Positions 1 to 64,000 of a stretch of 64,000 nucleotides of DNA are shown one piece after another. Origin of the DNA: Octopus vulgaris (taxonomy: Eukaryota); assembly GCA_951406725.2 (NCBI GenBank), contig OX597820.1:60016001-60080000 (forward strand), written 5' to 3'. The translations under genes were made by a program, and so were the position numbers. Under the pieces are notes generated by a model. The model searched no databases. It saw only the letters and a list, made by a program, of their open reading frames with translations, and was not told where the DNA came from. The number at the start of each line of letters is the position of its first letter. Within the stretch, counting starts at the first letter, position 1.

Positions 1-409
1 AAAACCCTAATGTTACTACAAGGGAAATGGCCATGCTCAATATCCAGGAAAGAAATAGGAAGAAATTCCAGACAATATATTGAGTGCAAACTGTAGATGC
101 ACAAAGTATAGTAGAACTGCAGACAAGTGTGTGTAGATAGCTAGTGGTATAAAAACTTAAGTATTTAATACATCAATGAGTATATATATTTTTACACATG
201 TCAATGAAATATTTGGAAAACTGAACTAGAATTTGCTAGTCTTTGTAGTAAATATCAAAGTTTATGAGCGCAATCTCAAAATTATGAGAGTTCAAGAACA
301 GATGTAAACATGGTGTAAACAATAACAACAGAAGGAATATCAATAGTTCCATTAATGTTTTACTGTTTTAGTAATATCTTTACACAGAAATAGAACAATG
401 GTGTACTTA

Positions 410-511
<102 letters not shown>

Positions 512-583
512 CTAAGAAATTAAACTCACAAAAGAAAGGAAAAATAGAAACTGCAAAGATATTTAAAAGAAGTCATTTACCTA

Positions 584-757
<174 letters not shown>

Positions 758-2629
758 CTAAAAATCATGCAAAAAGTAAATAGAATTAAAAAGAAATAAA
801 AACTCAAGAACTTCAAAAACATTAGACTGATATATAAGTCAGTTACAGACACAGAGGTTGAGTGCTTCTGGCATATAATCGATTCAAGTTAACAAAAAAT
901 GGTATCTTAGTGTTTCAGCACAGCCCATTGCTCAATGTAATATGACAATAGAGAAGCCTTTATGTGGCTGCTCAAATTTAAAAAAAAGGACACACTGGAT
1001 AATGTAATCTTCAATAATACTGAGGAGGTGGGGAGGCCAAGCCTGGATCAGAAGTTTGTGGTTAAATAATGAATGTGATTGCAAGCACTAAGCAGGACAT
1101 TAACCACTTGAAACTACTGTTATTTTTTGTCTTCCACTTATAAAACACACAAACTAACCTGTACCAAACACTACCAACCTAGTTTCCCTTAATGTTAACA
1201 TACATCTGCTCAAATTAAAATATTTAAACTAGGTCATTTCTAAAGATGGAAGTTCAGTTTCTTTTAGCAAGATCTAGACATTTTAAAATAAAAATTTCTT
1301 AACTGTGACACACAGTCTAACATTTTGAGGCTTATATTGTGGATGAGGGAAGTGAATCAAACTAGTTCCTAATTCGTGCTTATTTTATGAACTTCAGGAT
1401 ATCTCAAATCTCATCTTTAAAAAAAAAAAAAAACATTTGATAAAAGTCCTACTGACATCATGTGTGAAAAGGGAAATGAAGTGATTATAGGTCTGCATAA
1501 TCAAGGTTGGTTTGGGGCTAAAGTGCTCACCTAATACTGCTATGTATTGCTCATGTTATAAAGTGGCAGGTAGAATCGAAAGAGCACTAGATTAAATCCC
1601 TTCGTTTTGAGATAATATCTGAGGAGTTAACCTTATCTTTCATTCTGCTAGGAAAGATAAAAAAAAAAAAAAACAGTGCTGAGTCTAATCTGTACCTACC
1701 AATAAAATTGTAACCTTGTGGTAATGCTAGATATCAATCACCTTGGATGTCTTCAACTATAGCTATCAGCTGACCAGAGCCTCGTATGTGGTTTTGATAG
1801 AGAATCTGAAAGCCTGGTGTGCGCATGTGTATACACTTACATCTTATCTCAACATTGCATGGTAGTTGTAAAAAGTGCTGCCATCATGCAAGCTGTGTGC
1901 ATTTCTAATCTTCAATGAAAACATGGGGAAATATTACCTTACTTGGAAACTGGCAAGAGTCGGTAACAAGAAGGGCATCATCTGGCCATAGAAAATATAC
2001 CTCAATGAATTCCATCCAACCCATGCAAGCACAAAAAAGTGGATGCTATGGTGAAGTGATGACGATAATGATTTACTCATTCCATGTTTATCATGGAGAT
2101 GAATGTGGTAGCTCTAAATATGTCATTTTATTGTTACCTATTTACTGAGCATTTTGTGGTATTATGCATAGATTGGATTGAAGCATTGAATTGTTAAATA
2201 TTCAACATCTCGGAAATCATATAATTAATATACATATTTAAATGTTTTTCAGTGCCAGCATAGGTTAAACGTCTATATTATCGAGGCATTGTTTTACAGC
2301 CTGATGATCTTCTAATTCCTTATCTTATTTTCAAATAAGAAATCATTTATTTCACAAAGCACGAAGGCGGTCTTTTTTCTGTACTATTACCTATCATCCC
2401 CTCTTCCATGACCTACTCCTGTTTTCTGTACATGTCCCCAAACAGATTCACTAGTGAACTTAAATGTGATTATTTAGAATGACATTGTAGGGTAAGTGTG
2501 AGAGGCCAGACCTAGCCAGTTTGAACATAAAACAAATAAAATATTTGGGCTAGATATGGCCAGTTTGAATACTAGAAGGTTAAGCAGAAAGTGTTCAAAT
2601 TGGAAGAAGACTGTGACACCTGCAAATGA

Positions 2630-2920
2630 TGAAGGGCTAGGGCTGGAAGTTGTTATCATAAGGGAGGAGGTGGTTGGGTTGCAAGTGTTTCATAGAGAAT
2701 GTTTATTTGATGAGGAGCTGATGCTCAGAACAAAAGAAAACTGAGAATACAGATGAGAACATGGAAATTCCATCAATTCCACAAAAATTCACTGCAAAGA
2801 ATATTGCTAAAGGTTTGACACTTATAGAAAAAAGTTCTGCAAGATTCTGTTGATAATCCTAATTGCGTGTGTAGTAAAATTTACAAGAAATGTTTTACAA
2901 GCTGTATGAAAAGATGACTG
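2630..2920 (+). mobile_element. Degenerate pogo/Tigger-like transposase C-terminal fragment
   Basis: One frame reads ENMEIPSIPQKFTAKNIAKGLTLIEKSSARF, then DNPN after a frameshift. This resembles the Tigger C-terminal KRFT..EMARGFSL.E..L..FE..DPN segment. Stops and frameshifts are present. Confidence 0.5.
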
Positions 2921-3287
2921 GCCATAAACACCATACAATTTTGGAGAAGCTTGTTGCCCCTCACATAAGTGTTGATGATTACCTATAAGTAACCAAGATA
3001 ACAACATTTTACTTCCTGAACAGAAGGAGGTCCATTACAGGGCGACTCACAGCTAAGACTACAGCTATCTGAAATGAAGTGTTTTGTTCCAGTACCAGCT
3101 GTCTTGGAGTAGAAACCATGAGATTGTGGATGAACTATAGTATAGATGGTAATGTCCCTCTTCCTCATAGTGACTGTCGTTCCACTACCCTCACACTGCT
3201 GTCCACATCTTTCATGGTAATAACAGAGCCTATTGCAATTTGATTCTTATTCCCTTAAAATATTTCTCTAAGTATTTTATGTATACA

Positions 3288-3661
3288 CTAGCAGTATCGC
3301 CCGGCGTTGCTCGGGTTTGTAAGGGAAATAACTATAAAGCATTTTTAGAGAGTTATAGCAAAAAAATGGAAAAAAAAATTATGGTAAATTTTTTTTTGAG
3401 AGTTAAAAAGGTCGAGTTGCGTCCCCTAGACAGTCTGTGGTTTGTGTTTCTGATTCTCGACCCCATGTCGAATTTATCGATTTTTTCAGAACTGGGGGAA
3501 CTTTTCAAAATTTTCGCTGCGTTAGTTTTGAATTATGACATTGGGCTATGTGTATATCAAGTTTCATCAGAATCGGTTGAAAGCCGTGGTCAGGGTGAGG
3601 GTACAATCTAACAGACACACAGACACGCACACAGACAAACTGCCGTTTATATAGAGAGAGA
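3288..3661 (-). mobile_element. Non-autonomous Helitron, both termini intact
   Basis: Minus strand starts A|TCTCTCTCTATATAAACGG and ends CCCGAGCAACGCCGGG (hairpin)-cgatactg-CTAG|T. Inserted between A and T with no TSD. CpGs are retained, consistent with a young insertion. Confidence 0.85.
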
Positions 3662-3841
3662 TAGTGTACTGTGCACTTTTTTTTTAGAAGTTATTTTCAA
3701 GCATAAAAGTGGTTGTGTTCCTTGGTTTTTTGCCCCACCACACCCACCAAAAAGCCCATTAGAATGCATTATCACTAAAATCAACAAGAAATGCATGGCA
3801 TCAAGTTTTTCCATGGGGAATGCTTATGTGTGTGTGTGTGT

Positions 3842-3873
<32 letters not shown>

Positions 3874-6379
3874 GAATCTAGTATAGGTGGGACAAATACC
3901 AAATTAGATGATATATATATGAGACTTTTGCCCCTTTCAAATGTCTCAAAATATTACCCTGTTCCCTATATACAAAGCTGAGCTTCCCAGCAGCTTTAAT
4001 GCACTAAAACCTTTTTCTGAATACGTGCGGCTAAACCTCAGTTCAGCCGCACGTATTCAGTTCATGCATTTTTTTTGCCATCAAATACAATACTTAGACA
4101 AGACACTAGTTTACATTTGCTAAGCTCTACCTGTTTTTCAAGGAAAGAACTATTTATTCCATTTGTCCACAAGCAGAGCAACAAGACAACTGGTTAAAAG
4201 TGGATGTAACATAACATCACTGTTTCTTGTATTCACATGTTATCTTGCAAAGGTAAGTAAATGTAAACATTCCCACAAGTACATGACCAATTGGCACAGA
4301 TATGACAGTGTGATCAAGAAACTTGTTTCTTAACCATACAGTTGCATGTTCAGTCCCACTGCAGAGAACCTTAAACAACAACCCAAGATAATTTAAGCTT
4401 TGTGAGTGAATTTAGTTGAAGGAACATGAAAAGAAGCCTGGCTACCAACTGTGTGTGCGCGCGCGTGCATACATGTCTTCTTAACATTGCACTAATTGTA
4501 AACAAACTTTACTGTCATACAAGCAGTGACATTTGGTTTGAAGTCTTCAATGAAAACATTATCTTGCTTGGAAAAAGGTGAAGTTTGGCAGCAGGAAGAA
4601 AATCCAGCCACAGAAATCTGCCACAACAGATCTCACCTGACCCATGCAAGCATGGGAAAGTAGACATTAAAACAAGTGTGTGTGTGAGTTAGAGAGAGAG
4701 AGGGAGAGAGAGAAATGTTCCTGTATAGCTAGCAATTCCACTCAAGACATTGGATTACCCAAGGTATAATGCAGTAAAATATAAATCAAAACCATGTGGT
4801 ATTGAAGCAAACTATATCCATACAATCAAGCCTCCTTCTATAATCGTGATTTTAGATACACTTTGCATGCCTGCATGAATTAGACAGGTCAGCTATGTCA
4901 GCATGAATTTAGGAGTACTGCTCACTTAGGCTGAAAGGACTTCATATTTGTGTTTTATTTTTGGCTTGGTTTCTATGGCTGGATGCTCTTCCTATAACAC
5001 CAGCCACTTTATAGAGTTTTATATGCTACTTTCATAGCATTCAGCACTAGATGTGTCATCAACATACCTAAAGATACCACACACACCCCAATGTCCCTGT
5101 TTGCTATCTTCTTTGCAGAATGAAGAGGCATGAATGACAGTAATAAGAGAAAGTGTGATAGGGGTTTAAATATTCTAATATAGGTACATCTAGTCAAAGC
5201 AACGACAGATGGCAAAATGATCCAAGAGAGAGAAGAACGACAGAAACTCAGGATAAGCAGGAATAAAAAAGAGTATTATAGCAGACAAGAGCATGATAGC
5301 AGGCAGTACAGAAGAGGGTGATGGGAGAGTGTACTGGGAGCAAATGATCCTATGTAGCTTACTCAGGCCAGAGAGGTTGAGTGATAATGATAGCAAGTGG
5401 ATCCTGTACCAGCAGCTGGATTAACATCCTTAGTTACACAGGAAGTAGTGTATGGCAAAGAGAAGAGATCCACTGCATTTTCAGTCACATCAACAGCAGG
5501 GTAAAGGTGAGTTTGAGAGGAGAAGGGAGTGACTGAGAAACAAGCAATATAGGTATGAGTGAAAGAAAGCAATGTATAGCAGACAGAAGATAAGCAATAA
5601 ATAGAAGAGATTCACTGCCATCCTTAGTCATCCACTTCATAAGATTCAGAAAAGTGGGAGTGAGTAAGAGATGAACATAAGAGCATGAGAAGCAAGAGAG
5701 ATATAAGCATAAAGGAAAGATAGATGAATGATAGGGATGCAAGATGCAGTAAGATAGAGGGATGAGTGATAGGGATGCTAGATTAGTGAGAAGGTATCAA
5801 AGGGGTCAATGATGTAGGACTTCACAGTATGCAGATATAAAACATGTAAGCATACATGTGTACATACATATCAGTATATAAGTAACACCTGCCCCACCGG
5901 ACATGTGACAGCTGTAAAATCTTAAGTGAAAAACACATCTGGCCATGAGAAAATGTTAACTTGATTGGTAACAGGTGAAGGTTAACAGGAAGGGCAACCA
6001 GTCACAAAAATCTGTCTCAATACATTCTGTCTGACCAATTCAAGCATGAAAAAATTAAGAATAAAATATATCAAGTCTTCCTCAGTCTCCCTTTTCTACA
6101 GGTTATATTCACTTTCAGTGTGTGGCATTTGTTTACATAGCTGTTCTCCTCCATAAGCATCAAAATGCCAGTAACAATGTACTCTTCCCTTGCACACACA
6201 GTTTCCCAATGTTGCCATGGGCTGAACCCATAATAGCATAGAGAACAGACATTAAATGATGATCTAATTCCACTTATGTTCAGTTTTTCTCTTAAATTAT
6301 TTGTGCTCAATATTTATGCACACATGTATTATGCATCAAGCAGAACAAACTTACATTTCTTTCTGGTGGAGAAAGAAAA

Positions 6380-6528
6380 TGAAAGAAATAAAGAGAAAGG
6401 GAGGAAGAGAGATGTGGGGGGGGAAGAGATAAGAAGAAGAGAGAGGGGAAGAGGAAGAGAGGAGAAGGGGAAGAGGGGGGAAGAGAGAGAGGGGAAGATA
6501 GAGAAGAGAGGGAGAGGAAGAGGAGAGA

Positions 6529-6559
<31 letters not shown>

Positions 6560-6575
6560 AGAGAGAGAAAGAAAG
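6380..6575. repeat. GA-rich polypurine low-complexity tract
   Basis: Almost exclusively A/G on the plus strand. Begins about 35 nt from the VCP exon 2 donor. Confidence 0.9.
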
Positions 6576-6590
6576 TTTCAACCACAGTCA

Positions 6591-6737
<147 letters not shown>

Positions 6738-7755
6738 TCAACAATTAACAATAAAATATTTTTTTGTTTATATCTAACAATAGTTGGAAGATCCCGTTGG
6801 GCATTTACTATAAACATTGAATATAGAAACTTTTTATGCAATGTTAGATACTAATCAGCCAATAAAGTATTCAAATTATTAAAAGATGAAGGACAAATGT
6901 TAAATTTTACATCTCAAGACATATCCACTGTAAAGATAGGAGCAGATCAATAACAAATGAAAGTTAAGTGATTCAAAGTTATAAAAAGCTTGTAATTTTG
7001 AAAATTTCTAAAAATTCTCTTTGCAATTATTATTTTTTTCTTTTCCTCATCACCATTTAATATTGAGAAACCTCTCCAACATATCACATTTTTCCTTGAG
7101 ACATTGTATGGAACATGTGTAAGACACAATGCTGCATGATAGTGAGGGGGCATTGAATATGGAATATGTTGGGTTGGAAATATACAAGTCATTTGAGCAC
7201 TACAGACATTAGTTGAATTATGCAGAGAGCTGACTACACTAGTTGAGACAACACGTAGTGATGAATATTTATGAAGAAAGACCTAGGAAGATGAGATGAC
7301 ACACAAGTGTCACAAAAGTTGCCCAAACCACATAAGCATGATAAAAAAAAAGTATGAGAAGCAAACAAGTTACAGAGAATTATAAACAACCCTCATAATA
7401 TAAAAAGTAATGACTAGAGAAAGGATAATATTGTGGTAACATGAATTAGATACCCAAATGACCAATAAAATCAGGGCAGATGGAAAAGCTCACATTGGAA
7501 GATCATTTATTTCACAAAATCACGACTTTTATATCAGCATTATGGATTGATTGGGATATGTGAAGTTGGAATCATTACTTAAAAATCACAAAATATTAAA
7601 AACAATATCACTTTCAATTTTATGTGGTGGCTGGTATGAAAAACTTAGATGATATAAGTCGAGAATCACCTTCAAAATTCAGTTTGCATGTTAATATGGG
7701 AAAATACAATAAGACGGTTTGTATCTAATAATTCATAGTCCTTAAACTTGTTTAA

Positions 7756-7887
7756 CCCTTTAATATTGTCTTTCTAAAAATAAACAATCACTTCATTGAA
7801 ATCTCAAAGCTACAAGATAATGCATGAGTAATTCAAAGCAATGTGAATAAAGAGTACATTAGACAGATTTATCTGAATGATAAAGGG
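7756..7887. mobile_element. piggyBac-type MITE, internally deleted
   Basis: TTAA|CCCTTTA...TAAAGGG|CTAA. Same family as 10111, 14067 and 43508, and a partial copy at ~2475-2582. Confidence 0.65.
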
Positions 7888-9186
7888 CTAAAGCACTTCT
7901 TTGGAAACAGAGTAAGTTAACTTCATAAGTTTTCACAATGGTTGTCCACTCCTGGTGACTCATTCATAAACAGTTGAACTTAAGACTCATTTTTTTTTAA
8001 TATAGTATTCTATAAAACCAGAGATGATGTAACAATGACTCAGCAAATATGTTGATAAAATAAGCACCTAATTTTAAAATAATTACTGGTCAACATGCAG
8101 AAAAAAAAATCCTAGAAGGCAATGTACCAATAATTGATAAAAGACTCAACATATATACAGAATATATACATAAAAGATAATATATCTTTTACTTGTTTGA
8201 GCCATTGGACTGCAGCCATGCTGGGGCACCACCTTGAAGGATTTAGTTGAACAAATTGACCCCAGTATTTTTAAGTCTGGTGCTCATTCTATCATTCTCT
8301 TTTTACCAAATTATGGGAACATAACAAACACTGATTGGAAAGTGGTGGGGTAAAGTGACAAATACAAACATACACACAAAGACGAGCTTCTTTCAGTTTC
8401 TGTCTAACAAATCTACCCACAAAGGCTTTTTGGTTGGCCCAGACCTTCAGCAGACAACATTTGCCCTAAGTGTCACAGTGGGATTGAACCCAGAACCATT
8501 TTAACTATAAAATATTTATCGGTTTAACAAATAACATAAATATAAATATTGTTTATCTGATTTTCTTCTATAATTTAACAGTCAATTGTCTTATGAATCA
8601 TTAAAATGTTATGGCATTATAAAGTAGGTAGGCAAATATCATGTGAGTAAATAACTCATATTTCTTCATGCTCCAGAAACTGGTTTTCAACTTGTTTTTC
8701 CCTAGTTTCAGAAATTACAATTTTACATGCTCTGCAGATTAACTACCTGGACATATTTTTTCAAATCAATTCTTATAACATTACATAACACCATAAATAC
8801 TTTTGCTACATTAATGGAAGATGCATTAAAAGTGCTACACTGAGAATGAAACCTGAAATTTCATGGTTGCAAAGTAAACTTCTAAATCAAAAGAAAAACA
8901 AAAATTCTAGCCTGGTACCAATAAGAAAAAATATCAGAACTAATACATCAGAAAAAATTGGCTCCTTGATTGTGCTTTACCCTGAGCAATGTCTTAATCC
9001 CCCTCCAAATCTGTTTACTGTAGTTAATATTAATACTATAAACAAAACAATTAGTTCAAATATTAAAAATATAGGGTGATTCAACTGTCCCTTTAACATC
9101 TAACTATATAAAATTTTTATTATTTTGTTAGAATTTTTCTTTTATATATTTCTAATACTATTTTTGCTATTTTATTGCATCTTTCA

Positions 9187-9217
<31 letters not shown>

Positions 9218-9852
9218 ATGTGTGCATGCATAGGCATGACTGCATGGTTAAGAAATTTCAATATTCTGTGAGAACATGTTTGGTTATAGGGAAATATTAT
9301 CTTGCTTGGAAACAGGTATGGATTGGTGACAAGGGCATCTGGTTGTAGAAAATCTGCCCAACCCATATGTAAGCATGGGAAAGTGAACATTAAAATGATG
9401 ACACAAGCACACTAAACAGTGGAGATTAAAATAAAGCTGTGTACATTTATATTTAATACAATCATGTATACTTAGACATGAAAAGACAATGCAGTATGTG
9501 TAATTGTCAATTCCCTGAGAGAGAAACTATAATGCCTTTGAGACAATTACTACTGCAGCAAACATCTTTCAACATTTGAATGTACAACAGCATGTTAAAC
9601 ACAGAAGTTCACAGCTTTTTTGTTTATAAATACACACATGCGCACACACACATGTATCCATCTCAAAGATGGCAAACTTGCAAAATCATTAGCACACTGG
9701 ACAAAATGCTTTGCAGTTTTTCTTCTAACTTTATGTTCTGATTTCAAATTCTCCTGAGGTTGATTTTGTTTTTCATCCTTACAAGGTCAATAAAATAGAG
9801 AACTAGAGTCAATGTAACTGACTAACCCCTGTTCCAAGGATTATTATCATCA

Positions 9853-10395
9853 GGTGCAGGCATGGCTGTGTACCAAGAAGTTTATTTACTTCCCAACTAT
9901 ATGGTTCTGGGTTCAGTCTGTGTGGCACCTCAGGGAAAGTCTCTTCTATCATAATCTGGGCCCAACCAAAGCCTTGTGAGTGCATTAGGTAGACAATAAC
10001 TGAAGGAAGCCCGTTGTGTGTTTGTCACTGCTTGACAACTGGTGTTGGTCTCTTTACATGCTGTAACTTAGAGGTTCAAAGAGACCAATAGAATAAGTAC
10101 CAGATTTTAACCCTTTAGTATTTAAACCAGCCATATCAGGCTCAAAGTAATCTACCTATTTTATGTTCAAACTGATCAGATCCAGCCACTCACACCTACC
10201 TCATATTGTTATTGTAAAAATAGACAATCACGCTGTTGAAACCTTAAAGCTATGGGATAATGCACGATTAATTCAAAACAATGTGAATATATAAGCATTA
10301 CATTTGACATAGTAATCTGAATGTTAAAGAAACTAGATTGGATTTGTTTGAGTAAACCCTTCAAGGCATTGTCTCAGCATGGCTGTTCAATTACC
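9853..10395 (+). mobile_element. tRNA-derived SINE with nested piggyBac-type MITE (10111-~10330)
   Basis: SINE head ggtgcaggcatggctgtg...ggttcagtc. The body is interrupted at TTAA by CCCTTTAGTATTT..., and the SINE tail (cttcaaggc...cagcatggc) resumes afterwards. Confidence 0.7.
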
Positions 10396-10989
10396 AAGGA
10401 AGGGTGGTGGTTCTGGGTGGGTAGGAAACATAAACAGGCTAGCTATCTTGAAATCCCTGGGTTCTAGCAGTCAATGGGATGGGAGGTAAATAATATAAGG
10501 GAGATTTAAGGGAGTGATATAAAGAGAGGGAGATATGACATACATTAAGAAGTTCTGACCTAGATTATTAGTTATATTAATACTAAAAGGACTTTTGAAT
10601 CATCATGTATAACAGAGTTTTAGAAGGCATTAAAGATTTAGATAAGTAACACTCCTTTCAATTCATAAAATGGAATCTACAAGATATATTATTTAATATA
10701 TCTGTTAAACTGGTTTTTTAACTAAGGGGTTGACAACTTGACTGCAATTCCTAAATATGTTAATCCAATGAATCAAAGTTAACTAAAAGATTATATCTTA
10801 TCACAATTCACTTATGCACATGTTAGCCACCATAGTCACTATTTCAATTTGATGAAAATGGATTGCGAAAGTAATGCTTCAAAGTAAATCACAACTGGTG
10901 TAACTTGAATTCATATTATGTTTATTCATTAGAGATATTCTCATATATGGAAAACCAGTTGCAAAAATTGTTTATTATCCTCATTTCTA

Positions 10990-12420
10990 TGCTTGCTTGT
11001 GTTGAATTGGTCTTCTCTTAGAACAGAGTCTCACTATTTGCTGCATCACTTCTGTGTCTTCCCAGTCTCCTTCAACATCATTTTAACACTGATCCAACTG
11101 TCATCATCCATGCACGTCACATATGTATGTACTAGCAGTCTTGTCTTTTGCACATTACATTTAATTTTTCCTATGTCCAGTTTTTCTCTTATTTCATATG
11201 TGCTCAGTCATTTAAGGACACACATGCCAATGAAATAAACAGGTTTCATTAATTTTGTACAGACATCATCCACATTCATGTCTATATTTTCGTACCAACA
11301 CCACTCTTTGTAAGCAAGCATTATATACCATCTCCCCTTCACTAAGACAATCCTTTTGTTACCAGCAGAGTTAGCTTCCTGAGCCTTTTTCACCCCATTC
11401 CTACTTTGGCTACTAAACAACTATTGCAACTGTTAATTAGGTCACCTAAGAAACAAAAACTTAATTCCAATGAAACTTCCTATCAACTCCTTTTCCATGT
11501 ATCAAATACGACCACTTCCCAGATAGCAGTAAAGTCAAAACTTCTTTCCTGCTACCAACAACATTTGTCTTTCAATTCTAATCTTTGTACATTTAGAATT
11601 TCTTCAACAAATTCAGCTATGCAAACAAAGTCGTTAATATAAAAGATTTTCCATGAACAGCTAGTTTTAAACTCCTGCTTTGTCCTCAAGAACAAGAATA
11701 AATAGGAGGAAGTTAAGAACTGAGTCATGATAGACACCTACCTGCTAACACACTACTGATAGTATTTTAGTACATAGCTTGCAAGACTCTCACAAGATGA
11801 TTAATCTATGCCTAGTTTTTATAATGATCACCAGACCAGAGTGTGGTACTCTGGGACTTCTCAAGATTAACAAATGTTAGAAAAAGTGGCTTACTTTTGA
11901 GTAGTCGTCTCTCTAGAAAAAGAGCTTCAATGGCAACTTAACCTATCACAAATCCAAACATCTCATCTAAACCGAGTTTCTTCCTCATCAGTGGTGTTAT
12001 AACTTTCTGGAACTTTTGTAACCTAAATTATACAAGAGCTCCCGCCTTTTCCTCTGTGGCAGTTAATGATACTGTTGCACCAATCATTGGAGAGGACACT
12101 CCCAGTGGTACCTGATTATGCAAGTACCCGTCCTACTTCGCAAGATATTTTCAGTATCTTAACTGCTGCATCTGGACTAACTGGTCCAGATACTTGCTCT
12201 TACCTTTATCTCCTTAAGCCTGGTTTCAACAGTATGGCTGTTAGCATCAATAACTATAAGCAAACCCAATTTGGGGTCCACTAAAAGTAGATTTTCCCTC
12301 CACTATGCATTCACTTCACAGCATTTCAGGCATCAGCAAGGTCAAATGTGTTTTCAGTTTCCTCAATGACATCTTAGTCTGAACAAACACATTACTTTGC
12401 AATCAGAAATACCTCACATT
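10990..12420 (-). mobile_element. Old, highly degraded RTE-like LINE remnant
   Basis: 10990-11200 resembles the 3' coding end of the RTE copies at 23.2-23.5 kb and 27.9-28.1 kb. No intact ORF, and the extent is uncertain. Confidence 0.4.
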
Positions 12421-13064
12421 GCTGAACATTGGCAAACCTCTTACTTTCAGCTACTCTCCTTGCTATGTTTTTTTATTTAAGCTATTTCTGTACTTTTTTG
12501 TATTTTTTGTACTTCCATTGTTTTTTTTTTGTTTTTTTTTATTTTTATACTTCAACTCTTTTCAGATACATCTCTTCTATTTTATGGCTCTACAAACTGT
12601 AACCATCTATCATTGTGACCAAAACATTGCTCCACTCACCTCTGGCCCGTGGTCTACAGCATATTTGCTCATTCATCCCCTCTGTTATAAATCCATCTCA
12701 AATAAGTATCAACTTGAAATTCTTTGAATCTATACTCATCCAAGGGATCTCAACCTCCATACATTCCTTCTTTTGTTTTTTTTGTATCTGGTGGTAATCT
12801 TGATATGAACACACTCATTGGTGTATCTTTTCCAAAACGGAACAAGATATGAATAGGCATCCAACCACCACCAAGATATGACTACAAGCTGACCTACTGA
12901 GCTTCTACATCTAATATTACACACAAACATATCAATATAACGACTAAGAATACAAATTCTTCTGAATGTCTAAATGTTAAAATTTTTGTAAACTAGTTTG
13001 AAAAAGGAGTAGAAACAGAGCAGAAACATCAATAGGCTTTGACCATAAAGGTACTAATTTTTTA

Positions 13065-13796
13065 CTAGACTACCTATGACCCATTGGATCAACAACAGTT
13101 CAAAGTACCTGAAAAAAAAATGCACATCTTGGGAACCTGTAGCCCAATTCATGCAAAACTTGTTTTATTCTGTTTGTATTCACATTTCAATGGTACCTTA
13201 CTTTCAAAGCATTTCCCCATTATGCACCAGTTTATAAAAGTACCCCCCACACACACACACATCTCAGGAATCTGTGGTCCAATTTATGTGAAACTTATTC
13301 TGTTTGTATTCACATTTCAATGGTACCTTACTTTTAAAGTATTTTCTCCATTATGTGCCAGTTTGGCTGTATTAAATTAGACAAGCAAGCAGACAGGCAA
13401 TCATAAAGGTACCTGAAAAAACTGTATCTTGGAAACCCATGGTCCGATTTACATGAAACTTGTCTTATTCTGTTTGTATTCCCATTTCAGGGGCACTTTA
13501 CTTCAGAGTATTTTCCCATTATGCATCGGTTTGGCTGTATTAAATTACAGACAAGCATGCATGCAAGCAAACACGCAAACAAAACTATCCGGGTGTTCAT
13601 AGTAAAAGACAATAACTCCAGGTTTCACTGCTTAAATTTGTGGAATCTGTGGTCCAATTTATGCAAAACTTGTTTTATTCTATTTGTATTTTCATTTCAG
13701 GGGTACCTTACTTTCAGAGTACTAACTCATTATGTGCTGATTTGGCTGTATTAAATTACAGACAAGCATGCAATCAGAATTTTATTATTATATAGA
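13065..13796 (-). mobile_element. Non-autonomous Helitron with four internal tandem units
   Basis: Minus strand starts A|TCTATATAATAATAAA and ends GATCCAATGGGTC (hairpin)-ataggtagt-CTAG|T. Four copies of a ~120-nt core (ggtccaattt..aaacttgttttattctgtttgtattc.catttca...ttactttc) start near 13130, 13265, 13430 and 13640. Confidence 0.7.
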
Positions 13797-14066
13797 TTGA
13801 GTATTAGAAATTTTCTAAGGAGTTGAAACTAAATTTCCAATAAATAAAATAACAAAAGGAATAGCCCTCTCTCTATATATATACTTCTGATTTATAAGCC
13901 AACAATGGAGCTTCTCCACACAGTAGCATGACCTACCTGATGTATCATTTTAATATCCCTCAAAACACACCTATACCTTATAAAATGATATGTACACTAC
14001 TAAAAGATCATAAGAACACCCATGATCACATTAGTATCAGATGAACTAAACAAAAACACTTGCTAT

Positions 14067-14248
14067 TCCTTTAGCATTCACATTGTTTTGAATTAATCAT
14101 ACATTGTCTTATAGCATCAAGATTTTAATGATGTAGCTATTTATTTTTACAAGAGTGCAGGGTAGGTGTGAGGGACCAGATCCAGCTGGTTTGAACATAC
14201 AACAGATAATATTTCAAGCTGGTTTTGACTGGCTTAAATGCTAAAGGG
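14067..14248. mobile_element. piggyBac-type MITE
   Basis: CCTTTAGCATT...AATGCTAAAGGG|TTAA. Confidence 0.7.
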
Positions 14249-14677
14249 TTAATAGTTAAAGAAATTGGATGGGTAAGGTGGGTACCTAACTGTCAAGGCA
14301 ATATCAAAAGGAGAAATGTGCAAAAATCCCCATCTTCCATACTTGCAAAGAAAGAAATATTATTTATGTAGATAATAGAATTTTAAAATATACAAAGTTT
14401 CCATAATATACTTAAATCTACATATAATTTTCATTATTTTTAAATAACTAGATTGTTGGTCCATGTGTTTCCCAGATTTTAGAATGGGCACAAAGTATTC
14501 CTAAAATTGCAAGAGCTGAATAAGAGGGTGACAGAAAAGTTTAAAAAAGCTCATACAACCACTGCATCGTAGAAATGAAAGCAATTTTTAGCTAATGCAT
14601 ATAAATTTGTACTAGTTTACCTAAATGCCTGAGCATACACATCAATATATACATTATTGTATATACACATCAAAACA

Positions 14678-14900
14678 CAAAGCTGGCCAAAAGTCACCCG
14701 ACAGTAATCAAAATTCCATAGATACTTCATATTCAATTTTATTTATTCATTCCAATTATAACTGCTTAATAATTGAATGCAGTGAGTTAAAATCACCGTT
14801 TTTTTTTTCAACATTTGTCTATTCATTAGCAAAGTCTCATAAAATAATTTTTTCCTTTAATCTTGGAATTAGTCTTAATTTATTAGGTGACTTTTGGCCA

Positions 14901-14906
<6 letters not shown>
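14678..14906. mobile_element. Tc1/mariner-type MITE
   Basis: Terminal inverted repeats tggccaaaagtcacc / ggtgacttttggcca. The right end runs into a TA tract. Confidence 0.7.
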
Positions 14907-14958
<52 letters not shown>

Positions 14959-17900
14959 ATAAAAATGTTAATATTTAGAGTCCAAACTAGGGGATTTAAC
15001 AAACACTAACATCTAGTAAATATGAACAAAATACCATAAGGTATAGAGAAATGATACAGGATGTGAACAGCCATATGTTGAAGACACTACTGTATGTGAA
15101 CAATATTGTTATAAATCTGAGGATCTAACTATACAAACTATGGTATTTCTGTACAGAAGTATAGTCAAGGTAAGATAATAAATAAACAGTGTTTTGACTA
15201 TGTAGACACCCAAAACTGAATGAGTACACATACACACACCAGAAACTCAAATGATCCAACCTGATCTTTACACAGTCATTCAACTTAATAGAAGTAGCAA
15301 TCAAATCTTCAAACTACACCACCAAGTCTTAAGGAAGAACAAACTTATGAAGAAAAAAAAAAGAGAATGGGAGCTAAACAGCTAATCTGTTTGTGAGAAA
15401 GATATCTAAATAACCATCTTATGGGTTTTCATACATTTACCAAACCACACAACCATTCTAGTAGAACTACCCGATGATTCTACTTACTTAACCCGTTTTA
15501 ATATGAAGAAATAAAGCAAAGAAAAAATACATGGACCGATTACTTTTCCTTTCATTTGCACACACGCACATAAACGTTAGTCTGGTTGTCATAACAAGTA
15601 CCGTTAACACCACACAAACTATATAATTCATGATCTGTAATAAGTAAATGCGACTTGTTTCATCAACATACTGGAATGAAAAAAAAGAACAAAGAATCTC
15701 AGAAAGCAAGATCAGTTCTCCAGTTACAATGATAAAATAATAATACGAAACTGGTTCTGTCTGACCCACTGTCTTCACTGATAATGTATAAAATTAATCT
15801 ACATTAATAATAGATCAGATCTGAATATTTTGTTTTATGATTACATTTTTTTTTTTTAATAGTTAAAATATATTTCCTTCAAGCTATTAAATGGACAAGT
15901 AACAATTCAATTACTGATCATGACAAAAAATGGCGAGTCAGTGGATTGAAACGAACTTCAAGGTTGAAGAAATAGCAGACGATAAAATTGAATTCTATGA
16001 GAAACGATTGATATTTTTCTGGAAACCGGATGCCGAAATGCTAGGCAACACACGAGTGAACTAAAGGAGATTTAGCTATTTCTAGCAAGTCGAGCGACCA
16101 CATAAAGGTTCTCACTTTGGTTTCCTACAATAACTTGAACCTTATGCTGTGGATTACTTCGAGAGTTTTATCCTGTAATGTTGATGTTGCTAGCAATTGT
16201 TACTTAATAAAGATGTCGACGTGGTTAATAAGTCATCCGTAATCAGCTCGAAACGTAACAGAATAGTAGTTACTTAAAAAAAATTACGATACTATCATCA
16301 TCATTTAACGTCCGTTTTCCGTGCTAGCACGGGTTAAGAATATCATTGGAACTGTTATATATCCGAGACTGGAGTGAGTTAAAAAATTGCTAGAGTTGGA
16401 AACATCGTAAAACGATGCCGAATTTTCGTGACCAGACTTGTCAACCTCCCGCTACTATTTTTCTAACACTATTAAGTACACCTGTTGCCATTCGCTAATG
16501 TTACATGTGGGATATATAACTACCAATAAATAAGTAATCTTTGCGATGTAATAAAGTACAACTAAATAATCCCAAGCATAGCAGAGAAAACAGATTTAAG
16601 TTTGTTGCTTGCCACTCTATATCATGAGAGAAAATTTACTTCCGTCTCTCAACCAACACTTTCTAGAATCTTCAACCGGTATTTTTACCGGCAACAAGTA
16701 GACACGTTAATGAAGAGAATGAGATAAATGTTTGGCATCATCGCCACACGGTGAGCTATCAATTTTGTGACGAGATAGAGATTGTGCGACTGCTAATCTG
16801 ATGACAACAGTTTCAGTCGCTAATTGAGGTAATTGCTCCCAGACTTTGAGGAACAAACAAGGCACAATGCCAAACTGAGAGGCAAATATACAATAGTACG
16901 AATCTAGTTCATGACACTATTACTACAATGTCTACAGAAGCGTAAAAAAATTACTAGAATGGAGGGTAAAGATAATTAACCACTCATATATATATATAAA
17001 AATTTATTGCTTAGAGGAAAAGCAACATCCGTAACTGGTGGCAGAAAGTTTTTAAACTGGGGACCAAGTCTACTACCCCAAAATAGAAACGGCCTCTCCG
17101 TCGGTCTTTCCATAGTTTCAGCCTACTAAATTTCAGTAAAGTGTCTTTTGTCGGCCAGAGGCTATAGAAGAAGAGACTCGTCCCAGGTGCAGCACAACGG
17201 GATCGCACATGAAATCACGTAGCACCTGGATTCCTTCAAAAAGCATTCGACGTTTTAAAAAAATAGAACTCATTGGAAAATGTAGTCCTGCCTTTGCTCA
17301 CAGACTTGCTGGTTAATACTTATTTTACTACCATCCCCAAAACAATACTTCATTAATGAACGACACCACAGAAACAGAATATTTGGTGACTCGACGCATG
17401 TAACGCGGTGATCCATGCAACAACACTAAGTTATCCGCAAATATTGATGGTAAACGGAGACGGTTATATATGTAGTTTCGAGAATGGAAAAATATTCAAT
17501 CATGTTTTTTATGATAGCAAAATAGGAGTGAATCTGTCCAATTTGAGCTGGATGGAGCGCTAAACAGTTGCTATATATACTTTCTATTGATTTAAAACTC
17601 AACAAAATGTAACAGATTTTTTTTTTTTATTTCGACACCTGTAAGAAAACATAATAAACAGCAAAACCTTAAGGATCAAAACCGAAAATTGGTTGTTCTT
17701 AGAAAAGTAACGCTTTTCAAATGAAAGTGAAATACGACAAGCGGAAATAAGTGATAGTGTATGAATGACTACTTGTGAGAAAGGTAGTTACTTTGATGTT
17801 TTAGATGCAAACTTTCTTCAAAGAAATTAAAATAAACCAATGTGTGTCAGATCCTCTTCAAATATATTTCTTTTGGCATAAACTCATTTTAAAACGATTT

Positions 17901-17967
17901 GTGGCCAATAGAAATTATAATATTCACGTCAGTAATTCATCCCATTCTCTTTTTACTCAAAGGTTTT

Positions 17968-18055
17968 TAGGCAGAGGTAAAGAATACGTAGACCATCCTT
18001 TTTCAGCGTAACCCTAACCCTAAACACTGGGTGTGCGTATTCTTTACCTTCCCTA
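17968..18055. mobile_element. Small inverted-repeat element with internal (CCCTAA)n
   Basis: aggtaaagaatacgta / tgcgtattctttacct arms flank taaccctaaccctaaa. A homologous inverted copy lies at 54997-55100. Confidence 0.7.
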
Positions 18056-21000
18056 GTTTCTGTTTGAAATTACTAACAAGTCCGTTCCGCTGTTAGGTTA
18101 ATTTCTGGTAAAATAGATGATTTTATACGCACGCACACACAAATATACATAAAGGCATGTTAGTGAATGTAACGACAGGCATTTATATAGAAAATGACTA
18201 ATATTCAGAATAAGCCGAAGAGAAAGGAATCGATCAGATATATATACACGCGAGCACGGAAACACTGAAGATGAGGAAAACTTAGGCATGAAACGGAGAC
18301 TGTGTGGTAGCTTGAGTTGTTAGAAATAGAAGTCAAATTTCCATCTCCCGTTTTAAATAAAACCAATAAAATGTTGCCTAAGATGCGCTATGTCCGAACA
18401 AAATAAGATGTGACCACAAATGAGACGTCTTTGACCATAGGTCTGCTCTTCCAGTCCTACTAATCTGGGTCTAAAACTGAAAATATGTAATGCATCGTAT
18501 GCAGCCTGATTTACAAGCAAACATATAAGCATTTGCTATAATCCCATACATTTTTCCATAAACAAATAAAATGTAGATTTTCGTACAATCATTTTGAAAC
18601 TTGATAAAACGGAACAATTTTCAGAAGTGGAAAATTATTCAGCACGAGTCATTGGGAAAATAGCATTCACTAAAATTATATACTTTCATTAGTTTCGTTC
18701 ATGAGGATTAGGAGGATAGAATCTTATCTGGTCGACACCAGAACCTATACATTTACTAGAGCCTTCATAGATCGAGCGGGAAGAAATAGCAGCCAAATCT
18801 CCCTCAAATTATATCCTACTATAACCGAAAGAGAGGAAAATATTGGATAATGTAGTCCTAAACACACAATGTCCAACAGCTAGAATGTCAGCTCTACCAG
18901 GACTGATCCCGAGACTAAACTATACTTCTACCACTATGTAACCTTGGTAAATTTTATAGAAATTTTCGTTTACAGGTAGGTTGAGATTGTAATCACATAG
19001 TATCTCGAAGTGTTCAGACAAAAGAAAAATAGATATCCTACGATTACCCAGCGATAAGTCCATTTTATTTTACTCGGATCAAACTTTAAAACCTCAATAC
19101 ACACAGTCTTTATGGGAATCAATTTTCTGTGCCTGTGTTACTGAAGTGAAGGGTTGGCTCTTTGTTAAATGCCTTTCTTTTTCTTCCTATAACGAAATTT
19201 AGTCTTAGTCATCCTGATTAGAGCAAGCAGAGTTATGTACCTTGTTCAAAACACGTTCTTCATTACGATCATGTGGTCAGCAGCTCAACAACTTAACGAT
19301 GATACGTATACATAAACACAGAAGTTATTACTTCTTATATGAAACAGGGTATGATTACATTATTAGTGACAAAAAACAGTAAAATACTTTGTAACAAAAA
19401 CGGTATATTTATAAGAGACATCTAAGGGAGTGGTATCGTCTGAGATTAGGACGCCAGACTGGACCCCAGTTCTTGGTTCAAATTTTGCCAAAGCCAAGAT
19501 CGATTGAAAAAGTATCAAAAAGATATTGAAATCGATCCCTTCGCTAACAACCGTATCTTATAAGCGAAGGATTCCTGTCTGATTACTCACATCTGAATCC
19601 ACACTCAAGACACATCTCCAGTTAAATAATGTAACTCAAGATACATTAATTATGAGAATCCCTGTGGTCACTCCAACTACCACAAATAGCCAAGTCTCGA
19701 AAATTACGTCCTGCTGTCATAAAAGTACATTGGTTTATGTAAGTTCTAGATGCAGTAAAAAAAAAAAAAAACGGACGGGATGGTCACGATTGGAATACCT
19801 TAGGTAATAAGAACATTTAATCAGGTTTGACCTGTGGCTGAATAAAAACAGTTGACTTTTATCACATCAAACCTAACAAGTAGCATGTACAATACACATC
19901 CACCCAGTCATATCTGTGTAACAATTGTAGCTCGAAGATAATTATATAATCAATCTACCAACTTTTTTTTTTTATTTTGGTAGTTTTTATTTCTTGCCGA
20001 TCATCAAGTCATTGGTTCCTTATGGTGGCTACAAGTTAATATTTACTAGAGAAAATTCATGCCTACTTCTCAAGGGTATAAACCAAGTTATTGAAATTGG
20101 ATTCATTCGCTGCTCTTCTATAATTTTTAAACTGAAGCCACCCCCCCATCCCTCCACCTCACCCCTTATCTGTATCGTTTCATTCTTTGTTCGATTTCTG
20201 TCAACATTCGTTTGTGTTGACTGACACGTTAAATAGATATTTTTCACTTGCGTTTAACAGGATTTTCTTTGTACATTTATCATTTCAGACTAATGTCGCA
20301 GCTCTTAAGACATCGTTAAAATATTAAACACTTCGTAGTATTGTTTCAGATCATATATATACCGGAATGTGTTGCGTCCAACAGATATATATGGCTATCA
20401 TAACACACACACACACACACAAATATATACAGACGTACATATATACACACATACTCACGAGAGCCGCTACGCGATAGCTCGAATTGCTCAAAATAGAAGC
20501 CAAATCACAGCTGTCTTGAGAAAAGGAAGTTCACAAAGATAATATAGTCTAGGGTACACTTGTGTCTAAACAATATATATAAAAATACAGTGTATATTTT
20601 GAGCAGTGAACAAGGAAATTTTGAGCAGACCAATGACCGAAGATGTTCAAGACCTGACCATTCAATCCTGCCCTCCACCACGCCATCCCAGACAAAGTAT
20701 CTAGAACTACATTACTCAATGTTTTATTTGTTTATTTTTTAAGGCAGAACGTGCGATTTGAGTGATATTTTGACTCCTATTTCTAGTGAGAGTGAAACGG
20801 AATAGAACAGAAGACTAGGAAATTTTTTTTTAAAAAAAGCGGATGTCGAAAAATTTGGACGGACCCCTTTTCAGTGAATCAAACTGCGTTTGATAGAGTG
20901 GTTAACTTGCATTTTATAACCAACGATTTCAACAGAATGCAAAAGAAAAAGGAATCGTATGAAACATTTACTGATTATAAATAGAAATATAAAAAGAACG

Positions 21001-21261
21001 AAAGACAATAATATACATATGTCGAAATAATTGTTTTTAAAAGCGGGGGGTATCTATAATTTTACTTCTTTGTTCTCCACTCAAGACAATCTAAAAATTT
21101 TGCTTTCGTTCCAAGTCATATGTAGTACTTATTTTTCCGGTATGTTCTTTTAACTATTCCTACTGCCCCCTTTGTTTTCCACCATGTTTGTCGTTAGCGT
21201 TTTCTATGTCTGTGCTGTATTGTGTTATTTGTTGGTTAGCCTTTTAAACTTCATATCTTAC

Positions 21262-21278
21262 CTTCCTTTGTCGCCCAT
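21262..21278 (-). CDS. VCP: VCP/p97 coding exon 1 (MGDKG + first 2 nt of Ser)
   Basis: Minus strand reads cagg ATG GGC GAC AAA GGA AG|gtaaga. The phase-2 end joins the single leading T of the 6609-6711 exon to give [14 protein letters not shown]. The 17-nt length matches my recollection of vertebrate VCP coding exon 1. It lies in a CpG-retaining, promoter-like region. Confidence 0.8.
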
Positions 21279-21400
21279 CCTGATCAGATATCTTACTATT
21301 CTGGTGTGACGGCAAAGTGCTGAGTGCTTAATCCAAGATGGCAGATCTCGTTTTATCTCGTCTGATATCACCGACGATGACTTAGCAGAAAAAAAATAAA
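21279..21400 (-). promoter_or_regulatory. Putative VCP 5'UTR/core promoter with YY1-like element
   Basis: GCCATCTTG on the minus strand (21334-21342, CAAGATGGC on plus) about 55 nt upstream of the ATG. Non-repetitive, CpG-containing sequence. The TSS cannot be determined from sequence. Confidence 0.45.
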
Positions 21401-21759
21401 GCTACGAAATATAAACATTTTTTTTTTCCCCGAAAATTTGATGAAACACATTTAATAGAAATAAATACACTAATAAATTCGAGAAAAATAATTATATATA
21501 TGTGTATGCACATACATACAAATAAATACTTAAAATACAAATATGCGTGTGTGTATGTGCGTGTAAGTGCATATGATGCGCATGTTAGTCGTGGGCAAAT
21601 GCATGTGTGAATGTGTGAACATACATTATATATATTTAAATACATATACACAGTACAAAATACGCGTGTATGATGGGTTGTGTATATAATGAAATAGGAA
21701 TTTATATATTATATATCTACACACAGACACATACAAATATATATGTATACATATACATA

Positions 21760-21765
21760 CGTATA

Positions 21766-21799
<34 letters not shown>

Positions 21800-22027
21800 G
21801 TGTGGATAATATATATCTATATATATGTATAATATACATGTATACATACGTATAATGTATGTATATATGTATGTATGTATATATGTATATATATATATGT
21901 ATGTATGTATATATGTATGTATATGTATATATATGTATGTATATATATATGTATGTATATATATATATGTATATGTATGTGTATATATGTATATATATAT
22001 ATGTGTATATATATACATATATGTATG

Positions 22028-22072
<45 letters not shown>

Positions 22073-22096
22073 GTATGTATATATATGTGTGTATGT

Positions 22097-22137
<41 letters not shown>

Positions 22138-22328
22138 TATACATATTCATATATATATATACATATTCATATATATAAATACATATTCATATATATACAT
22201 ACATGTGTGTATGTGTATATATACATACATATATATATATACATATTCATATATATATATACATATTCATATATATATGTTCATATATATATATACATAT
22301 TCCTATATATATATATATATATATACAT
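21760..22328. repeat. Compound (TA)n/(TATG)n/(TACA)n microsatellite
   Basis: Read directly. It produces the Y/I/M/H-rich spurious ORFs. Confidence 0.95.
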
Positions 22329-22329
22329 G

Positions 22330-22668
22330 TAGGATGTAGGACAAGATACTGTGATAGCCTGGGCTTCCGAGGCCCACAGCTCTTCAATATCCTCCCGAAG
22401 AATCTAAGAGACCTGCATGGGGTGGATGCAGATGTCTTTAAAGTGAAACTGGATCTCTTCTTGTCAGGTATCCCAGATGAACCAACATCACGGCAGGAGG
22501 TGCAGATGAGGGCAGCTGCATCGAACTCTCTCGTGCACCAAATGGCAGTTGCTAAAAAGCATTTGTGAAGTAAAACCATATAGCAACACCAAATGGCGGT
22601 GCCCCAGCATGGCCACAGCTCGTTTGCTGAAACTAGAATCAATCAATCAATGAAACTAGAATCAATCA
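22330..22668 (+). mobile_element. 3' end of CR1-like LINE
   Basis: [49 protein letters not shown] is homologous to 25.6-25.9 kb. The 3'UTR ggcggtgccccagcatggccacagc...ctgaaac is followed by an (AATC)n tail. Confidence 0.8.
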
Positions 22669-22705
22669 TACATATTCATATATATATATACATATATATA
22701 TATAA

Positions 22706-22759
<54 letters not shown>

Positions 22760-22783
22760 TCATATATATATATATATATATAT

Positions 22784-24407
22784 ATCATCATCATCTAATG
22801 TCCGCTTTCCATGCTAGCTAGGGTTGGTGGACGGTTCAACTGGGGTCTGGGAAGCCAGAAGGCTGCACCAGGCCCAGTCTGATTTGGCAATGTTTCTACG
22901 GCTAGATGCCCTTCCTAACGCCAACTACTCTGTGAGTGTAGTGGGTGCTTTTTACATGCCACTGGCACAGGTGCCAGACGAGGCTGGCACACGGCCACAA
23001 TCGGATGGTGTTTTTTATGTGCCACCGGCACTGGTATCACAGCTACAATTTCCATTGATGTTGATCGATTTCGATTTTGATTCTGATTCTCACTTGTCTC
23101 AACAGGTCCTCACAAGTAGAGTTTTGTGTCTCAAGAAGGAAAGGTATGCATAAGTGGGCTGGCTACATCCCAGGTAGAGGTCACGGGTTATGGTCTCACT
23201 TGTCCTACCAGGTCTTCTCACACACAGCATACTTCCATTATTCTCGGTCTCTAGTCATTGCCTTGGTGAGACCCAAAGTTCGAAGGTCGTGCTTCACCAC
23301 TTCATCCCAGGTTTTCCTGTGTCTACCTCTTCCACAGGTTCCCTCAACCGCTAGGGTGTGCCTCTTTTCACACAACTATCTTCATCCATTCTTGCACACC
23401 ACAAATGATGCTTCTTAGGTCCAACTTTTCTCTCAAGGTACTTACACTCTGTCGAGTATGAACACTGACATTACACATCCATCGGAGCATATTGCTTCAT
23501 TTCTTGCGAGCTTATGCATATCCTCAGCAGTCACAGCCCATGTTTCACTACCATGTAGCATGGCTGTTTGTACACATGCGTCATACAGTCTGCTTTTTAC
23601 TCTGAGCGAGAGGCCTTTTGTCACCAGCAGAGGTAAGAGCTCTCTGAACTTTGCCCAGGCTATTCTTACTCTAGCAGTTACACTTTCAGCACACCCACCC
23701 CCGCTACTGACTTGGTCACCTAGGTAACGGAAGCTATCAACTATTTCTAGTTTTTCTCCCTGGAATGTGGCGGAAGTTGGTGTCTGCACATTTTCAGTGT
23801 TTATTGCTCCTGAGCATCTGCCACATACAAAAACTATTTTCCTAGTTAGCCTTCCTTTGACATTGCTACACCTCTTATGTATCCATAGCTTATACTTGGT
23901 GCATCTTATAGAGTTTCTACCTATGCCTTTTCTATAGATCGAGCAGGGCCATCTACCTGAAGGCGTTTGTGATTTGTTTACCTTCCTACTTATTAGGACT
24001 TTGGTTTTAGCTAGGTTGACTCTAAGGCCCTTCGATTCTAATCCTTTCTTCCACACCTGAAACTTCTCCTCCAGTTCTGATAGTGACTCAGCAATTAGAG
24101 CAAGGTCATCAGCATAGAGGAGCTCCCAGAGGCATCCTGTCTTGAATTCCTCCATTATTGCTTGGAGGACTATGATAAATAGGAGGGGGCTGAGGACTGA
24201 ACTTTGGTGGACCCCTACCTCTACCCGGAATTCTTCACTGTACTCGTTGCCAACCCTCACCTTACTAGCAGCGTCCCTGTACATGGCTCGCACAGCTCTC
24301 ACTAACCATTCATCTATCCCTAGTTTCCTCATTGACCACCAGATAAGGGATCGGGGGACCCTGTTGAAGGCTTTCTCCATGTCAACAAAAGCCAGGTACA
24401 GGGGCTT
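22784..24407 (-). mobile_element. 5'-truncated RTE-clade LINE (RT ORF 23442-24380, 3'UTR, (ATG)n tail)
   Basis: Motifs YLAFVDMEKAFNRVPR, GVHQSSVLSPLLF, LLYADDL, NLAKTKVL, FRYLG, and the RTE-typical LHGSETW. The tail reads (CAT)n on the plus strand. Confidence 0.92.
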
Positions 24408-24444
24408 ATATATTCCGTTAAAATATCTTATATACGATTTTTAT

Positions 24445-24546
24445 TTCTTCATTTCCCTGAAGAGAAGATTACATTGTTTTACACCATTTTATTCCTTAGG
24501 AATTATACCAATGATATCTTCGAAACGTGTTTCAGAAGTAAAAGAA
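24445..24546 (+). ncRNA. Degenerate type I hammerhead ribozyme (Penelope-type)
   Basis: CTGAAGA (24457-24463); stem II GAAGAT..CATTG / CAATG..ATCTTC; GAAAC-GTGT-TTC; imperfect stem I ttcttcatttcc / agaagtaaaagaa. Confidence 0.55.
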
Positions 24547-24776
24547 TTTGAATAACACCTGCATTTAACATCATTTATTTATTCATACATATTCATATAT
24601 ATATATATATATAAGAGATAATGGCATCATTGAGACCCAAAGGTGTTAGGTAATGCTGAATAAGTGCTATAGGCAGACCATAGTTAAGTTCCAGATTCGG
24701 TAATATTGCGAATAAAGGGTTCAAAGTTGGTTTTATGTCATAGACACACAAAAAATTCATATATATATATATATAT

Positions 24777-24807
<31 letters not shown>

Positions 24808-24914
24808 TAGATATACAAACAGATAATTAGATAGAGACAGATGTATGTGTATCTATCTATTACTATATGTTAGTGTATTTATATATATATATAGATACAT
24901 ATCCACACACACAC

Positions 24915-25945
24915 AGCTTTTTATAGTGGCCGTCTCAGATATGCCCTCAAATGCCCAGATAGCCACTCTGGCAAACTATGCAGATGATACGAAAGTCTCA
25001 CAGAATATACAGAACCCCAGTGATGTTGCACACCTGCAGCAGGAGTTGGACTCAATTTACAGATGGGCTGAGGATAATCATATGCAGTTTAATGCTGAAA
25101 AATTCCAGGCCCTGCGCTACCAGCATCCAAAACTAAATATTAAACCTACAGGGTACACCAGTCCACAGGGAATTTCAATCCCAGAGCCTAAGTCAGTGAA
25201 GGACCTGGGTATCAACATGAGTGATGATACCTCTTTCCAAGTGCACATTACCAGGATGGCGACAAAGTGCAGACGACTGGCTGGATGGATCCTAAGAACA
25301 TTCAGAACCAGAGATAAGGAAACCATGATGGTCTTCTGGCGGACATTCGTCCTCAGCCGCCTGGATTACTGCTCACAGCTATGGTCACCCACCAGCATAA
25401 GATTAACGACGGACCTTGAAGCAATCCAGAGAAGATTCACAAAGAAGATCGTCTCTTCGCAACAGCTCAGCTACTGGGAAAGGTTGAAACAGCTAAGACT
25501 CTACTCCCTGGAGAGAAGACGGGAGAGGTATGCAGTAATATATGTCTGGAAGATCCTAGAAGGAATTGTGCATTGAAAGCTACACGAATGCCAGAACGGG
25601 ACGATACTGCATGGTGCCAAAGATCCCAGCAATGCCATCACGCTTCAGGACCAGTTACTGCAACAGCCTGGGTTTCAAGGGCCCACAGCTTTTTAATATT
25701 CTCCGAAAGAGTCTGAGGAACTTGCACAAAGTAGATGTAGGGGTTTTTACATCAAAGCTGGACCTCTTCCTGTTGAGAGTCCCAGATGAGCCTACCTCAC
25801 GGCAAGAGATGCAAATGAGGATAGCTATATCAAACTCCATTCTTCATCAAGTGCCACATATTAGAGGAGGCTCCTAGTAATAGCACTGTAGCGCAAAACG
25901 GTGGTGCATCAGCATGGCTGCAGCTCTGAGCTGAAACTTTAAAAA
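24915..25945 (+). mobile_element. 5'-truncated CR1-like LINE (RT C-terminal half, frameshift near 25570)
   Basis: Motifs YADDTK, LQQELDSIYRWAEDNHMQFNAEKF, KDLGI, SRLDYCSQLWSP, LEAIQRRFTK, SYWERLKQLRLYSLERRRER. Confidence 0.9.
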
Positions 25946-26279
25946 GAAAAAAGAAATATATATATATGTACATATATATATGTATATATATATATATATG
26001 TATGTATATATATCTACATATATATATATATGTATATACATATATATATGTGTATATATATATGTATATGTATATATATATACATGTATATATATATGTG
26101 TATATATATATATTTGTATCAAAATGGCTGATCGTTAGTAAGGAAAGACATAAATAAGAAAGAAGAAAGCAAAGGACCACTGGTGAGGTCACAGGAGTGT
26201 GACAAAATAACTCTGGCCAAAATACGATTAATGTAAAAAATAAAATAAAGCTGAAGCAAATCAACACCAAAATGTATGG

Positions 26280-26625
26280 TGCATGGCCGTTGCAAGCACC
26301 ACCTCGACTGGCCTCCGTGCCGGTGGCACGTAAAAAGCACCATCCGATCGTGCTCGTTGCCAGCCTCGCCTGGTCCCCGTGCCAGTGGCACGTAAAACGC
26401 ACCATCTGTCCGTGGCGTTTGCCAGCTCCGTCTGGCACCTGTGTGGGTGGCACGTAAAAAGCACCCACTACACTCACGGAGTGGTTGGCGTTAGGAAGGG
26501 CATCCAGCCGTAGAAACACTGCTAGATCAGACTGGGCCTGATGCAGCCTTCTGGCTTCACAGACCCCAGTTGAACCGTCCAACCCATGCTAGCATGGAAA
26601 GCGGACGCTAAATGATGATGATGAT
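26280..26625 (+). mobile_element. RTE LINE 3'UTR fragment with tandem subrepeats and (ATG)n tail
   Basis: Reverse-complement homology to 22784-23030 and 29157-29525. Confidence 0.85.
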
Positions 26626-26763
26626 TTAAAAAAAAAGATTAGAGATCTATACAAATCAAATTTTAATAAATAAAAAAGTGGGAGGTGGAAACAGTACAGA
26701 ATTAAGTCTAAGACATTTCAGTTTAAGAGGGAATTTAATAAAAGATTATATAAATAAAAATAT

Positions 26764-26805
26764 TAATATTACCAGTTTCGATGTATCTTATCTTATCAAA
26801 TATTA
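26764..26805 (-). ncRNA. Degenerate minimal hammerhead ribozyme
   Basis: Minus strand: TAATAT-TTGATAA-GAT(aagatac)ATC-GAAAC-TG-GTA-ATATTA. Stem I is a perfect 6 bp. The core differs from CTGATGA by two transitions. Confidence 0.45.
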
Positions 26806-27339
26806 GTAAAAATTTATAAAAATTTGAAGTAAAAACAGTCTGTCTGTTGGTCTGGTGGTCAAGAACATGTCTGGAGGTTTTTTGTTGGAGTCTTCTTTAA
26901 ATATAGTTTGATGTAGAGTTCAAAGTATTAGAGAGTGAGAGAAGGAGTGTCTATTGTCTAAAAGAAATCTTTGTGTGTTCTTGTCAAGGGAGTAGCTAAA
27001 AAGCATTTGTTGAATGGGTTTTATGTCCACCTGTGTATGTGTGTGTGTATTGTGTTGAATGTCCTTTCAATATGTTTTGAAACATGACCACCTGTGAGTT
27101 GATGGGTGTGTATGCTGTGAAGAATTTCTCTAGTTGAACAACAGCTCCTTTATAGGATCTAGTGGCTAAAGACATTATCAGGAGGAATCACATCTGGTTT
27201 CAGTTTCGGGGTGTCCCCTACTCCTATAGGAGTAGAATTTTTCTTTTGGGATTGATGTATTCTTTTGAGTGTCTCCATCTGTATGTATGTGTGTGGTCAC
27301 CAGCTGTGTGTATGCGTATTTTTGTGATGTTTTTTTGTG

Positions 27340-28432
27340 ATGCAGACAAACCACAAATCCCTTCAGGTAGATGGCCTTACTCGATATGTAGAAAAGGCAT
27401 AGGTAGAAACTCTATAAGATGTACCCTGTGTAAGCTATGGACACATAAGAGGTGTATCAATATCAAAGGAAGGCTTACTGGGAAGATAGTTTTTGTATGT
27501 GGCAGATGCTCAGGAGCAATAAATGCTGAAAATGCGCAGAGACCAACTTCCACCACATTCCAGGGAGAAAAACAAGAAATAGTTGATAGCTTCCGTTACC
27601 TAGGTGACCAAGTCAGTAGCAGGTGAGGGTGCACTGAAAGTGTGGCTGCTAGAATAAGAATAGCCTAGGCAAAGTTCAGAGAGCTCTTACCTCTGCTGGT
27701 GACAAAGGGCCCCTCGCTCAGAGTAAAAAGTAGACAACATGACGCATGCATACGAACAGCCATGCTACATGGCAGTGAAACATGGGCCGTGACTGCTGAG
27801 GACATGTGTAAGCTCACAAGGAATGAAGCCAGTATGCTCTGATAGATGTGTAATGTCAGTGTGCATACTCGACAGAGTGTAAGTACCTTGAGAGAAAAGT
27901 TGGACCTAAGAAGCATCAGATGTGGTGTGCCAGAGAGACGACTGCGCTGGTATGGTCATGTGGTGAGAATGGATGAGGATAGCTGTGTGAAAAAGTGCTA
28001 CACCCTAGCGGTTGAGGGAACCTGTAGAAGAGGTAGACCCAGGAAGACCTGGGATGAAGTGGTGAAGCACAACCTTTAAAAATTAGGCCTCACCGAGGCA
28101 CTGACTAGTGACTGAGACCTTTGGAAATATGCTGTGCTGGAGAAAACCCAGCAAGCCAAGTGAGATCATAACCTTGTGGCCTATGCCAGGGGTGTAATCA
28201 GCCCACTTATGCATACCTTTCCTTCATTGGATTCTAAACTCTGCTTGCGAAGACCTGTTGAGGCAAGTGAAATCAAAATCAAATTCGATGACTGGCATCC
28301 GTGCTAGTGGGGCGCTAAGAGCACCATCCGAGCGTGATTGTTGCATCCAGCTGTAGAAACTCTGCCAGATCAGTTTGGAGCCTGGTGCAGCCATCTGCTA
28401 GCATGGAAAGCGTACATTAAATGATGATGATG
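27340..28432 (+). mobile_element. RTE LINE 3' fragment (second copy)
   Basis: PSGRWPYSICRKGIGRNSIRCTLCKLWTHKRC...FRYLGDQ and RRLRWYGHVVRMDEDSCVK...GRPRKTW. In-frame stops are present; (ATG)n tail. Confidence 0.9.
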
Positions 28433-29156
28433 TGAATGTGTGTGTTTGTATTTGTGCATGTGTGTTTTTTGTATGTGTGTATGTTTTTGTGTGTGTGTGT
28501 CTGTAATGTTTTCTATGGTATGTGTATGTGTGTATGTTGGTGTCTGTGTGTATTTGTGATGTTTTCTCTCTCGTGTGTGTGTGTGTGTATTTGTGATGTT
28601 ATTTTGTGTGTGTATGTGTTCTGGCATATATGTATATTGAAAAAACATTTAGGTGGTGATGGGAAGTATTTTCTAAAAGTGATAATATGTATAAATTTGT
28701 GCTTATATATTCTTTTCTACTCTAGGCACAAGGCCTGGAATTTTGGGGGAGGGGGCCAGTCAATTGGATCAACCCCAATATGCAACTGATACTTAATTTA
28801 TCAACCCTGAAAGGACGAGAGGCAAAGTTGTGATTAGGTCTATATTTAATTGTGGTTTATACTTGATAAATTGACTTTCTTTATTCAGTCTTTGTTGTTG
28901 ATTGAAGGAATTTGAACACTTGTAGAGGGGAAATATTTTGAAATTATGTTGCCATCTGGCTGCTTAAAGGAATTTTCCTTGTGCTTTTGTCTTGGTTCTA
29001 TTCGTGATGGGTCATCATTCTGTTGCATAATGATCCACCCATCGGACCTATGTAATTATGTTGGCAACCATTGCATATGATTACGTAGATCAGGTTTTCC
29101 AGGTTGCAGGTGAGATTGGACTTCATTTTGAAGGTTTGGCCATATATATATATTTA

Positions 29157-29525
29157 TATCATCATCATATCATCATCATTTAGCGTCCGTTTTCCATGCT
29201 AGCATGGGTTGGACGGTTCAACTGGGGTCTGTGAAGCCAGAAGGCTGCATCAGGCCCAGTCTGATCTGGCAGTGTTTCTACAGCTGGATGCCCTTCCTAA
29301 CGCCAACCACTCCACAAGTGTAGTGGGTGCTTTTTACGTGCCACCCGCACAGGTGCCAGACGGAGCTGGCAAACGGCCACGAACGGATGGTGCTTTTACG
29401 TGCCACCGGCACGGGGGCCAGGTGAGGCTGGCAACGGACACGAACGGATGGTGCTTTTACGTGCCACCGGCACGGAGGCCAGTCGGGGCGGCGCTGGCAA
29501 CGGCCACGAACGGATGGTGCTTTTT
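29157..29525 (-). mobile_element. RTE LINE 3'UTR fragment with three ~61-66 nt tandem units
   Basis: A (CAT)n tail, then sequence closely matching the reverse complement of 26280-26625. Confidence 0.85.
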
Positions 29526-29539
29526 ATATAATATACATA

Positions 29540-30670
29540 CAGGGTGCAGTGAATAAATTGTCATCTAAATTATGCAAAAATGAAAATAACATTGACATCT
29601 CATTTTAACAATTATTTTCCAAAATTACATAAAAATATCTTGAAATACTAAAAAGTAAATTTATTCAATTAAATTGCCATTGGCTTCAGCCATGGCCTCC
29701 AGACAACTTTGGAATCTTCTGTAACTATTCTGGACAGTTTCTTTGTTTAAGTTGGTAAATGCTGCTGTAATCTTTGCCCTCAGTTCACCTTTGTTGTTAT
29801 AAAGAATTTTGTTGGTCTATCACTCAACTGTGCCCCATGCATAATAACAAGGGAGTTGCAGTCTGGAGAGTTAGGTGGCCAGATGTTCAGGGTGATGTGA
29901 TCGTAGAAACTGTCTGACAGTCATGACTGGGTTCTCCTGCTTGTGTGGCATGGTGCAGAGTCCTATTGCCAAGCATAGGGTCTTCCAACTACAACCCTCT
30001 TGACTCAGGGTAGCACTACCTCCTCCAGGCACTTGATGTAGGCTCCAGTGTTGAGCCTGAGGCTGTGTGGGAAGATGGATGGAGGAATAACTTTGCCATC
30101 ATTAGTGATCACTCCAAACACCATGATGTTGACTGGACATTTGATTTTTATCACTCTCAGTACATGCTTTGGGAACATGGTAAGCCAACAGTTGTTCTGT
30201 ATGTTCACCATCTGATCCTGGCTGAAATTTTTCTCATCTGAGAAAAATCAAAGCATGTTCAGTTAGAGGGGATGCTTGAATTTGTTCAAAAGCTTTGTGG
30301 CACAGTCTTTCCTCTTGTCCTTGATGGCTTGGGATAAAAATTGGTCCTTTTTCATCTTGTATGAGGAATACCAAATGTCTTCATGCACTACCTACCTGAT
30401 AAGAAACTCAGACATACCCATGTCCTTGGTAATAGACCTGATTGACTTGGAGGGATTGCTATTAATCATGACCTGGATCTCACCAATTCAGTTCTTTTCC
30501 TATCAGAACAGTCAGAGTGAGTTTTCCAAGCTGCTGTACCTTCGTATTCACCATCAGACTCATTTTAATGAGTTTTATTTATTTATTTATCACCCGATGG
30601 ATGCTTCTGAACCAGTTGTTGAGTGTCCCACCCAAGGAATCGATGCTAGATGTGTCAAAACAATTGTCGT
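29540..30670 (-). mobile_element. Degenerate Tc1/mariner-superfamily element, DD37D (maT)-like
   Basis: TA|CAGGGTG end. Minus strand gives FSDEKNF, MVFGVITNDG, DSAPCHTS...WPPNSPDCN. 37 residues separate the second Asp from the (mutated) third catalytic position. Confidence 0.8.
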
Positions 30671-30764
30671 GATTAATAATAAATTCTTGTATATTCTATC
30701 TTCTGACTTTCATTTGTTATATATATATATAGATATAAATATATGTATGCATGTATATATATAG

Positions 30765-30821
<57 letters not shown>

Positions 30822-31224
30822 CATACACACACACACACACACACCTATATATATACATGCATACACATATATATATCTATATATATATATAACAAATGAA
30901 AGACAGAAAATAGAATATATATACAGAAGATGTATACACCAAATGAGCCAACAACCAGGAAAGAAAAACACATGCAAGAGTTGTGATATGAAATCCCACC
31001 ACCCTGAAGAAACCAACCCATAAGAGGACTGTGGAAAGGGAACAAAATCATGGTGGCATTCTAGCATGACCACAGCTGTATGGCTGAAATGCCTAAAACA
31101 AATAAAGGATCGATCGATCCATTGATCCATTCATTCATCATATAAATGTATATTGTGTGTGTGTTTATTTATATATATATATACATATATATATATAGCA
31201 TAATCACTACCAAAACTGGAGAAA

Positions 31225-32343
31225 AAAATTTAATGAGTGAAAGCAAGGTCTGGAATCAAAGGGCTTCAGAGTTATTTTAGCAAAAATCAAAGTCTTAGTA
31301 GAAAAGCTGACAAATCACAAATCCCTTCAAGTAGATGGCCCTGCTCAATATGTAGAGAAGGTGTACTTAGTGCAAGTTAAGGACACATAAGAGTTACAAC
31401 AATATTAGAGGAAGGTCAACAAGGAAGATAGTCTTTATGTGTGGCAGGTAAAATAAACATTAGAAATATACAGAAAATAGACACCATCAAATGCCAGTGG
31501 GGTACCTAGAAGTAGTTGATAGCTTTCATTATTTAGGTGACCAAGTCAGCAGTGAAGCGGGGTGCTCTGAGAGTGTAGCTGCCAGAATAAGAATAGGTTG
31601 GTTGGGCAAAGTTCAGAGAGCTTCTACCTTTGTTGGCAACAAAGGACCTCTCCCTCAGAGTACAAGGCAGATTGTATAATGCCAGCATACAAACAGTTGT
31701 GTTTCACTGCATGAAACATGGGCTGTGATGGCAGAGGATAGGCAAAGGCTTGAAAGAATTGAATCTAGTATGCTGGATGTACAATGTCAGTGTGCCTATG
31801 TTGAAAGAAAAATTGGGTATAAGAGGCATCAGATGTAGTGTGCAAGGGAGACATCTGTGTTGGTATGGTCACGTGATGCATATGAATGATGCTGTGTAAA
31901 GATGTCCCTAACTGTGGAGGGAATTTGTGGAAGAGGTAGACTAAGGAAGACATGGGATGAGGCAGTGAAGCATGGTCTTCAAATGTGGTGTCTCGTGGAG
32001 GCAATGACAAGTGATCATGATCTTTGGCAATTTGCTGTGCATGAGAAGACGCATCAAAGCAAGTGAAATAATAGTTGTGGCTGGTGCTGGTGACACATAA
32101 AAGCACCCATGATGGTGATATGTAAAAGCACTTGTACTGGCGACATGTAAAGGCATTCATAACAGTGACATGTAAAAGCACCCACTACACTGTGTGGTTG
32201 GTGTTAGAAAGGGCACCCAGCTATAGAAACCAAGCCAAATTCAGACTGAAACCTGATGCAGCTCTCCGGCTTACCAGTTCCAGTCAAGCTGTTTAATCCA
32301 TGCCAGCATGGAAAATAGTTGTTAAATGACAATGTTGATGATA
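31225..32343 (+). mobile_element. Older RTE LINE 3' fragment (third copy)
   Basis: LEVVDSFHYLGDQVSSEAGCSESVAARIRIGW; colinear with 27340-28432 with many indels. Confidence 0.85.
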
Positions 32344-32357
32344 TATCTTATATAATA

Positions 32358-32653
32358 GGTGTAGGAGTGGCTGTGTGGTAAGTAGCTTGCTTACCAGCCA
32401 GATGGTTCTGGGTTCAGTTCCACTGCGTGGCATCTTGGGTAAGTGTCTTCTACTATAGCCTCGGGCCAACCAAAGCCTTGTGAGTGGATTTGGTAGACAG
32501 AAACTGAAAGAAGTCCGTCATGTATATATATATATATATATATAAAAAGGGGCGAGCAACAGGTTGCTTAGCCACATACTGAAAAATCAGAAATAGCAGT
32601 CAAAGACTGTTTATTTCTATTTTCCACAAATATGACTCCACATACAACATATT

Positions 32654-32684
<31 letters not shown>

Positions 32685-32860
32685 GTAACATTTTTTTAAA
32701 AGTCCCTACCGATAATGGTTATAACTCGGTGGTTCGGCAAAAGAGACCGATAGAATAAGTGCTAGGCTTACAAAGAATAAGTCCTGGAGTCGATTTGCTC
32801 AACTAAAGACGGTGCTCCAGCATGGCCACAGTCAAATGACTGAAACAAGTAAAAGAGTAC
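32358..32860 (+). mobile_element. tRNA-derived SINE (CR1-type tail), interrupted
   Basis: A-box-like tggctgtgtgg, B-box-like ggttcagttcc, and the tail ggtgctccagcatggccacagtcaaatgactgaaacaag. Confidence 0.85.
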
Positions 32861-34137
32861 ATATAAAAGAGAGATTCTGTCTGTTTGTGTATTTGTTCAT
32901 TTGTTTGCCCACCAAAATGAAAGTAAATGTTTCAAGGGAAGAAGCTATTATGCTTTTCCTATATTTGTTATTATGCATTTCCTAATTGTCTCAACAACAA
33001 TTATCCAATGGTACGACACTAATTGCACACAAATCTATGAGGAACTGCATTGAGGCAAATATTCTATAAATAGTCTATAGTGGAAAACACTTGCCCAAAG
33101 AGCCATGTAGTGGGACTGAACTCAGAACCATTCAAGTTATAAGAAATAATTAAGTCAATTGTTTGTACTTTTATTCTTTTATCTTGTATTTTGTATAATC
33201 TTATATAATGATAAAAGACGATGATGATGATGACAATAATGATACAGAAATACTCCACCCATAACTCAGTTACTTCTGATTAGTTCAAAAATTATAGAAA
33301 GAAGTTGAAACTATAGAAAGGTTACAAAGAGGTACAGTGACTGTAGAAAGTTTATTGAAGTTGTATGAACTATTTACAGATTATAGAAAAGTGTGGGACC
33401 AACTATAGAAATATAGTGGAGCCTACAGAAATACAGAGGTCTGAGTGGCCTGTTACTCTTGAGTTTCTATGGCATAGCAGTTACTTCTTCAGACAAGTCA
33501 GGCAAGTCCAGTCTCTCCCGTCTGCAGAAGCAGCTGTACAGAGTAACAAGCTATTGGCTCAGCTTAAATTAACTACTGTACTCTAAGCTTGTATTGAGTA
33601 CATTTTCTTCAGATCATTGCCCAACAATGGTGGGTAAGGATCTGGATGAACATATTATTGAATATCTAATATATATACATAAACATTTATTCCTCCCACA
33701 CCACCATACTGCCTGTTGTGCCCCCCCCCCCCGTTTCATTCTGTCTGCCATCATACTCTTGTTTCTTTGGACCAGTTGTACTCAGTACAAAATACATTCC
33801 CTTCCATCCTCTTGTACTGCCCCCCCCCTCCCACCAGTCTGTGTGCTGTTATACTCTCCTTCCTATGGACCATTTGTACGTAGTACACTATACCTTCACC
33901 CTCTCTCTCCCACTTTGTAAGGCCTGTCAACACTCTTGACTTACTCTGCCATCATATTCTCCTTCCTTTTCTCTTACATATCCTGGGTTTGTTTTCAATC
34001 TGTCTCCTGGATCATATTGCCATCTGTCATTGCCCCATTCTATTGGCAACATTGCCTTTACTATATATACATATCTTAGAATACTGAGTTCACCTGCCTA
34101 TCCCACAATTTAGGTATGGGAGCCTACATTGGATCAG

Positions 34138-34138
<1 letters not shown>

Positions 34139-34212
<74 letters not shown>
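34139..34212. repeat. (ATCT)n microsatellite
   Basis: Read directly. Confidence 0.95.
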
Positions 34213-34911
34213 CACACACACACACATACACACAGTACTTGACAATTGATGTTCATGTGTTTACACCCCTGTAACTTAGCAGTTTGGTAAAGGAGACTGA
34301 TAAAATAAATACTAGGGTTGATTTGTTCAACAAAAACCCTTCAAGGACGTGCTCCAACATGGCCTCACTCAAATGATAGAAACAAGTAAAAGAATAAATG
34401 AATATGTATGTATGTATGTATGTATGTATAAAATCTTCATTGCCATTTAACATCTGTTTTCCATGCTGACATGGGTTTCACAGTTTGACAATAGCTGGTA
34501 AGGTCAGGGGCTGCCCAAGGCTACATTGTCTGTTCTGGCATAGTTTCTATGGCTAGATGCCCTTTCTAATGCCAAACACTTTACGGAATGAACTGGGTGC
34601 TTTTTACGTGGCACCAGTATCTGTGCTTTTTTTTTTTTGTGGAATCATCACCTGTGGTTTTTATTTGGCATCAGCACCGACAGGGCCATCAAGTAAGTAA
34701 CTTGCAAAACAAAAATCCCTTCAGATATATATATATATATATATATATGGCGTTAGGAAGGGCATCCAGTCGTAGAAACACTGCCAGATCAGACTGGGCC
34801 TGATGCGGCCTTCCGGCTTCACAGACCCCAGTTGAACCGTCCAACCCATGCTAGCATGGAAAGCGGACGCTAAATGATGATGATGATGATGATGATATAT
34901 ATATATGTATG

Positions 34912-34989
<78 letters not shown>

Positions 34990-35536
34990 GGGAGAAAGAG
35001 AGATAGAACATATGGGTATAGTGTGTATGTATGCCAACACGGATATATGTGTCATATTAATTTGTTAGTAAACAGCTATACACATACTCACAAACATACC
35101 TACCAACTTACATACCCATGGACGCACACACGCATACTCATATATATGCATACACATGTTTATTGTTTACATATACGTTTTACATACTCACGAACACACA
35201 CGCTATACATCCATGCTGATAGGTATGAATTCGTAGAATTTTCTCACAGATTTCTTTCTACACTGTTCTAATAAACTTTTTTTCTAATTTCACTGAGTTC
35301 GGTGAATCCTATTTTGCTTAGACATTTAGGAGCCATATTTTCTTTCTCTTTTTATTTTTTTCAAAAATATTCTACAATAAAATTGGTAACTGGGACACAT
35401 TTGTTTTTGGCGATTGACGATGTATAAGTATTATTTTTTAATTTAAAACTTTAACGTTGACACACAACTAATTAGAAAGCTATTTGTAAAAGGAAAACTG
35501 ACAGGATTACGTAACAGGATTACGTATATCTATTCT

Positions 35537-35688
<152 letters not shown>

Positions 35689-37495
35689 TTAGATCCCAAT
35701 TTCAACAAAAAATATTCAGGAAAGAGCGAATGTTAAGGACAAAATTACTAATGGTAATCTCAACTTCGCTTTTAGGAGCCGGGATCCGTGATGATTTTGG
35801 GGTCATTTTTATTTTTATTTTGGTATGGGTGAGTTGTGTCTTATATGATATCAATACGGTGTGTATATATATATATATGTATGTTTGTGTGTGTGTTTGG
35901 TAAGTGCCAAAGCACGAAACTTTCGGCCCTTGATTTCACTCTGCTAAATACCAATAAAAATATACATATACTCATATTTTGAGTTCTATTTTTCCTGTTT
36001 GCATCACCAAATATATACACATACATATATACATAAAAAATATGTATATATGAGTGTGAGTGTGGGAGTGTTTATATATTACACTCAGTACTTTGGTAAT
36101 TCATTAATTTGTCATAACGATTCCATATACTACGTCTTATTGTCAACAGGCGTTTTTTTTTCTTGTTTTCCCCACCCACGGTTATGTTAAGTTCCTTTTA
36201 AGCAACTCAATTGTCTTATGAATGAAATTACGTTTCAGCGAGATGTTATAACATAGTTACACGTTTACAAAACAACTATGTTTCTTCGTTTTTTTTTTTG
36301 TTTTTTCAGTTTTTGTTTGTTTATATATAAATTTAATTTTTTATTTTATTTATATTAATCATTAAATGGAATAAAGCATTACGAGAGCTGCTGGCTATGG
36401 GACAGCTGCGACACCTTTCAACAGTGATTCAGCTGTTTTTATATTAATAAATAAGAAAGTTCAAAAGCTAAGTGAAGTAAAAAAAAAAATACAGTACAAG
36501 CTTCAAAGCCTAAATGAAATGTTTTGTTTCAGCACACGGTCATTGCTTGGTGCCATTAAACAAGATTTTAAACAACACCTCTAACCAAATGTAAAAGTTC
36601 TTTACGTGTATGTTTGTTTGTGTGTGTGCGCGGTAATTGTGAACTATCAGAGTAAACTTCGCTGATTTTTGATGATTTCATTTTCGATTATTTTATATAA
36701 TATATGTTGCATATATAATGCCTATGTATAAAAGAAAATAATTGATCTTCCATCGGTTTCGACGATGAAAATTCACGGTCTTCGATCAACTAAACTATAT
36801 TTACTTTGTGTACGTAGTTGTGTATTCCGCATACACACTTGTCTCTTTAACGTAACAGAATCGGTGTGACACTAGTAGACAGACTGATCCTTTGAGTTAC
36901 AAGTACCGTACATACGACGAACACATTTTGTCAGTTCCCATATCTCTTAGAAAATATAGGTCGACTTTGTACAATCGAATCGGGACCCTCATGATTTTAA
37001 AGAGAACTTTTGAACAACTCTCCTCATGATTTTATGATTATGAACTGAGTATCCTAATCATATCTTCACTTTTATTTACATCTCTCTGTTTGTCTGTACA
37101 CACACACACTCTTACGTATGCGTGCGTAAAGTGTGTGTGTAACATTTTATCGTTTACTTTAGTCATTGGATTGCGGCCATGCTAGAGTACCGCCTTGAAG
37201 GGTTTCAACCAAAAGAATCGGCCCCATGGTTTCGCACCTCTCCTTGAAAAATGCATAAATTTTTTTTTTTTCAGACTCCTACGTTTTAGATGTCGGAGAT
37301 TACGAATATGGAAAAAAAATTAATCCTCATCCCCCATTAACATTTTTGATTTTGTTTACTTTAAAGAAATCGTAACGAATTGACGAACATGTGCAAATCA
37401 AAATTAAATACAGACAAAAGCATTAAATTGAAAAGAATTTGCGTTTTACTTGTATTTGCCTTAAATAATAATTTAATGTAAATTAAATATACACC

Positions 37496-38165
37496 AATAA
37501 TAAGTCTCTGAGTGAGATATAAACAGTAGCAGCACGGCATCGTGAAGTATATTTATCACCTAAATGTGGCTAACCCTTAAGGGTCAATACTACTGTAGCT
37601 TGTAGCCTCAGGAAGACATCTCCTCCAGCTGGTTATTGACACACTACCTGTGCCCTATCAGTATTTGCAAAGGGAAGTCATCGTTCCCATCTCCAGCCTG
37701 ACGTGATACACACGGACCAGAGTTTCTGAATATTGACCTGTCATTAGCATGTGACATCCACCAGTTGGCAATGGGAAGTGGCTCTCAATGCAAATATGTA
37801 TACTTTTTCCAGTGACGAAAAGTCACTGATTTTGAAAAAGTGGAAACAAGCAATAATAAATCTCTGAGCGAGGTATAAACAGTAGCAGCAAGACATTGTG
37901 ATGGGGCACAGATAGTGTGTCAATAGCCACTGGAGGAGATTTCATCCTGGGGCTACAAGCTACAGTAGAATCGACCCTTAAGGGTTAGCCACATTTAGGA
38001 TTGTAGATCTGTTTGTCAACAACATGCTACCGCTGCATGTAGTGGAGTCTCCCACCTTGGTTGGCCTGATCAAGATGCTAAACCTCATTAAAACATTGAT
38101 GTCCCACCACACTCTGGGCAGGATGATCTTTGCCAGCCATTAACAGCTGGAGGTGTATCTTACAA
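37496..38165 (+). mobile_element. Rearranged hAT-like remnant with direct and inverted repeats
   Basis: 37997-38143 reads RIVDLFVNNMLPLHVVESPTLVGLIKMLNLIKTLMSHHTL, similar to the hAT/ZBED MLPLSxVESPxF...SRxTL motif. A ~100-bp inverted repeat lies at 37559-37660 / 37899-37999. Confidence 0.55.
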
Positions 38166-40134
38166 GGTATTTATAAATCAAAATTATGCAAGATTATTAA
38201 ATTATCATTATGGCGTACTTCATATTTTCTTAATTTAATTTAATTATTTATCAAATAATTATTTTCTTAATGTAATAAAATGTATAATAGCTAATTGAAA
38301 TAAATGTCATAATATACAATATATGGAATATATATATATATGTATATAACCCATGCTAGCATGGAAAACGGACGATAAATGATGGTGATGATATATATAT
38401 TCCACTCATGATTAAGTCTGCACAGCCATTACAGCAGTTTTTAATCAAATGACAAATAAACGAACCTTAAGTTCTAAACTTATCAAATTCCGACCATCAT
38501 TCCTCCCTCATCTTGGTTATTCATCATACCCAACGCATCACCTATCAAGGTAGTGTCACTATTTTCAAAAGTTTAATAACAAGGCTTTAAATGATAAGCA
38601 TCAGATGAAAGTGAAACATTAGAAGCAAACCAAAATATTACCTAAAAATGACCTCAAAATTGTGTGACGTGATCTCGTTTTCAAGGTTATTTTAGTAGAA
38701 AAAAAGAGTTGTAGCAAAAACATAGTTTATTTGACAGTCTTTATATATAGATAGATGATAAGCAGCTTTCTTTATTATAGTACAGATGTGACTAATTCAG
38801 AGAAACATTACTTTCATTATTCACACATCATCACTCTTGTAATGCAACACTTTGTAATTTTTGTTCAAACTGTAAGTGTGACACTATTTTCACTTTCTAA
38901 TGAAACCTGGTCATTGTAGAGCAGAGACTTTCAAGTAACTAAAGCTGATTGTCGAGATAACATTGAAAATATGTAAAAGAAGATAAAGTTTATTAGGTAG
39001 CCAAAAGATTACTGAATCTTTTGATACCCCATACGTCAAAATTCGCAACTCAGTATTTGAATGCATAAGGAACATATGTGCACGCATGCACACACAAACT
39101 CTCTTTTATATATATAGATATACAAGTTCTGTGCCAAGATGGATGTCCAGAAGGGATCCTGAGTTCACCAAGGATATATAAATTTTTCCCATACTGAATG
39201 TTGAAAAGTGCTTTTCCAAATAAATTTAAATATTCCTATTGATTGTCCATTATCATCATCATCATTTAACATTCACTTTTCCATATTCACATGGGTCAGA
39301 TGGAATTTGTTGAGGTAGATTTTCGATAACTGGATGCCATTCCTGTCATCACCCCTTATCTGTTTCCAAGTAAGGTAATATTTCCCCATGGCTGGACATA
39401 ATTTCATGGAAGACTGGAAACAGAAAAACTTGCTTGTATGATGTTGATTTACAACTATCATGTGATATCTAGACAAAATTACACACACACACATGCACGT
39501 GCACACACACACATACATATATGTACAGAGTGTGTAAGATATTTGAGGACAGATCTAATGTTTAGAAAAAAAACCATATATAACTAGCAGAGATACCCAG
39601 CATTGCTCAGGGTTAAAATAGCATAGTCTTTTATTGTTTTATTTGTTTCGGTCATGTGACTGCGTCCATGCTGGAGCACTGCTTTTAGTTGAAGAAATTG
39701 AACCCAGGATTTATCGGTATGTTTTGCCGAATAGCTAAGTTACAGGATGTAAACACAGCAACATTGGTTGTCAAGGATTGGTGGGTGTATAAAGAGACAC
39801 ACACACTCACATACACACACATATATATACATATACATACATAAATATATATACACACAGATATATATATATATATATACACACACACATATATATATAC
39901 ATATATATATGTATGTATGTATGTATGTCTCTATTGTACTGTTTTGTTCCCAACTTTGACCCTCCATAAATACAAAATTTTATTTTGGAATTTATGGGAG
40001 CAACTGTCTTCAAAGACTCATATTGTTGTTGAATGCTTGAAATGAGGTGTAGATAGACAGAAGACAACTGACATAGACTTGCCCAAATGCTTCAATAAAT
40101 TAACATTGATATTTTTTTCACCGTTGTTACAATC

Positions 40135-41265
40135 ATCTGAAATAGAACTGTCAAAGTGCAATATTTGAGCAATTTTGCTATTCAACTTCAAAAAAAGGAT
40201 ATAAAGCAACTGAAACTGCTCACAATATCAATGAAATGTTTGGTGAGGAAATGACCAATGAGTGGTCAGTTTGAAAATGGTTTAAACAATTTTGCAGTGA
40301 AGACCTGAGCCTTGAAGATCATGTGTGTAGTGGGCACCCATTTGTCATCAATGACAGTCAGTTAAAGACCATCATTGAGAAAGATCCACGTAAAACCACT
40401 CGAGAAGTGGCAAAAGAACTTAGCCAGAAAACTGCTTGCAACCATTTGCATTATTATCATCAACATCATTGTTTAACATTTGCCTTCCATGCTAGCATGG
40501 GTGGGATGGTTTCACAAGGGCCAGCCAGACAGAAGCCTGCACCAGGCTTCTGTGACATGATTGGGAAATCAAAAAAGTTCAACAAATGGATACCACACAA
40601 TTTGAATGAAAATCAGAAAATGTGCAGATATGAAATTTGCTCGTCGCTTCTTCTCTGTAACCAGACTGATCCATTTCTTGACCATATTGTAACTTGTGAT
40701 GAAAAGTGGATTCTATACAATAATAGAAAACATTCTTCATGGTGGTTGGATCAAAATGAAGCACTGAAAACCTGTAAACCCAAGCTCTTCAAAAAGAAGG
40801 TTAGGGTGACAGTTTGGTGGTGTACTGCTGGACTCATCCACTATAACTTCTTAAAACCCAGAAAAACCATTACTGTAGAAACATATTGCCATGAAATTGC
40901 TAAATGAATGAAAATCTGCTATTCCTCCATCCTAGACTGGTAAACAGAAGAGGGCCAGTCATTCTTCATGACAATTCTCAACCACACATTTCACTAATGG
41001 CACTCCAGAAGTTCAAGGAACCTAGCTATGAAGTTCTTCCCTGCCCAGTTTATTCCTCAGACCTTTCTCCTATCGACTACCACTTTTTCAAGCACGTTGA
41101 TGATTTCCTGTGAGAGAAGGAATTCAACAATGAAACCGATGCTGAAAGTGCATTCAAAGAGTTCGTCATCTCCAGAACTCCAGATTTTTATGTTACCGGA
41201 GTAAACAAACTTGTAACTCATTGGCGAAAATATGTTGATGGCAATGGTATTTACTTTGATGAATA
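40135..41265 (+). mobile_element. Mariner (DD34D) transposase pseudogene, near full length
   Basis: Motifs WIPHNL, DHIVTCDEKW, HDNSQPH, YSSDLSPIDYH, with 34 residues between the last two Asp. Stops and frameshifts are present, plus a ~100-nt RTE-tail-like insert near 40452-40555. Confidence 0.9.
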
Positions 41266-41326
41266 AAATTTCAGCATTGTGAAATATATTGTGATGAATT
41301 TCATGTTTCAAAACGTTTTTACTCAG

Positions 41327-42214
41327 CATGATTGATTGATTGATTGATGTATTTCAAGATTTCTTGCCAATAGAGAAAGAGTCGATTTCTAACGTAGATC
41401 CAAGGCGACTTCATTGCAATTTCAACATCAACAAGGTATTTTTGTATGTATGTATGTATGTATGTATGTATGTATGTATGTATGTATGTATGTATGTATG
41501 TATGTATGTATGTATGTATGTATGTATGTATGTATGTATGTATGTATGTATGTATGTATGTATGTATGTATGTATGTATGTATGTATGTATGTATGTATG
41601 TATGTATGTATGTATGTATGTATGTATGTATGTATGTATGTATGTATGTATGTATGTATGTATGTATGTATGTATGTATGTATGTATGTATGTATGTATG
41701 TATGTATGTATGTATGTATGTATGTATGTATGTATGTATGTATGTATGTATGTATGTATGTATGTATGTATGTATGTATGTATGTATGTATGTATGTATG
41801 TATGTATGTATGTATGTATGTATGTATGTATGTATGTATGTATGTATGTATGTATGTATGTATGTATGTATGTATGTATGTATGTATGTATGTATGTATG
41901 TATGTATGTATGTATGTATGTATGTATGTATGTATGTATGTATGTATGAATGAATGAATGTATGTATGTATATGTGCAGATTTCTATGTTTTGCTTTATG
42001 TATGTATTCTCATGCATATACTTGCATATCTAGACATGCTCATATATATTCAAATGATAAACTTCTGGTAAGTTTTACAGATTTTTACAGTTCCAGGGAT
42101 GGATTGGATCTGTAGTCTTCAAATTAGCTTTCTCCTTTCTGGTTTTGAGAAGCCTAATTTCTCAAGAGTGATATTTAGGCAGTGTGTTACATATCCCAGG
42201 GCCTCAATAATTAT
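41327..42214 (-). mobile_element. 3' end of a restriction-like-endonuclease non-LTR retrotransposon (R4/NeSL-type)
   Basis: 42214-42051 reads IIIEALGYVTHCLNITLEKLGFSKPERRKLI*RLQIQSIPGTVKICKTYQKFII*, fitting the PIxIGALG...LG...LQ...GTxKI C-terminus. A putative 3'UTR follows, ending in (ATCA)n. Confidence 0.6.
41443..41948. repeat. Perfect (TATG)n microsatellite, ~505 bp
   Basis: Uninterrupted tetranucleotide array. Confidence 0.98.
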
Positions 42215-42751
42215 GTATGTATTGCTGGTGGTGGTGGTGGTGTTGGGGAGGTCAGTGTTGGTATGGTTGTGTGGTTAAGAAGCTTGTTTCTCTACCGTGT
42301 GATTCATTTGTCACACAGCATAGCACCTTGAGCAAGTATTTTCTACCATAGCCCTGGCAGACTAAAGCCTTGTGGGCAGATCTAGTAGATGGGAATTGAA
42401 AGAAGCTTGTCATACGTGTAATAATTGTATGTGTGTGTGCACATATGCATTTGTGCGTACTTTCATGATATCATTTGAAGTTCAAAGGCATTCAAATAAA
42501 GACTATGCTGCCTTTTATCTTTCACACAGTGTATCTAAGGTTACAAAAACAATGTGTCCTTTTTGAGTGTTTGATTTGTTTTGCAGGTTGAGTTAGCACA
42601 AGGGACACACCCTCCTTGATTCATATAAATGTAATTCTGTGTTATATTGTAGTTGCTGTAGTTTAACAACCTTGAAAAGACTTCTTTGTTGATATGTGAA
42701 TGGAAATTTAAATGTCATGTATTGCAGTTTATTGAAAAGATGAACGAAATA

Positions 42752-43314
42752 TTGGGTTATCTGGAAAGTTTGCGTCAATTTTTAAAGGAAAGAAAAAGGT
42801 CAATAAATACTTGCCATTACATTTTTAATCAACCAAATAGGAACCATTTTGTTGCACAATGCATCTCCATCTTTCCTTTAACTCGAAAATACCCTCTTCC
42901 CAGAACTGAGGTGGTTTCATGGCAAAGAATTCATCAAGGTATCTTTTTACGTCATCCAAGGAATTTAAATTTTTACCATTAAGACTATTCTGCAGAGACC
43001 TGAATAAGTGGAAATCTGAAGGAGCAATATCTGAATATGGAGGGTGGGGTAACACATCCCAGTCAAGCTGCAGCAATTATTGTCTGGTTCCCAAAGCATC
43101 AAGTGCCAAAAATGAACTTTCTTATCTTCCATTTTAAAAAGTTACAGAAATAACACAGGTTATAGGAACATAAACCTTCTGCCACAAAAAGATAGCTTAA
43201 ACTGTGCTCTAAATGGAAGTGTAGTCAAATCCTATTTTATGGACTCAACCATGTTCTAAAATAAGTCAAAAGGTAAGCTACTATAAATCGGCACAAACTT
43301 TCTGGTCATCCCAA
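42752..43314 (-). mobile_element. Internally deleted mariner with TIRs and TA TSD
   Basis: TA|ttgggttatctggaaagtttgcgtcaattt ... aaatcggcacaaactttctggtcatcccaa|TA. Retains the C-terminal WDVLPHPPYSDIAPSDFHLFRSLQNSL. Confidence 0.9.
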
Positions 43315-43507
43315 TATTTTGAAGAAATGTGTAATATATCACTAGCAAGCTCACTTGCTATACTGTGCTCTAGAAGCATTTATAGCATTGATTTGCATGA
43401 ATGCAACTAATGACAACTAATCAACAAACTCTATTAATCCTCTCAAATATATAATATGAAACTGTTTAACTTCAATCCATTGTTATTTTGAACACATGCA
43501 AGCTTAA

Positions 43508-43728
43508 CCCTTTAGTGTTCAGATTACTTTGTCAAATGTAATACTTATTTACTCACATCATTTTGAATTCATCATGTAGTATCCCATAGCTTTGAGATTT
43601 CAAAGACATGACAGTCTATATTTAGAATGACCTTATAGGGTAATTGTGAGAGGCCAATCCAGCCAATTTGAATATAAATTAGGTAGAAATTATTTGGGCA
43701 TGATATGGCCAGTTTAAATGCTAAAGAG
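43508..43728. mobile_element. piggyBac-type MITE
   Basis: TTAA|CCCTTTAGTGTT...AATGCTAAAGAG|TTAA. Confidence 0.8.
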
Positions 43729-44540
43729 TTAAATCATAAACTGTATAACTACAAAACTGACCCCCACTCCCAAAAACTACTTGCCTTGTGCCAAACTTTG
43801 GATACAGTTTATTGTGATATTATTATCAGGTCTGTAAGGGTGGTTAAATGGTAATTAATTTCATTAATTAATGACTAGGTTCAAATCCTGCCAGTCAGCT
43901 TCAGTGTTCCATTTTATCACATCATTAGTCTGCAGAAAATATTTACTGTATTTATTTCAATAGGCTACAGCTACCCCAATACATCATGTATAAGTATGAG
44001 GTTGGGTGAATGGGTACAAGTTATATTATACAATAGAAATTTATACAAGGTCAAGGGGTCACCAGTTGACTAGGGTACACCAAATCCCAAGAAACATAGT
44101 TAGCAAAGATGATAACAGGACATTTTGCTTAGTATATAAGATAGCTGTTGTGTTGCTGTTATTAATGCTTTTTTTAGCCCTGCACAAACTTATGGTGAAA
44201 TGCATTTGAGCATTGACATCCCATCTTTTTATTTTCTAGACATAATATACATAGATAGACTGCTTTGCCATAAAATTGTTATGTCTTGGGCAACTGATTT
44301 AATTTGTGCTAAAGTCTTATAGAACAGAGACTACTGTGTATAACATAGGAGCAAAGTTGTTAATGTTGCATATGAAAACATTATGACAGTAGTTGGTAGT
44401 GTTTTGCAATATCCTTCTTCCAATAGCTACAAAAGAAATTTTCTTTTCACTAAGACATAGTAAAGAACTCTTGATCAGTCAACTTGCTGGTGCCAGTGTT
44501 AATGCATGTATAATCACATTAATATTAAAACATATATAAT

Positions 44541-44750
44541 GGCAGTGAGCAGGCAGAATCATTAGCATACCGGACAAAATGTTAACTGGTATTCTGTCCG
44601 TCTACATTCTGAGTTCAAATTCTGCCATGGTTGACTTTGCCTTTCATCTTTCCAGGGTCGATAAAATAAGTACCAGTTGGATACTGGGATTGATATAATT
44701 GACTATCCCCCTCCCCCCAAATTGCTGGCCTTTTACCAAAATTTAGAACC
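44541..44750 (+). mobile_element. SINE with Deu/Nin-like central domain
   Basis: gagttcaaattc B-box-like motif followed by gcctttcatctttccagggtcgataaaataagtacc, resembling the DeuSINE/Nin core. Related copies near 1560, 9670, 28720(-), 48120 and 58420(-). Confidence 0.65.
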
Positions 44751-44777
44751 AATATTGATGATATATATATGTAAAGG

Positions 44778-45365
44778 TCCAAGTATGGTTATATGGTAAG
44801 TAGCTTACTTCCCAACCATGTGGTTTTGGATTCAGTCCCACTATGTGGTACTCTGCACAATTGTCTTCTACTACAGCCACTAGCAAAGCTGGGGATGGGG
44901 GGGGGGTCCACACTGGGTGGCACTTTTGGGTCACCTGTAGGCAATATGTGATTTTTGTGGGGTCCAGGATTGGTAAACAGAAGGGCCACCCTGGGTGGGA
45001 CACACTCTAGCTATGCTAGTGACTACTGCCCCAGGCCAACCAAAGCCTTGTGAGTGGATTTGGTAAGTGGAAACTTGAAGAAGCCCATTATGTACGTATA
45101 TCTGTGTGTATGCGTGTTACTGCCACCTTGCTATAACTTCATGCAATATTTGTAAAAGAAATGTTATAGTCATGCAAGCAGCATCAGTTGGTTTCAATCT
45201 TCTGTGAAAACATGCCTGGTCATGGGGAAACAGGGGAGAGTTGGCAACAGGAAGGGCATCTGACTGTAGTAAATCTACACCTTTACAACCTCTGTTCAAC
45301 TCATGCAAGCGTGAGAAAGAGGATGCTAAACAATGATGTTGATGATGATGATGATAATGATGATG
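44778..45365 (+). mobile_element. tRNA-derived SINE (RTE-type tail) with nested hAT-type MITE
   Basis: MITE at 44878-45021: TIR CACTAGCAAAGCT / AGCTATGCTAGTG, with 8-bp TSD ACTACAGC / ACTACTGC matching the interrupted SINE sequence. Confidence 0.8.
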
Positions 45366-46576
45366 GATGTTACTAATTGACATAATTGATGATTAATTAT
45401 GCAGTACTAAACAGCATTTATTTGACTGCTGAAATTTAATGAAGGTATAGCTACACTGTTAACTTCACTGCAAAAGGTAAACAAACTGGCAGAAAACTTT
45501 GGAATTGTCCTGATGGATTTTTATCTCTTTTTGGAGATTCATGACAGATCAAATAGCCTCATTTTCTGTTCATGGCTATTTATATCAAATACAAATGCAA
45601 AAACAAGACTCAGATGAAGTAATAGAGATCAAATCTGAATTTAAAGAAAAGTATCAGCCTAAACTAAACATAAAATATACTTCCATACTTCTATATTACT
45701 GCATAAATATGTTCTACACTAGAATACTGCTTACACATCCTAGGATGAAGCACACATCTTGGGATGTAGCATGCCACCTGGTCAAAGGTCATGCAACTAG
45801 TTGACAAGTCTTTACTTGACTATATTCTTCAACCACTTGAAACCATTTAACATTTAAACTGACTTCTCTCTATTTCTTATCACTGCTTCAATAGTCTCGA
45901 CTGCTCTGAATTTACTGATGATAAACCAACATAATTCAGCCTCAACAGGGGAGTTCCCCTGTGGTCATTTGATCTGCTTGTTACAAATAGCAATATGATG
46001 GCATAAATGATGCCAATGCCTTCTAGACATTCCAATTTCAGCAGCACATATTCAGGAAATATTTTTAATGCATTAAATCTTATGGGAGGGCCCAACTTTG
46101 CATATAGGACCTGGAGTGATATTTTTGAAGCATTGTTTTTGCAAACAAGTGCATCTTTTAAATGCCATCAAATACAGTAACTGGCAAATCTCTTTCTGAT
46201 CACACCCCAGCAACTTAAAAAGTAGGACACATTGTCCTAGATACATTACAACTATGTTTATAGCTAGAGAGAAAAAATGGCATGCTTATAGTTAGAATAT
46301 CTTTGATAAGGTCTATTCAGTCTTGGCTAATCTAAAGCTGAACAGCTACAACAGTTCCACTTCTTGAATACTCCTTTCTCATTCTCTTTTCTCTCTCTCT
46401 CTCTCATCTCAGCTATCATGTTGCACCTTCTCCAATCGTTGTATGGAACAATTTTTTCTTCAGAACTTTCTACCAATCTTCTCTGATCATGTTTACCATT
46501 TAGCTACTAATCTACAAAAATTCAAATTTAATATTCTGCTCATTTACTTTAAGCACTTGTTCCCCTATAGTGTACA

Positions 46577-46741
46577 GGTGTAGGAGTGGCTGTGTGGTAA
46601 GTAGCTTGCTTACGAACCACATAGTTCCGGGTTTAGTCCCACTGTGTGGCACCTTGGGCAAGTGTCTTCTACTATAGCCTTGGGCTGACCAAAGCCTTGT
46701 GAATGGATTTGGTAGACGGAAACTGAAAGAAGCCCATCGTA

Positions 46742-46786
<45 letters not shown>

Positions 46787-47010
46787 GTGTGTGTATATGT
46801 TTGTGTGTCTGTGTTTGTCCCCTCAACATCGCGTGACAACTGATGCTGGTGTGTTTATGTCCCCGTAACTTAGTGGTTCGGCAAAAGAGACCAATAGAAT
46901 AAGTACTGGGCTTACAAAGAATAAATCCTGGGGTTGATTTGCTCAACTAAAGGTGGTGCTCCAGCATGGCTACAGTCAAATGACTGAAACAAGTAAAAGA
47001 GTAAAGAGTA
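46577..47010 (+). mobile_element. Full-length tRNA-derived CORE-like SINE (CR1-type tail)
   Basis: Pol III A/B-box-like head, CORE-like accttgggcaagtg, central microsatellite, and tail ...gactgaaacaagtaaaagag. Other copies near 8187(-), 51293(-), 52965, 55371 and 56340(-). Confidence 0.9.
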
Positions 47011-48447
47011 TTGTTCTGAAAGATCATAATCACGACTCTTTCTCCATAACCTAAATGACTACAAAAAAAAATATATATATAATATCTAAAAAGGTGTCTT
47101 TTACTAAAGTAAACTGGCCAATAAGAGCATTTGTTACAGTCTTGAATGATTATTTCTTATCAGGTTATTCATTATACAGTTGAAGGAACTTTCACTGGCC
47201 CTTACTATATCATCTTGAAGCTGATCCAGATCCCTGTCATCTTTCAAATGTTTTTCTTTTTCTTCATATTAATAGTTTTGTTGTCATTGATGAAGAATTC
47301 ACATGGTCACTCAGCCTGCTAAAAGTAGTAGCCTAATCTTCTTGACACACATTCTCTGCCACCTTAAAAAAGAGGAAGTACACATTATATAAATTTAGAG
47401 ACCATATATCTGTGGGCTTGACTGGAATACTTTTGATCTTAAAACCTGCTCAGTCAGAGCTGACAGGAAGTTAAACAACAAAAAGCAACTTCTATACAGT
47501 TGATTTCTCTCTATATTTTATTTCACCTTCTCATGCATTTCATTCTCACAATCTGCTGATATTGTGGACATTCTCCATGAGCAGAGAGACTCAAAATACA
47601 TCCTACAGGAATGACATATCAAACTACTTTCATTCAATAACAACAACAACAACAATAATAATAATAGTTCACAAAAACATATTCAATTAGGTAATGAATG
47701 ACAGAATGACAGTGAACGTAGTGACACTACACTTGAAATCAGCAATATTTTTACCATGTCTGACATAAGAATTTCCTAAGCTGTTAGTCTATAGATTTCA
47801 TCTGTCCATCTTCACTTAGCAAGCTTCTTATCAGATGGTAACATTGCTGCATGCACTGAGTAAGTCCTCTATGACCCACGTATTATTGACTCAGATGTTT
47901 ACCAGGGTTAGGCTATGTCACCTGACATTTGTTCCCATATATCAACATGCTTGTTGTCAGTTCTAAAATTGCTCACTCATTCATAGATGATACTACTCCT
48001 CACCACTCCTCCTTGACATCTGCACATACATGTCATTGATATGTAACCTAAGCTCATTACACCAAGCCTGCAGGTTCTTCACAAACCTTGAAAATATCAT
48101 GTGGTATATGGTAATGATCCTTTGCATTCTGATTTCAGAGCCTAACTGGGTCAACTTTACCTTTCATAATTCCAAGGTGAATAAAATAATTGCTGGTCAA
48201 GTACTGAGGTGTACGTAATTGACTATGTCCCAGGTGATAGTACCCAGTAAAAGAGTGACTAGAGAATACAAAATTGTACCATCTCCAATAATGAACAATG
48301 TACAGCTGTAACCTTAACTCTTCACTTTACAAAAGTTCTTCATCATCGTAGGTCATTTGAACAATGAATTTGAAATTGGCATCTACAGCCATAGATATAT
48401 TTCCTCAGATACATTCTTTTCTGTTAAGCAGTTCTTCTAAGTATTAA

Positions 48448-48844
48448 GTACAGATGTGGCCATGTGGTTACGAAGTTTGCTTCTCAATTACATGGTTTTG
48501 GGTTCAGCCCCACTGCATGGTACCTTTGGCAAGTGACTTCTATAGCCCTAGATTGACTGAAGCCTTATGTGAGGATCCAGTTGATGGAAACTGAAAGGAG
48601 CCAAAGAAGTCTGTTGTACATGTGTGTGTGTGTGTGTCCTTGTCTTACCATAGTGTGATAGTTGTAAATGAGTGTCACTGTCATACAAGCAGTATCATTT
48701 GTTTCCAGTATTCTTCAAAAACATGTCTGGCTACAAGGAAATATTACCTTCCTTGTAAACAGATGAGAATTGGCAATGGGAATGGCATCTGGTCATAGAA
48801 AATCTGCCTCAATAAATCCCATGCAAGCAAGGAAAGGTGGATGA

Positions 48845-48876
<32 letters not shown>
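48448..48876 (+). mobile_element. Full-length tRNA-derived SINE (RTE-type tail)
   Basis: Same head as 46577, different body, ending ggcatctggtcatagaaaa...cccatgcaagcaaggaaaggtgga(tga)n. Other copies near 1740, 4295 and 39252(-). Confidence 0.8.
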
Positions 48877-48877
<1 letters not shown>

Positions 48878-50214
48878 GTTTCTGTTATAGCCAGCTCATT
48901 TTAAGAGTTAGCAAACATGATAATACAGAGATAGAATCTCCAAAGCATTCATCTAAAAAAAAAAGAAAAGATGATACATTTGATAATGTCCTAAATAAAC
49001 TGTAAATTTACAAAAGATAAGATGACCTCATCTGGAACACTATTTATCATAGGTCTGCTAAGCGATACCAACAATTATATATGTCTAGAAATACACCTCG
49101 TGTTCTCGTGCAAAGTACTTCATTTCATGTTGCTCTGGGATCATTTTGTCATCTGACATGTGGCACCCGGTGAACCTGGTAGGTAATATCGATTTTATGG
49201 AGAGAGTCAGCTTATGTGTACACAAACATTTGATCTCTATAAGCAAATCCTCTGTTGGTTGTTCGGCAATTTCTTGCTGAACTTACATATGTTGTCTAAC
49301 GATGAGAGTCAATGAATGAATGAATGAATGATTGATTGATACGCACACACACACACACACACATACACATACACACATACATACATACATACATGTAAAA
49401 AGTGTCATAGAATTTTTTTTAAATTCTAGAAATTCATTTTATTGATCAAATATTTTTTGTCTAAATGTCAAGAGATACTCTGAAAAATAGAGGCAGCATA
49501 TAAAATATAAGGAACAAATTAATTTGTTAAGAACTAACTTAATTGAGAGAAATGACACAATGACAATGGGATGTGAAGACTGAAATCTTACCATAACAGG
49601 CTTAGTTTTCCTTGCAGCACCAACAAAAGTGGAGAGAAGTATCTCAACACGGTCATTTGACTTATAGCAGCCAAATCTCCCATAAGTTACAATCTGCTGT
49701 CTTGAAAGAAAGAAGACAGACTAGATAATGTAGTCTTGGATATACAAAATCTGAGAGAAGGACATCGTAACCAGGGCTGGAAAATCTTTGATTACTAAAC
49801 TCCTCAGTTACAGCTGAACAGGGCTAAACAATAGCAATTTCATGTTGCCATATACCCAGAAATCACATATTTCAGCATCAATGAAGAGAGTAATAAACAT
49901 ACTGTGGTTTGTTTTCACTGATTTCACTGATGCTGAAATGAAAAGATCAATTCACATTCCACATCTTGGTATTTTTTTTTCTGAACCAAACTTCACCTGA
50001 AGAAAACATTTTTTTTTTCATGATGTAATTGAATTTATTCATCAATAAAAAATGCATCTGCAACAGCTGTAGTGAACCTTTAACACATTTGTGTTCTTAT
50101 ATATATATATATATAATTATTGATAGTAGGGAATATAAAATTCCAAAGCAACAGGGAAAATCAGACTCAATTTAGTAATACTAAATCAGATTTCATGATA
50201 TATTAAATATATAT

Positions 50215-50808
50215 AGAATTAAGATAGAACCTCCATTAAGTAATTCATTAATAATGAAAGATATTATCTATTATAAAATATAAATTTAAATATATTACTA
50301 TTAACATTGTACTAAAAATTTCTATACTGATTAATACACTTTAAAAAGCATACACATTAAAACGACATTATCAATATTGTGCTAAAAATTTCTATACTAA
50401 ATAATACACATTAAAAAAATACACATTAAATTATTATAATGTATACAATTTATAAATGTATAGTGTAATTATAACATCTTTATCTATGTTGTAAATTTAT
50501 TTTATGTTATTGAGACTTGAAGAGTGGCTATGTATCGTTGGATTGAATAATGTTAATTTTTGAGATTATTGATTTTGGTATCATAGATTTGTATACATAG
50601 TCATGAAACGCATGTCATCGTTTTAATGTGTAATATTTAGTATAGAAATTTTTAGTACAATATTGATAATAATGTCGTTTTAATGTGTATTAATCAGTAT
50701 AGAAATTTTTAGTACAATGTTAATAGTAATATATTTAAATTTATATTTTATAATAGATGATATCTTTCATTATTAATGAATTACTTAATGGAAGTGCTGT
50801 CTCTTAAT

Positions 50809-50811
<3 letters not shown>
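50215..50811. repeat. ~200-bp inverted repeat with internal subrepeats (probable Penelope-like LTR remnant)
   Basis: Arms 50215-50416 and 50621-50811. The core 50232-50339 versus 50686-50792 has about one mismatch by eye. The spacer holds a hammerhead-like motif. Confidence 0.85.
50511..50625 (+). ncRNA. Degenerate type I hammerhead ribozyme
   Basis: TTGAAGA (50517-50523); 12-bp stem II GTGGCTATGTAT / ATACATAGTCAT (two G-U pairs); GAAAC-GCAT-GTC (50605-50616); stem I weak. Confidence 0.6.
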
Positions 50812-50844
<33 letters not shown>

Positions 50845-52097
50845 CACATACTAAAGCAGGGCTGGTTTCAGAATCTTTGAAAGATTCAAGTAGTAACAGT
50901 ACTAAACAGTAATGTTTGTTGCCACTTTGCATGGAACAGCTATGCAAAAGTGGCAACAAACATTATTATATATATATAAATACTCTTTAACTAGTTTCAG
51001 CTCGAAATCTGTGGTCATTCTGGGGCAGTTAAACTCCTCAATGGCAGATGTCTTTGATGATGATATAGTCTTAGATATACAATGTCTGAAAATAAGACAA
51101 GGTGGCCGTCAAGTTTTCAGCATCATTGATCATGTTTACTTTTGTAGGACTGGTCTGTAGTTAAATAATGCTCTTGTAAAATCACTATGTTTTCTACCTG
51201 ACTGCAACATATATGTATATATGTATGTAAAAATGTATCTATGTATGTTTGTATGTATGCATGCATGTCTGTGTCCATATATATATATATTATTTGTTTC
51301 AGCCATTTGACTGTAGCCATGCTGGAGCACCATCTTTAGTTGAACAAATTGACTCTAGAACTTAACCTATCGGTCTCTTTTGCCAAACTCCTAAGGTATG
51401 GGGATGTAAACACACCAACATCAGTTGTCATGTGATGGTAGGGGAACAAACACAGACACACAAACACATGCACACACACACACATACAACAGGCTTCTTT
51501 CAGTTTCCATTTTTTAAATCCACTCACATGGCTTTGGTCAGCCTGAGGCTATAGTAGAAGATACTTGCCCAAGGTGCCACACATTGGGACTGAACCCATA
51601 ATCATGTAGTTGGGAAGCAAGCTTCTAACCACACAGCCAGACCTGCACCTGCTACAGAAAAAGACTACATGGAAAAAAAACAAAAAAACACAACGTGAGG
51701 ATGTAGCACATGCAAAGTATTAATAAGATGCTCACAGAAGGAAAAGAGTGGTTGCTTTATGTTTCGAGCACAGCTCTTCTTTGGAAACAGGAAACAGGAA
51801 AGTCTAAAGGAAAAGGAAGAAGGAGGAAAAAATCGCCAACACACACACACACATGTATTTTTTAAGCCTGTTATTAGTGTTGATGTTGTCATTGCTATTG
51901 TTGTATGATTATGAATAAGAAGCAGTTATTCATAATTTTGCATTAAAATATCTTTTTGGAAGTTAAATATTTAAATAGAAATGGAATATTATATATATTG
52001 CATAGATGCATCTATCACCCCTTTGCTCCCAACATCCATATAAATTTTCCTCTGCAGTCTTGGGCTGGTATCACCCTTTTTGCAAAGCGCTTGATGG

Positions 52098-52151
52098 TCC
52101 TACCACTAGCAAAACCAACAAGGTAGCTGGTTGGTTTTGCTAGTGGTAGGA
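52098..52151. repeat. Perfect 22-bp inverted repeat with 10-nt loop
   Basis: TCCTACCACTAGCAAAACCAAC-aaggtagctg-GTTGGTTTTGCTAGTGGTAGGA. Confidence 0.95.
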
Positions 52152-52204
52152 AATGTTTGTGCTAGGAAAGAAAATAGTGGTGTATTTCTGGACATATATA
52201 ATTG

Positions 52205-52810
52205 TTGGTATTGCTTAGCAGACCTATGATAAATAGTATACCAGTTGTGGTCATCTTATCTTTTGTAAATTTACAGTTTGTTTATGACATTATCAAATGT
52301 ATCATCTTTTTTTTAGATGACCTGAGGAAGACTTGGCTGTTATTTCTAGCAGATTGAGTGATGAGAGTCTGCTTTGTTGGTAGATGTGATTGCTACTGAT
52401 TTAGGTTGAGATTGGTCAATCTTGATTGAAAAGACGATGATCAAGGGCATTCCAGCTGAGACCATCCCATTTTTTCAGAGGTATGTATCTCTACATGTGT
52501 TCTTGCCTTACTGAAGACACGGGGGAAGTCTGACTGTTATTTTTAGCCAGGTGAGCGTCCACATAGAGGCTCCCTCTTTGGTTCGTAACAGATACTGTTG
52601 GTGTCATTGCTTAGCCTCTGGTCAGACCTGATTGAGGAGACTGACAATCAAAGGCATTCCTACTGTGACCATCTCATTCTTTTTCCTTAGGTCAAGGAAC
52701 CTAGGATCATATTAGCCAATGTGCCCTTATCTAAGATGGTGAGATTTGATTAGATACATATTTAGGTGCTATTTCTAGCAGGTCGGATGACCATATAAAA
52801 GCTCCTTTCT
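52205..52810 (-). repeat. Three adjacent diverged copies of an old dispersed repeat
   Basis: Each copy has the motif set ggcattccagctgtgaccatc, cattatc.aatgt and ggctg.tatttctagcag. Solo copies near 18300, 18770, 19660, 20470, 47300 and 49650. Confidence 0.6.
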
Positions 52811-53379
52811 TGGTTTGACAAATATCATTGGAAATGACGGGGTGAGATGATTGGTAAACATAGGGAGATAACTCTGATGTTTTTGAAAAATCTTTAAATT
52901 GAATGGAGGGAATGGTTTGCTGACTTGTGAAAGGCAATCGCAAAGCATAATGAATCTTTGAATAGGTGCAGGAGTGGAAGTGTGGTGAAAAGTTTCCCTG
53001 CCAGGCAAGTGTGTTGTACTATAGCCATGGGCTAACCAGAGGCTTGGAAGTGGATTTCATAGATGGAAATTGTAAAAAGCCCATAATATATGTGTGTGTG
53101 TGTTGTATTTATCCACCACCACTAGTTGACAATTGGCGTTGGTTTGCTTACGTTTTCGGAACTTAGCGGTTCGGCAAGAGTTCGATATTAAAAGTACTAG
53201 ACTTTAAAATAAATAAGTACTGGGGTCGATTTATTTTACCAAGCTCTTTAACGTGGTACCACAGCATGGCTGCACTCCAATAACTAAGACAAGTAAAAGA
53301 TAAAGTATTTATATATGCTATATACTAACTTCATCGTTCATGTGGGATGCAATTTTTTTTTTGAAAACTTATAATAATA

Positions 53380-53853
53380 TAATAATAATGAAATTATTGA
53401 ATACAGTGCTCAAGTGCACCACAACTTGTCAAAAGTGCATATAAAAAAATATGCAGTAATGTACAAATGTTTGGGAAGTGAACACTGTATGAGTCAGATA
53501 CATGCTTGCGTGTGTATAGAGGGGAGAAAATCAGGTGTAGTGTTGGCAGATCTCTGGAAGCATGGAAGTTTTGAAGGATGCAGTGCTCCGACAACTAACA
53601 ACTGATACCGGCAGTTTATTCCATGCTTCAGCAACTCTTAGCGTGAAAAACTGTTTCCGAAAGTCATGGGAGCTGTGCTGTTTTCTGACTTTGTAAACAT
53701 GTCCACGGGTGTTAGACAGGTGGATTTTGAAAAGGTGCTCAGAGTTATTGTTTGTAAGATCGTTAATAATTTTATGGGTGTCTGCCAAGTCAGCTGCCAG
53801 ACGTCCGAGTTTCAATGTATCCATGCCCAGGGAAGTAAGGCGTTCAGAATATG
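53380..53853 (-). mobile_element. 3' fragment of a second CR1-clade LINE family
   Basis: TRGHVYKVRKQHSSHDFRKQFFTLRVAEAWNKLP with an (ATT)n tail. Confidence 0.85.
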
Positions 53854-54996
53854 AGCGACATTGGACAAAAAGAATTTGAGAAACACTAATTTAAACTTAT
53901 CCCTTGTAGTTAACTTACAACTATTAATAAAATAGGTATCATTAAGGGCGATTTAGCCAAGTTTGTGTGGCCTCGCAAATAACAAAAAAAAAAAAACCTT
54001 GTGGTCTTGCACCAAAATTTACAAAATAATGATTTGGTGATGCAAACAGGAAAATAGAACTAAAGACATGAATACGTGTATTTTCTGGCACAAGATGAAG
54101 CACCAACTGGTGTTGAAGAGTATATAAATTGGAATTAGTGAGTTTTATATATAAAAAAGAAAAAAATATGGTTTGACCTGAAAAAGAGGCTGTACCCTAT
54201 GACTTTCACCGCTCCATCCCCAGAGGTAGACTATCTAGGACTGTATTAGTTAAAGTCTAATTCCTTTTTACGAGAGAACTGGATATTAATTATTTTTCCA
54301 AATAGGTCATGAAACTATCCAGTTCTCTCTCGTTACTTGCTAGTAAATTGTGGTTTAACCACTGATCACTTTTGATCGAATTGGTTCATTGTCCTGTTGT
54401 ATTTTTTTTCCTTTTAAGAACAGTGTACTACCATTATCTAATGTATCCCTTTTGTTTAAGGCTGTTGGTGATGAAACTTATCTATTTACAGGGCACCTAC
54501 AAGAATTAAGGCAAGAAATTTTTATTTATTTAACCCAATGATGGCATAGCCAAACCATACAATTTTTTTTATTGAGTCAAAATATATATATCTGGAGTCC
54601 CTACTTCATATTAAATCTTTCGTTAACTTTTCTAAGATCAAAGACATTTTAGAAATTAGACAACCATTCCCTCGCTAGTTTTTTGTTGGATAGCGTACAA
54701 CATTAACCAATATACCCCTTATTTTTCATACTGCAGAGAAGAGTTCAAGGGAGGTAATTACGGTTAAACCAGTTTTTACCTGTTAGATCGGACGAGAAAT
54801 TTTGAAATTTGTCAAGTTTATGTTAATAAAACAGACTTCGCAGAAAAAAATTTAAAAAATTACGAGTACAATTTATTGCTTAATAATTATAGATTTTATA
54901 AATTCAATTCAATGATAATCAAGCCGAAACACAACTTTCTAAAAATACAAAGTTCTCATATGACTTGTTCACACCAAATATTTGGTAAACATTCCT

Positions 54997-55100
54997 GGTG
55001 AAAGTAAAGAATACGCACACCCGGTGTTTAGGGTTAGGGGTTAAGGTTAGGGTTTTTGTTACGCCGAAAACAGGTGGCGTGCGTTTTCTTTACCTCCGCC
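54997..55100. mobile_element. Small inverted-repeat element with internal TTAGGG-like repeats
   Basis: ggtgaaagtaaagaatacgcac / gtgcgttttctttacctccgcc flank tttagggttaggggttaaggttaggg. Homologous to 17968-18055. Confidence 0.7.
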
Positions 55101-55535
55101 AACATTTCTAAGATTATACGTCGTCAACCTTATAAATAAGTTCTATGCGATTTTTTTAGTGTCGTTATTGTAGTGGCTGTTTTTCAAATTAGACTGAGTA
55201 TTGTTTCTTGATATAAAAACGGCATAACTATAGATGTATACTCACTCCTATCGACTTTGTTGCCGCATAACTTTCAGAAAAATGGATAGTTTTTAACGAA
55301 ATTTTCAGCAAATAATCGCTTAGATCTTGTAGATTGATTGTATGTAAAGATTTGTTGGAAAAAAATCTTCAGAGTGGCTGTGTGGTAAGTAGCTTGCTAA
55401 CCAACCACATGGTTCAGGGTTCAGTCCCACTGTGTGGCATATTGGGCAAGTGTCTTCTGCTATAGCTCCGGGCCGACCAATGCCTTGTGAGTGGATTTGG
55501 TAGACGGAAACTAAAAGAAGCCTGTCGTATATATG

Positions 55536-55572
<37 letters not shown>

Positions 55573-57282
55573 TTGTCACCCTAGCATTGCTTGACAGCCG
55601 ATGCTGGTGTGTTTACGTCCCCGTAACTTAGCGGTTCGGCAAAAGAGACTGATAGAATAAGTACTGGGCTTACAAAGAATAAGTCCCGGGGTCGATTTGG
55701 TCGACTAAAGGCGGTGCTCCAGCATAGCCACAGTCAAATGACTGAAACAAGTAAATAGAGTAAAAAAGAGTAAAGAGAGAGGTGGATGAGAGGAGTTTCG
55801 GAAAATTCACGACCCGACATTTTCCCCCTCATAACTTTTAGGAAAATGGGTATTTTTTAATGAAATTTTATACTAATGCCTTTCAAACTGTATAGATTAC
55901 GAGTAGAAAGAAATTTATTGGCAAAATTTTATGGCAGGGTGCGAGGGAAGGAGTTTCTAGAAAACGGAGTTTCGGATCAGACGGCCTATATAAGTTGGAA
56001 TTTCTCCGTGTTGACGAGGATTTTTTCCTGTTTTTTTTTCTTCGGTACAGTCTTCGAAATGATGGGAGGCATTTTTTCACGAAAAAAAAAAAAGAAAATA
56101 ATTTTGGAAGTTTATGATTTTCTTTCACTCCAGTCATCTCCTCACCACGCCAGTCTGGAGGGATTTTAGCCAATTTTTATTTTCACTACGTGCTTAAAAC
56201 CCGCGAGAGAAACATTTTCGGTTTAAAAATAAATATGTTAATAATTTCAGAGAAAAATGTGTGATTTAAGGGAGATCTAACTGTTGTTTCTAGCACAGCT
56301 CAAGACCTCCCTCCTAGTTTCTTTCTCACTATCACACCTCTTTACTTGTTTCAGTCATTTGACTGCGGCCATGCTGGAGCACCGCCTTTAGTCGAGCAAA
56401 TCAACCCCAGGACTTATTCATTGTAAGTCTAGTACTTATTCTATCGGTCTCTTTTACCGAACCGCTATGTTGGGGGGACAAACACAGACACACAAACATA
56501 TACACACATACATATATACACACATACATATATACGACACTGGTCACAAGGTTTTGGTCGGCCCGAGGCTATAGTAGAAGACACATGCCCAAGGTGCCAT
56601 GCAGTGGGACTGAACCCAGAACCATGTGGTTGGTAAGCAAGCTACTTACCACACAGCCACTCCTGCGCTTATTGATGTTTTACAATATTTTTCTCCCCAT
56701 AAACACATTTTATGGAATAATGATACCAAACACACGTGTAGACCATTGCTGGGATATAAGCAAAGAAAAAAATGGTAATTTGAATATTTACTCGCACCCC
56801 AACCAAGCGAAGCTGTATATGTGTATGTGCAAAAAAAAAAAAAAACCAACAAAAAATAAACATTTTCTATCAGAAAATTATGGTATCAAAATGAATAATC
56901 TTTTACATACCTCTTATTAAAATCACTCTGGCTAAATACCAGCAATAATCTTCTCAGGCTCTCAACAGACCAATCACCTGCCTCTAGTTCGCCAACTATG
57001 TCTGCAACATCAACAGTCCAGTCTAACTACGAAGTTCTCATCTGTTGTAACCTATTGTGTAATGCTAATTCATGTATGGCAGTCATTGTATTTTATAACG
57101 GAGAATAAAACGTCGCTTACCAGTTCATTTCATCTTACGTTATATATCCATTCACACATTATCCATCACTTACCATTTCATTATATGTAGTGACCCTAAG
57201 CTAAAACATCTTTGTTATAGATCCATCCCATTCTTATAAAAATGATAATTTTGTCCAAACTGATGTGCTAAACTCAAATTAT

Positions 57283-57946
57283 CATTTCTGCAAAGCTTTA
57301 AAATTTCCAAATGAAACTTATAACATATGCTGCTCAGGTGGTAAGGTAAGATTGCCAGCACTACCAGCTCCTCAACCTCTTGTAGATCTTCTGGAAGGCA
57401 CTTCCACCTAGTCAAAGGATTTTCTGAACAATATCAGACAATACAATTTTGCATTTCAAATTACATGGTTTGGTGCATCTAAGGAGATAGTTGAACATGG
57501 ATTTATGCAGACGTTCAAAGTTCAAGGGCAAGTCTATCACCTCATTGGTTTCCTGTTACCCACAAATGAACAACCACAGTTCCTCCAAATTTACTTTGAG
57601 TGATGTAGGACAACAAACTCGAAGGAGGTGTCAAAACTTCAGATGATGGGTCATGTTAGACGCAGTGCCGACTGCCAAAAACGGAGAGTATATCCACTGA
57701 CAGCTTTTCGGCGTGTTCAGGACTCACATACCACCATCACCCCCAATTTTCTATGACTGGTTAGGGCCTGGAATACTCCAAACGGACCCATGATAAGTTG
57801 CTTAGTTGAATTAGCCCATCATTTACTCCACAGATGTTTTGTCATCAATGCTGCACTTTCCCGTATTATCTGTTTCAACACAGCTATAATATATACATAC
57901 AAACTATATCATTTTAATCCTAAGCAACGCCAGGTATCTCTGCTAG
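57283..57946 (+). mobile_element. Helitron remnant: RepHel N-terminal coding fragment plus 3' terminus
   Basis: HFCKALKFPNETYNICCSGGKVRLPALPAPQPLVDLLEGTST*SKDFLNNIRQYNFAFQITWFGASKEIVEHGFMQTFKVQGQVYHLIGFLLPTNEQPQFLQIYF, with one internal stop. The 3' end is cctaagcaacgccagg-tatctctg-CTAG|T. Confidence 0.88.
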
Positions 57947-58030
57947 TATTCAATATAAATAGATCGAATATGAGGGTTGATAACAGATTAAGTGATCCTT
58001 TTCTTTATTATTTGTGTTATATTATTGACA

Positions 58031-58369
58031 ATGAAGGCGCATGGCTCAGTGGTTAGAGCGTCGAGCTTACGATCGTGAGGTTGTGAGTTCGATTCCTGGA
58101 CCGGGCTGCATGTTGTGTTCTTGAGCAAGACACTTTATTTCACATTGCTTCAGTTCACTCAGCTGTAGAAATGAGTTGCGATGTCACTGGTTCCTAGCTG
58201 AATCGGCCTTTGCCTTTCTCTTGGATAACATCAGTGGTGTGGAGGGGGAGGATGGTATGCATGGGTGACTGCTGGTCTTCCATAAACAACCTTGCCCGAA
58301 CTTGTGCCTCGGAAGGTAACTTTCTAGGTGCAATCCCATGGTCATTCGTGACCAAAGGGGTTCTCCTCC
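58031..58369 (+). mobile_element. tRNA-derived SINE with 10-bp TSD
   Basis: TGGCTCAGTGG A box, GAGTTCGATTCC B box, and a gttcttgagcaagacact central domain. Flanked by ATTATTGACA at 58021-58030 and 58370-58379. Confidence 0.88.
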
Positions 58370-60252
58370 ATTATTGACAGACCTAGAAAGGTGATGACAT
58401 TGTAATGTTACTCTGATTTCAATACAAGGCCCGCAATTTTGAGGGGGTGGTGTTTGTCAGATGAATCAACCTTAGTATTAAACTGGTACTTATTTTAATG
58501 ACACTGTAGGGGTGAAAGTTGAAGTTGACCGTGGTGAGATTTGAATTCAGAACGCAAAGTTCCGGAGCAAACACCATGACATACTTTGTTTGATGCTCTA
58601 ACGAGTCTGCCAATTCACTATCCTACACCAAGCCTGAAAGATAAATTATGTTAGTCATTATATCTTTGTATCTGCCAAATCCTCTTTGTAGTTCTGCTGT
58701 TCCTGCATATTATTGTTGTACTTATTCATTAGGTTACGGTGATGATTAGCATGATATAATGATGTTGGCAGAATAGGAAGTGTTGGAGATAGATTTGTAG
58801 CCATAGTAGTAACTGGGGAAACTGATGATGTTGACTAGTTAGAAACATTATAAAAAAGGATCTTATGATCAAATGGCAGCTTAGTTGAATTGCTGGTGAT
58901 GTCAAGTTTAGCAGATGTGTTTAGGGAAGGATATTTAAAGGCTGTTTTCCAAATGGCATTGGGATTTTAATTTTCACATTTTATTTAAATAGATGTGCAT
59001 CTGCAGGAAACTTTACTGTATTGTTTCGGTAACAAACCATATGTCCAACTTTGTAAAATAGGTTTACTAACACTCTTAATTGTATATAAAGTAAACTTTT
59101 GGCTTGAGAGAACTTGCAATGTATAAGATACATTGTAATGCTTGAAAAATTAAAAAAAACCTTTGAGTAGATACACATTAAATCTTCCAATTCATGGAGT
59201 GTGACCTTTTTATGCAGGCTCTTTGTACTACACCATTAAACTTTGGACTATAATTAGTACTTTCAATTTTCTTGCGGTTTAATTAGTCCCTTAACTGAAT
59301 GAATTCTAGTCAAGTACCATTATTAACTGATACTACTTTATAGGAACACCAAGCCTGGAAATGGATAATAAACATTTCCTAAAGTTTTTTGAGTTCTTAT
59401 AGGAACATAAAAAAGCTTCAATTCAAGTAGTGACTGAATCAACTGTGATCCTCATATTCTCAATATCATTGTACGTACCCACAGCTCATGTGAAATCTTT
59501 TACAAGTTTATGACTTAAGTTCCTTATCAGTACAAAAATCTGATTTTAGCACACATCACAAGACCTAACAAATTTTAAATATTTCTCCCCAAGATTAGGC
59601 CACTAAACACAAACCCTTGCATTTTTCAGTACTTGTTGTACACTTATATGTATGTCTTGAACTGTTCCATGAAAGAACTTTTGCATGATCAGGTTCTTGA
59701 GATATTTTAAAGATGAAAGACAATTCTCTACAGTTAGTTAAGGAGTTGTACATCTGGCAAATTGTCATTCTAAAAGACATGGTTAAGATAATTCTTTTCC
59801 AGCAATGTGTTTTTTAGAGCAATCATAAAGTGAATGCATTAAAATTATATTTTGTCTTCAACTGTGAGCATCAGTAAAAATTGATTCATTATCAGTGTCA
59901 GAATGTAAAGCACTAGTAAAGAACACTGCATCAAACTGATTAAAGTTATGCTTTAGTCTTTCAAGAACATCAACATGACTGATGGTTTTTACCAAGCATG
60001 TGAATGATTTTCAAATTCTATTATGATAATATGGGGGAGGAGTATAACTTACCAATTCACAGAAAATCTTTCCAGAAAAACAAACAAACAAATAAACAAA
60101 ATATGAATATATCAGTAACATAAATCCCCAGTTAGAAAATGCCTTAATCTTTTCATGCACTGCATTGTTTTCACATTCAATATTGCTTCAATTTCTTTGC
60201 ATATTATAAAGTATATGACAAATATACACCAGGAACTTTTCATTTTGAGACA

Positions 60253-60950
60253 TTATTCATGATATGGTAAATGCCACAGCATCAGTAGTAAATGTTTCAC
60301 ACCCAGTGGAGAATGATTAATGTTGTCAAAATAGGTATTGTCTAAGAAGTGTTTTTGTTTTCTTAAAAACTTCTTCTTGATTCTTTCTCCAGTACTAGAA
60401 CAAACTACATATGTAAACTTTGGTATAAACTGGTGACAATAGTTTATCAACCCCCAATGATTCAAAGATTCTTCAATTTATTCTGATTTACATGCCTTAG
60501 CTTTTTGTAACTGTTGGATTACAAGGTAGTTTTATCCCCTCCTTTGAAATATACGGAACATGTATGATTAATAGTTTTGTTTGGATTGGTTCCTTTCATA
60601 CCAGTAACAGGTGCATTTTCTCAATTCTTTAATTTATTCTTGTCACCCTGATAATTAATTTTGCCAGCTACAAGAACTGCACCACTGCACCATGCACACA
60701 TATATATAGTGATTGCTCTATCTTCACAGACGATTGCTGTCTCCTTATACTTTGTAGTAAATGGCATTTCTGACTTTCTATCCACAACCTTTCACACAAA
60801 AACATGTGTGTGTGTGTGTGTATTTGTGAAAGATATATTTTGTGAATTTACTGATAAGAGAAAAATATACTTGATTCTCTATCACCACATTGAGCCTTAC
60901 AATCCAGTTATAGGATATAATTTAAAGGTTAAGGTTTAAATATAAATTAT
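60253..60950 (-). mobile_element. Highly degraded Ty3/Gypsy-like pol remnant
   Basis: Minus-strand peptides ISKEGIK and then GLINYCHQFIPKF appear in the expected order, resembling the Gypsy RT segments GHxISxxGI and LGLxNYYRRFIPxF. Heavily disrupted; the true extent is unknown. Confidence 0.45.
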
Positions 60951-62625
60951 ATAAGACAAAGTTAATAAGTCCTTCAATGCAAAGGTTTATTTTGGTGTTT
61001 TTGATTTTTTTTGTCCTAGGTAGGTATATTAAAATATATGTACATTTTGTCATACAGATTGTTTTGTAAGACATTTTCTTGTTCAACTGTCGACTGAAGA
61101 TTACAGTGACCTTAGTAAGGTCTCTATATCACTCCCTTTGGCAGTGCTGACCAGTTTTGATTCCACTAGGGAATATCCAGGTTCTTTTGGCCACATTGTA
61201 GAGTGACATTTTAACTGCTGCTATCAAGGGTCAGAAGCAATTTCCTACTTAATTATTTTGTTTAACTACTTGCTGAGGATTTACTATGGTTTTATCTTCA
61301 AGTATCTCTGCTATATTCATGAAGTGTTCTCTGCAATTTACCCCTTTCAGCTCTGTTATCTTTCTGAAGATCAATATCATCCAGGTATGACATTGCAAAT
61401 TTATTTGGAAACACACCTCCAGAGGAAGTACTGTATGCATACTGCCAATCTTTGTTTCACATGACTCCATGAAACCATCATATTTCAAATACTCCATTTA
61501 CCCATTCCATATTTTTTTTTCTCAAACTACAACTCAACTTTTAGAATGTTTTTCATTAAATCAGATTATGCTATAAATTCAAGGCATCACTTCCTATTGC
61601 TACTTAATAGAAGGTCTTGTACCATTCCACCAGCTCTACAGAGTTTGTATTCTAGGATTAAAGGGTTCACTCTATACTGTATCAATTTACATTCAGAGTT
61701 ATTGCTCTTGCAGCTAATAAAATCCATATATCTGTGCAATATCAGTAGAAAACATTTTGTATGCATGTCTAATTTCCTTGACAGGTTACTTTGATTATAG
61801 CTGAAGGGCCATATCTCACCATAATTTAGGGAAAAGGTATTTAGGTACCAAAGGGAGATCAGAGTGAAAGTCTAATATTAAGAATAAAGTTTGTGCTTGT
61901 GATATAGTGTGGAGAGACAATTACCAAGAGATTTCTTACATACACTCTTATAGACATATATATAGATGTTTTTTCATGCGTAAATTGAACAAAATTAACA
62001 TATCTGAACCATGTTTTTGTTCTATCACATCTTCAATGGGTTTAGAACAACTATTTAATGGTGTAAATTCTATTCATTATGTTTTGAGTGGTCACAATAC
62101 TGGCTGTTGACACCATTGATCATTTATTAAACATCAAGGTCAGATTTTTAAAGTTTATGAGTAAGAATTTCTGCATGTGCCCACAGGCGGAAATTAGCTT
62201 ATTTTCTTTAGGATTGGAGTAGAATGGCAAATAATAAAACCATTTATATAACAGTGACGTGTTTATTAATAATATGCTAAGTCGAGCTCACACACACAGG
62301 GGCTTCTCAGTTTCTGTCAACCAAATAATTTTCATCGAAGGTCACATAATTTTGATCCAGTTTTAAATGATGGTGCCCTATTTAATACTGCCTATGTAAT
62401 GTTGCTGGCCATGTGTAGTTACTGGTGACATAAGCATGGTATTATACTTTGGTCGTTATCTCTTTACAATAATTTTCATCGAAGGTTTTATATTTCAAGC
62501 AGCTGTAGTTCAATTTTGTTTTTCTTGTTAACAGTTGGTGGAATCTGCTGTTGATGAGATAGATGATATGCTTTGCAATACTGATTTTTACAATAGTATG
62601 GTGGAATCACTATTGTTGTCATTTT

Positions 62626-63030
62626 AATAATAATAATGAAATTATTGTATACAACTTGTCAAAAGTGCGTATAAAAAATATGCAGTAATGTACAAATGTC
62701 TGGAAAGCGAACAGTGTATGAGTCAGATACATGCTTGCATGTTTATGGAGGGGAGAAAATCAGGTGTAGTGTTGGCAGATCTCAGGAAGCATGGAAGTTT
62801 TGAAGGATGCAGAGCTCCGACAACTAACAACTGATGCCGGCAGTTTGTTCCATGCTTCAGCAACTCTTAGCGTGAAAAACTGTTTCCGAAAGTCATGGGA
62901 GCTGTGCTGTTTTCTGACTTTGTAAACATGTCCACGGGTGTTAGACAGGTGGAGTTTGAAAAGGTGCTCAGAGTTATTGTTAGTAAGATGGTTAATAATT
63001 TTATGGGTGTCTGCCAAGTCAGCTGCCAGA
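62626..63030 (-). mobile_element. 3' fragment of CR1-clade LINE (same family as 53380-53853)
   Basis: Near-identical peptide TRGHVYKVRKQHSSHDFRKQFFTLRVAEAWNKLP, with the same 3'UTR and (ATT)n tail. Confidence 0.85.
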
Positions 63031-64000
63031 TAATGTCTACTTTTCCATACATGGGTCAGACAAAATTTGTTTAAACAGATTTTCTAGGGCCTGATGCTCT
63101 TCTTGTCATCAACTGTCACATATCTTAACAAAATATTTTTTACCCTAGTTCAGACATTTTTATCATGGATGTTTGTAAACAAATGACACCATTTATATAA
63201 CAGTGACATGTGTTTATTATTAATATGCTAAGTCAAGCTCACACACAGGGCCTTCTCAGTTTCTGTCAACCAAATTCACTCATTGCTTGTGCTTATACCA
63301 AATATTATATAATATCATATTTCTCATTTTTGTTGGTGAGCCTATTTTTAACAATACTCAACCTTTCATTACATTATCTCTTTATCTTATCAACTCTAAA
63401 TAGGTGATGCTAGAGAATTTTGGGTAACATTGTAGTTCAAAACAGTTTCATGGATCAAGGCATGTCTTGAATATTCAATATAGTTATTCTAAAGTTTTAC
63501 AGGAGATATTCTGGTGAAATGCCATCTAGAAAGAAAGATTTGTCTTACCTACAATACATAAATTACTACTTCATTCAGAGTCAAACAGTAGAAAATCCAG
63601 TTGGTTATATCATTCACATAGTTAAAAATTTGAACAAATGAAAGTCATGTTTTACAAATTGAAACAAACATTGATATATATTCATTGTATTTTCAAATAA
63701 TTTCATACATTTTATTTATTCTTTACACTTTATATTTTTAATTTATTCTTATTCTTTGGCACTTCAGATTTTTAAAGATAATAAATTTCATGAGACAAGA
63801 TTTAGAATGACAATACATGACAAAAGAAAAAAAAAACATCATTTGTTTCCTAATACACATACTTTTGATGGCAATTAAATAATGATAAAATTGTGACAGC
63901 TGTATATCTATAAGCAGACTAATTATCAAAATTAATTCAAAATAAATTAAACTGAAAATGCAACAACACATTATCAGTAATAATTTGATAGACAGGTTTA

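Follow-up and report, generated by a model that had tools for sequence, protein, structure and literature searches.

Penelope-like elements (PLEs) of the Hydra clade are generally shorter than 3 kb and, as described in PMC8557442, combine an N-terminal RWK motif with a GIY-YIG endonuclease (EN) at the C terminus, one lacking CCHH and carrying a CxCX5C linker, CxxC and CxH motifs and DKT; they insert into (TA)n targets and bear a hammerhead ribozyme on the sense strand near the 3′ end. The same account lists an inverted 5′-truncated copy for Penelope-13_HM and calls the role of the hammerhead in endonuclease-bearing PLEs unclear. Both inverted 5′-truncated partners and a one-sided tail have been described for PLEs. 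In the case of Poseidon PAc of the green anole (PMC11167929), a hammerhead lies upstream of two internal reverse transcriptase (RT) start sites that define the tail, targets are AT-rich, and both target strands are nicked and extended in vitro; according to this account, no RNA-seq ends fall at the cut, uncut RNA is the main template, and cleavage is dispensable in vitro. The minimal PLE hammerheads described in PMC4209133 are of type I, with a long helix II, a short helix I and a palindromic stem III, occur as motif pairs on opposite strands, and have been proposed to process precursor RNA; in that paper, Cervera and De la Pena (2014) state that there was no in vivo evidence. Metazoan non-LTR retrozymes (bioRxiv 10.64898/2026.07.22.740005) carry type I hammerheads related to those of PLE pseudo-LTRs (pLTRs) and consist of ORF-less tandem monomers.

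The locus described here lies in a stretch of 64,000 nucleotides of Octopus vulgaris DNA (contig OX597820.1, positions 60,016,001 to 60,080,000), hereafter the window, in which positions 50114-50811 form a single head-to-head insertion: two 5′-truncated 3′ ends of one PLE, within (TA)n. The family to which it belongs has the endonuclease motifs, (TA)n targets and sense-strand hammerhead of the Hydra-clade PLEs (PMC8557442), whose tabulated hammerheads differ in having a stem II of 3-7 bp and a loop 2 of 3-10 nt, against 12 bp and ~57 nt in the octopus family; its tail measures ~100 nt, compared with 30-40 bp in the Hydra-clade PLEs (PMC8557442, Fig. 2 legend). Hydra-1_Obim, an octopus family already published and presented in the same source, is a different one, with a 7-bp stem II, an 8-nt loop and, by eye, a different protein. 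With PAc (PMC11167929) the octopus family shares a hammerhead that precedes two internal RT start sites defining a tail, AT-rich targets and, as proposed below, nicking and extension of both target strands; it differs in that the PAc cut lies inside the ORF, whereas in the octopus family 5′ ends pile up at the cut. The type I fold, long helix II, short helix I, palindromic stem III, opposite-strand pairs and proposed RNA processing recall the minimal PLE hammerheads, although loop II is far longer (PMC4209133). Unlike the non-LTR retrozymes of bioRxiv 10.64898/2026.07.22.740005, the octopus stretch is the truncated end of a coding element.

The clade and the inverted layout are already known, the head-to-head arrangement being ordinary for PLEs. 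The long-loop hammerhead and a pile-up of 5′ ends at a PLE hammerhead were not found in the literature searched, whose coverage was incomplete, and no such pile-up is reported in the portions covered of PMC6765202, PMC6431247 and PMC6962438. A one-sided pile-up at the cut would show the ribozyme acting on templates in vivo and, if true, would provide a purely genomic assay of ribozyme activity usable for any PLE family. It also suggests that cleavage wastes templates by turning them into short dead copies and is not required for insertion.

A family assigned to the Hydra clade, and its coding element

A search of the animal's own genome (2.8 Gb) with positions 50420-50625 as the query yielded 152 candidates; 40 of them were scored and 30 retrieved. 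A query made from the tail yielded 1342. Elsewhere, dispersed copies match 50448-50811 on a single strand, and no arms frame their ribozyme. Their 5′ ends vary continuously. Each 3′ end lies at one of two fixed positions, separated by ~100 nt, and at both the sequence passes into (TA)n (in locus L009, the short 3′ end at +224 and the long one at +321); an insertion preference for (TA)n is seen in the 3′ flanks. A GIY-YIG endonuclease is colinear upstream, 0.55-1.1 kb before the hammerhead, and the RT is reached further upstream in loci of the sister subfamilies B and C, not within one continuous copy of subfamily A, the window's own.

The ORF starts shortly past the long 3′ end (L225). The ORF copies examined are all broken, and the motif order of a single ORF, with the RT followed by a C-terminal GIY-YIG, is seen in L195, L196 and L198-L200. 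Pfam matched the GIY-YIG at E 0.006, below its cut-off, and did not recognise the RT pieces. An RT piece is 33-34% identical to three proteins of 710-724 aa, one of which is matched by the EN piece at E 1e-16. The endonuclease lacks CCHH and shows CTCRDKTRC (the CxCX5C linker), CLLC-TNE (CxxC) and CRH (CxH) in L198 and others; the change from DKG to DKT appears as SDKTRN in L195, with DKS and DET in other decayed copies; and the place of the N-terminal RWK site is occupied by RIKWKA, with K for R. Owing to the gap between EN and hammerhead, the element would be roughly 3.3-3.9 kb long, as estimated from broken copies. Placed by these motifs and its (TA)n targets, with the published alignment compared by eye, the family is assigned to the Hydra-clade PLEs. 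The Neptune clade was rejected, as neither a CX2-5CxxC linker nor CCHH in the EN was found.

The original prediction had read the sequence as a non-coding retrozyme-like unit, and the window copy itself, which has no ORF and a foldback-like appearance, would agree with a MITE or retrozyme that encodes no protein and frames a hammerhead with its terminal inverted repeats. Such an identity is refuted by the colinear ORF; copies elsewhere match on one strand, have variable 5′ and fixed 3′ ends, and extend into EN and RT. Terminal inverted repeats with TSD throughout the family, as in a MITE, were not found; as for a non-LTR retrozyme, the ORF is colinear, and the loci examined held no tandem monomers. 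The Penelope side of the prediction is supported as regards the pLTR, its type I hammerhead, the palindromic stem III and the inverted piece, and what it had named as contrary outcomes (a family without the core or stem II covariation, or MITE termini plus TSD and no Penelope link) was not encountered.

In three oriented loci (L160:1370-1495, minus strand; L169:1200-1400, plus strand; L225:930-1205, minus strand), the same point in the N-terminal part of the ORF is joined to different points near the hammerhead. These joins may reflect a third site of RT initiation, located within the ORF, or a derivative with an internal deletion.

Layout of the window copy

Table 1. Features of the insertion at 50114-50811 and its flanks, in window coordinates.
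Feature	Positions	Strand	Remarks
(TA)n target microsatellite	50098..50113	.	left flank
Inverted 5′-truncated 3′ end of the element (left arm)	50114..50430	-	from the long 3′ end to 5 nt past the hammerhead cut
Tail	50114..50214	-	~100 nt between the family's two 3′ ends; on the left arm only
Junction filler	50431..50447	+	17 nt; by eye it imperfectly repeats the beginning of the right copy
Direct 5′-truncated copy (right copy)	50448..50811	+	begins 170 nt upstream of the cut and reaches the short 3′ end
Type I hammerhead, decayed	50507..50628	+
Stem I, 5′ strand	50507..50516	+
Core, TTGAAGA	50517..50523	+	C3U
Stem II, 12 bp	50524..50535 and 50593..50604	+
Loop II, 57 nt	50536..50592	+
GAAA	50605..50608	+	within GAAAC, from 50605
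Stem III	50608..50615	+
GTC	50614..50616	+
Predicted cut	50616/50617	+
Stem I, 3′ strand	50617..50628	+	G1.1A
Internal 57-nt duplication (subfamily A)	50617..50730	+	unit 1 from the cut site, 50617; unit 2 from 50674
(TC)n(TA)n microsatellite	50812..50842	.	right flank

The inverted arms 50215-50430 and 50621-50811 are identical at 181/189 aligned positions, with two indels of 13-15 nt. The near-perfect inverted arms of ~200 bp noted originally are real; the left one extends ~100 nt further out, to ~50114. The two arms are 96% alike, the next-closest copy reaching 93%, and by eye they have in common variants against the family; being nearest each other and sharing these variants, both arms trace to one event. 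The stretch between them had been regarded as a spacer, of which 50448-50620 in fact belongs to the right-hand copy. It had further been proposed that the right arm begins about 4 nt after the triplet and that the sequence 3′ of the cleavage site was copied back. A link between arm start and cut site is seen at the family level, although the offset is 5 nt and concerns the inner end of the left arm; the idea of copying back fails, since ~100 nt from the 3′ end of the element, present in the left arm, are missing from the right copy. The left arm represents a second cDNA, whose 3′ end reaches ~100 nt further and whose start lies 5 nt after the predicted cut.

Adjacent inverted partners accompany 34/74 copies of subfamily B and 13/25 of subfamily C. 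Judged by eye and not formally counted, most inverted pairs combine a long and a short 3′ end, as in the window.

Three further features of the window were noted. An inverted pair of 136 nt, 93% complementary, lies at 48962-49097 and 52179-52314 and probably represents two copies of a common short interspersed repeat. Directly to the right of the element, 50903-50972 forms a 26-bp hairpin with 88% complementarity. At 21626-27626, stop-free frames of 156-332 aa cluster in a stretch of higher GC, possibly another decayed transposon.

A type I hammerhead with a long loop II

The hammerhead words and the 12-bp stem II with its 57-nt loop were found in the window as originally predicted (Table 1). 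The family core CTGAAGA, a form of CTGANGA, is present at the same place in 25/29 other copies, which excludes a chance origin of the window motif, and in 51/64 motif hits (67 found, 3 dropped as false). With counts pooled across subfamilies, pairs 1-12 of stem II hold in 44-63/64 copies and pairs 13-16 in 14-17; at pair 9, G-C is swapped for A-U in 14 copies. In 36 of the 64 copies, 93% of cells pair, compared with 16-50% in slid registers. Covariation is modest: 3/17 pairs are changed on both sides, a level reached by 189/500 shuffles. Stem III most often takes the form of the palindrome ACGCGCGU, in keeping with action as a dimer (PMC4209133). Judged from its sequence, the family motif is a canonical type I hammerhead, with CUGANGA, GAAA, a UH triplet, G10.1-C11.1 and stems I-III.

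The window copy departs from this pattern by C3U with G8 unchanged, by C11.1U and G1.1A, and by a weakened palindrome (-5.8 vs -13.3 kcal/mol). Changes at C3 impair hammerhead cleavage (PMC11167929). The window ribozyme is decayed and predicted to be dead, as had been suspected. In an Rfam scan of 48000-53000, none of the 26 matches at E<=10 was a hammerhead; we lean towards the view that the 57-nt loop II hides the hammerhead from Rfam, which we hold jointly with the reading of genomic 5′ ends given below. A hammerhead-like sequence of a different family, CTGATGAG...CGAAAC, was observed on both strands at ~1057 of the oriented locus L059.

5′ ends at the predicted cleavage site

Truncation points were counted relative to the predicted cut in subfamily B, which is without the internal duplication that blurs mapping in subfamily A. 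The position range was fixed beforehand, and all 74 exact anchor matches were taken, 3 duplicates of the same element being dropped to leave 71 copies, whose flanks differ. With 28/71 copies stopping at +14..+103, 43 remained at risk, and 24 of these stop in -12..+13, all at -1..+13, where 5.8 were expected for the 26-nt range (P ~8e-11). Other 15-nt ranges in this subfamily reach at most 0.17, compared with 0.56 at the cut. None of the 19 remaining copies stops at -2..-42, an absence that is weak evidence when taken alone (P 0.01-0.07). An alignment artefact was rejected: 700 simulated truncations with real flanks produced no pile-up, 56 true stops at -1..+13 being called as 49. No RNA data set was found for the window stretch; contigs from four presumed RNA runs, compared with a subfamily B copy, were too fragmentary to reveal ends.

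The best reading of this pile-up would be self-cleavage in vivo followed by run-off of the RT. Within the range, the stops form a plateau at +3..+13 with no spike at 0, only 3/24 lying at -1 or 0, which is the main weakness of the cleavage reading. The plateau matches the extent of stem I, which spans 0..+12, and might instead arise without cleavage if the RT stalled on a folded or protein-bound hammerhead, or if the cDNA snapped back at the AT-rich near-palindrome; an inverted partner adjoins 13/24 of the pile-up copies, and many partners likewise end at 0..+30. We consider stalling or snap-back unlikely. In 4 copies, the stem II domain is much the stronger (-17 to -23 kcal/mol, with -0.6 to -5.3 for stem I), yet stem II is a stopping point for none of the B copies, which makes stalling the less probable cause. 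Copies that lack an adjacent inverted partner show the excess too (11/25 vs 2.8 expected, P 4e-5), which argues against this account.

A second account places a transcription start at the pile-up: an internal promoter of the pLTR just behind the hammerhead would yield RNAs from whose capped end the RT runs off, with no need for ribozyme cutting. PLE pLTRs do hold internal promoters (PMC2377424), the ORF starts downstream of the pile-up site, and a one-sided boundary is also expected from a start site. The boundary in subfamily B nevertheless lies within 1 nt of the predicted cut, and in D. virilis Penelope, which serves as an analogy only, the transcription start precedes by 46 nt a 75-nt intron ending at helix I and hence lies well upstream of the cut (PMC2377424). 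We regard a promoter origin as improbable, about to the same degree as stalling or snap-back.

Under the cleavage reading, the layout of the window can be explained by a mechanism drawn from the 5′-end counts and the in vitro behaviour of the anole element (PMC11167929). The enzyme would nick both strands of the (TA)n target, and one cDNA would be primed at each of the two 3′ ends. On uncut RNA, the RT would read through the ribozyme and generate the right copy; on cut RNA, it would run off at the new 5′ end, with 0-13 nt lost during joining, and generate the left arm. The two cDNAs would then be joined via their 5′-truncated ends. That these head-to-head PLE ends in (TA)n arose in this manner, the short-stopping arm having been copied from hammerhead-cut RNA, we consider likely.

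The other subfamilies show smaller excesses. In subfamily C (25 matches, 2 dropped as references), 5/10 copies at risk stop at the site vs 2.1 expected (P 0.04), but 3 stops fall inside -2..-42. In subfamily A, sampled as 32 copies anchored near the 3′ end and classed partly by eye, 7/25 at risk stop at -12..+13 vs 2.5 expected (P 0.01), or vs 4.8 expected (P 0.20) when the expectation takes account of the internal duplication; by eye, 24/29 exact first-unit matches read through the ribozyme. The duplication starts exactly at the cut nucleotide, a point in favour of the cleavage reading; it also makes 5′-end mapping ambiguous there. Given this weak result in the window's own subfamily, the window arm may stop at the cut by chance, and the chances that it came from a cut template are about even.

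Approximately 48% of the subfamily B copies that reach the site stop there. Taking these counts together with the long-loop motif, we think it somewhat more probable than the contrary that genomic 5′ ends are fossil traces of hammerhead cleavage that occurred in vivo in an EN-bearing PLE, in which about half of the templates copied by the RT as far as the ribozyme would have been cut and run-off would both feed the inverted arms and have made the duplication.

A separate locus, L206 (G000:C3, ~14927050-14927430), contains four to five tandem units of the 57-72-nt repeat. Its first unit starts at the cut nucleotide beside a short inverted piece, an arrangement consistent with a series of template jumps starting at a cut 5′ end.
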